A DNA stretch of 56,056 bases. Origin: Paramoeba atlantica. Its lineage: Eukaryota > Protista > Discosea. The stretch is from positions 1-56,056 of the forward strand of contig CDRNVI010000081.1 of assembly GCA_977017575.1 (NCBI GenBank), given 5' to 3'. This document shows, in pieces, positions 1 to 56,056 of the stretch. The stretch's first letter is position 1, and every line of letters begins with the position of its first letter. The notes under the pieces are model-generated. The model had not been told where the DNA came from. It saw only the letters and a program-made list of their open reading frames with translations, and ran no database searches. The position numbers and the translations under genes are program-made.

Positions 1-2270
1 GAACTTGGCGGACCCGTCCTGCGGATACGCGGGGGGGTCACCCCCGGGTAGGGGGGTGGAAAATGCGCGCCAAGACCCCGGCTACCCTTTCTGCGGTTTT
101 TTTTTCGAAAACTAATTTTTTCGAAAAAATTTGATCGACCATGCCCCCCCCCCCCCTGGGACCCCCCCCCCTGGACCCCCCCCCCTGGGACCCCCCCCCC
201 TGGACCCCCCCCATGGACCCCCAATTTTTTTCAAAAATTTTTTTCAGTTTTGGACCACCGGAGCCCCCTTTTATATTTTTTTCTTCTATTATATTACTGT
301 GTTCCTCTTTATATTTTCACTGTTTTTGTTCACTTTTTTTTCAATAATCGAGTGTAGAGCGGTAGTTTTACAACCACCGCAATATTCATTCTTATTTTCT
401 TTTTTAGGCTCTTCGTTAAACGCGGTGGTTGCTTTCAACTTAGAAGTCACTCATGCTGCGCGCTTCGCGTTGAAAACTACCGCCGCGTTTAACGAAGAGC
501 CTAAAAAAGAAAATTTAGCCTGGAAAACGGAAAGATTATAGCCAAAAATAGCCGAATTTCGGGTACAAATGGGGTCATTTTCGCATATTTTTGCTCTCAG
601 AGCACTAAATCCGACATTTACGCGTGGGAAATCACTCGCAGGCATGAATGAAAGCCTACCGAACGTATTGGGTAGAGAATACGACTCCAACCATACCATT
701 CTTTCGACACAAAAATGCCCCTTTAGGTCCGAAAAATACTTTTTCACCTTTTTTAGTCAAAAGTGGGTCATTTTGAGGGGCGCACCACAGTTCGAAGAAG
801 TGATACCTTGCGAAAACAACTGCGTAGAAAGCTAGTGTAGGTCCCAAACTATCAAAATACAATAGGGGAAACGATTTTGGAAAAATATTTTTTTTGTCAT
901 TTTTCTCGCCAAGTTGAATTTTTTTTCGAAAAATTTTTCCGAAAAAATCCGAACTTGGCGGACCCGTCCTGCGGATACGCGGGGGGGTCACCCCCGGGTA
1001 GGGGGGTGGAAAATGCGCGCCAAGACCCCGGCTACCCTTTCTGCGGTTTTTTTTTCGAAAACTAATTTTTTCGAAAAAATTTGATCGACCATGCCCCCCC
1101 CCCCCCTGGACCCCCCCCCCTGGACCCCCCCCCTGGACCCCCCCCCTGGACCCCCCCCCTGGACCCCCCCCATGGACCCCCATTTTTTTCAAAAATTTTT
1201 TTCAGTTTTGGACCACCGGAGCCCCCTTTTATATTTTTTTCTTCTATTATATTACTGTGTTCCTCTTTATATTTTCACTGTTTTTGTTCACTTTTTTTTC
1301 AATAATCGAGTGTAGAGCGGTAGTTTTACAACCACCGCAATATTCATTCTTATTTTCTTTTTTAGGCTCTTCGTTAAACGCGGTGGTTGCTTTCAACTTA
1401 GAAGTCACTCATGCTGCGCGCTTCGCGTTGAAAACTACCGCCGCGTTTAACGAAGAGCCTAAAAAGAAAATTTAGCCTGGAAAACGGAAAGATTATAGCC
1501 AAAAATAGCCGAATTTCGGGTACAAATGGGGTCATTTTTGCATATTTTTGCTCTCAGAGCACTAAATCCGACATTTGCGCGTGGGAAATCACTCGCAGGC
1601 ATGAATGAAAGCCTACCGAACGTATTGGGTAGAGAATACGACTCCAACCATACCATTCTTTCGACACAAAAATGCCCCTTTAGGTCCGAAAAATACTTTT
1701 TCACCTTTTTTAGTCAAAAGTGGGTCATTTTGAGGGGCGCACCACAGTTCGAAGAAGTGATACCTTGCGAAAACAACTGCGTAGAAAGCTAGTGTAGGTC
1801 CCAAACTATCAAAATACAATAGGGGAAACGATTTTGGAAAAATATTTTTTTTGTCATTTTTCTCGCCAAGTTGAATTTTTTTTCGAAAAAATTTTTCCGA
1901 AAAAATCCGAACTTGGAGGACCCGTCCTGCGGATACGCGGGGGGGTCACCCCCGGGTAGGGGGGTGGAAAATGCGCGCCAAGACCCCGGCTACCCTTTCT
2001 GCGGTTTTTTTTCGAAAACTAATTTTTTCGAAAAAAATTGATCGACCATGCCCCCCCCCCCTGGACCCCCCCCCTGGACCTCCCCCCTGGACCCCCCCCA
2101 TGGACCCCCCATTTTTTTCAAAATTTTTTTTCAGTTTTGGACCACCGGAGCCCCCTTTTATATTTTTTTCTTCTATTATATTACTGTGTTCCTCTTTATA
2201 TTTTCACTGTTTTTGTTCACTTTTTTTTCAATAATCGAGTGTAGAGCGGTAGTTTTACAACCACCGCAAT
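1..2270 (+). repeat. Tandem array (~2.4 units, period ~950-958 bp) of a ~0.9-kb hairpin-ended repeat
   Basis: GAACTTGG(C/A)GGACCCGTCCTGCGG recurs at 1, 951 and 1909. Units are near-identical except for copy number of the internal GGACCCCCCCCCT motif. The array ends at CAACCACCGCAAT (2270). Confidence 0.97.
394..514. repeat. ~120-bp imperfect palindrome at the start of the 0.9-kb unit (second copy 1352-1471)
   Basis: ATTTTCTTTTTTAGGCTCTTCGTTAAACGCGG... (394-439) is the inverted complement of ...CCGCGTTTAACGAAGAGCCTAAAAAAGAAAAT (469-514), with a ~30-nt loop. Confidence 0.95.
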
Positions 2271-2675
2271 TTCTTTGGTAGAACGAACTGAGGCGAACTA
2301 TCTACGGGAACTATTAGGTGACACTCATGCCTAAACCATTAGCACACATTACCAGCGCAACGGTGATATTTAATCAATAGCTCTATACAAAAGAAAAAAA
2401 ACCGAAACATTCGAACGGTTTTTTTGCTGACTGTAGGTTCACCTTTTGTTGCCCTTTTTTTCGATGTTGGCATTCACTTATGTCGATTTTTGCATGGTCT
2501 TATATCGATGTTTGCATGCCGATGTGCTAGTCGAGAGAGTTCATGCTAATCGAGCAGCTTCATGAATTGTACTAAGAGTTAAAGTAATTGGGAAAGTCTC
2601 AGCTGAGCTGGTAAGTATAGAAGTAAGTGAGCTTCTGTTGCTTGCAAAAGATATAGTTTAGAATCTTTGCCAGTT

Positions 2676-2790
2676 TGTTCCAGGATAGTATACCCATGCC
2701 CACTTAGTATACCTACTAGGTATACTAAGTGGCCATGGGACAGGCTACGAGGTATGCTAAGTGGGTATGGATATCCTGGAACATGGTTTA
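2676..2790. repeat. Nested inverted repeat (MITE-like); related solo arm at 10486-10530
   Basis: Perfect 14-bp stem CACTTAGTATACCT/AGGTATACTAAGTG inside an outer imperfect IR TGTTCCAGGATA.../...TATCCTGGAACA. Confidence 0.8.
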
Positions 2791-3399
2791 GTAAAAATTT
2801 TAAGTAAAATTCCACTAAGATACATACTTTTTTTCCTGTATCGGAAAAAAAACAAAAAAACACCTTAAAATTTCACCCAAAAATATAGGTTCAAAAAACA
2901 TCGATTTAGAGTATTTTTCCGTGGTTACGCAGAGAGGTTCCCCTTTTATGCAAAAGAAATTAGTAGAAAGCTTGCCCATAGCTTTCACGATGTTTGTCCC
3001 ATTTTTCGATCATGGGTCTGTAGGTTGAAATCACAAGGGCCTTCAACCGCAATAAATCGCCCACATTGTTGCTCAGTCGGTTAAAAAATGCTTTTTTGGA
3101 ATTTGAGAGGAAAAAATACGAAAACACGAAAAATTTACATTTTTAAAAATGTTGCACAATAAAAAATGAGATGTACCCAAAAATTAGATGTACCCATCGA
3201 AACGACCTCTTCACATGGTAGTTCGGATGAGTACTGTAAGTTTCTGTGAGTCGCTGTGAGTTATTAATAATATTTTGACCCTTTTTTGAATTCAATTTTA
3301 AATATTCCTATGCCTTGTAATATTCCTATATCCTCTTAACATTCCTACCAGGAATATTAACCCGAACAGGGGTTAAATTTGAAAACTTTGGATGTGTAA

Positions 3400-3583
3400 A
3401 CCCAGGCTAAAGTGGACGAGGGAGATGCCAATAGTGCAGGTGCGGAAGTTTCCCACAGGAAAACGGTATCTCCCTTATGACATGAGAGCGTGCAGGGGCA
3501 TGCAAAGGTGGAAATACCGTTTTCCTGTCGGAAATTGCCGCACCTGCACTGTTGGTATCTCCCTAGTCCACTTCAGCCTGGGT
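3400..3583. repeat. ~184-bp foldback hairpin with ~70-bp arms (MITE-like)
   Basis: ACCCAGGCTAAAGTGGACGAGGGAGATGCCAATAGTGCAGGTGCGG...GGAAAACGGTAT pairs with ATACCGTTTTCC...CCGCACCTGCACTGTTGGTATCTCCCTAGTCCACTTCAGCCTGGGT. Confidence 0.9.
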
Positions 3584-3734
3584 ATAAAATTTGTCCAATG
3601 GTCCAATGGGGCTTGGCGATCCCAGTCTCCCAAGCTAACACACGTAGTAAGTCAACGAAACAAGACGCTAAAGAACTAGGGTAAGTCATATCAGAGAGCA
3701 ATAGAAAATCATGAGAAAATGAGGAGAAGTGTGC

Positions 3735-6269
3735 TCATGAAGTGAGCTTAGTTAAGACACTTTTTAGCACATGGGCCATTCCTGCTCTAACGCTTTTTTC
3801 CACCATCAGTTGTAGATGCGAACGATACAGAATTCCACTTAACCATAGTGGGGACCCAGGCTCGGTCTTTGTACTTTCCGTAACAGAAGTTTCATCCTTT
3901 TCTCCCCAAGAGAATTCGCCTACCTCTCGAAATTTCTCAGGAAGAGCCTCGTGCGAGAGCTCCAATGAAATCCACACAGGACCGGGGGAACAGCAGGAAT
4001 CAAAATCCTCTTCACCCGGTCCGCACAACAACCTTTCGTCCTGCAAAAGAGTGAGCATTTGCGCCGGTTTCTGCAAACGTACCACACGACGCTGGTCCGT
4101 GTGGGGGGCTACCCAACGAGCTGCCTCAAAGGTAGGACGCCAGGAAAAAGCTTCATAACCTTGGTGCACGTTTGATTTGTACAATATCCCCCCCTCTGTT
4201 TCCGAACGCTCCTTGATAGAGGTAGGTGGCAATTGTTTGTCTACTGTCGTTACCTCCCTTTCGCCAAGCTTCGTGTTTGTCCCCTCCACTTCTTTTTCTC
4301 GCCCTTCTTTTCTTTTTTCATTGATTTGGAACGCACGAACCCCACACATGGTGATCACCTCCTTGGCCCCTTTATACACCCAGGCATGAAGCATCACATA
4401 GGTGCTAAGGGTAAGGCACATCACCCTTTTGGGTTCCGAGGGAGTGTGGTCGGTGCCATGTACGACGAGACAAAGCCCCTGTTCGTGTCGTAGTCTCACG
4501 GCATCAAGGCCATAGAAATGTTGAAAATAGTGAATCTCGGATTCGGTGAGATCCCGGTACCGTCGGTACCCACCCCAGTGACCGTAAGGGGTGGTTTTAA
4601 AAACAGAAAGAGGAGTCACGGTGGAAGGAGAAACCGATGGAGTACTATCGGAGCCATTGGACAAACCAAATGGGGGACAAGGCTCTGTGTATCTTCTCCT
4701 TTTTTCGTTTCGCACTTCAGGAGAGGAAGGAGGGCAGGTTTCGCCCCCCTCCGAAACCTCCTGCGCGTTGCGCACAAAAAGGGCGAGAAAAAACCCGCCC
4801 GTGTTCTGGGTGTGCGGTAACACCCGACCACACATTCTAACCACTTCGTGGTAGCTCGGCGCATTCTTTTCACAATCCTCCCATTTGGCGTTTTCATCCT
4901 CTTTATCCGCTATTCTATCCTTTCCAGCCTCCTTTGGCACCGCGAATTTCACATGCGGCAGCATTTCCCGCACATTGACCAGCCTCACCGATAAAAACGA
5001 GCGTTTCACCTCTTGCAACACCTTCCACACCACCTCCTCGTTCTCTACCGGATTCATACTACACGTGCTGTACACCAGCACCCCCCTCTCCTGCAGTCTC
5101 TCCAGTCCCCTCCTCAAGATCTCTTGCTGTGTTTTTTGTAAATTTTTTCCATACCCTTCCTCCCATCTCGGGAGCACCGTATTGTCCTTTCGTGTGGTCC
5201 CGTCTCCGGAACATGGCACGTCACACAGAATGCTCGAAAATTTGATAAAACATTTTAAAAGAGTAGAATATAAAAAAGGAAAACGACGAGCGTCCCCGCG
5301 GGTACAAAACACCCACGGGCTCTGGGCTCTTTTGAGTCGAGCCGGGAGAAGCTGTGTCGCCTTGGTGTGGTCTTTTTCGTTGCACACCAAGACACCCTTT
5401 TTTTGAATTCCCAAAAGAGAATCTAAAAAATGAAGGGATTTGGATCCCGGAGAGGCGCAAAGGTCGAGGGAAAAGGAATAGAGAAAAGAAGCAGGAAGAG
5501 AGGGCGTTTTTGTGTTTGGAGAGGAAGGTAGAGGGAAAAGATCGTTTTTTTCGGAGAGCGGATGAAATGCAGATGTGCTGAAATTCGAATCCTCCCTTTT
5601 TACGTCTATCGAAGAAGACACAGATAATGGATGGCTTTTTTCAAGGGGAGAGGAATGTCCGGAAATAAGATGATTCGAAGGACTTGTTTTTGTACCCATT
5701 GGAGAAGGCACCGACGAAACATCCCCTTTTTCAGGGGAAGAATTATCTCCGGAAGTAGGACGCTCCGAATCATCTACTTTCGTCTCCATCGAAGTGGGCC
5801 CGGACAAACCATAAGTCGATGGCAGCTCCGATAAGGAACGAGTAGCGGAGAGCAGTAAGTTCACCGGTAACATTGAGACGGCCTCCTGAAATGTCAACAG
5901 ACCGGCACTGTGGAGTGTAGTCACCGTTTCATGGGTGTTGGGTTCGTCAAACTTTGTGTTGCTACAAGAAACGGCATGGGAAGGGAAGACACAACAAAGC
6001 GGCGTCAGATGGTGCGTCTGGACAAGGATGTGACACACGAGCCAGTGCCAGGGATGGGAGAGGGTCAGACGAGCGGTCATGGGGAGCGGCTCCGTGAGCA
6101 TGTGGAGAAAGTTTTCCCAATCGGCAGGAAAGTGGATAAAGTGGTCCAGAACGGTTCGGTAGTACGACAGAAAAGACTCCGAGGGGGCGACCACAGCGGT
6201 GTTGCGACGGCGTGAAAGACGTTCGTCTCGCTGAGAGGCGTAGAGGGAAGGGGTGCTCTCGGAAGCCAT
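3735..6269 (-). CDS. NSUN2: NOL1/NOP2/Sun-family RNA (cytosine-5)-methyltransferase, NSUN2/Trm4-like, 844 aa
   Basis: Ordered RCMT motifs LDLCASPGSKS (I), LCDVPCSGDG (IV), YSTCSMNPVENE (VI) and PHTQNTGGFF (VIII). Intron-less, with a Ser/Pro-rich insertion before motif I. Confidence 0.92.
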   Translation of the reverse strand: MASESTPSLYASQRDERLSRRRNTAVVAPSESFLSYYRTVLDHFIHFPADWENFLHMLTEPLPMTARLTLSHPWHWLVCHILVQTHHLTPLCCVFPSHAVSCSNTKFDEPNTHETVTTLHSAGLLTFQEAVSMLPVNLLLSATRSLSELPSTYGLSGPTSMETKVDDSERPTSGDNSSPEKGDVSSVPSPMGTKTSPSNHLISGHSSPLEKSHPLSVSSSIDVKREDSNFSTSAFHPLSEKNDLFPLPSSPNTKTPSLPASFLYSFSLDLCASPGSKSLHFLDSLLGIQKKGVLVCNEKDHTKATQLLPARLKRAQSPWVFCTRGDARRFPFLYSTLLKCFIKFSSILCDVPCSGDGTTRKDNTVLPRWEEGYGKNLQKTQQEILRRGLERLQERGVLVYSTCSMNPVENEEVVWKVLQEVKRSFLSVRLVNVREMLPHVKFAVPKEAGKDRIADKEDENAKWEDCEKNAPSYHEVVRMCGRVLPHTQNTGGFFLALFVRNAQEVSEGGETCPPSSPEVRNEKRRRYTEPCPPFGLSNGSDSTPSVSPSTVTPLSVFKTTPYGHWGGYRRYRDLTESEIHYFQHFYGLDAVRLRHEQGLCLVVHGTDHTPSEPKRVMCLTLSTYVMLHAWVYKGAKEVITMCGVRAFQINEKRKEGREKEVEGTNTKLGEREVTTVDKQLPPTSIKERSETEGGILYKSNVHQGYEAFSWRPTFEAARWVAPHTDQRRVVRLQKPAQMLTLLQDERLLCGPGEEDFDSCCSPGPVWISLELSHEALPEKFREVGEFSWGEKDETSVTESTKTEPGSPLWLSGILYRSHLQLMVEKSVRAGMAHVLKSVLTKLTS

Positions 6270-6495
6270 TTTATGGAGATCCCAGAAAGGTTTCTTACGG
6301 AGTGTAGTTTGAAACTATTTTTGTAGACTTCAATTTTTTTGAGTGACCCAAGAAATACGAAAATGTAGCTTTTGTTCTTATTAGCGAAATGATTCCTGCA
6401 AAAATATCCGGCAAAAAAGTACCCTAAATTGACCCTTTTTTTGAGAAAAAAAAGATTTTTTGTTTTGTTTTGTTTTTCGTATTTTTGAGTACATA

Positions 6496-7244
6496 CAGGG
6501 GTGAAAACTTCCATCTGGGGGGGGTCTAAATTTTGTTAAAATTGTCTAATTTTGGAACACAATAGCGCATTGGAGAGCTCTCGCAGAGTTGTATGTCTTT
6601 GGCGTATTCAGAACGCTCGACTTGAAAGATTTAATCCGATGAGAAAAAAAGATAGTTTTTTTCTTGTTAAAATATGGCAGTTTTTAATTTTTCCCCCATT
6701 TTACGCCCCGAAAGCGAGTTTGTTCAAGGACTTCTTCTGGTATTTTGAACGCCCGTTCCTATGCTTTGGCAGGAATGATTAAATAACACCAAAGGATGCT
6801 TCTTGTGGCAGACTTCGGGAAAACACAGTTTTATTCCCAGACTTACCGAAGTGTTTGGGTCCACTAGGGAACTGTGAAACTCTGGGTGGAGCGATTCATG
6901 TTTTTTTACGATAAACTTCAGACAAAGGACAAAAATTTGAGAATACGTTAAAAAACTTTAGAAAACGTTGTAGAATCATTGTAGAAAAGGAGGGTGCATA
7001 TTGTGGATGCTTCACCGGTTTTAAAATAATGTTTCCTGAAAGTATCTGAGATTTTTAATTTTTTCTTTAAGTGACAATTCGCTTTTTTAGCCTATTCCAT
7101 ATTTGTAATTCTAATTTGATATGTTAAAAGCTACCAGTGCAAAGACATACAACTCTGCGAGAGCTCTCCAATGCGCTATTAATTTCCGAAATTGAAAAGT
7201 TTTTGCAAATTTTAGACCCCCCCAGATGGAAGTTTTCACCCCTG
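6496..7244. mobile_element. Tc1/mariner-type MITE, 749 bp, ~105-bp TIRs, TA TSD
   Basis: TA|CAGGGGTGAAAACTTCCATCTGGGGGGGGTCTAAA ... TTTAGACCCCCCCAGATGGAAGTTTTCACCCCTG|TA. The inner TIR block GAGAGCTCTCGCAGAGTTGTATGTCTTT is also mirrored. Confidence 0.92.
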
Positions 7245-7877
7245 TATGTTAGGCGGAAACAACGTCAAATCAAGTGTCCCGGTAAGACGATTTTCGCAAA
7301 GGTTCACGCTTTGCATACTAGCCGGAAGACTCGTCAAACATACAGTTCCATTGAATCTGTTGCTATGCAAAGTTAAATCTTCGAAGCAGTAAGGAAGAGA
7401 AGTCAAGTCCAACTCGCCTGCAAACCGATTTTCGTACAGAGCTAGTGATCGCAGTTCCGAAGGCAAGCGCGTGAGAGGCACTGTCCCTTCTAGCGCGCTC
7501 CCAGGCACATCAAAATTGTTCAGACTATGTGGGAGATGAACCAAGTTCATAGTACCTGACAAATCTAGTACGGACCATCTCACGTGGCTGACTTCTTGCC
7601 GCTCGTTACAACTCACACCTTTCCACTCGCATGCTGGCGTGTGAAGACTCCACGATTCGTCCAAGTTGTGGACTTTCTCGAGGAGACGAACGAGTTGATA
7701 CTCCTGAGGTAAATTCGCAGCGCTCACTTTGGCAATACGCGATCTCGTCTTTGTAGTTTCGTCAGCAGAATGAGTGTTCGAAGGTATTGGGCTTTCGGCT
7801 TTACGTCGTTTAGTCGACGGTTCCTGAATATCCGAACATGTGAGCCGCACGATAGTGCGTAGGGTTAAGCGCAGCAT
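7236..7877 (-). pseudogene. Leucine-rich-repeat protein, 3'-truncated by the MITE
   Basis: CEWKGVSC N-cap followed by ~23-aa repeats (LPSELRSLALYENRFAGELDLTS). The ORF runs into the MITE TIR and stops there. Confidence 0.85.
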
Positions 7878-8315
7878 GTAAAGTAAGAAAGCAATTTATA
7901 TTATGAAAGTTAATTTATTTTTAGACATTGTTTTTAGTGTTTTATACCGCGGTGTTCGGAGACATTTCTCAAAGTACCTACTTTTTTTGAACTACACGGA
8001 ACTTTCGAAATTGTTGCACAATAGAGAATGGTTCTCGCCACACACAACATCGCCACAAAAAGTGAAAATACGAAAAGATATCGCAGTGTCTCGCTTTTGC
8101 TCGATCGTAAGATTTATTTCGAAATGGAAGCTACGCCAGTAGAAAAGAAGTTACACCTCAGCATAAGATGGATACCTGGACATCAAAATGCTGCAGAACC
8201 ACAGTCTCGTAACAGCGACATTGCATCAAGTCGTAATACGAGTAACATGAGGAATAGCTCGAACAGAAATAGATTTACGACGCTGTCTTAATAAACCAGA
8301 TTCCGACCCCAGTGA

Positions 8316-9109
8316 AATAAACCCCCGCTCACGAAAAGTGACCCCCCTCTTTTTTTTCGTACAAATGTCCGTTTGAGCTGATTTTTGTTGCATTTTGCAG
8401 ATCCCAGCACAAGGACTTTGCGCGTGAAGAAATGAGACAAAAAGAAACGAATACTCACAATTTAGAGAAGAATTACCATTTTGACACTTTTTCGCCCTTC
8501 AATCTTATACACTCCTTAAGTCGAGAATCAAAACTTAATACTGTTTTGTCGATCACTTTTTGAGTTAAAGAAGACCATGCTTTACGTACACATCGGATAA
8601 GTGAAGGTTTGTCCGATGGCGTTTGTTCGTCTACCGCCTCTTGGACCATAGACCAGACGTTTTCTATGGGGGAAAGGTCGGGCGAGTTGGGGGGCCAGTT
8701 TCTTAGAACATCACTCATTCGATTCTCAATATACTCTTTGGAGGCACGTTGCCCCATCCTGTTGAAATACACTACTAGGGGTGAAATCTACCTGTTTTAA
8801 TGTTTCTATGTACGTCTCACTTGAAATAGATGTGTCATTTCGTAGAATAACCAAATACCTCCACCCCACTCCTACAGCACCCCAAACTTGGCATCTTGGT
8901 GCCCAACGTACTTTTTGACGCCGGGCTGCTTTTATCCTTCTAGAGACGTTAAAATCACGGGATAATTGTTTTATCGGAACACCTTCTCCCTGTCTCATCT
9001 TCAAAAGAACCTTACCACTATCCGTAAGCCCCCCTTTTGGGAGCCGATATGGTGATTTGGTCATTTTTGGAAAAAAAAGTTTTCACTTATTCGTGAGCGG
9101 GGGTTTATT
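8316..9109 (-). mobile_element. Internally deleted Tc1/IS630-like element (transposase remnants 8473-9064)
   Basis: 20-bp IR AATAAACCCCCGCTCACGAA (8316-8335 / 9090-9109). Remnant motifs QVWGAV, VFQQDGA and WPPNSPDLSPIENVW across a frameshift; the first catalytic D region is missing. Confidence 0.88.
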
Positions 9110-9127
9110 AGACATCAGGTTCATATA

Positions 9128-9478
9128 CTGTACCCCCCCGTTATTTGTCACACGTCACCTCACTAGATCTCACTTTTTGGCTATTCAAAAAAAATCCGTC
9201 GACTACCCCACGTTATGTTTCACTTTCTCGGTGATTTTTTTCCAAAATAATCTTAAACAGAAACTTACAATTTTTCTTTTTGTGTTTTTTGAGCGAATGA
9301 TAGTGCGGGGTGCTATTATATCGCTTCTGTAATTCCATGATCTAACTTTTTTGTGACAGCCCCCCCTAGTGATCTGTCGCACTTTTACCTCCTAGTTATT
9401 AGTCACACCTTAGTTACCCCCCCTACTTATCTGTCACCTTTTCACCAAAAGTAGTGACAGATACCTAGGGGGGTACAG
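9128..9478. mobile_element. CTGTACCCCCC-ended MITE (same family as 30762-31864)
   Basis: TA|CTGTACCCCCCCGTTATTTGTCAC ... GTGACAGATACCTAGGGGGGTACAG|CA, with internal repeats of CCCCCCTA(G/C)TTATCTGTCAC. Confidence 0.75.
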
Positions 9479-10139
9479 CAGCATGCAGCTAAATGACCAA
9501 CAGCAAAGCCAGAGAAATTAACACTACACGAGCATTAGACATTGCTCGCTAATCTACGATTCATTGTATAGTGTTGGTCTAGATACAATCTAGATAGTGG
9601 TTAGTCTACTGGAACAGTAGCGGAGGTATGCCTCCGTGATGTTGGCCTAGACCGAGACACCCGCTAGTAAGACATGCCAATTGGTGCAAAAAAAATGCAC
9701 AGTGACTGGAAAGAAGTAATAGGAACAGTGGAGCACAAGGAAGAATATCTTGCTATAAAAGATAAAATGTATGATCATGCAGACAAGATAAAAAGTTAGC
9801 ATCTGAGAGAATCAGGGCATTAATATTGTCATAACGCATCCAACACGCAAGATGTGACACACGAGGACCGGAAGAACGAGCTGACGATGCCTGCGAATTA
9901 TTTAAAGAATACCATGTCTTAATTTTACCGTATTGGCCACATGTTGTACAACTTCTTAACTTTTTACCAGAGCTTGATCCTTCGCCTTGACGTGGCGCTC
10001 TGACTTAACACCCCTTTCGAGCATAAGGCCGAAGGCATGCAGGCCAAGGCCAAAAGTGTCCTTCAAGGCCCACCTCAAGGCCAGTCGGCTAAAGATCCGC
10101 GACGCAACCTTTGCGAGGCGGCCCTAGGGAAAGCTCCGC

Positions 10140-10350
10140 CCACCACGCAACTGGTCTGCATGCGGCAGATACAGAACATTCACTCCACAAAGTGGATGAA
10201 CGCGTGGCCTAACAGGCCAGAGTACTATATGCGAGACCCGCAGTGCGAGACTGCGGCCCGTCTCCGGTACTTGGTCGCCCCTACCTCGGAGCCTGAGCTC
10301 CAGTGCGTGTGCGGTGCAATCCTCCGCAACGAGGAGTTTCGAGCCCAGAG
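10140..10350 (+). pseudogene. Fragment of a CRE-like non-LTR retrotransposon (post-RT zinc-knuckle region)
   Basis: EYYMRDPQCETAARLRYLVAPTSEPELQCVCGAIL aligns by eye with EYFMRDAEWQTAMRMRYLIAPTSDPFAQCECGDIL in 36905-38107. Confidence 0.85.
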
Positions 10351-10559
10351 ATTTTTGGATAAGTCAGCCCTTTGAACAGTTTTTTCGATAAGTACGCCAC
10401 TTATCCAAAAAACCCCGATTTTGGACCAAAAATGACAGATAACTAAGGGGGGGGTCACGGTATGTCCGCTCCTGTTGCTGGGAGGGGTATACTAAGCGGG
10501 CATGGGTATACTATCCTGGAACATGGTTTATTATTTACTGTTATATGGCGCTTCTTTCT

Positions 10560-10787
10560 GGGTACAAACGTGTTTTGGAGAAAGAGACTTTTGTCGAGAA
10601 TAAAACTTGAGTTGTTGAAAATTCCAAAGGCTTTGAGTCCAAAAAAGACTTTCGCATATTTTGGTCAAAGAGTGCAAATTTTGGGAGCCCTGTCACGGCT
10701 GCAATAAAGGGCATCTTGCGAAAAAACGTCGTAGAAGGCTAGTAGAGGTCCCAAACTCTCGAAATACGATAGGGGAAACGTTTTTGT
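10560..10787 (+). repeat. Diverged partial copy of the 0.9-kb repeat
   Basis: CTTGCGAAAA...GTAGAAGGCTAGTAGAGGTCCCAAACTCTCGAAATACGATAGGGGAAACG matches array positions ~807-873. Confidence 0.75.
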
Positions 10788-10915
10788 AATTCACGGTATG
10801 CTAATTCTCAAATTAACTCAAACATTTGATTTATTTTACTGGAAACACGACATTTCGCGTTCCAACAGTCTGCCAAAGATACCGGCCTAAAGCTTCTTAT
10901 TTGAAAGAAACTAAT

Positions 10916-11793
10916 CTAAGACCTCGAAGTAATTTTAGTGTCCGAAATACAAACGCGCTTCGGAGCTACGAATTTGGACTTGTCAATTACACTATATAAC
11001 TCTTCGTTCCCGCGCAGCGACAGTCCTTGTAGACGTTCGTGGAGACTGTCCACCATTACCAAACCAGAAAAGCAATTGTCAGCCAAGTCCAAATCTATAA
11101 GCGATGACGGTAAGTTTTGAAGCTCCAGGGAACCTGTAAAAAGATTGTTGCTTAAACAAATAATTCGTATCTTGTATGGCAAAGAAGATAAGTCAACACC
11201 ACCAGAAAGGTGGTTACTATACAGATATAGATGTAAGCCGTCTAAACTAGGCGGGAATTGCGTGAAGTTTGCACTCCCCTCCAAGCAGTTGTTATTTAAA
11301 ACAACTGTCCGAAGTTCATACGGCCAATGCACTAACGTCAAGTTTGCTTTAAACGAATTGTAAGGTAAAGCAAGGTGCCTGGTCAGCGAAGGTAGAAAAT
11401 CAAGTTCTTCTAATCCGGACAGTCGGTTATGTCCTATATCGCAATGATTATTGCGATATATTTTGATTTTGATATATTTTGATTATTATGAATTACGGTA
11501 CGAGGCACATAACCGAAGCGTATCCACCCCGTAAGATCATGACGATCCCATTGAATACCTGTTACCTGATGCTCCTTATCACGTGACACTCCATCCCATG
11601 TGCACACGGATACTTTTTTTTCTTCGACACGTCCTAGCCGATTTCTTTTGTTAACTGCCCTACGCCTTGTTTCATGCCTTTTCGTCAAAGTTGCGATAAA
11701 AAGATCAAGCATACCGTCCTGGAGGAGTAACTCAGCGGCCACTTTGCCACGACGTAGATCCCAGCCATTGTCCATTCCGTACAAACAGTACAC
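10916..11793 (-). pseudogene. LRR protein gene broken by a short AT-rich insertion near 11440-11490
   Basis: VCTWDGVSR N-cap in 11434-11793. LRRs (LPSSLIDLDLADNCFSG) continue in another frame down to 10916. Confidence 0.82.
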
Positions 11794-13079
11794 TGTGTTA
11801 GTAATGAATCAATATGTGTGTCGAATAAGAGTGACTCTAAATGTACTAAAAGCCCGCCGGAAGTACTAAAAAGATTACAGTGGTGTTATTACAATGGCGT
11901 TCTATGCCAAGAATACATTATAAACCCCTCAACAATAATAAGACACTTCCCCTTGTTTTTCGCGCACGGGGACTCATGGGGGTTGTAGCACCACTTTTTT
12001 GTTCAGAATTTTGAGATCTTTGCGTTCCTGGGGGTTTTAGCCTGCCTTAAAACTTTGAAAAAATAGCTTAGGAAAATGCCAAAAAATATACTTTTTAAGG
12101 AGAAAAGCATGACCTAGGAGGTACACACAGGAAGGTCTAGGGGCTTATACAGATGAAGAAGAAGCAGAAGAGACGGATGGTTTCCAAGACGGCACTCGAC
12201 GCCTTGCTGCCCAAGCACGTCTACCTAACCGTAGCTACCAGGACGGGCGTCCAACCCCGTTGCATCGTGTAGGCTGTGTCGCAAGCCTCCTTTGAGTAAG
12301 CAGCTCGTAATTTAGCGGCTGCGCTGGAGCCTGGTTCAGCTCAGATGAAACAACTACGTGAAATGGTTTATTCATTCCCGTTCGCTCGAATTCCGAAGGA
12401 ATTAGTTCGAAAGGTCTTACGCCACTCTCTGTGGCCTGATTAGATTATCGTGACCTGGACTATACAAGCAAAAAGGAATAGAAGTAAAAGGGTAAAAAAT
12501 GATAATCGAGGATAAGTTTACAAGGTGCGCAAAGTTTATTTACTGAGATCTGCAAAATACCACAAGATTTAGCTCAAACTTACCATACTGATTTTAGTGG
12601 GGGTGTCTTATCGTGTCGAAGGGTTTATACAGTATATAATTACAATGACTGATATACGAAAAGGACTTTCCTGAAACCGCTCGTCTTCTAAAAGCGCATT
12701 CAAACCCCCCGAAAATCTAGGAAAAGAGAGAACGTGCAATTCATAAATCTAACAAACCAATAAGTGAAACCATAAATGAAGACCATGTTATGTTTTAATC
12801 ACTAATACAGATGTACTTCGTACTTTCCATTTTATATTATCGAGCCTAGACTTATATTTTCCAAAATGAAATGGAGAGGAATAATTATTACCATATCTTA
12901 TCGTAGGCAAACTCGTTTTTTGCCCATGATGTCATTAATTCTCCTTCGTATAACAAATGTTTTGTTTAATTGCATAACACTAAAGCTACAATGATATGCA
13001 TTGTAGTATTTTTCATAAGATTTCCATTTTATCAACTAGGTTGCGAAGAACTATTCGGCCCTCGAATATACCGACACGC

Positions 13080-13586
13080 TTAATTCTTCTTCTGCACCAG
13101 CTTTTCAATGAGTGCGTTACCCTTCTTACGGAATTGTGCTGCCTCAACTGAAAGTGCCTTGCGTTGAGCGGCTGACAACTTCTGGTATTTGGCAGATACT
13201 TTCTTTGCCGCCGCGCGGAAACAAGCTTTAGTATTCTTGTGGTTTCCCTTCTCCGCCTTGTATATCAATGGTAAGGTACGCTTTAAGAACAAGCCATAAG
13301 GACGGTAGCGTGCGCTTTTCACTTGTGAGACGAGCGCTTTCTTCTGTTTCATATTCTCAGCAGCAATCTTGCTGAGGGACTGAACTTGAGCAGGAGGCAA
13401 CCTTTTAAAAGCGGCATGTGCTCCGGTGAGTTTTTTTGGGCCACCCTTTTTACCTTTGAAAAATTTTGACATAAATACACGCAGCGCACTTGTCGGTGCC
13501 GATTTTCCAGCTCGTAGCTTCTTGATAACTTCACGACGAAGCTTTACGATGTTATTCGCGAGGTTTGGTAGCGCACGAGAAAACAT
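13080..13586 (-). CDS. Basic twin-HMG-box protein with putative mitochondrial presequence (KAP/TFAM-like), copy 1, 168 aa
   Basis: Lys/Ala-rich. Two HMG-like boxes (APTSALRVFMSK...FKRLPPAQ; RPYGLFLKR...YQKLSAAQRKAL) and an N-terminal MFSRALP. Confidence 0.72.
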   Translation of the reverse strand: MFSRALPNLANNIVKLRREVIKKLRAGKSAPTSALRVFMSKFFKGKKGGPKKLTGAHAAFKRLPPAQVQSLSKIAAENMKQKKALVSQVKSARYRPYGLFLKRTLPLIYKAEKGNHKNTKACFRAAAKKVSAKYQKLSAAQRKALSVEAAQFRKKGNALIEKLVQKKN

Positions 13587-13752
13587 TATAAGTAGAAAGA
13601 CAGGGAAACAGATAATCTTGTAGGATATAAATTACGTTGACTTTCTTTTTGCTTTTATGTGGAAAAAAGAGCTCTTAGATGTAGTTTATCGGTAACCCGG
13701 GGAAAGGTATATTATTCAAATCGGAATTTGAATAATACTGTTAGACTGCCGA

Positions 13753-14352
13753 CTAATATTATTAAGTTTTTAATTATTGGCGAAGCTATGCATCTTTTAA
13801 TTAAAAAATTAATATTTTTTGTGTCAATAATTTTTGTGGAAATTTGTACATATCGACAAACAATAGAAGTTGTTAGTAGAGGGGCGGAAAAACCCAAAAT
13901 TAGGTCAAAAGTTTTTATTTGCTCTCAAAAAGATTCAAGAATTTTTACGGGGAAGAAAGTTGTTTTTCACCAAAAAATTATTAGACCTAGGAGGTACAAT
14001 AGGTGTTCCTAGGTAAATTAACCCGGACGGTGGTTTGCATCTCTCTAATCTTGTCAAATGCGTTGCGAAGGGCAGGTTATTAAATGGTCATTAAGTGAGG
14101 GGATGCGGGTGTGATCTCGCATGATCTTCCGACCGGGTGTTGACATAAAGCCAATCTCGATCCTCCTGCGTCAAATCTACTCATAAAATTTGAGTTTTTG
14201 TGCAAAATCTATGCCACTCTTCTCTAAAAAGTGGTTGCCAAGATCAGACCTCATGAGAAATTCAAAAATTGACCACAAAGATAAAAGAAATGTTTCTCGC
14301 CAAAAATTGACAACTTTTAAATAGAAAAACAATAAATTTTGTACCATGAATT
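13753..14352. repeat. Left arm of a ~600-bp inverted repeat (right arm split: 16614-16881 + 19427-19742)
   Basis: 14090-14352 is the inverted complement of 16614-16881, and 13753-14095 is the inverted complement of 19427-19742. Confidence 0.88.
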
Positions 14353-14409
14353 TTAGCGATAATAATTTTTGGCTTGGGTGTATTAGAATAATATAGTGTT
14401 ATGCGGCTC

Positions 14410-14520
14410 TATTTGAATAATATAACGTTATTTGAATACTATAGTGTTAATTTGAATACTATAGTGTTAATTTGAATAATATAGTGTAATTTGAATAATG
14501 TAGCGCTATTGAATAATATA
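14410..14520. repeat. Degenerate ~20-bp minisatellite TTGAATA(A/C)TATAGTGTTAAT
   Basis: About 5-6 tandem copies visible. Confidence 0.8.
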
Positions 14521-14595
14521 CCGTTCCCCGGGCTACATGAAGTATCGGAACTCCAAGATACGGTACTCGCGTTGTCAGGTTGACGAGACTAATTT

Positions 14596-15024
14596 ATGGA
14601 TCCGGAAGTACAACCGCGTAGAACTCGTAAGAAACCAACGTGGGTATTGACTCTTACGGAAGTTGCAAGGAACGGTAAATCGGTAAGCACTGTATGGTTA
14701 TACGCAAACGATCGAAATAAAGAAATCATGGAGCGGGTGATCAGGGTGCATACATTGGACAACCAACGTACCATAGTAACTACAGACGGGTGGAAAAGAT
14801 ACTCGAATGTTATTTCATTTTGCGATCACTTTACTGTGAACCATGCCAGTAAAGGAAAGTTTAAGTTTGTAATTGCTGATGAAGATCACACCAACAACGA
14901 AGAGTCATGTCATTCAGCAGTAGAGCGGGCTATACGTAAACAAGGTAGGCTATCAATGTCGTTGAGAGAGTTTAAGCAGACCGAGGCGTTGTTTACCTTA
15001 CTTTTTCTAGACTCTTCTTTCTAG
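14596..15024 (+). pseudogene. Merlin/IS1595 (ISXO2-like) transposase C-terminal remnant
   Basis: Motifs IVTTDGWKRY, HFTVNH and HTNNEESCHS. Confidence 0.85.
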
Positions 15025-15755
15025 ACTTTCTAGTGAGTAGCTTGTTAATGAAAGCGAAGATGAAGATTGGAAGTTCATACAAAGGTTAGATTTGTAAGTT
15101 ACGACGAAATAACCTTCAAAATCGGCGTCAATTACATGCAGTACAAGAAAAGAAAAAAAGTGTATTTTTTTGAGACAAGGAATGGAAAATGTATTTAACC
15201 GCATTTAACATTTCGAAAACATGAGTATTAAGCTTTTTATGCACTATCGTAAATTTTCAAAAAATGACTACAATATAAGTCATCTGCAGCTAAACAATTG
15301 TTTTTCAACGAACATTCAACGAACATATCCCCAATCCCCAATTACATTCACAAACAAAAAGGATGCTCCCCTTTTTTCAGCAAAAAAAAATCGATGTATG
15401 TTCGTGTTTCCGTTCATCGAAAAGGACGTCCTGTTCGATGAATATTCATCGAATGCCCCCCTCCCCAAATATTGTATAGAGTTGAGTCATTCTCATGGTA
15501 AACTGGTGCTCTATTGAATCAGGAAGGATGCAAATCTACTGGTCTATTAAATAAATAAAAATTATTAAGTAGCAAACTAAAGCATGATCTTGATATAGTA
15601 TCACCGTCGACGAAAATAAGGAACGTTCGCTGTGCATTCGATTATAAATATATTTTTTTATAATTAATTATAATTCTACTTTTTTAACACATTCCTATTT
15701 GTAATAAATATTTCTAAACCTTTCGCTTCTTATGACTCCGAAAAAAGTGATACAG

Positions 15756-16259
15756 CTACTTTCGTTGTTCCACCAGCTTTTCAATGAGTGCGTTACCCTT
15801 GTTACGGACCTGTGCTGCCTCAACTGAAAGTTCTTTGCGTTGAGCGGCTGACAACTTCTGGTATTTGGCAGATACTTTCTTTGCCACCGCGCGGAAACAA
15901 GCTTTAGTATTCTTGTGGTTGCCCTTCTCTGCCTTGTATATCGCCGGCATGACACGTCGCACGAACAAACTATAAGGGCGACATTTAGCACTTTGAACTT
16001 GCGCTTTCAGTGACTGTTTTCGCTTCATATTCTCGGCAGCAATCCTGCTGAAGGATTGCACTTGAACAGGAGATAACTTTTTAAAAGAGGCATGTACTAC
16101 GGCGAGATCTTGAGATCCTTTTTTACCTTTGAGAAACTTTGACATAAATACACGCAGTGCACTTGTCGGGGCTGATTTTCCAGCCCATGGCTTATTGATA
16201 ACTTTATGACGAAGCTTTGCGATGTTCTTGGTGAGGTTTGGAAGCGCACGAGAAAACAT
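15756..16259 (-). CDS. Twin-HMG-box KAP/TFAM-like protein, copy 2, 167 aa
   Basis: Full-length paralogue of 13080-13586 with an intact ORF. Confidence 0.72.
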   Translation of the reverse strand: MFSRALPNLTKNIAKLRHKVINKPWAGKSAPTSALRVFMSKFLKGKKGSQDLAVVHASFKKLSPVQVQSFSRIAAENMKRKQSLKAQVQSAKCRPYSLFVRRVMPAIYKAEKGNHKNTKACFRAVAKKVSAKYQKLSAAQRKELSVEAAQVRNKGNALIEKLVEQRK

Positions 16260-16613
16260 TAGAGATAGAAAGACAGAGAATTAGACAAAAAACCTAGTAT
16301 GAGATAAAATAAGATAATTTATTAGCCTTAACCTTTTACCTGTAGATTTATTGAGGGAGATATGGTGAGCATCTAACTCGTCTTCTAAGATTAATTCCGC
16401 GAGCGTGGAATGGGCGTAAAGCGAGTAATCCGGCGAACGGTATATTATTTAAATCGCCATTTAATTAATATAGTGTTAAAATTTCTATCAAAAGAATATA
16501 GCGCTATCTAATATTTAAATACCGTAGTAGTAGGTCCGCCATAGTGGGAAAATGAGGTGAATTTTGCCATTTAAATAATAAATTTATAATAATTAATAAA
16601 TAATATTAATTTT

Positions 16614-16881
16614 AATTCATGGCACAATTGTTTTTTAAATAAAAGTTAAATTTTTGGCTGGAAACATTTTTTTAATTTTTTTTTGTCAATTTTTGAATTT
16701 CTCATGAGGTCTGATCTTGGCAACCACTTTCTAGAGAAGAGTGCCACAGATTTTTGTACAAAAACTTAAATATCATGACAGGATTTGACGAAGGGAGAGC
16801 AAGAGGCTTTTCTTCAACACCCGGTCGTGGGATCATGCGAGATGATCTTGCATCTCACATCACACCCGCAGCCCCTCACTT
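16614..16881. repeat. Right arm (inner part) of the long inverted repeat
   Basis: Inverted complement of 14090-14352, interrupted at ACTT by the IS5-like element. Confidence 0.85.
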
Positions 16882-17111
16882 GAGGGGCTGCGGGTACTTC
16901 GACCGAGACCGCACCGAGACCGCGGTTCGTATTTTCGGTGGGGAGAGATAGAAAAACAGCCAAAAGTTTACATTTGTTTTTATTTTTAAGTGGAATTTCG
17001 AATTCGGTGTACGCTTCTAGCTATATTTTCCTTTGTTTCTTTCTCTGAATCATTTTCATCCTTTTTACTAACAACGGCGCGTTTTTCTTTTCCCGTAAAC
17101 TTTTCTCCTAA

Positions 17112-17762
17112 ATGTTTATGAATATCGAGAGCAATGACGCATTGCAAGAACGATTGACTGCTCTTGAGCCTGAGACAAGTGCCGAACACAAACTCTTCGA
17201 TGTCATCAAGGCTTCGACGATCCGGGTCTTTACGAAGAGGCCCGACGTTTTCTCCAAGCCACGTTTGGAGATAAGCAATGCAGAGCTCAGTAGTAAAGTG
17301 GATGAAATCGCAGGGCGCGTGTCACGCACGATGGACAACTTCCTACCTGTTGCACGCTCTGTGTGTGGCATTGACTTGACCTCGTGCATCGTGACTCGCG
17401 CCCTGTTCCACTTGGTTGACCGCCGGGGCCATCTGCATCTGAGCGTCCGCCCCCGGAGCGCGTACTTCCTTGGAGAGGCAGCTGCCGACCTTGAAGCGTA
17501 CCTTCAAGAAGACCCCCTCTTTTCCCCCCATCGCCAAGGTGAAGTGGGCGACTTTGTGGACAGCGTGTGGCGCTCTGTTTCCGGGAAGCGGTCTCGCGTT
17601 TGCCAGCAGTGGCGTCAGCGCAAGCGGACCGCTTCTCGTCAAAATGAATCAAGCAGCGGGGCTGAGGTCTCGCCACCACCCCCAGAATACAATCCTCCCT
17701 CGTATTCGGTGGCCAGCCAGATCGCTACTTCGGATCGTTCGGTTCGTTTCCCGGCCTTATAG
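17112..17762 (+). CDS. Accessory protein of the IS5-like element, no recognisable domain, 216 aa
   Basis: Lies inside the TIRs. Homologous to 25264-25938 (shared RSVCGID, VDRRGHL, EVGDFVDSxWRSVSGxRSR, PSYxxAxxIxTSDRxVxFPxL). Confidence 0.85.
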   Translation: MFMNIESNDALQERLTALEPETSAEHKLFDVIKASTIRVFTKRPDVFSKPRLEISNAELSSKVDEIAGRVSRTMDNFLPVARSVCGIDLTSCIVTRALFHLVDRRGHLHLSVRPRSAYFLGEAAADLEAYLQEDPLFSPHRQGEVGDFVDSVWRSVSGKRSRVCQQWRQRKRTASRQNESSSGAEVSPPPPEYNPPSYSVASQIATSDRSVRFPAL

Positions 17763-18052
17763 GTGTGCTCCACATGAGACGAGAAAGTACGAAGGTAAGA
17801 CGGTAATAAGGTCTTACGAAGGTAAGACGGTAATAAGATGGTAAAGAAGGTAATAAGGCAAGTTAAGGTAAGGCAATTTCGTTCCCACTACTGTTCTGTT
17901 CGATTTTCCCTAATTACTAGCTCATTCCACTAATTGTTATTTCATTCCACTAATTACAAGTACATGCTAAAATATTTCCGCCCAATAATAATACAACCCT
18001 ACTTATTTTGCCTATAAATCGAAATTTCTTTCAATCGTTTCATTCTCTCTCT

Positions 18053-19042
18053 ATGTTTGGCATCTCGACAGCACAGGTGCGGGAGTTCTACAACGAGCTC
18101 CGAAGTGTGCATGGATCCGATGTTACGGAGACTGATTACCGTCGTGTTCAGTCATCATTGTGCATCTGTTCTCTGAATTGCACATGGGAACAGTTGTACG
18201 ATGTCCAAAGGGCGTGGCTCTCACCGGATGCCCCGTTGATTTCAATTCGGACTCTCCGGGATGATTCTACTCGTGTGGCGCAGCTGTGCCGTTCACCCCT
18301 GCTCATGAACCCTGAGCTACGGTTTACCCAGGGAGTATCATGGTTATCTGACGTAACCTGCATGCTGGACGTCACGACGATCCCATGTCGTGCAAGAAAA
18401 CCGAGAGAAACACCTGATGAAACCACCCGAGATAGCACCTATTCGGGAAAGCACCGGCAACACTGCTTCAAGGTGGAAGTTTGGCTAACACTGGCCGGAG
18501 TTCCATTTTTCTTTCGCGGCCCAGTTGTTGGCAGCATGCATGATGCCAAAATTTATAAGAGTACTAGTGTGCACCGCACTCTGCTGTTCACTCACCACAA
18601 AGATGAAATGTTCTTGGCCGATCTAGGGTACATAGGTTGTGCGCACTGCCTTGTACCCTATAAGAAAACTGGCCGTGGTCTCACCGATGATGAAAAACGT
18701 GTGAATGAAAGGATTTCACTGATTCGCTCTCGAATTGAGCGACGTTTTGCACATTTCGACAAGTTTCGTTTTCTTCATGGTACTGATCATGATATACCAT
18801 GGGTCAGAGACGCTTTTCAAATTGTTTCTGTAGTTACGTATGGACTGCTGGCTACTCAGCCGCAGTATGATTTCGATTCGATTATAAATTTAAGTTTGAA
18901 ATCTACAAGTGATGAAGGTGAGTGTTTATGTAGTAAAGGGTGCGGTGTAGTTGATGGTATCGAAAGCCGCAGAGAGTGGCTTAAGGAAAACATAGATGGC
19001 GTTGCCTGTGAGCCTAAAAAATCAAATAAGTGTGCTAAGTAA
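18053..19042 (+). CDS. DDE transposase, IS5/PIF-Harbinger type (DDE_Tnp_4-like), 329 aa from the first ATG
   Basis: Motifs MLDVTTIP (D1), YSGKHRQHCFKV, GSMHDAKI, LADLGY (D2), PYKK and NERISLIRSRIERRF (E). Confidence 0.9.
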   Translation: MFGISTAQVREFYNELRSVHGSDVTETDYRRVQSSLCICSLNCTWEQLYDVQRAWLSPDAPLISIRTLRDDSTRVAQLCRSPLLMNPELRFTQGVSWLSDVTCMLDVTTIPCRARKPRETPDETTRDSTYSGKHRQHCFKVEVWLTLAGVPFFFRGPVVGSMHDAKIYKSTSVHRTLLFTHHKDEMFLADLGYIGCAHCLVPYKKTGRGLTDDEKRVNERISLIRSRIERRFAHFDKFRFLHGTDHDIPWVRDAFQIVSVVTYGLLATQPQYDFDSIINLSLKSTSDEGECLCSKGCGVVDGIESRREWLKENIDGVACEPKKSNKCAK

Positions 19043-19426
19043 TTTTATTTACTTATGGGCGGGGGTAGGCTTCCGGTGGACCTAGGGGGTGTACACCAAA
19101 AAGAAAAATATTTACGTTCAAGGCTCGTGATAAATTTGTAGTTATAAATGAGTGTATCAGGGTTACCCCTTTCTTTGGTAAAATCACGCGTATATTCCTT
19201 TTAGTAGATTTGTTACTAACCGTACAGATTTGTTAATAACCGTAAATTTCATCGAGATTTCCTCTCCAACAATGTCCGGATTCATGTAGCCTCGCCTTCG
19301 CCTTCTACGCCCCTGCCCCCACCCCCCACCCATTCCACACTTTCTGTTCTTGCACTCAGATAAGTGCGTACGCCGCACCGAGACTGCGTCGAGACCGCAC
19401 CGAATCCCCACCCGCAGCCCCTCACT

Positions 19427-19742
19427 TAATGACCACTTATTGTCCTGCCATTCGCAACGCATTTGACAAGATTAGAGAGATGTAATTATTTTTCTTCTTG
19501 TCTACCACGATTTCAAATCTAATTTTTTGGTGAAAAGCTACTTTGCTCCCCGTAAAAAATCTTGAATCTTTTTGGGGGCAAAAAAACCCTTTTGACCTAC
19601 TTTTTGGTTTCTTCCGCCTCTCTACCAAGAACTTCTATTAGTCGATATGTACAAATTTCTAGAAAATTTACTGTAACAAAAATTATTGATTGTTCAATTA
19701 AAAGTTGCAGAGCTTCGCCAATAATTAAAAGCTCAATAATAT
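19427..19742. repeat. Right arm (outer part) of the long inverted repeat
   Basis: Inverted complement of 13753-14095. Confidence 0.85.
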
Positions 19743-19744
19743 TA

Positions 19745-20489
19745 CTGTCCCCCCCTACTTAAGAGTCCGCGGGGTACCCCCCCTACTTAAGAGTCTTTTT
19801 TGACGGATCCTCGGGCTGCCTGCGGTGCGAAGTGCCGCCAGATTTGTTTTTTGATTTTTTCTATTTTCTTTGATTTTTTTTGTTGTCTGCCCATTGCGCT
19901 TAGTTGCGTTTTTAATATTTCTAAGCTATTTATATTTGATGGTACTCCGAGGAAGGAGCAGACTACGGGAAGGCATGTTACACAACCATCCTCCTCAACC
20001 CTCTTCAACTCTCTCACGAACTGATCGAAGTTCTTCTCCCCTCCGATCACCCTCCTCACACGAGAACGGCAAATTTGCCGACCAAACCCCTTCATCTATC
20101 TCCCCACCTAACCACGGTAACCTTCCGTTACCCCATTCCGGGAGCCAAGCTCGTTCTCTTCTATCCCAAGTGTGCGCGGTATTGTATTACGAGTATCATT
20201 ATATTCTCCTGCATATCAAGGGTCATATTCTGAATATTTATGACAGTTTTTTTTGAACATGCCTCAGTAGCACGTCGGGTACAGACGCCGACCTTCACAA
20301 AAATAGAAAAAAAAATTAGACAAAAATAGAAAAAAAATAGAGAAACACATAGACAAAAAAGGAACCGGCCATATTGAAATTTTATGAAAAAATGCTGACC
20401 CCCCCACTTAAGAGTCCGAAAAATTGTGACCCCCCCACTTAAGAGTCCAAATGCCCAAAATCGGCGGACTCTTAAGGAGGGGGGGACAG
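19745..20489. mobile_element. TA-flanked non-autonomous element with CTGTCCCCCCC(T)ACTTAAG TIRs
   Basis: TA|CTGTCCCCCCCCTACTTAAGAGTCCGC ... GCGGACTCTTAAGGAGGGGGGGACAG|TA, with internal CCCCCCACTTAAGAGTCC repeats. Confidence 0.88.
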
Positions 20490-20549
20490 TAATTTTAATT
20501 ATAAAATATAAAACTTTTAGATTTATAATTACCCCCCCTCTAATAACTA

Positions 20550-21534
20550 CTGTCACCCCCCCCTTTATACTTCCGCCGGTTTCGGTACTTTTGGAAGTAT
20601 AAAGGCGGGGGTCTGACTTTCGGAAGTATAAAGGGGGGGGGTCTGATTTTTTGAAAAACTCGCGAAACAAATATTTTTGAAAAAGGGGCAAAAAAAAATG
20701 CGCCGCTTCGCGGCGCTGGTTTCCTATTATTCTATCTAAAAATCAATCATCTAATCTCCAAACATGCAGGGCACAATGGTTGCTGCCGTGTTTCACTTGC
20801 ACACAATCAACATACGCTGTATATTACGCTGTAGTGAATACGTGTCGGGACGATCTACCATTAGAAGCTTCATGGGACAGTCTTTGAAACGAGGTACATT
20901 CGCCTTTGCTGCAGCAGGCGCATGTCCGCGCTGGCTGTCATCCCGCCCAGTTCGCTAAGGAGGAGTTCGTCATTTTTTTCGCATCTCGACATGTTTGTCC
21001 TTGTGCAAACCCCATCGCGCTTGCGACTACGATAGATTTACTTTTTTCTGGAAAAATCCGACACCATTTTTTCGGATGGAGCGGATGGTTCGAGATCAGA
21101 CGCCGTACTTCTCGCTGATTTGTGGAGCACTGCTACTCGAATGACACACATTCAACTTCTCCTGCATTGTTGGGTTCTTTCCTCCCTGGGGTGAACCGAC
21201 GGACACTGGTAATGTCGCAGGCTCCGCGCTTGAAACCATTATTTCGTTGGGAGGCCGAACGCGATGAAGAGGGGGATAAAGCTTAACCCACTGTGAGTAT
21301 TGACATGGGAAAAAATACGGCAAATAATTTAAATGTATATCTAGCAATATCTCTACACACATCTCTAACGTTTAATAAAAAAAATGTAGAAAATTATTAT
21401 AAAAAATGCTTCGCGGCGTATTTTTTTTGGGACCGGAAGTATAAAGGTGGGGGGCTGATTTTTCATCTGGATGAAAACGGAAGTATAAAGGGGGGGGGTT
21501 GACCCCCCTGAAGTATAAAGGGGGGGGGTGACAG
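20550..21534. mobile_element. TA-flanked non-autonomous element with CTGTCACCCCCCCCTTTATACTTC TIRs
   Basis: TA|CTGTCACCCCCCCCTTTATACTTC ... GAAGTATAAAGGGGGGGGGTGACAG|TA, with several subterminal GGAAGTATAAAG(G)n repeats. Confidence 0.88.
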
Positions 21535-21724
21535 TAATTACAAATAGAAAATATACAGTGTTATATTTAATTACGGTATTATTTAATTACGCTTTTAAGG
21601 TTATTTTTGGCTAAAATTAATCTTAATCAAATTAACCGTAATATAATCCACTCGTAAATTAATAATTTTTGAACACACTTTTTGAGTAACGTTTAAGCGC
21701 CTAAGCCATTGGATTCGTCTGAGA

Positions 21725-24169
21725 TCATTTTATAAAGGTTTGTGTTTCGCGCTGACGTAGTTCCCTGGCCATTTGCTTCTGAGAGAGCTTCTCCTCCGGG
21801 AAGAACAGGAAGCGTTTTACCGAGAGAATGAGGTTCCAGGCGGTCACAATCTTCTCGTCAGGGGATTTAGATGGGAACCTACGGCAAACATGTGCTAAGT
21901 GCTCTCTCCACGCGGGGGTCTGGACTGCATAAAGTTTGCGCAAAGAGCCCCTCCCCAACAGTTCCGCCAGGTTTTCGGGGGACGGGGCGTGGTCGGTTCC
22001 TTCTGTATACGCGCTCTGTGTGCATGGGGGCATAACGGACGCAGGTTCGGACGGGATTCCGGCCGTGTGTGCGGGCTCCGGCTGGAGGGGGCTGGCCGTA
22101 ATGGCCGCCGCCGCGATCCCTTCGAGTATCGTCCCGCTGACGAGCGGGGTGGGCACCCCCATAAGGACCGGCGCGAGGCTGCCTTCCTCGGAGTGTGGCT
22201 CACCGGCGTACTGGTTGCCATCCCCATGACGAAGGAAGTTCGGTTCAGAACCTTTCGGGAGGTTACCGGCCTTTGCGGGAATGCTGTGGGGTTGCGGGGG
22301 GGCCCTAGCCTTAGGGGGGGATGTTACGTAAGGGCTTGAAGGGAGGCTGCGCACGACAGACCGAGTATTGCGAGTCTTGCGGTGAGGTCCCGGGCTAGCC
22401 TCGATACAGCCCCGTCTCAGGTTGCATCGCACCAGTTCCGTCGACCACCCCGAGTCGGCGATTAAACCCTCAGAAGGGAGGAAACACCAGTATACGGACC
22501 CGTCTTCCGCCTCGAAAGGGGTCCATGCACATGCGAAGTCGTGAGCTAGTGCCAACGTGTGGCAAAGGAAGAAGGGAATATTTTCTGCGGGGAGGGGGGA
22601 TTTCGTGTTGATGCACGAGCCGTGTGTTGTTCCGTCGAACACCCTGACATGGTGTCCGTATGGCGAATCGTTGAAAGGTACGAGCAGGGTGGCCCAAATG
22701 CTGGGCGAGGCGCCCACGTCCTCGTCTGTCTCCAGGTAGGGGCCTCCCTGGTCGCTGGTTAGACATACGCGGTCCGACGGGACCCCTAGCGTGAGGCCGA
22801 CTGTGTGAGCTAAGCCTTGGAATGGGCATCCGGGTGGGACCGGAACCATGATGTGCCCCATCGCGTGGGGCCCTAGATGCAGGTTAACCTTGGTCCAGAC
22901 CTCCTCATGGAGTTCCGGAGGGGGAGGGGGGGCGTCCCTGGTGGGCCGTGCGCTCCCCCCGACTGGTGGCGAAATCGAGGGGCGTCAGCCATAGGGGGCG
23001 GCGGAGAGTTTACTTCAATGTGCCCACTCGCCGGGGTTGTCGGGGCCCTGTTTACTAAGGCGATGCGCTGCAGTTCCCCGAGCCACACGTTGTGGAGTTC
23101 GGAGGCTGAGGCCCACTGGAGGTCTGAGATATCTGAAGTTCCCCACCGGTGTTCCTTGAGAAGGTGGGCGGCGGTCGCGCGGACAGCGGCCTGTTCGTGG
23201 ACGAGCTTATGTTCCGCCAACTTCCGCTGATCGAGGAAGACTCGCCCATAAGTATGACAAAGATGTGCTCGATCCTCGACCAGTTCGCGTTCCCTATGCT
23301 CCTGCCTCGCGTCCTGGCAGAGTAGGGCGAGCCACTCTGAGATGATGTCGTCCCGCGCCCTCGCGAAGTCGGCCTTCAGAGCTCGGGCAGCGCTCGCTAG
23401 ACGATGCTCTTCGACTTCGTGTCCGAGTACACTAGGTCCGAGGACACTCCATCCTTGCGTCCCGTATTGAAGAGAGCCCCCATAATTTCGGCATTCTTAG
23501 ATGCTATGATCGCAAGTTGGTCCTGGAGAGGGGGTGCTTTGTCAGTTACGGTGCCGGAGGGGTTCTGTACCTTGGGTTGATAGGCGCGGAGGGATGGGTG
23601 AGAGCAATCCGGCCTTGTCCGCGTAAGAGTGGGTCAAATGGGTGGGCGTCGGCCGAGGGGCGAAGGAGACCTGGGAGGAGGAGCGGGTGCGGGGGCCTTC
23701 GGCTTGACGGAGGCTCGGCTTGCGGGGAGCCGACCGGCCCCTGGACGTGGCGCGCGTGGGGGTAGAGAAACGTGAACGAGAGCGTGTTCTACGGCCTGGG
23801 GATGTGTCCCGTCCCGGGGAGATTCTGGCGGGTGATGAGTGGCTACCAGAGCTCTGGCGTTCGGCTCGGAGTTCAACACACCCCGGGCATAGAAGGTTAA
23901 AAGGTCGCCTCGGGGAGAAGGGCTGCGCGCAGAAACCACACGGCCGGTTGTCGAGGGAGGAGGAGGCCCCCGCGTGACGACGGGGGGAGGTCTGCTTGGG
24001 TCCACCGTGGGCGGGCCCGAGAGAAGAGGAGTGGTCCCGTGGAGATCGGGACAATCGTCGAGATGAATCAGCGCACGGCTGGCGCATCCGGTGGGAGGGG
24101 GAGAGTGGTTCATACTTCGAACCACAAGTTGCGCAAAACAAGATTCCCTGGAGCGGGGGTTTTGCCATG
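21725..24169 (-). pseudogene. Frameshifted N-terminal region of a probable CRE/R2-like non-LTR retrotransposon ORF (RT part absent)
   Basis: GC-rich broken ORF with CxxC-H-C and CxxC-CxxC clusters, an SR-rich tract, a degenerate C2H2 finger CHT(Y)GRVFLDQRKLAEHKLVH (23197-23259) and a 2A-like LRRGCIEASPGP. No RT is present, so the family is inferred. Confidence 0.55.
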
Positions 24170-24201
24170 GAGGTAAAATAACGAAGAAAGAGGAAATAAT
24201 T

Positions 24202-24238
24202 CAACAAGGTACAGAAACTGTATCTTATCGTTAAAGTT
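24202..24238 (-). ncRNA. Spliced-leader (mini-exon)-like 37-mer AACTTTAACGATAAGATACAGTTTCTGTACCTTGTTG, with no GT donor after it
   Basis: Starts with the cap-4 sequence AACT, contains the conserved euglenozoan SL core ACAGTTTCTGTAC and ends in TTG. Followed by a 32-nt leader and an ATG. Confidence 0.82.
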
Positions 24239-25035
24239 AAATCTTTATCGGTAAAATGATATCGCAGAACATAACCTATTGAACACCAATTTAAATTTTA
24301 GAATTACAAGACGCTGTGGAGCAAATTTATGATCAAAGCGATGATGAAACTGACATGGAAGAAAACCGTTCTGAATTAGAAATGGTTCAACGAATCTAAG
24401 TAATTCCGGATTGCTCCGATTGGTCACTGGCAGGCCAGACCCTTCACATGTAGATTTGAAACTTTCGAGGCCGAAGTCCTCTACCTGTTTTCGTTAGTAC
24501 AAGGCGGCAACAACGTGCTGCTACCAACCCGTTGCGTCGACGAACCCAAGACAATCTTCAAAAGTTATCATTCCTGCAGCTACGTAGCATTCCTGTAGCC
24601 GTTAACATTCTCCCCGGAACGGTAAACCGGACTGTGGTTTAAAATCCCGGTATGACGGCGTCGTCTTCACCAAGAAAGTTGCACCAAGAACCTTTGTGCA
24701 TCGATCTTTGTGCGCCATCTGTGTCCCCCCCTTTGAAGACCACTGGGCATGGCCCTGCCTCGCCTTATCCCGATGCAACAGTCGGTTGCAGTGCACCCCT
24801 CCGGCTGTGTAAAGAGGTGGTAAGTTGTCTGGAGAATCTGACACCCCCCTTACTTCACCACACGTCCAGTGACTAAATGTGGTGAAGTAAGGGGGGAGGC
24901 GAAGTAAGGGGGGGTAACGGTATGTGGAAGCCGGGTTCAGGCGGGGGGTGCAGGGGGTCTAGGAGAGTGCAGGGAGGCTCTGCAGCTGGCAATGAAACAT
25001 TCTAAGGATTCACACAGATTGATGCCCATACATGT

Positions 25036-26184
25036 GAGGGGCTGCGGGTGACGTTAACCGCGGTCTCGCACGGTCTCGGCGCGGTCTCATATTTGTAAAA
25101 TGGGCTAGAGGGTAAAAACACGACTTGCGGATTAGGTAAAATGGTATTTGAGGTGAACACTAAACATCCGCTTTGACACACTTAAAACCATCACGAATAA
25201 TAAGCAGAACTTAAAATATGATCTTCTCTCTTTCTCCTTCAACTTTTCCTGAACGCGTCCTTTTTAGTTCAGCCGCGGGAACGAGACTACACGGTCTGAT
25301 GTTCTTATTTCTTTCGCCGTATAATAGGACGGCGTGGGGACATTCTTCTCCTGATCTGCAGCCGTGGGACAAGCTTCTGGGGTCTGAGATGCTGGCTTCT
25401 GAGATGCTTCATCCGCCCCTCGTTTGAGCCGGCGACGATGCCGGTAGGTCACGCAGGCACGAGAACGCCTCCCGGATACAGAGCGCCACAAACTATCCAC
25501 GAAGTCTCCTACTTCGTTGTCCCGTCGAGGTGCATACATCGGGCTGAGTTCCAGGAAGCTTTGGAGATCCTGGGCAGCTTCTCCAACAAAGTAAACGGCG
25601 TGCGACGGAACATCCATAAGCAGATGCCCGCGGCGATCTACGATGTGAAGAATGGCGCGCTCCAGTATCTGTGGCGTAATGTCTATGCCACAAACGGAAC
25701 GGCCCCCGTGAAGGAAACTATCCATGGTGCGATGAATGCGTTCCAGGATTTCTTCGACTTTTGCTCCTAGCTCTTCTTCTGTGATAATCAGCTTCGGAGG
25801 GGTAAATACGTTAACACGTTTCGTGAAGACCCTCTTGGTTGAAGCTAAAACAACCTCATAAATCGCCTTTTCACTTTCAACCTCCGAGGGGTTCGCAATT
25901 CGAGCTTTTAGGTCAGCATTACTCTCAATTCCAGTCATTGACAAGACAAAAAGATACGGAAAGCGAAATAACAAACTAAAGATGTTCAAAAATAGTCTTA
26001 CTTCTATCTTCATCAAGGCCTACAATATGAGTACTCCATACACATCGTATATACGAAGTGAAAATTCTTTTTTATTCAAATTATGCTCTACTCTCCATCC
26101 AAAAACTAGCATTTTTTTGTCTCTCCAAGCCAAAAGCAAACCGCGGTCTCGCGCGGTCTCGTGTGCCACGACCCGCAGCCCCTC
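25036..26184 (-). mobile_element. Non-autonomous member of the IS5-like family carrying only the accessory gene, 1149 bp
   Basis: Same TIRs GAGGGGCTGCGGGT / ACCCGCAGCCCCTC, direct flanks ATGT (25032-25035, 26185-26188) and GCGGTCTC subterminal repeats. Confidence 0.9.
25264..25938 (-). CDS. Accessory protein homologue (224 aa from MTGIES)
   Basis: Intact ORF, colinear with 17112-17762. Confidence 0.85.
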   Translation of the reverse strand: MTGIESNADLKARIANPSEVESEKAIYEVVLASTKRVFTKRVNVFTPPKLIITEEELGAKVEEILERIHRTMDSFLHGGRSVCGIDITPQILERAILHIVDRRGHLLMDVPSHAVYFVGEAAQDLQSFLELSPMYAPRRDNEVGDFVDSLWRSVSGRRSRACVTYRHRRRLKRGADEASQKPASQTPEACPTAADQEKNVPTPSYYTAKEIRTSDRVVSFPRLN

Positions 26185-26561
26185 ATGTATGTTGACCCGT
26201 AAAACAGCAAAAAAAAGAGCCTTGGAAAATATGAACTTTGGAAAAAACAGTAAAATGGAGGAAAAAGCGAATCTAAAAGTTGTATAGTACCCTGAGTGTC
26301 CTCCACCATTTGTAGTACTTTTTTGGGTCTGTTTGGAACTGAATAATTGAGTTCATAACTATTTTTATAACTTTTTGAGGGCATCTTTTTAAGGCCTTAA
26401 TGCTTTTTATATAGCCTCTATAAGGCATTTGTGGTTGTTATAATGTTTTTTATCTCAGGAGAGAACTAGAGAACTAGGAAGAAAAAAGAAACAAAGATAT
26501 TTGCTAGGGGAACGAGATCTATCAAACACAATGGAGAGTCTGTAATTAGTATCTGTAGATA

Positions 26562-27326
26562 CAGGGAGTGGCACGAAAATATGGGGGAGGGTCAAAATTT
26601 TTATAACTTGTCCAATTTTGAAAAGTAGCACCGCATTCGAGAGCTCTCGCAGAGTTACGTGTCACCTGATAATGCATTTCCCGTATCCAGGGGGGTAGGT
26701 CCCTATGCCAAAGGAGCTGAAAACACCAATTGCAAGTTTCAAAAATTGAAAAATATCTCATTTAATATCCACAATATCCTCCATTTTTTGGTAATGTAAT
26801 CTTAATACGAGTTGGAAATGTCCTCAAAGTGTCTAAAAATGATTTTTTCTGTTCTCCTTTCAACAATTCAATCCCAGATGCGATCGCCGATCGCAACTCT
26901 GACCGATTTGTGGGGCATAATGAGCTTTCGTGGGCATCAGTTATCCCACAAATATTTTCTTCATACTTCCTTACTAAAAGTATGTGGTGGGTAACTTTAA
27001 GGTGTCCTCGAGGACTGTAACAATTCCGATCACGGTGCTGTGCACCCCTGCTATTGAAATAATCCTGTTTCTGTGGGATAACGAGGCGGAAAGGTAAAAA
27101 AATAGAAGGAAAATACCTAAAACATCGAAAAAATCGAAGAATCTGAAAAAAATTGCAAGTTCCAAAAATGTATTTTTTTGTCCCGAATAAAAACAAATTA
27201 AAAACACGGGAAACGCAGTATCAGGTGACACGTATCTCTGCGAGAGCTCTCGAATGCGGTGCTACTTTCCAAAATTGGACAATTTATACGAATTTTAACC
27301 TCCCCATATTTTCGTGCCACCCCCTG
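26562..27326 (-). mobile_element. Tc1-derived deletion element/MITE, 765 bp, ~110-bp TIRs, TA TSD
   Basis: TA|CAGGGAGTGGCACGAAAATATGGGG ... CCCCATATTTTCGTGCCACCCCCTG|TA. Retains a Tc1-like C-terminus (PTNRSELRSAI...FPTRIKITLPKNGGYCGY). Shares GAGAGCTCTCGCAGAGTT with the 6496 MITE. Confidence 0.88.
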
Positions 27327-27484
27327 TATGTGCGGGTTTCTGTGAGTCGCTGTGGGCTGCTGTGGTTCGCTGCGAGTACTTTTTTTCGTCGGAAGACCCC
27401 GAAAGACTGGAAGAAGGACTTCAAAAGATTGGTGATGCTCAATGGCCAAAAAAAAGAAAGCTGACCATATCTAGAAAAAGTGTC

Positions 27485-27560
27485 CAGCTGGCCACCCCCT
27501 GAAAGAGTGGCCATCTGGAACACTGGCGGGCTGGCCACTGTTTCAGGGGGTGGCCAGCTG
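27485..27560. repeat. GC-rich hairpin with a perfect 20-bp stem
   Basis: CAGCTGGCCACCCCCTGAAA / TTTCAGGGGGTGGCCAGCTG. Confidence 0.85.
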
Positions 27561-28842
27561 GCCACTTTTTCAAGGGCGAGCTCGCCGTGAAAAATCATGC
27601 CTTTTTTTGTTTCATTTGCTATGCCGTCGGCTACTGAAATGCGTTTCAAAAAGATGGTTCTGGAAGTTAGTTTGGGACCTGAGAAATATTCCACAAGCCT
27701 TCAAAAAGTTGTGGTCTGTCAATTTGGGGAACATAATCAAGCGTCTTCTCGCTTTTTTTGGATTGTAAATGCCCGCATTCCGAGTCGTGTTTTTGGTAAA
27801 AGGGTTCTAAAAACTGCTGACTGCACTCGATGCTTTTCATGTTTGGGGAATTACAGAGACTGATTCATGATCAATATCTCTGTTTTCAAAATTTCGATAA
27901 AAATCGTTTTTATGCTCGCTTTATGCCCATTTTGGGCTCGCGGAATTTATCTTAGTACAGTCCCGTTCCGGCCATATTTCAGGAGTTCTCTGGAGAGTGC
28001 GCCATGAAGATTGATAAAATAAGTGGTGTAAAAGTGATATTTGGAGGAAGAGGTTTAGTAGAAAAATATTCTAAAGACGGCAGCTGTTGAAATATAAATG
28101 CATAAATGCAGTCAAAAATACCAAAATGGAATGGAAAAGAAAGAGACACCTTCTGATGAGGAACGAAAAAAAGCGCGTTAGATACTCATCGCATCTCCCC
28201 CAATAAAATACCGGTGAAACGGTTATTAAGGATAAAAGTAATTAAGGCAGAACGGATTTAAAAATTTATTATTGCCTTAATTAAAGTGGCGCTGATAAAA
28301 GCCCAAAACAGTTCTTATTTAAATATTGTCGTTTGTAGCATAAATATCACATTTCTGCTAAAAGTGTTCAATTTCTGATCATATTGCATGTTTTTCGAAC
28401 TTTTCTAGACGAGCTTCGCATGTTTCGCCTACCTTTACGGTCTTCAACCAGTTCAACGTGTGAGAGAAAAGCTAAAACGATCATTGAAAGGAGAAGTCCG
28501 AGACGGAATCATGAAATTATTTTTTCCCCCAAAATGACAAAAAAATTAATTATTGCCTTAATTAAAGCTGCCTTTAATTAAAGTTGCCTTAATTTTAATT
28601 ACCCTTAATTGAAGTTTCTACGGTAATTTTTCCGCTAATTAATATTCCGTTAACTTTTATTCCCATGATTATTATTCGGTCAATAAGTACTTTGACGGCA
28701 TTTTTGACAAATTTAGACAAATTGCCCTATTGGAAGGAGAATCGCGCATGAGCCTATTAAATAGGGGGGATAGTATTTGTAAAAGGGACAGTAGTTATTT
28801 CCAAACCTTTCGCTTCTTATGACTCCGAAAAAAGTGATACAG

Positions 28843-29346
28843 TTACTTTCTTTGTTCCACCAGCTTTTCAATGAGTGCGTTACCCTTCTTACGGAATTGT
28901 GCTGCCTCAACTGAAAGTGCCTTGCGTTGAGCGGCTGACAACTTCTGGTATTTGGCAGATACTTTCTTTGCCGCAACTCGGAATAGCACCTTTCGATCTT
29001 TGCAGTTTTTCTTTTCCGCATTGTATATCGCTGGCATGTTACGCTGCACGAACAAACTATAAGGATGACATTTAGCACTTTGAACTTGAGCTTTCAGTGA
29101 ATGTTTTCGCTTCATATTCTCGGCAGCAATCTTACTGTAGGACTGGACCTGAGCTGGAGATAACTTTTTAAAAGCGGCATGTGCTCCGGCGAGATCTGAG
29201 AATCCCTTTTTACCTTTGAAAAACTTTGACATAAATACACGCAGTGCACTTGTCGGGGCTGATTTTCCAGCCCATGGCTTATTGATAACTTTACGACGAA
29301 GCTTTGCGATGTTCTTGGCGAGGTTTGGAAGCGCACGAGAAAACAT
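28843..29346 (-). CDS. Twin-HMG-box KAP/TFAM-like protein, copy 3, 167 aa
   Basis: Starts MFSRALP at 29346 and is intact. Shares its immediate 3' flank with copy 2. Confidence 0.72.
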   Translation of the reverse strand: MFSRALPNLAKNIAKLRRKVINKPWAGKSAPTSALRVFMSKFFKGKKGFSDLAGAHAAFKKLSPAQVQSYSKIAAENMKRKHSLKAQVQSAKCHPYSLFVQRNMPAIYNAEKKNCKDRKVLFRVAAKKVSAKYQKLSAAQRKALSVEAAQFRKKGNALIEKLVEQRK

Positions 29347-29535
29347 TAGAGATAGAAAGACAGGGAGCAAGCTAAATAACCCAGTATAGCGTAGAATACC
29401 ATTATCCGGAGGGATTGAACGAATAATACACACTTTTTTTTTGTGATTTCTTGAGTGACTTGTATGAAATGTTAACATTATTTGTTCGTTTTTCTAGAAA
29501 AAAATGACTAGCACTACCTTTTCTCTGGCTCTTGA

Positions 29536-30045
29536 ATGAACTACACGGGTTGTCCCCATTTTGAATGCGCTTTGCTAATTAGCCTGAGATCATTAGATTC
29601 TGCCACAGAAGAGGATTGCATATTACGGTTAAGAAACCATAAACTTGTTGTGCAGAAAGTTTCCTGTGAGCATAGGTATGAAAGAATGTCGTGTATTCTC
29701 AAGGGCGATAAGTTTCACTGCCCCGTACGCTCGTACCGCAAGTTAATGTCACAGAATGGCCCCTTCAAACATTCAAAGACCAAAGTTTCTGCCAAGCAAA
29801 TTTTTATTGGGATTGTATCATTCTCATATAGCATGCTCCGCACTGAAGTAGCAAAGGAAGAAGAAGTTTCTCAAAGAACCGCAGTCTTCCAACGCCGGAC
29901 CATCGAAAAGGCACTGCCAGAAATTCGTCAGACCCGCCAGCGGGATGCCCAGAGCACAGTCTTCTTTATGCAAGTTGACGAAACATGGTTCTCAAAAGTT
30001 AACAGTTATCCAAACTGTTCAGACGCTGGTGGAGTGCTCTCGTGA
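29536..30045 (+). pseudogene. Merlin/IS1595-like transposase N-terminal fragment
   Basis: CPHFEC...HKLVVQKVSC...HCP...MQVDETWFSK is colinear with 42254-43231 and truncated after the first D. Confidence 0.82.
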
Positions 30046-30761
30046 CAACAAGCTGGAAGAGATTCATGTCCATAGTGGCAGTTAATAATTATTACAATAG
30101 AAATTATTAATAATTTTTATTTTAAAAAAATCCTAATTATCAATAATTATTAATAATTCTTCAATCGTACTTAAAAAGTTCAAATTTGAGGCAGTCTTTG
30201 GGAAAAAATGTATCTAAGGGGAGCAAATTTCACTTTCTTTCGGACTGACACCATGTTTGGCAGCTGACCTAAGGAGGGTATGGCGAAAGACGGGGAATTG
30301 TCCGATTGTGTGCATCAAACAGGGGTCCTTAACACGTCCAAAACTTTATTGTAATCCTTTTATGGTACTGTCCCCCCCCACTTAAGCGCAACCAGGTTTT
30401 GGCCTAAAATGGCCAAATGGTTTTGGCGCATAAGTAGCCGGGTCAAAAAACGGGGTGAATTTTTTTTTTGCTTCAATCATGAGTTATATACGCGGGGTGC
30501 CCTTGGGGGCTGCTTTTTATATACTATCCTCCCTATCCTAGCGTCCCCTTGCTGGGAGGAAATGCAAGGCTAGGAGGGGGGGGCAAAAACTGGGGCCGAA
30601 GAATTGCTAAGCTGAAAATGTTGTGGGATTACTGAGGAAGATTTTCAAAAAAATCGCTGTTTAGAGTACATTTTTACCATAGCTTCGCAGCATGAGACAG
30701 TCTAGAAAGCAACGCTAATGAGGGGGGATACCGAGGCAACGATAGGATAGGGGGGATAGTA

Positions 30762-31864
30762 CTGTACCCCCCTAGTTATCTGTCACAACTTTTCGTGGAA
30801 AGGTGACAAATAAGTAGGGGGGTAAATTTCGTTTTAAGATTTTTTTGGAAAACAATAGCTATGAAAGTGACAGATAACTAGGGGGAGTAATTGCGATGGT
30901 TGTAAAACTACCGCTCTACACTCGATTATTGAAAAAAAAGTGAACAAAAACAGTGAAAATATAAAGAGGAACACAGTAATATAATAGAAGAAAAAAATAT
31001 AAAAGGGGGCTCCGGTGGTCCAAAACAGAAAAAATTTTTTGAAAAAAATGGGGGGTCCATGGGGGGGGTCCAGGGGGGGGGGCATGGTCGAGCAAATTTT
31101 TTCGAAAAAATTAGTTTTCGAAAAAAAACCGCAGAAAGGGTAGCCGGGGTCTTGGCGCGCATTTTCCACCCCCCTACCCGGGGGTGACCCCCCCGCGTAT
31201 CCGCAGGACGGGTCCGCCAAGTTCGGATTTTTTCGGAAAAATTTTTTTGAAAAAAATTTCAACTTAGCTAAAAAAATGACAAAAAAAATATTTTTCCAAA
31301 ATCGTTTCCCCTATTGTATTTTGATAGTTTGGGACCTACACTAGCTTTCTACGCAGTTGTTTTCGCAAGGTATCACTTCTTCGAACTGTGGTGCGCCCCC
31401 CAAAATGACCCATTTTTGACTAAAAAAGGTGAAAAAGTATTTTTCGGACCTAAAGGGGCATTTTTGTGTCGAAAGAATGGTATGGTTGGAGTCGCATTCT
31501 CTACCCAATACGTTCGGTAGGCTTTCATTCATGCCTGCGAGTGATTTCCCACGCGCAAATGTCGGATTTAGTGCTCTGAGAGCAAAAATACGCGAAAATC
31601 ACCCCATTTCTACCCGAAATTCGGCTATTTTTGGCTATAATCTTTCCGTTTTCCAGGCTAAATTTTCTTTTTTAGGCTCTTCGTTAAACGCGGCGGTAGT
31701 TTTCAACGCGAAGCGCGCAGCATGAGTGACTTCTAAGTTGAAAGCAACCACCGCGTTTAACGAAGAGCCTAAAAAAGAAAATTGACGAAAAAAAATTGAA
31801 GGACCGAAAAGTGGCAGATAACTAGGGGGGTGACGTGTGAGAGATAACTAGGGAGGAGGTACAG
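30762..31864. mobile_element. CTGTACCCCCC-ended MITE (nested level 3)
   Basis: TA|CTGTACCCCCCTAGTTATCTGTCAC ... GATAACTAGGGAGGAGGTACAG|TA. Confidence 0.8.
30890..31782 (-). mobile_element. Single full unit of the 0.9-kb repeat inserted as a discrete element (nested level 4)
   Basis: Near-identical reverse complement of one array unit, from the palindrome to ACCATCGCAAT, with AATT at both junctions. Confidence 0.9.
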
Positions 31865-33093
31865 TACTTCACTTGTATGGTTACTTATGCCCGCGAATGA
31901 CCACATCACGGGGTGAGTGGCTTTTTTGCGAGCACCCGATCAATTGTAGGAAAAGAACGGACTTTTAAGAGCATGGGTCCGAAATATAAATTAAAGTTTA
32001 GTTTTTCATGCACTTGTAGTGCAGTTACCCACGTTGTCTTTAACCGCCCCACATCTAGGCGGTGCCGCACGCTGGTGCGCTGATCATTTCAAAAGCGTAC
32101 AGTACGTGGCAGGAGAGTTCCTCTGATGTACAGTACAGTATAGTATGCAAAGACTAGCCGTACAGATCGGTGGAGGTCAGTGTGGATCAGAAGAGATCGC
32201 TGGAGATCGCTGGAGATCGATGAAGATCATTTTTGAACGCCCAAAGGGACTACCTGCAGACTCTCCATTTCAACAGCGGCGAAAATTGGTACAAAAATTC
32301 GTACCACAAAAAAAATATCCCGCCGCTTTGCGGCGCTGTTCTTCTGAACGATGTGTCAAAGTTGCGCTTAAGTGGCCGGGTCAAACGGTTGCGCATAAGT
32401 AGGGGGGGACAGTACTGTAAACGTAGTATAAATGGTTGCACTGAAAGTGCATATCAAGCTCTCCTTGGTACCATATTGTCTGACTGAACCTTAATTTTTC
32501 ACGCTCAGGGTATCGTTCAGAGCATCTTAATAATTATTAATAATCGCTAATAATTCTTTAATAATTATTATTATTAAAGCCTAAAATTATTAATAATTCT
32601 GCCACTATGTTCATGTCACGCCAGTATACCCCAAAAAAGTAAAGTATACACCAAAAAAGCTAAGAATACTTAATCCTTCCCATTGAGACTATGTGTAACT
32701 CCTCGCGCAATCCAATCCAATCCAAAATACCGACAAAGTCGGCTAAAACACTTAGCACTTTCACATTAAACATTTCCATCTCTATCGCCTCCAAATTCAG
32801 AGTTTTTGTGCCTCCAAGACTAGAGCACACAAACAGCATAAAGTAATGGAATATAAAATTTCCTCAAGGCATATTCTAGAACACGTACGGAGATACACAA
32901 CAAGCACTCACACTTACTTTGGTGTCCCCCTTCCACCGTCAGTTCTCGTAGCTTTCTGGCGAATTTAGGTTTGGGGAATGGAACGCTAGATTCTTCAATT
33001 AATTGTAGCTCTTTATAACTCTTGTTCTTGATAGCTGTGGCTTTCAATGTTTTCTATTTTTTTGTAGTAGCACGTTCGTAGTCAACCACTGGC

Positions 33094-33660
33094 TCAAGTG
33101 AAAGTTTTAGCTTTTCGGTGAGACGAAACCAATGTTCTCGATCTGTAGCATAAACCAATGTCTCTTCTAAAGTTATACCCAATACATGCTTCGCTTGGAG
33201 AAGGACGTCTCGAATTAGATTTATGTCTCCATTGCACCAGCTCTCGATAGTTCGGAGAATGTCTCAGCATGTGTCCGGTAAGTTTGGCTCTCTGAACTTT
33301 GTGAGTATTGGAAAATCGTGATGTATTTACGTAGAGAGAGTCTGTAGGATAACAAAAACCATACTCGTCCAATTTGTTGCACTGAGATGCAATTCTTCTC
33401 ATCGTATTAATTTCGACATCAATCGAACGCAACATTTTTTGAGAAATGTACAATGCGCCCGAACCAAAGTTCAGAATAGGGTATATAAGCACGTCGTATA
33501 GTCTGAGTTTAAGATGAGAGCTTAAGGATGAAATCCATATTCCTCGCATGCGGGCAAATGAGGACCAGGCAAGTTTCTAACGATCTTTGATTGTAGATGA
33601 TGTTTCATTGTCGTGAAGATGCCCTAGATGTCGATACGAATCTACTCTAGGTACCGTTTC
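33094..33660 (-). pseudogene. RTE/ingi-like LINE reverse-transcriptase C-terminal relic
   Basis: YRHLG...LAWSSFARMRGIWISSLSSHLKLRLYDVLIYPILNFGS...KLTGHMLRH matches the post-RT pattern of APE-type LINEs. Confidence 0.65.
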
Positions 33661-34324
33661 CAGTTCTTTTGTCTGGAGATTCTTATTCTCCTCGCGCACG
33701 CGGATCTACACCGATGGGGCCAGGCACAACAACGCGCTTGAAGGACGTTATCCGTGGGATTCGGTGATACATCGCAATGAGTGGGTAAGTGCGTCCGGTG
33801 TGCACATGAACACCGTAGAAAGTGCCGGTGGCATGCTAAAGAAAACTTTGACCCGATGTGGTGGTTAACTTGGTAGAAACAGCGAAAGCCAGGAAGAGCG
33901 CTTATGCTTCCCTCTCGGAGTTACGATGCTCTAACCCTGCTAAACCGGTCCAAAGCCCGGGGCCACATTTCATTAGTGATTGTGGAAATGGTGATGGAAG
34001 CAGCGACTGCTTTCCGAAGCTGTAGATCGGTATAACGAAATGGGAGGAGGGGTGTTTCGGAATGAAATGTGGTCCTGGGCAGTCCGGATAACAGGGTTAG
34101 AGCATCGTAACTACGAGAGGGAAGTTTTGCTTCCCGACCACTATCAAGGAGGAGGGTGGGTATGGGTATGGTTCCCGGAAGTGGGTGAAGTATGCTCCAT
34201 GGCAGTGAGTCTCAGTGGGGAGATAACTTTTTGAATTAGTGAAATGGTCTACACCTGGATTATATCAACAGTAGTTCGCGTTCAAGAAAATAGATTGAAC
34301 TGCACGTTGGGGAGTACACTACCG

Positions 34325-34637
34325 TATACCACCCAGTAATAGACCCCCCCCCAGTAACAGAGATTTGACCATTTTTAGACTGACTCCCAGTAACAGAGAT
34401 TTGGTTCGGGAGGGTGGGTGGAGGGGGGAGGGGGTGTTTGAGCGGGTGGGGGTCGCTGGGCTGGGTGAAGGTGGCTGCATGGAAGCGAATGGCGTAGTTG
34501 CGGGGTTGTCTGGACAGAAAATCAATGCACCCATGAACAAAAAAGGTCTTTTCCCACCAAAAAAGCATACCCCCCAAGTAACAGAGATTTGGCCATTTGG
34601 GTCCAAAATCGATTCTATTACTGGGGGGGGGGGTATA
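34325..34637. mobile_element. Small MITE-like element with internal direct repeats
   Basis: TATACCACCCAGTAATAG / CTATTACTGGGGGGGGGGGTATA ends, with three copies of AGTAACAGAGATTTG. Confidence 0.65.
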
Positions 34638-34640
34638 CGG

Positions 34641-34890
34641 TAGTATGGTTTGGTATGGCCACTGAGTAAGATTGGGTGAACTCCAGAGTAGTGAGTACAC
34701 TAGCATGGTTTGGTATGGCCACTGAGTGAGGTTGAGTGAACGCCACAGTTGCGAGTATACTAGTTTGGTTTGGCATGGTCACTGAGTATGGTTTGGTGAA
34801 CTCCACAGTAGGGGACACACTAGTATGGTTTGGTATGGCCACTAAGGTTGGGTGAACTCCACAGCAGCGAGTACACTGTAGTATGGTTGC
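34641..34890. repeat. 60-bp minisatellite (~4 copies)
   Basis: TAG(T/C)ATGGTTTGGTATGGCCACTGAGT-like blocks at 34641, 34701, 34761 and 34821. Confidence 0.9.
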
Positions 34891-35148
34891 TGACTATGGT
34901 TACAATAGTCCAGTATTATTACTGTGGTATGGCTGCGGAAGGTTGAGTTAATTATAGTATGGTTTGTGTGGTCAGTCAGTAGGTGCCCATCCATTCAATT
35001 TTGTTTAACTTCAAGTTAGATTCGTGTGACTCTCACGTTTAGATACGGATCCTTAGATCCCCCAAAATACGATGTATGAGAGCTGGCGAACTATCCTTTG
35101 TCTCATTTGTAACATTTTAATGAAGTAAAAGATGGTAATCGCAATTTT

Positions 35149-36294
35149 GTGGTGCCTTTCTATTCTCGTTCTACTGTTTTAACGCACACGTCAACCACGT
35201 GTTTTGATTCTTTAAGTGAAACTTCTTCAACTAACGAACGTTACTCTCCCGAGGACGCGTACATGCAGCTTTGCTCTATGAAACGCGTGGGTGTAGAAGT
35301 GAGGAATAGGATTATCAGTGTTTTTCCTGCGGCCGTCTTTTTTGTGAAAGGAAAAATGATGCTCGAGCCTATACTGGCTGGAAATGGTAAAACTGCAACC
35401 GGTGCACAAAAAATTGAAAACGCTTTTCAGGCTCTTCGATGCGGTAATTTTGATGCGGGTGAAGTCCCCGACACGGTGCTTGTTGCACTCAGAACGCATT
35501 ATGTGATCATGAGTAGACTATCATCAAAAGACGAAAATGTTACCAAAAGAGGGGCTGAAGGACAAGCTGTCTCGAACGAGCGTGGGGGGAAAGGTATCAA
35601 GGGATCCATGAATCCTCTAATTTGTAAGGCTGCAAAGCCAATTTGCGGGCCATTGATACATCAATGCCTGACAAATCAAGGATTTCAAACGGAGGGCTGG
35701 ATGACTCCAGAACTAATAGCTGAAGTTCGGGCTGCAATAGGAAAAACCCCATACATGCGTTACTACGCGAATTTGATTGCTCAACTGCCTGCTGGGACAA
35801 CGATTACGGGTACCGAAGACGAAGGTATTCGTCTTGTGGTATGGAACTTACTCTGTAAGCCCGCCTCGGTAATGGTCTCGTGCAGGTTGGCAGCGCAAGG
35901 TACGCGCATTACCCCTGCCACATTCGAAGAAATTCTTTTGGATAGCGAGGCGACGAGCATTGACAAAAGTATCGTCAATGCTCTTGCCAGTAATGTTCGC
36001 GCCGTTACTCGAGTCAATTCGGCCGATCGCGGGTATACCGGTAAATGTTTTCGGACGGAGCATATGGGATCATTCGACAAACTAAAAATGGAAAAATCAG
36101 GAGGGATCACGCAACGCACGTGGTACTTCCCGAACGCAGGCTATAGTCATTGGACACTATGCAGTTGTCCACTGCCATCCAGTGCCATGCGCTGCCATCC
36201 AGTGCCATCCAAAACAGAGATATTAGTGAGGACCGAAGACCTTTTTTTAGATTTGGAGGACCCAAGAACTTCCCATTTCCGCCGGATGTTGTAG
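35149..36294 (+). CDS. Hypothetical protein (381-codon ORF; first ATG at 35263)
   Basis: Long uninterrupted ORF with protein-like composition. No motif recognised. Confidence 0.5.
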   Translation: MVPFYSRSTVLTHTSTTCFDSLSETSSTNERYSPEDAYMQLCSMKRVGVEVRNRIISVFPAAVFFVKGKMMLEPILAGNGKTATGAQKIENAFQALRCGNFDAGEVPDTVLVALRTHYVIMSRLSSKDENVTKRGAEGQAVSNERGGKGIKGSMNPLICKAAKPICGPLIHQCLTNQGFQTEGWMTPELIAEVRAAIGKTPYMRYYANLIAQLPAGTTITGTEDEGIRLVVWNLLCKPASVMVSCRLAAQGTRITPATFEEILLDSEATSIDKSIVNALASNVRAVTRVNSADRGYTGKCFRTEHMGSFDKLKMEKSGGITQRTWYFPNAGYSHWTLCSCPLPSSAMRCHPVPSKTEILVRTEDLFLDLEDPRTSHFRRML

Positions 36295-36904
36295 GACAAG
36301 TGATGACCATGATATGAAAAAGCGGCTAATGTCGGATTCAATTGTACTCATTTTTCAAAAACACGTCTTTTCCTTGCCTTTTGCAAAATAAGATATTTTC
36401 TCGGTCTCTTCTTGTGCGTGCTTTGTCATGTACATGTGCGGACCTGAGTTGAATTTTAAAGTGAAAGCATGATGGGGACACATCAAAAACTTTTGAAGAT
36501 TTTTTGCTTTGTGACCGAAGAGAAATGTCCTCACGATCACGAGGGTGGGAAAATTCGTGACTCTGTTTCTAGTATTTGTTGGAGGTGATGTAAGCACGTA
36601 AATTTTAGAACAAGATTGTCTCGATTACTTCCTTACTCAAGTCATTGCAGCAAAGATCATGGATCCATATCCTGCAAGAAAACGGATAGCGAAGTGTGGC
36701 GTTCCATGAATGAGGATCAACAAAGCAAGTTTACGGTTCAAAAATCGAGCCGGCGTCAGTCAATTTAACTATTAAACGAAGGAAGAATCTACAAAGACAA
36801 TCAAAGAACAAAAACAAGCTACGTTGTATTTAATACAGTGTAAACGTTGTTACTAGAACAAAAAAAAAGAGGGGGGTAAAAAACCTTTAAAAAAAATGCT
36901 TCAA

Positions 36905-39144
36905 TTAGCGGACACCCGCCTTCCTCCACTCTTTTACCGCGGAGGATAGTATCGCGGCGTTGCCTTTTTGAACAGCCACATTAATGGCTTGTAGTGCATG
37001 ACGCAGGAAACCTTTCCTGTCATACGTATACCTTGCGATCTCCTTTAGGAGGAGTACAGTGCGCTTCCCTGCCACACCAAAAACGGTAAATGCAAGGGGG
37101 TAGAAATGCATACCCCTTTTCGTGGCCATGTCACTGTGCGCTTTTACTTTCAAGCTTTCCACCCTTTCTAGAGTGTTGCCAGGCGCTACCCATTCGGCCT
37201 TAACATAAGAAGGGGCGAGGGGGTTAACAACGGTCACGTCCACCAGACATATCTTCCCTCCCAGCATAAAGCAGACGTCGGGGCCCTGACCAGCAGAGAA
37301 TCGGGGTTCATGATTGTCAGGAGTGAATCCGTACTGTCGTAGCAAGTGCACGAAGGCATTCTTAACAAGTTTGTGGCGAGTGGCCGCAGTGTCGCCTTTG
37401 ACTTTATTGCAGTCAAGGGCGTGCACAACAAAATCTTTGTTTGAGAGGATGTCTCCGCACTCACATTGTGCGAAAGGGTCCGAAGTAGGTGCTATCAAGT
37501 ATCGCATGCGCATGGCTGTTTGCCATTCTGCGTCGCGCATGAAGTACTCACCCCGATTCCTACGCGCCTCTGTCCAATTGCGCGTTCTCTTGTCTATCAA
37601 CTGAAGTGAATGGACGTCATGTAGTTCGCTGGTTTCTTTACGCACTGCTGACTTCGACTCTTCATATCTTGTCAAGGCAGAACGTCGTCTTTCCATACAC
37701 CCTAATACCTCAGCTTTTGTGCGAGAATACAGAGTTGCCGCTTGCTGCGCAAAAGGTTTCGCCCCCAAAAGGTCGCCCGTCATGAGAGTACTGTGAAACG
37801 GGTTCTTTTCCAGGTCTTCGAAGCCTCCTAGCAGCTCTGAGGCACACTCCTGTATGGCCTTGTCCGCTAACACGTTGGCTTTTGCCGTTACCTCCGGCTG
37901 ATGACACCGCATTAGGTAGTCCCACCGGGGGACTCCACATCTCTTCAGCAAAATGTAAGCACTTTGTAACGAGAGATGTTGCAGCCGATCCAGGAATGTC
38001 TGCAATTTAGGCATTTGGTTGACTACCCATCTGGTTTCATCCGCGCCTTCCTTGGAGACGAATGCACCTAGGAGCTTTTGTCCTTGCTCCGCATGCTCTA
38101 TGTTCATAGAGCTCTGAAAGGAGCGTACTGGTCATTGAAATGCGTCGAAAGCTTACATTTGGCCGGATGTACCTCCAGTCCTATTCCCGAAGCGTGATCA
38201 CAGAGAGCGCCAAACGCCTGTGCGACACGTTCTGCCGGGCCGATGATTGAAAGGTCGTCTAGGTAACCCCAAAGCGTCAGATCACTGAACTCATCCTTCA
38301 ATTTTCCAAGAATTTGGTGCAAGCCGAGAGAAAACAGTAACGGTCCTAATGGGTCGCCTTGTCGGACTCCCCTCAGAACCTTAGTCGGCGAACACGAGGA
38401 GTTAAATATCGTAGTTGGAGCCCCATATACATACATGTATGAGGTCACCCCGTATAGCTCGTGAAATTCATCATTTCCCCTTAGATACTGAAACACCGCG
38501 CTTCTTTCAATTGAATTGAAGGCGTTACGGATGTCTACTGTCAAGAGCACAAAGTCCGCTTTTTGACGAAACGCGTTTCTTGCCCTTAATATTATTTTAG
38601 GTCCTCCGTTTCTTGTTCCAACACCAAATTGTGTATCTTGGAAAAGTCTGCCCGTTGCTTCTGCTACCCTGTCCATGGCGATTTGGCTAGCCAATTTAAG
38701 AAAGATTTCCCCCATTGCTATAGGTCGGCAGGCTGGGGATCCTTCTACGGAAGGGCCCTCCTTGCGCAGCAAGATCAGAGTGGAGCTGGTTAAGACGTCC
38801 CTTAGCTGAGCGTCTCGGGAGTTTCGCAGCACTGCTGTAGCTATCCAAGTAACGCAGGCCACGATATCCTGGTCCTCTAGGAGCGGTATAAGAAGTTCGC
38901 GTGTCCAGCCTGATGGGCCCGGCGCGGATCCTTTGGCGAGCTTTCTAGCCCTGTCAGTTAAGGTTTGCTTTTCGATGTCCATAGATTTTGCCGGCAAATG
39001 TTTATAACCCCGAAAGGCCTTTGGGTGAAGTCGATCTATGGCCTTAGCGATCTCTTCAGTAGATAGTGGTTGTCGTTCCTTCGCCTCTAGCGCTTTTGCC
39101 GCTTTCCCGATCGAAACGTTGTATTTATACAATACAAAAAACAC
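36905..39144 (-). mobile_element. 5'-truncated CRE/SLACS-like non-LTR retrotransposon (RT + CCHC + restriction-like endonuclease), one frameshift at ~38105
   Basis: RT motifs GSAPGPSG, RPIAMGE, VDIRNAFNSI, GVRQGDPLGPLLF, YLDD, GLEVHPAKC and KLLGAF, followed by CECG...HALDC, RHKLV, PD...DVTV and ESLK (REL nuclease). Confidence 0.92.
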
Positions 39145-39448
39145 ATCTATATTTCATTAATATCAAAGAGTTTTATAGTTTTACACTATCTCGTTTTTAC
39201 TTCCCTTGAGCTTAGTTTTTGCCTTGAAGCACATCACTTAGTCATGTTTTTCGGGTACAACGTTACTCTTACATTGTAATTGATAGAGTAATGAGTGAGT
39301 ATTGATTATAGTGCATGTTTAGTTTGGGCATTAATTCATCTCAGTTGTGCAAGTGGAGGCAGGTCATACTGCTGCATATTGTATTACAAGGCTAGGTTGT
39401 TTGCCTTAAGCACAAATGCATCGTATATGATGTTCTGGTGCAAGTTAA

Positions 39449-39796
39449 ACGGGGGTACGACTTAATGTACAGGGGGGGTATAATAAAGTGTACCCTGTAT
39501 ATTAAGGGGGGGTATATTCGCTCACCGTTTATACCGGGTGGGGGGTATAATGTGTGGGGGTGGGGGATATATTAGCTCCAATGTTTTTTTGCGGTAACCA
39601 AAGAGGTTAAAAGGGGTAATACATGATGGCACCGTGGAAAACAAGGGGGTGGGGGGTATAAACGCTCTATTGTTTCTGAGCGTTTATACCCCCCATCCCC
39701 TTGTTTTCCACGGTGCCGAGGGGGGGTATATTGGGTAGCGAATATACCCCCCCCGGCATATAAAAGGGTACCCGGTACATTAAGTCGTACCCCCGT
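39449..39796. mobile_element. TTAA-flanked foldback element with a nested second inverted repeat
   Basis: TTAA|ACGGGGGTACGACTTAATGTAC ... GTACATTAAGTCGTACCCCCGT|TTAA. Internal ~40-bp IR at 39628-39717. Confidence 0.82.
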
Positions 39797-40038
39797 TTAA
39801 AACACATGATACAAGTTAAAAATAAGGTAGTAATCTAGCATTCAACATAGGGACTAGGACTTTTGGTTTACTGCTCTTTTGTTTGATTTTCCGAAATTGA
39901 CATTCGCAAAGCGTGATTCAGGCACATTCTGGTATGCTAAGTGAATGGGATTGGTACAGCGGTAGGCATGCACCTACTGCATGCTGGGATGCAAACAATA
40001 CATTTATGAAAAAAGGTAGGGTTATATCAGTTTAATAT

Positions 40039-41677
40039 ATTGCGGTGGTTGTAAACCCCTCCGCACCAATAAGGCACCCACCCTTAACTTTTCAGCCAAA
40101 TGTCCGTTTGGGCTGATTTTTGTTGTATTTTGCAGATCTCAACATAAAGACTTTGCGCGTGAAGAAATGAAACAAAAAGAAACGAATACGTATATTTTAG
40201 AGAAAGATTACCATTTTGTCACCTTTTCTCCGTTACTCGCCACACAAGCTTTGAGGCGAGCATCTAAGCTCAAAACCCAATCATAAATATAATATTGAGA
40301 CAATTTACGCCAAGCTTTACGTACGATTTTTATGAGATCTTCTTTATTTGCCGGATTGTATTCATCTACAAGACTTTGTACCATGCTCCACACGCTTTCT
40401 ATTGGTGAGAGATCGGGGGAGTTGGGCGGCTAATTTTTCAAAAATTTCATTTTGTTGTCATCAAGGTACGCTTTTGTTTCCTTCGCAGTGTGAGGTGCTG
40501 CCCCATCTTGCTGAAAAATACAGTTTGGGGTGAATGGTACTTTTTTTAATGTTTTAATGTACGAAACACATGTAATTGAGTTGGATGGAAGAATAACAAA
40601 GTGTCTTTGGATTCTGTTTTTTACTTCAGGGCTCAGAGTGTAAAGAATTTCAGGCGAATTGTTTTTCAAATATTTTCCAATATGTTTCACATTGACATTA
40701 AACCCGCGGGCTAGTTACCTTATCGCAACCCCGTGGCCAAGCCTCATGCGCCATAACACTTTTCCACTTTCTGTAAGACCACCCCTGGGGAGTCGATACG
40801 TATTTTTTGGCATGAAAAGTGAATTTTTTTTAAAAAATACATTCAACCTTTTAATATTTTTCGAAATGACCTAAAGACAACGGGAACGTACAGATCTCAA
40901 AATTTTGCACGATAAAGTGGTGCGATAACCCCCCTAGCCCCCCTCGTGCGAAAAATAAGGGTGGGTGCCTTTTTGATGCGGAGGAGTTTATAACTACCGC
41001 TCTACCCTCGATTATTGAAAAAACAGTGAACAAAAACAGTGAAAATATAATGAGGAACACAGTAATATAATAGAAGAAAAAAATATTAAAGGGGGCCCCG
41101 GTGGTCCAAAACTGAAAAAAACAATTCAAAAAAATGGGGCGTCCATGGGGGGGTCGAGGGGGGGGGCATACGTCGCGAATTTTTTTTCGAATTTTTTGCT
41201 TTTCAAAATCGAGCGCAGGGAAATGATAGAGTAGGCCGCGGCGATAATTTTCCACCCCCACCCCTGGGGGTACCCCCCCGGTACGCGGAGGAGGGGTCCG
41301 ACAAGGCTAAAAATTACAAAATTTTTGGGGGGACCCAAAAAAAAGAAAAAATATTATTTTTCCAAAATCGACTTCTAAACCGTATTTAGAGAGTTTTGGA
41401 CCTCAGCTAACATTCTGCGACGTTTGGTTCGACAGATTCACCTCCTGCCCCTACTGGTAAGGCATCCAAAACGACCCAAATTCGGGTTACAAATTCGCAA
41501 TTTTCGCCGGAAAATCGAGCTTTTTTACCCGATAAAATAGATTATTCATCATCTTTTACAGATTGTTCTTTTTTAGGCTCTTCGTTAAACGCGGTGGTAG
41601 TTTTCAACGTGAAGCGCGCAGCATGAGTGACTTCTAAGTTGAAAACAACCACCGCGTTCAACGAAGAGCCTAAAAAT
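40039..41677 (-). repeat. Diverged copy of the 0.9-kb element, split by the Tc1 insertion
   Basis: Palindrome at ~41570-41677, body at 40989-41400, terminal ATTGCGGTGGTTG at 40039-40051. Confidence 0.82.
40054..40988 (-). mobile_element. Defective Tc1/IS630-like element (DD35E remnant), same family as 8316-9109
   Basis: TA-flanked ~35-bp TIRs AACCCCTCCGCACCAATAAGGCACCCACCCTTA. Motif FQQDGAAPH...N*PPNSPDLSPIESVW (35 residues D to E, W mutated to stop). Confidence 0.88.
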
Positions 41678-42134
41678 TGTATTAACAATAATAATAATTA
41701 ACGGAATATTTTTTTGGGCAGAAATTATTCCGTTAATTATTATTCCAATGATTTTTACTAAATTCCTAACAAACTTTAAGCGCCAAGATACAACTTGTAT
41801 ATTCTCAAAAACTCTTCAGAACGTTGCGGGTTCGGTGAGGGTATTACAACAATCTTCTCAAAGCAAGCGAACTCTTCAGGCATTCCAGGAACTGAAGTAG
41901 AAAATTAGAGAGAGGACACGACTCCAACCACACCATTCTTTCGACACAAAAAGGCCCCTTGGGGTCCGAAAAATAATTTTTCACCTTTTTTTGGTCAAAA
42001 ATGGGTCATTTTCGCGGGTTCTACCGCTTCTGAAGTTTATTTTCGAAAAATGATTTTTACAAAAAAAATTTCGTGCGGTATGCTCCCCCTAGACCCCTCA
42101 TTTTTTTCATTTTTTCATTTTTCACAAATTATTC

Positions 42135-43354
42135 GGTGAAAGTCAAGCATTATTTCACAAAAAAAAACTTTTTTGTTGATGTTCTCATTTGATCATATTT
42201 TACTTACAAAGTGTTTTTTAGGATATTTTTCGCATATTTCTGCACTATTCTCAATGGATTGCTCGTTTTGCCCCAATTTCCAATGTACAGACAGTATTAG
42301 ATATAGTGTGCTCGCCCGCGCCCCCGAAAATGATTTTGTCGAGTGGTTGAAAGGCCACAAACTTGTTTTCCAGAGCGTCAGCTGTAGCAAGCGGCATGAA
42401 ACTCGCATTTGCTTGCGGAAAGGCGATCATTGGGTCTGCCCCGATCGTTTGTGTCGGAGTCGTACATACCACATGGAGCCACTCTTAAGTTCCTTCGGTC
42501 GCCGAACACCAAGCCAAATTCTTCAAGTTCTATATGGTATGGCGAACGGCAATGATCGTGATCAATTGACTCTGGAAACACTTTTAAGTAGTCAAACTGT
42601 CACAGAATTGACAAAAAAGTTGGAACGTATTGTTGCTTCCGTTCATGAAATGCGAACTGCGGCTGCACGAGGAACTGTTACTATCATGCAGAAGGACGAA
42701 ACTTGCTTTTCTAAGCCAAAAAGGGGGGGTAATAACCGACCAGCCCGCATTCGCCAGGGGGGATCAACCTGGGCAAACGTCCTGACACAGACCTCTCGTT
42801 CTCGGAAAGCTGAGCAGATATTTTTAAGCACGCTGGAAGACCGCCGTAGTTCCTCGACTAATGACCCTGTGTTTGAACTGGCCGCAAGCGAACGTACCAT
42901 TGTTCACACGGATGGATGGAGAGGCAGCAATGCCTTGGGCAACAGACTCAACCATGGAACAGTAAACCATCGCCGTCACTGGGTTGATCCTGTCACCGGG
43001 GTGCACACTCAGACTGCTGAGCGCATGAACGGGATGTTGAAAAAAGAAGTCCGCATGCGGGGCAACGGCACACTTGGTAGTGGAGTAGAAGCGCGAGACA
43101 ACCGGCTGAAATTCGCCGGAGAAGTTGTAAACGGTAAGCTGAAAAGAGGAGAACAAGACGGTCATGCCCTCCGTCGCCTGTTTCAAGACGTGAAGTGGTA
43201 TTGCGAGAACGTGGAAATCGTTCTAGAATAAGTTTAAGCTAGCGTTTAAGATAACTCGAAGAGAGATTTAAGGTGCAATAAATTTTATAAAAGTCAATAT
43301 GACCAGTCAATATGAGATTTTTCTGAAAGTGTGAAATAATGCTTGACTTTGACC
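42135..43354 (+). mobile_element. Structurally complete Merlin (IS1595/IS1016-related) transposon, 1220 bp
   Basis: 25-bp TIRs GGT(G/C)AAAGTCAAGCATTATTTCACA, 8-bp TSD AATTATTC (42127-42134, 43355-43362) and an intact transposase. Confidence 0.93.
42254..43231 (+). CDS. Merlin/ISXO2-like DDE transposase, 325 aa
   Basis: Motifs KDETCFSKPK, HTDGWRG and HGTVNHRRHWVDPVTGVHTQTAE, plus N-terminal Cys clusters. Confidence 0.92.
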   Translation: MDCSFCPNFQCTDSIRYSVLARAPENDFVEWLKGHKLVFQSVSCSKRHETRICLRKGDHWVCPDRLCRSRTYHMEPLLSSFGRRTPSQILQVLYGMANGNDRDQLTLETLLSSQTVTELTKKLERIVASVHEMRTAAARGTVTIMQKDETCFSKPKRGGNNRPARIRQGGSTWANVLTQTSRSRKAEQIFLSTLEDRRSSSTNDPVFELAASERTIVHTDGWRGSNALGNRLNHGTVNHRRHWVDPVTGVHTQTAERMNGMLKKEVRMRGNGTLGSGVEARDNRLKFAGEVVNGKLKRGEQDGHALRRLFQDVKWYCENVEIVLE

Positions 43355-43490
43355 AATTATTCTATTGGCTTTTATACTTACCGAATATTTTATATGGCTT
43401 TTACATCTATTTATACTAACTATTCCGAAATTGTTTGTTTATAAAAAAAAATTGTTTATTATACATGCACCTATGGATGAACTGATATCA

Positions 43491-43994
43491 TTACTTTCGT
43501 TGTTCCACCAGTGTTTCAATGAATGCGTTGCCCTTCTTGCGAAGTTGTGCTGCCTCATCTGAAAGAGCTTTGCGTTCAGCGGGTGGTAGATTCCTGTATT
43601 TGGCAGATACTTTCTTTACCGCCGCGCGGAAACAATCCTTAGGATTCTTGTGATTTCCCCTCTCCGCTTTGTATGTCGCTGACATGGTACGCTTTAAGAA
43701 CAAGTTATAAGGTCCGTAGTGTGCGCTTTTCATTTGTGCTTTCAGCGCTTTCTTCCGTTTCATATTCTCAGCAGCAATATTACTCAAGGACTGGACTTGA
43801 GCTGGAGTTAATTTTTTAAAAGCGGCATGAAGTCCGGCGAGATCTGGGTATCCCTTTGTACCTTTGCAAGATTTTGACATAAATACACGCAGCGCACTTG
43901 TCGGAGCTGATTTTCCAGCCCACGGATTATTGATAACTTTACGACGAAGCTTTGCGATGTTCTTGGTGAGGTTTGGAAGCACACGAGTAAACAT
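43491..43994 (-). CDS. Twin-HMG-box KAP/TFAM-like protein, copy 4, 167 aa
   Basis: Starts MFTRVLP at 43994; intact paralogue. Confidence 0.72.
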   Translation of the reverse strand: MFTRVLPNLTKNIAKLRRKVINNPWAGKSAPTSALRVFMSKSCKGTKGYPDLAGLHAAFKKLTPAQVQSLSNIAAENMKRKKALKAQMKSAHYGPYNLFLKRTMSATYKAERGNHKNPKDCFRAAVKKVSAKYRNLPPAERKALSDEAAQLRKKGNAFIETLVEQRK

Positions 43995-45270
43995 TGGAGG
44001 TATAAAGGTAAACGCTGTATTCAACAAATAGGATTCTTTTGCCGTTAAACATAACGTTTCCTTTAGCGCTATTCCATTTGCTTATTCTTTTTATTGTCTC
44101 AAAATTGTTTTTATTTCTTCGATTAAAGGGGCATAGTTTTGTACCAAATAATAGTTTTTCAATGAAATTTCTCCCCTACAAGTAGAAAAAAGTTCTCAAA
44201 CTTACAAAAACATTTTGGCTAGGACCTTCGATGAATCTTCATCAAAAGTTGTACACTTTCGTTGAAGCACATTGAAAGTTGTACACTTTCGATGAATCTT
44301 CATCGAAGGTGTTTTTGATTTTTTTTTGACATTTTAAAATTTTTGATTTCGACCGAATTCTTCAATTAGCTGTTGAAAACGCGTTACGTGAAACATGTAA
44401 TTCTAATAGTCTACGTTTTGAAATTTAGCCGAGGGGCTGTTATGATTTGTGTTCTAAACCCTGTTCCGGGTTATTGTGCCCCCCCTGCACAATAACTGGC
44501 TCTAGGCACAATAACTAAATATATGAAAAAGCCAAAAAAGGGTAACATAACAAACCAAATCTGCTTTTGGGCTTAATTGGGTTTGGGCGTAATTAAGTTT
44601 AGACCGGTAATTAAAATGTACGTTTTTTAATTAACGTAGCAATAATTAACGTAATAATTGATTTTTGTCAAAAAAAGGTGAAAAATAATTATTTTTTTTA
44701 CACTATATTACAATTTTAAAACAAGCAATCAAGTTAGCAATTTCACTTTTTGTATCCCAAAACTAGCAATTCAACCTCCCTTGAGTTATTTGTGATTCTA
44801 ATAATAATAACAATAATGATAAAAAGGAAGCAATCCAGGTCCAATCCATTCACGCGTTCCGGACCGTGTCTTTCGACCTCTCCACGGCCTGACTTGGGAA
44901 CCCTTCCCTTGTTATATGGGAAAGTTTATGTGGGAGGTTTTTTTTCCCTAAACCCCATCGCCCAGCTAGCCTCGTACAACCCCGTTCCAGTGGTTTTGGG
45001 ACTATCCCCACATTCATGTACATGAGAGAAATGGGTAAAGAATGACGCATTCGTGCAGATCTAGTTGAGGGCAACACGGGAAAAATACTTGTAAACAAAA
45101 CGAATATAGAATAGAACACTGAAAAATACTTTGAAAAGTCAAATTTCCCATTAAAAAGTGAAATTTTCGGAGGAAAATTTTAACAGTTGTCTGAAATATT
45201 CTTACCCGATGACCATTATTTAGATACCCCCATTATTTTTGGCGCTAGAGGGCATAAATAGTAAATCATA

Positions 45271-47000
45271 CTAATATCGAATCTTGTGCCCATTGGCAGC
45301 AATACACACTTCTAGCCGTTTTTCGAACGTGCTGTGTAACTTCTTGGCCGTCACCCTGCCTTCAAGAGAGAGAAAATAACTTTGCGACACTCTTTTTATC
45401 TCCTCAGAAGTCCGAGGAAAGGTCTGGTTCTTTGCGTGTCGAATTCTTGCCCAAAAGTTCTCTATAGAATTCAAATCCGGGGAGTCTGCAGGCCATCTGA
45501 AAGGATTTTTGTCCCCTGAGTAGGGCATGTACCGCAAACATTGTGCGCAATGTCCGGAAGAGACATGCGTGTTCCACCACAGCTGAGTCTTCTCACTCGT
45601 GTGTGGAGAAGCCCCGTCATCCATGTAAACGGCGGTGGAGTTCAACTCACAGTATCGAGTCCACTCCGTATCGAGGATTTCGCGACGATAGTGTAGACTC
45701 CCCAATTTCAACTGATCAGGAAGCGTTTCGCGCTTTTCTCCAGGGCGCAGGGGGCGGCTTAGCTCGTTCGCATAGAAAGTAGAGAAATTGTCGCACCAGT
45801 GAAAGATAAAGGTTCCCTCTTTATCGATACCTCCCCATATCATGACCTTAATGGGATGGAAATCTCGGTTGCGCGCAACTCGATCATAATGACTCTGCCA
45901 AGTAGACGTGGAAGAATCCCCTTCACAGATAAACGTTTCATCAGTAAAAACAAGGCTCTCAAAAAACTGTCCTTCCGTTCGTTCATTTTCCTGAAGCATC
46001 GCCTTACAAAAATTTACGCGGGCCTCCCGCTTCCGAGCACTGAGATGCAGTGTGCGTTTCTTTGACCCATATGAGTAATCATAGTAGTAATGCAACGCAC
46101 GCATTCGATGACGTGAAACTTGGATGGATCCCTCGCTTAAGTTTACCATAGCCCTACGTAGGTAATTGAGGGATCGGTGTACCGGATGCTTGGCCATAAC
46201 GCTGGCAAAAAGATCCTTGGCCTCTTCGGCGCTACTCCATCCCGATAGAGTTCGACGAACTTTCTCAACTTTTTGCACGCGCAGCGTAACAATTATGGAC
46301 TGGCCGTCAATTTTTCTAATCAAGCGACTACATGTTTGCTTGGGCAAAGTAAACATGTAGCAAAGATCCGCTTGACAGAACAAACCTGTTTGATATAAAC
46401 CTTTTAAAAGAAACAACCCAGACTCAGTTAAACTGCCAGGCTGTTTGAAAAGAACAGTTAAGTGGCGTTTTCGTTGATTTTTCTTTTTCGTCGGACGACC
46501 CCTTTTCTTTCCTACGTTTGGCCCTTTTTTCTCAAGCAGTGACGCGCTACGGACCTCAGTTAATAAATGAAGTGTTTTTTGCCTCTCGTTTGATAAATTA
46601 GTGAAACGTGTTTTCAAATCCTGACACTCTGCGCGAGCTTTGCATTATCCTGCTTTAAAATTTGCACTTTTTGTTCCATTTCTGTTCTCCGCGTTTCGGC
46701 CTCCATGAAGTCCTCCGCACTCTTAGCTCCACGCTTCTCAAGAGTCCTAACCTTTCTTTTGGTCTTGCAGAGTTTATTACGCAGCCTCTTGATAATTGCA
46801 TCCTTGGCATTGATTTTTTTCTCCAAGGACTTCAATTGTTCGTCACTTGGATCTGAAATTAACTGTGTAAGAGGTGCTTCCTTTTCAGGGGACAAAGCGT
46901 CAAGGCTGGTGTCGTCATCAGCTCCGCGCGATACATCGGAGTGCAGACCCTTTATTTCCCCTACCGCTTCTAGAAGCTTTGCGTCTAACCCAGGCGACAA
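45271..47000 (-). pseudogene. Tc1/IS630-like transposase (DD51E) with an upstream coiled-coil ORF overlapping by 4 nt, probably one frameshifted gene
   Basis: Motifs VFTDET, KVMIWGGI, YMDDGASPH and WPADSPDLNSIENFW. The HTH segment GSLTESGLFLLK resembles GGLTDSGKVLLK at 9.0 kb. The 448-aa ORF has no ATG before the HTH. Confidence 0.87.
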
Positions 47001-47074
47001 TGGTCTATTTCCTTGGAATCGGCCTGGCGAAAAAGAAGGAACTGGCGAGCGGGCCGAACAGTGTACCCCGCGGC

Positions 47075-47332
47075 GGTACCAGTCTTATACTGCCGCCTGT
47101 ACAATCTGGGCATTACCTTTCTGGATGGCCACCCCTATGGCCATCAGAAGGTGGGACATGCATCCGTTCTTGTGGATGTGTGGGCCCGGGCCACCTTGGT
47201 TAGGAAGTTCAAGGTCTCTGGGCCCGGGATCCCGTACGTGGTGAAGGCCAAGGGGTAAAATTCCATCCCTCGGGCGGTCGCCATCTCATTGTGTGAGCGC
47301 CGCTTGTTGGCCTCGGCCATCCTCAGGGTTTC
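47075..47332 (-). pseudogene. 3'-terminal fragment of a CRE-like retrotransposon
   Basis: HNEMATARGMEFYPLAFTTYG...AIGVAIQKGNAQIV aligns with the C-terminus of 36905-38107. Confidence 0.85.
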
Positions 47333-47582
47333 TTTTAAATTTCTATCAGATGCCTCAAAAATACGACCAGCTGCCCTTGGAAACTACACCCATACGCAGT
47401 AGAGTGTCTCGCCCTAGGTGGAATTTTGGAAAAGTGTGCAAACTTCGTTCAATCTTGTGGGTTTAAAAATAATAAACCTCTATTTTTTGTGGAACTAAAT
47501 TTTTTGCTCCCGCACCACAAAAACATAAATTAACGTAACTTTAATAAAAAAAAACTACGTACGAGCGCCAAGATCCGTCATA

Positions 47583-48500
47583 ACTTTTTTATTCTCTTCG
47601 TTAAACGCGGTGGTTGTTTTCAACTTAGAAGTCACTCATGCTGCGCGCTTCGCGTTGAAAACTACCACCGCGTTTAACGAAGAGACTAAAAAAGAAAATT
47701 TAGCCTGGAAAGCTGAAGAAAGCGGAAAGATTATAGCCAAAAATAGCCGATTTTCGGGTAAAAAAGGGGTCATTTTTGCGTATTTTTGCTCTCAGAGCAC
47801 TAAATCCGATATTTGCGTGTGAGAAATCACTCTTAGGCGTGAATGAAAGCCTACTGAACGTATTGGGTAGAGAATGCGACTCAAACCACACCATTCTTTG
47901 GCATAAAAAGACCCCTTGAGGTCCGAAAATTACTTTTTCACATTTTTTTAGTCAAAAAAGGGTCTTTTTGAGGGGCGCACCACGGCTCGAAGAATGGATA
48001 TCTTGCGAAAACAACGGTGTGGACAGCTAGTATAGGGCACAAACTATAAAAATACAATAGGGCAAAGGATTTTGGAAATTTTTTTTTTTTGCCATTTTTT
48101 CCGCCAAGTTGAAATTTTAAAAAAAAAAAAATCCGAAAAAATCCGAACTTGGCGGACCCGTCCTGCGGATACGCGGGGGGGTCACCCCCGGGTAGGGGGG
48201 TGGAAAATGCGCGCCAAGACCCCGGATACCCCTCTGCGGTTTTTGTTCGAAAAATATTTTTTACGAAAAAAATTGCTCGACCATGACCCCCCCTGGACTC
48301 CCCATTTTTTTCAATTTTTTTTTCAGTTTTGGACCCCTTTTATATTTTTTTCTTCTATTATAAATTCTTTTTTTTATGATAAATTCTTGTATTACTGTGT
48401 TCCTCTTTATACACTGTATACACTGTATTTCTTTATACACTGTATTTTCACTGTTTTTGTTCACTTTTTTTCAATAATCGAGGGTACAGGGGTAGTTGTA
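47583..48500 (+). repeat. Diverged full-length copy of the 0.9-kb element
   Basis: Palindrome at ~47590-47700 and a colinear body to ~48490. Confidence 0.88.
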
Positions 48501-48760
48501 CCATTTCACCTGTACATGCAGGCGTGTTTCCTTTTTTCTGTGTTTGTGCGGGTGAATTAAATTTATATCTACGATATGTTTTGGTACAATTTGAGAGTAA
48601 GATTGGATTATTCATACTTGTTTGTTATTTATACTTGTTTGTTTATTCATATATGTTTTCATGTATATGTTTCCAGGGAGCCCCTCGGCGTGAATTTCGA
48701 TTTTGAATTTAATTTTTTTTTTGCCTGAATTCTGATTTTCCGCTTTCTTTCACATTTTTC

Positions 48761-49756
48761 ATGACAAACCAACAAGATCCCCTTAACGGAAACCCGGATG
48801 TCATGCTCCGTAGTTTTATTGCTCTTTTGGAGGCGGCGACTTACCGAGAGCATAGGCGTGGCCCACTTGGGGACGCCCCAGCCACAGTTCAAGACCCCAG
48901 CCTTCTCAATCCTGCGCTCTGGCGTGACGTACCTTTACGTCCAGTTTGTACTCAGTGTCCTGCGTTCAACTGCGTGAAGCGTTGGAGTAGTGTCGCAGAT
49001 ATCCCCCTTGGTGCGGACGCCGAGGGTTGGATGCGGAATCACGGTTTTCTTTATCCCCCCTCTAGTCCGAAGCACGGTGTTGCGCGTATGGTGGACGTTC
49101 CTGGAAAGTCCCATATGCAAATCTGCAACCACTGAGAGTCTGGCTCTCGAAATGCCTGCAGAATCAAGAAAGGCAAATTCGAATCATACATTTCCATGCG
49201 CAGCCATCTCACTCCAAGTATTCTCTTACTCGTCTGGGACGACATCGCGAATCAGATGTGTACCATCCAGATTTGTCATAATAGAGGGGTGGGTCGCAGA
49301 ACTGTGCAGGAGGTTCTGCACTCCGCGGCGGATGCAACCCTTGCTCAAGAGCAGATGGAGCAATACGAATTTTCCCGAATTCAGGTTGATGAAACCTGTA
49401 TAGGGAAACGGAAATATCAGCGGGGGAGGCGACAGCGCAAACGGGGGTGGTGGTTTGCGACAGTGACCGAGATCCGAGGTCAAGAAATGGGAAGAACCCA
49501 TCGGAAGCTAGTGAAACGAAGAGATACGGAAACTCTTCACAACTTCATTCTTCCGCACTTGACAAGTGCGAGGGCTGTCGTGGTTAGCGACTGTTGGGGG
49601 ATGTACACCACTTTGGGTGACTTTTGTCGCCACCACGCTGTGAATCACAGCGTGGAGTTTGTGAACTCCTAAGGGTACCACACGAACACCGCTGAAGGGT
49701 CACATCGTATCATAAAGGACTGGGTGCGGAAACAGCACTACAATTTGAAGAAATAG
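48761..49756 (+). pseudogene. Merlin/IS1595-like transposase with two in-frame stops
   Basis: A single frame carries CTQCPAFNC, QVDETCIGKRKYQRGR, SDCWGMY and HHAVNHSVEFVNS*GYHTNTAEG, with TGA at 49133-49135 and TAA at 49670-49672. Confidence 0.9.
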
Positions 49757-49889
49757 CACTACAATTGAAGAATAACTAACTTGAAGACACTTCTTAGCCC
49801 TGAAATCAAAAAAAAGTCAAAAAATGAAAATGTATGGATAAATAGCTCTCTAGCCTTTGGACCAAGCAGGGGTTTCTATAGCAGGGGTT

Positions 49890-50620
49890 TCTATAGGTGG
49901 GTCGGTGGAGCGCCACATCAAGAAGCACTTAGGGCAGCTTCACAGATCGGAACAGGTTGCCAACACTCTATTTGTTGGCGCAAGCTTCGCCGTCTGTGGT
50001 TACTATTCCGCACGTTGGAGTTAAACTATGCAAATCTCTTCGGATTCGTGGTCGGCGCCCTTAATGGCGGCAATCCAACCGCGGCCGATCAACGATCCCC
50101 AACAGAGTCCCCATCCGACTTCGCCCTCAGATAGTCAACAAGAGGCGTCGGTATGGGGATTAGGAAGCAGACCTCGTGGAAGGGCACTCTCACTCAGGTT
50201 ACATTTTGACCTTGTGTGAGCGGAAGATCCGATTCCCCGTTCTGCGTGTTCTACGATCGAAGCATGCCGAAGAAGTGACAAATCAAATCATCAAGGGATT
50301 AAGAAAGAACATAATTTTTACTATCAGTTGTGACGATGAAACGGAAGCTTCAAAGCGCGAAAGAGCGAATGAAAATTGGGATGTAAATCATTTTTCAGTG
50401 CTCCGTATCACTCGTGGAAAAAGGGGGCGGTGGAAAATTCAAAAGTCAACAAGGTAAAGAAGAGGTACAGATGAGCTACGAAAGCCTCTCGAAGTGACGT
50501 GAGATTTTGAAGAAAGGCTTGGGGTAAGCAGAGCGTTTTTTGACGTAAGTTTACTTCGACTCCTAGAATAGTACTGCACCAAGAAGGCTAAGTGGTAACG
50601 ACAAGGTCCGCACCTACACT
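49890..50620 (+). pseudogene. Degenerate IS30-family transposase
   Basis: Ordered IS30-like motifs across stops and frameshifts: RSEQVANTL, IPNRVPIRLRPQIVNKRRRYGD*EADLVEG, YILTLCERK...KHAEEV, ISCDDETE and FSAPYHSWKRG. Confidence 0.75.
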
Positions 50621-51549
50621 GGCTGCGTTTGGTAAAAACATTGAAAATCTCGCTGCAATGTAACCTGATCTTTCGAAAATAAGTGTCCGTTGTCAATGAA
50701 CGTCAGTAATCCGGCGTTACCACTGTATAAAACAATCGTTGCTGCGTGGGCAATTTTGACGGTTGCATGTCAGCCCATTTGTAATGTGGTCCAACCGTGG
50801 GTGCGTCCTTTGATCCTGACTGTGAAATATGATTGCAATATCATCATACCCCATTTATAATTTCAAGACCGCACGGAGAGCGCGGTTAACGCCATCCGTA
50901 TCCCCTCATTTTATTTGTTAAATGGTATGATTAGATTAAATTATATGATTAACCAAAGATGAACGGGCAAGGATGAGACCAATTATTCTATGCGGGTTCA
51001 ATGATTGAAACCAAAACATTGTTTTGGTAAATCAATGGGAAAATAAAACGATGATTCACTCTTCTACACTTTGATGTTATTCGAAAAATAGAAAAAAAGC
51101 ACCAATTTAATAATTTTACCAGATACTAGTAAGCTTTTACTAGTAAGTCAGAGAACTACACTGTTGGAAAAATAGAGTACGATTGTATTAATACTTTTTT
51201 TTCATTCATTATTCATGTAAATCTAGTGGCAGTTCATCGGTTCCCTATCACATGCGCATGCACATTGTATATCTAGATTTCTGCAATTGTTTTCGAAAAA
51301 AGCATAGGTACCGTATAAAAAACTAAAAATAATTGGAAAAATTAATTGCAGCTTACTCTTGAGCATACTTAGACTTCCAATGTATTTACTTCAGAAAATC
51401 CACCTCCTCAATCTTGCACGATTATAAAAACCAAAAACAAAAAACGGATCCACAATTCATTTGTTCTCCAGCCTAATACGTTTGTATAATATCAGATGCA
51501 TAGCCATTTCTAGAACAATTGGTTCTTATCGTCAAACAAATCGTAAAAA

Positions 51550-52053
51550 TTATTTCTTCTTCTCTACTAGCTTTTCAATGAATGCCTTGCCCTTCTTACG
51601 GACCTGTGCTGCCTCAACTGAAAGTGCTTTGCGTTGAGCGGCTGACAACTTCTGGTATTTGGCAGATACTTTCTTTGCCGCCGCGCGGAAACAAGCTTTA
51701 GGATTCTTGTGGTTTCCCTTCTCCGCCTTGTATATCGCTGGCATGTTACGTTTCAGGAACAAGCTATAAGGAAGGTAGCGTGCGCTTTTCACTTGTGATA
51801 CGAGCGCTTTCTTCTGTTTCAGATTCTCGGCAGCAATCTTATTCAAGGACTGGACTTGAGCTGGAGATAATTTTTTAAAAGCGGCATTTGCTCCAGCGAG
51901 ATCTGGGGCTCCCTTTTTACCTTTGAGAAGCTTTGAGATAAATACATGCCGCGCACTTGTCGGGGCTGATTTTCCAGCCCATGGCTTATTGATAACTTTA
52001 CGACGAAGCTTTTCGATGTTCTTGGTGAGATTTGGAAGCGCACGAGAAAACAT
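51550..52053 (-). CDS. Twin-HMG-box KAP/TFAM-like protein, copy 5, 167 aa
   Basis: Intact paralogue starting MFSRALP. Confidence 0.72.
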   Translation of the reverse strand: MFSRALPNLTKNIEKLRRKVINKPWAGKSAPTSARHVFISKLLKGKKGAPDLAGANAAFKKLSPAQVQSLNKIAAENLKQKKALVSQVKSARYLPYSLFLKRNMPAIYKAEKGNHKNPKACFRAAAKKVSAKYQKLSAAQRKALSVEAAQVRKKGKAFIEKLVEKKK

Positions 52054-52381
52054 TTTAGAGAAAACTATATATTTGAAGTCCTCTGAAATATTCTTTATGG
52101 CAATAGCTATTTTTTGACGATAAGAAACGTCGTTTTCTTACACGAGTGTTTTCTATGGTGCACGAGTGGCCGAAGGCCACAAGTGCGTGGTTAGGAAACA
52201 CTCGCCACGTCGTTGAAATATTTTTTGATTTCAACAAAGTGTCTCCACGTCGTTGAAATTTCAACGAACCCGATACGTACCCAATATTTTGAATTATACA
52301 GGTATTGTGCCCCCTACTTACTTTTCCCTTTTTTGGAAAAAACAGGTGACAAATAAATGGTGGGAACAGTATTTACAGATG

Positions 52382-54132
52382 TTAAAATTTGAATACGCTC
52401 CACTCATCATCGAGTGACTGCCACCAAGGGTTCCCTGAATTAGACCCGGATGGAGATTCTTCCTCCTTATCAGCATCGCGTAGGGCTTCAGGAACGGAAC
52501 CGTTGTATACGTACCACACATCAGAAGCCGTGTCCCACTTGGCAAACCGTGTTGGAAGCTTGCTGAGTTGTAGGTTCTTACGTGGGGGATCGTACACACA
52601 AATCTTATCGAGGCGATTCGGTGCCTTACTCGCATCCAGATAAACTAAAACTTGGTTGGTGAACAGCGAAAGGAAATATGTTGAGTGGGGTAGCTGAGAA
52701 ATATCAACCACCCCCTGAAACTTGTTTCGTGCCAGCGCTAGCTGTGTGAGACCGGAAGGCACTTGTGAGAAGTCAAGTACCCCTGTGAAGGAGTTATTGT
52801 GCAAGGAAAGGACGCGCAGACCACGCGGCAGAACACTCAAATTAAGATACCCCTCCAATCGATTGTGGTCCAGAAAAAGCTGATTTATTGTATGTGGCAG
52901 AAAGTCAAAAACCACATTACCCGAAAAGTCGTTCGAGTCAATGGTTATGATCATACGCTCGTGGCGCAGAGATACGTCTCTCTGTGTGACGGCCGATACC
53001 ATCGGCGCATGACCCGCATACGACGGGTGTCACACAGAGAGTGGAGTGCGAGGTAGGAGACGAGACGCCCATCGGTCATGCTACAGCACGTATAGCCATG
53101 GTTCATGCTGCAACACGGTCAAGCCGTGGGTTCATGCTGTCAGATGGTCTATCGTGGATCATGATGCATCATGGGGAGGTCCGTTACCGCCGCACTCGCT
53201 ACAGCATGTAGGGAGAGAGGGGTGCAAGTTCGCATCCCCTATACACGCATACAACGTGTCCTCCCGCTGTAGCACGCCCAGTGGTCCTCAAGGGAGGCCA
53301 CCATGGCGCATAGCTCCCGGGAGAAGAAAGCACGAGAAGGAGAGAGTCGGGGAGGGAAGAAAGCTCACTCGAAGAGAGCGAGCCGGGGAGGGGTGAAGAG
53401 TGCGAAGTGCGTCCCCTACTTCCGCGACAAAGAGGGACAGTTTCAGCTAGCCGTCAGCCGGAAACGGGCATTTAAAAGTAAGAATATGCCCGTTTCCGGG
53501 AAAAGAAAGGAAGGGCAACAAGGTACAGAAACTGTATCTAAAAGGTCTCGTAATGTAGGGGGCAAAGCGGTGAGGTCCACTTTCCCTGTGCAACAATTTG
53601 ATCTTGCCCAAAAAAAGAGCAACGTGCGTGGAAGTTCGCTAAAAGCAATTTCACCATTCAACTTGTTTCCATCTAGAAAACAATCCTGAAGTTGTTCCGC
53701 TGAGTGCCCAATATTGATTGGACCTGTCAAATGATTTCGTTCCAAAAAAAGTTTTTCTAATGTGTTTGGAATAAAGGCAAAGTTGAGGCTGCCTTGAAGG
53801 CCCCATGACGACCAATCGATTGAGCGGATCGTACTGTTTTTAGATACTTGAACGCGATCCCAATTTTCAGCAGTATTTTCTACTGTCCATGAGGGACGTG
53901 GATTCGAAATATTCGCCACGAAACGAGCCAAATGATATTCGGGGGCCAGTATTGATTTGTGCACTTTTGACGGCCTTACATGAGAGGCGTCAGAATTCAA
54001 GACACCTGAAAGCATTGTGGTACAATTTGTAACGGATTGTGGAACCATATAAAGAAAAAAACTAACTTGTGAAAGTAAAACCCCACTTAGGGTAACCCGT
54101 ATAAATGGGTGTTTACATGTAGGTGAATACAT
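52382..54132 (-). pseudogene. LRR protein gene split by a 596-bp insertion
   Basis: The N-part ends ...DLTALPPTLRDL (53542) and the C-part resumes TIDSNDFSG (52945). Rejoining them restores the LPxxLxxLxLxxN register. Confidence 0.88.
52946..53541 (-). mobile_element. SL-headed, structured non-coding insertion (candidate retroposed RNA/SINE-like element)
   Basis: Begins with 24 nt identical to the 3' part of the SL-like sequence (53539-53516). Contains a 14-bp perfect hairpin (53458-53499) and a three-way junction (52978-53041). No long ORF. Confidence 0.75.
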
Positions 54133-54742
54133 GTAAGCAAGGGGGGTTACACAAAATGACTATACGATAAAAATTCACCTCCTGGGCTCTCAGGTTTTGG
54201 GTCACACCCTGCTTTGCCGGAGTCATATTTTCACGAAGGACACTCCGCTATGCATGAATATAGCAATATGAATATAGTAGTCCTGCAAGAAGCGAAAACC
54301 AGCGATTCGCTAAATTCCGAATAAGGATATCTGCCCAGCCATTGATATGCTGTCCATTCGCTAAATGAAGATAAAGTAGGCGCGCGAATACAAAGAACCA
54401 TATTTTGGCCGAAATCCTACAAATCACATGAAAGCACAGCTGATTCGGCGATCAACAGGGTATTGAAATTCATCGCAATTTCACCTCTTGAGGGAGCTGC
54501 GTCATCTAAAGTAGAAACCTATTACTCTTTTTCACACAAATATATTTTAATGAGAAACATGTTCGTAAGAACAGGGTATAAAAATTCAACCCATTGATAA
54601 CAAAAAAAGGCATAACAAAAACAGTTTTCTTATCGAAAATATCCATTCAACACTTTTTGCTTACCCAATTTCTTTTTACACGCCCTTCCTCTTTCCCCAT
54701 CTTATCCCCCAATTTTCTCTTCCCCCTGTTTGAAGATTTCCT

Positions 54743-55141
54743 TTATTTCTTCCCCTTCCCACCCTTCATCTCCTTTCGCGCCTTAATTTCGGCACGAATC
54801 GCCGCGGCGGCGGCGCCTCTTTCGGGCTTTTTCGGCACCGCCTGCTTCATGGTGCGCAGCGTCTCGACGTCGGCCCCGACGAAGCCGCGCTGGACGACCT
54901 TTTTAGACTTCCGAGCCCGGCGCCGCGCGGTCTCCTCGGTCATCCCTTTGCGGTTAATCCGGCGGTACATGCGGGTCCAGGGCACGTAGCGCGCGTTCTT
55001 CTTTCGCCGGTACAGCGTGGTGCAGCGGTTGGACGCGAAAGGGAGAACGGGCTTGGTGGAGACAAAGTTGGTCGCGACGAAACGAATCCCGTGCCCGGGG
55101 TGGACGGGGAGCCCGGAGAAGGTGCACTCCTCTTTACGCAT
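54743..55141 (-). CDS. RPL24: 60S ribosomal protein L24 (eL24), kinetoplastid type
   Basis: CTFSGLPVHPGHGIRFV...STKPVL...RKKNARYVPWTRMYRR, with a Lys-rich tail. Confidence 0.95.
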   Translation of the reverse strand: MRKEECTFSGLPVHPGHGIRFVATNFVSTKPVLPFASNRCTTLYRRKKNARYVPWTRMYRRINRKGMTEETARRRARKSKKVVQRGFVGADVETLRTMKQAVPKKPERGAAAAAIRAEIKARKEMKGGKGKK

Positions 55142-55675
55142 GTGTGAGGTGTAAAAAAGAGGTAAAAAAGTAAGACGGGGATAGAAGGAAAAGAAGAAAA
55201 TAGAGGAGAAAATAGAGGGAAAGGTATAAAAGAGGAAAGGAAAAAGATTGTGATCTCTGTCTGTGGACGGAGACGAAGGGGTGGATAAAGTTTGGATGAA
55301 ATATGTCGAAAAAGAGGTAAGGAAGGAGGTAATGCAGATTAGGAAATGTTAATGAAAGAGTGGATGTGGTGGATGCAGGGATACCCAATCAAAAAGTAAA
55401 TTCCACTCTTTGAAAGTTAATCTCCAGCCCGCACAAAATGAGTACCAAGACATATTTTTCTAAATAGGTAGTGACTTTTCGCTATTGGGCCTGAAATGCC
55501 AACTCACAAGTCAACGAACGCTTTAAAAATTGCGACCTGTGTAGTTGAATCCTTTTAAATTTGAACATAAGACGGCCCCTTTTACTTATGAATTTAAAAA
55601 AAACCTAATCTTAAATAAAACCATCTTAGCCACGTCCACACACGGGGATCCATGGTCCGGGCGGACCACCACCCG

Positions 55676-56056
55676 TCACCCCTCCCCCCCTCTCGCCACC
55701 TTCCCCGCCGCGAGCGAGGCAATCTGCTTCCCCCCCTTCCCCCCCCCCGCCGTGGTCGACACCGCCTTCCGCACCACCCCCTCCAACTGGGCATGGGTGT
55801 AGAACGCCAACGGCTTCCTACACCCCTGCAGCAACCCCGGCACCGCCCCCTCCACCACCTCCCGCACCCTCTCCCCCACCGCCTTCACCCTCCCCCCCTC
55901 CACGGTGTTCGTCCACAGCTGTACCGTAAACTGCCGTGGCCGTACCTTCAGCACCACCCCGTTCACCGTGCGCCGCCCCCCGTCCAGGCTCTCCCCCACC
56001 ACCGCGAGCACCACCGCCTCCCAGAGCTGGTCCAGGGCGGGGGGGCTCGCCCCCCC
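55676..56056 (-). CDS. eIF4E: eIF4E-family cap-binding protein, C-terminal half (5' end outside window)
   Basis: LDQLWEAVVLAVVGESLDGGRRTVNGVVLKVRPRQFTVQLWT matches the eIF4E DxxW...IGE...CG.V..VR......WT core. Confidence 0.85.
   Translation of the reverse strand, partial: GGASPPALDQLWEAVVLAVVGESLDGGRRTVNGVVLKVRPRQFTVQLWTNTVEGGRVKAVGERVREVVEGAVPGLLQGCRKPLAFYTHAQLEGVVRKAVSTTAGGGKGGKQIASLAAGKVARGGEG

Follow-up and report, generated by a model that had tools for sequence, protein, structure and literature searches.

The minus strand of the window (the whole 56,056-nucleotide stretch of DNA that was analysed) carries, from position 24238 to 21748, what is probably the dead retrocopy, made from RNA headed by a spliced leader (SL), of a non-LTR retrotransposon of the R2/CRE (restriction-like endonuclease) type. 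The RNA template of the element would have borne the host SL at its 5′ end; target-primed reverse transcription would have reached that end, so that the leader became the first 37–38 bases of the new copy. The new copy would have landed at a break in a 790-bp repeat, and the window copy would afterwards have lost its 3′ part and gained frameshifts. An earlier reading of this DNA from its letters alone (the sequence-only reading) had offered two explanations, insertion of a CRE-like element into an SL gene and reverse transcription, through the cap, of a trans-spliced element mRNA. Our analysis best supports the part of the second that concerns reverse transcription of SL-bearing RNA to its 5′ end; that trans-splicing had added the leader is something we infer. 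R2/CRE-type retrotransposons headed by the host SL are apparently an undescribed, genome-wide habit; a literature search returned papers on the CRE clade, on the Pr77 promoter and on SL-tagged retrogenes of dinoflagellates, and none that described retroelements headed by an SL in a kinetoplastid.

The features of the locus, with the evidence on which each was placed, are as follows:

24254–24923 (−): one copy of a dispersed repeat (~790 bp) that is interrupted at repeat position 677, where the SL-headed element starts (BLAST)
24239–24253 (−): junction filler of 15 nt, in which 13 bases match SL nt 6–18 with one mismatch, followed by TT (sequence comparison)
21748–24238 (−): whole retained element, 2491 nt, a 5′-complete, 3′-truncated, degenerate copy of a ~4.4-kb non-LTR retrotransposon bearing a reverse transcriptase (RT) (BLAST)
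24202–24238 (−): the SL exon in DNA form, making up the 5′ end of the element; 37 of its 38 nt are present, the AAAG run being one A short (sequence reading and the exon of the SL RNA genes)
24169–24201 (−): 5′ UTR of 33 nt, pyrimidine-rich (T/C), starting AATTATTT (the SL–AATT junction is the hallmark of the family)
23542–24168 (−): first open frame, 208 aa, with CX2C...C and CX2C-X14-CX2C motifs, shortened relative to the 437-aa frame of the copy on contig C69 (translation)
21749–22090 (−): start of the RT-bearing frame, which is 772 aa long in the C69 copy and of which residues 6–119 are left here, with everything downstream missing (tblastn)
21550–21749 (−): unrelated ~200-bp repeat at the cut point of the element (97% identical copies on contigs C20, C73, C70 and C44)

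The 37-mer that had been described as heading an open frame is present, letter for letter, on the minus strand (24238–24202). The ATG of that frame (24168–24166, minus strand) directly follows the 33-nt stretch, for which the sequence-only reading had counted 32 nt; the base 3′ of the leader is an A, so the lack of a GT donor reported there stands. The 13-nt SL core ACAGTTTCTGTAC occurs twice in the window (0.05 expected), and the SL match is far above chance. The proposal that the motif gives the SL of the organism was right as to identity, which agrees with the SL RNA genes, and one A short as to length; apart from the missing A, the window leader is the exon of those genes. Because it lacks this A, the 37-mer has only three ungapped near-matches. 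A short-read contig from run X3, which may share the sample of the assembly, covers flank, leader and element (24066–24283). A second SL relic lies in the window at 53514–53535 (minus strand); it runs from nt 17 (ATACAG...) and heads another repeat (CCCTTCCTTTC...) within an LRR-like frame. Two other loci (L025 and L070) hold the element that it heads, and there the SL tail is followed by 14 additional bases, GTACATTTTGCTAG or a variant of it.

Genuine SL RNA genes, for which the sequence-only reading had advised looking (leader plus GT), do exist: the exact exon with a GTATGAG intron start occurs at 36 places genome-wide, and several of the genes form tandem arrays (~2.56 kb or 297 bp). The intron start is found at 39 places and the promoter–exon junction at 34. 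At the five SL gene loci that were read, the true exon is 38 nt long with the classical GTATGAGAAGC intron start, and the region upstream of the exon is conserved over more than 125 bp. Contig C11 carries variant genes, two promoter-linked leaders without the exact core; in the one that was read, the exon is changed by a point mutation and not by an insertion. The conserved region 5′ of the SL genes (L067–L069 and L071) holds a tRNA-like sequence on the opposite strand (...GGGAATCGAACC...). Elsewhere in the window, a conserved NSUN2-like gene (3738–6269) has kinetoplastids as its nearest named relatives (33–37% identity), namely two prokinetoplastid transcriptomes and Perkinsela. In kinetoplastids one common capped leader is placed on every mRNA by trans-splicing, so a mobile element has to rebuild its 5′ end generation after generation or else accept the leader; the second course would be the one recorded, at large scale, in this genome.

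The 13-nt core is present 811 times in the 45.7-Mb genome (248 contigs), as against twice for a reversed control, and 373 copies match SL nt 4–38 exactly. Only about 42 leaders adjoin the SL intron, which places roughly 770 copies outside SL genes. Many of these head R2/CRE-type retrotransposons, beside retroposed SL RNAs. The SL–AATT junction is common to 233 copies genome-wide, and the SL-headed frames that were sampled form one family with this junction in common and only 30–60% protein identity; Pfam searches with ten SL-headed frames from other loci gave sub-threshold LsmAD matches only. Across 29 distinct non-gene contexts, SL nt 5–38 agree with the exon and nt 3–4 are CT in 25; the leader starts with AACT in eight contexts, ATCT in eight, GACT in three and other bases in the remaining ten. 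Variable first two bases fit what is expected at the end of a capped RNA template, and the leader copies may serve as a substitution record for the cap-proximal bases.

The leader is part of the inserted unit, not of the target. An A-run stands directly 5′ of about a third of the sampled leaders and precedes most members of a young family (at least 14 copies at 97–100% identity), and at locus L072 the SL of one element comes immediately after the poly(A) tail of the element before it. A-runs or the poly(A) of another element right before it place the SL inside what was inserted. Retroposed SL RNAs were recognized at three loci (L077, L078 and L079, at C83:133023, C87:74386 and C6:27083); each consists of the exon, ~65 nt of intron and a short A tail, has no promoter and has altered first bases (AGCT, GTAC). 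A 5.09-kb tandem repeat on contig C1 (C1:9759–25049, L004–L007) contains a 46-nt insert made up of the SL and a few bases. A direct repeat, at least 26 bp long, stands on either side of it, and the whole resembles a minimal SL retro-insertion with its target-site duplication. Units headed by SL–AATT are also arranged head to tail with a 2.28-kb period, six at C21:278–11706 and nine at C22:137447–155723. On contig C2, two inverted SL copies (L032 and L033; C2:544636 and 553054–553097) form a near-perfect palindrome centred on the 5′ part of the SL.

Relatives of the window element were found by BLAST of 21400–24600 against the genome. A twin on contig C62 is 98% identical and has its flanks in common with the window copy; given these flanks, the two are one event, and the twin is probably the other haplotype, many loci being paired in this way. 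The copy on C69/C25 is independent, and in C69 its leader is a CCCTG variant. It is ~95% identical to the window by BLAST (96.1% by substitutions only), frame-shifting indels accompany the substitutions between the two, and its homology with the window begins three bases into the SL, next to a flank unrelated to that of the window; the SL junction is retained in both. The copies on C29/C49 are 5′-truncated. Since the C69 and C29 copies continue past the point at which the window copy stops, the cut in the latter is at 21748 and falls at residue 119 of the following frame; the sequence-only reading had likewise called it 3′-truncated, near 21720. The window copy is dead, with no function of its own.

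Pfam searches with the window frames detected no retroelement family (Zn_ribbon_recom matched the first open frame at E 0.024, below threshold), so classification rests on fuller copies. The C69 copy is ~4.4 kb long and its last frame matches RVT_1 (E 2e-17). A sister subfamily, 75% identical in protein to that of the window, matches RVT_1 at E 6e-20, has R2 proteins as its best solved relatives (E 8e-9), contains 147-bp internal tandem repeats and ends in a poly(A) tail. Its C-terminus is ~124 residues longer than that of the window subfamily and aligns colinearly but weakly (domain i-Evalue 80) with the CCHC/PD...D nuclease region of R2. The C69/C25 and C29/C49 copies stop at one and the same 3′ point, three residues past a PD motif, and have different 3′ flanks (C69 versus C29); the window subfamily looks endonuclease-defective. 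A protein search with the RT frame returned no named CRE or SLACS relatives, and an ESM Atlas look-up gave generic RVT_1 clusters only. The earlier description of the open frame as zinc-finger and retroelement-like is therefore borne out in its second half through the RT of fuller copies alone, and its zinc finger amounts to CX2C...CX2C motifs that stay below the Pfam threshold.

A DNA-encoded SL at the 5′ boundary is thus found together with hallmarks of retroposition (5′-truncated sister copies and, in the sister subfamily, poly(A)). A probable RNA origin is indicated by independent copies with the SL at their 5′ boundary, by the truncated sisters, by the RT and by the poly(A) tail of the sister subfamily. 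The window copy, without its 3′ end, offers no poly(A) tail or target-site duplication to read there.

The upstream flank bears on whether the leader might instead belong to the target, the element being a CRE/SLACS-like site-specific insertion in an SL RNA gene or in a relic of one. The family does have a CRE/R2-like architecture, and one related copy, on contig C41, adjoins an SL gene promoter. However, the sequence upstream of the window element is a copy of the ~790-bp repeat, which begins ATACCGTTACCCCCCC and has more than 35 copies at 85–96% identity (in the window and at L040–L063), and it is unlike the conserved SL promoter, which the first explanation of the sequence-only reading had placed upstream of 24238. 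The repeat also breaks at position 677 in a pair of loci with flanks in common (L048/L051), as it does in the window. Insertion of the window copy into an SL RNA gene was rejected, the exon being followed by AATT with no GT donor or intron and preceded by sequence unrelated to the promoter. Inspection of the flanks of fuller copies, the check proposed earlier, told against the same explanation, the C69/C25 copy having the SL at its 5′ boundary beside an unrelated flank. Moreover, the element is preceded by a full exon, not by one cut at a fixed internal position; the first two SL bases differ among copies; what comes after a poly(A) tail is the SL with its element and not AATT directly; and the flanks are not the same from copy to copy. 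A target-derived leader is accordingly scarcely credible.

If the leader came from RNA, the question is how the RNA obtained it. We somewhat favour ordinary trans-splicing of a source copy, to whose RNA the leader would have been added as to any mRNA of the host. The SL-headed copies have no AG before AATT and cannot remake the same junction by canonical trans-splicing. A junction common to lineages only 30–60% identical in protein argues for an SL that may be heritable or linked to a promoter. An 884-nt contig from a run of uncertain nature ("RNA?") contains SL nt 13–38 followed by AATTATTT near its end, which proves nothing about transcripts.

A source of the promoter-linked kind would be an element lying right behind the SL exon in an SL RNA gene and driven by the SL promoter; its RNA would start with the SL without trans-splicing, and the dispersed copies would be dead daughters. 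One locus has this form (L076, C41:280650–281650, with the SL at positions 191–228): promoter and full exon are fused to an SL–AATT-type member of the young family mentioned above, which replaces the intron. There, at C41:280825, the upstream region of an SL gene and a full exon are followed by this related element, starting AATTATTT; the upstream match to the SL genes is 98% over 228 bp, exon included, and between the element and a dispersed copy on contig C1 (L020) the identity is 99.4%. Such a source would account for the conserved SL–AATT junction across divergent lineages, and it has parallels in CRE-clade relatives that reside in SL genes (PMC12278014) and in the L1Tc Pr77 promoter of trypanosomatids, which binds the SL-promoter factors TBP and SNAP50 (PMC8190864). 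Against this, the form is seen in only 1 of the 34 promoter-bearing leaders, the C41 copy runs for 1.36 kb and is then interrupted over about 5.8 kb (from BLAST coordinates), the SL intron is absent from contig C41, and genome BLAST found no such copy for the subfamily of the window. The arrangement could also be secondary, arising from the 38-nt homology between the end of a cDNA and an SL gene; the C41 copy may once have been a source, or homology may have guided its integration. We regard an SL-promoter-driven source as unlikely. About equally doubtful is the related proposal that a CRE-related lineage left the SL genes but kept the complete SL exon, inherited as a 5′ module, with C41-like source copies and dispersed progeny. 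Were it true, the RNAs of C41-like sources would be transcribed and capped like SL RNA, making them translatable and competent for retrotransposition without trans-splicing.

The SL might also have been added at integration, by an RT that jumped from SL-less element RNA onto SL RNA or onto an SL-bearing mRNA. End-to-end template jumping is a known property of the R2 reverse transcriptase. Partial 5′ pieces of the SL are stacked before full leaders in the window (24253–24239) and at L010, L013 and L028, and odd junctions occur in which the SL is followed by a 7- or 10-nt SL tail (L027 and L011). Variable junctions would be expected from such jumps, yet 233 copies have the exact SL–AATT junction, which is also unchanged between the window and C69 copies, and we consider this route improbable. 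A relaxed Rfam scan of four 5′ regions gave no match to an SL family or to any ribozyme, HDV-like or other, although such ribozymes are easily missed.

Similarity to R2 extends to the order of domains, RT followed by a C-terminal CCHC/PD-D nuclease (a weak match), R2 proteins being the closest solved structures by sequence. R2 RNAs carry a piece of host RNA at their 5′ end through co-transcription. In the present elements the host-derived head is the SL, and the 5′ end gave no match to an HDV-like ribozyme; they lie outside 28S rDNA, the flanks of the window and C69 copies not being rDNA.

The architecture of the CRE clade (SLACS, CZAR, CRE1 and CRE2) has been defined (PMC12278014), and the features predicted for the sister subfamily are those of that architecture. 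The hosts belong to the same class, and both groups have a single large frame with an RT, followed in CRE elements by a restriction-like endonuclease motif and in the sister subfamily by a weak match to the R2 nuclease. Common to both are also a poly(A) tail and internal tandem repeats (here in the sister subfamily; the 3′ end of the window copy shows neither), N-terminal Cys motifs (here CX2C in the window frame, below threshold in Pfam) and a close tie to the spliced leader. However, CRE elements occupy one fixed position inside SL RNA genes, whereas those described here are dispersed and own the entire SL exon as their first 38 bases, the window copy lying in an unrelated repeat. SL-headed elements may be an evolutionary link between elements specific to a site in SL genes and LINEs that are dispersed.

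In dinoflagellate retrogenes, a DNA-encoded SL at the 5′ end marks copies of processed, trans-spliced RNA (PMC5585692, PMC12014239), and the SL would here be a similar natural tag of RNA-derived DNA in a kinetoplastid. The tagged units there are cellular genes, whereas the classifiable ones here are retrotransposons (the window family and the 30–60% SL-headed family), several sampled units being unclassified. Relics in dinoflagellates are stacked downstream of a new SL, in contrast to the window locus, where partial pieces lie upstream of the full SL, and the leader here is of the 38-nt kinetoplastid type. The L1Tc/ingi retrotransposons of the same host group also meet the 5′-end problem with a dedicated 5′ module, Pr77, which recruits SL-promoter factors in trypanosomatids (PMC8190864). 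Unlike the SL head, Pr77 acts as an internal promoter, gives rise to transcripts that are not spliced and is not an SL copy, and the endonuclease of those elements is of the APE type.

The window is rich in other transposable elements, with a PIF/Harbinger-type DDE_Tnp_4 frame at 18008–19039 (plus strand), a Tc1/mariner-type DDE_3 frame at 45274–46617 (minus strand) and a second, distantly related (37–43%) RT element at 36908–39144 (minus strand).
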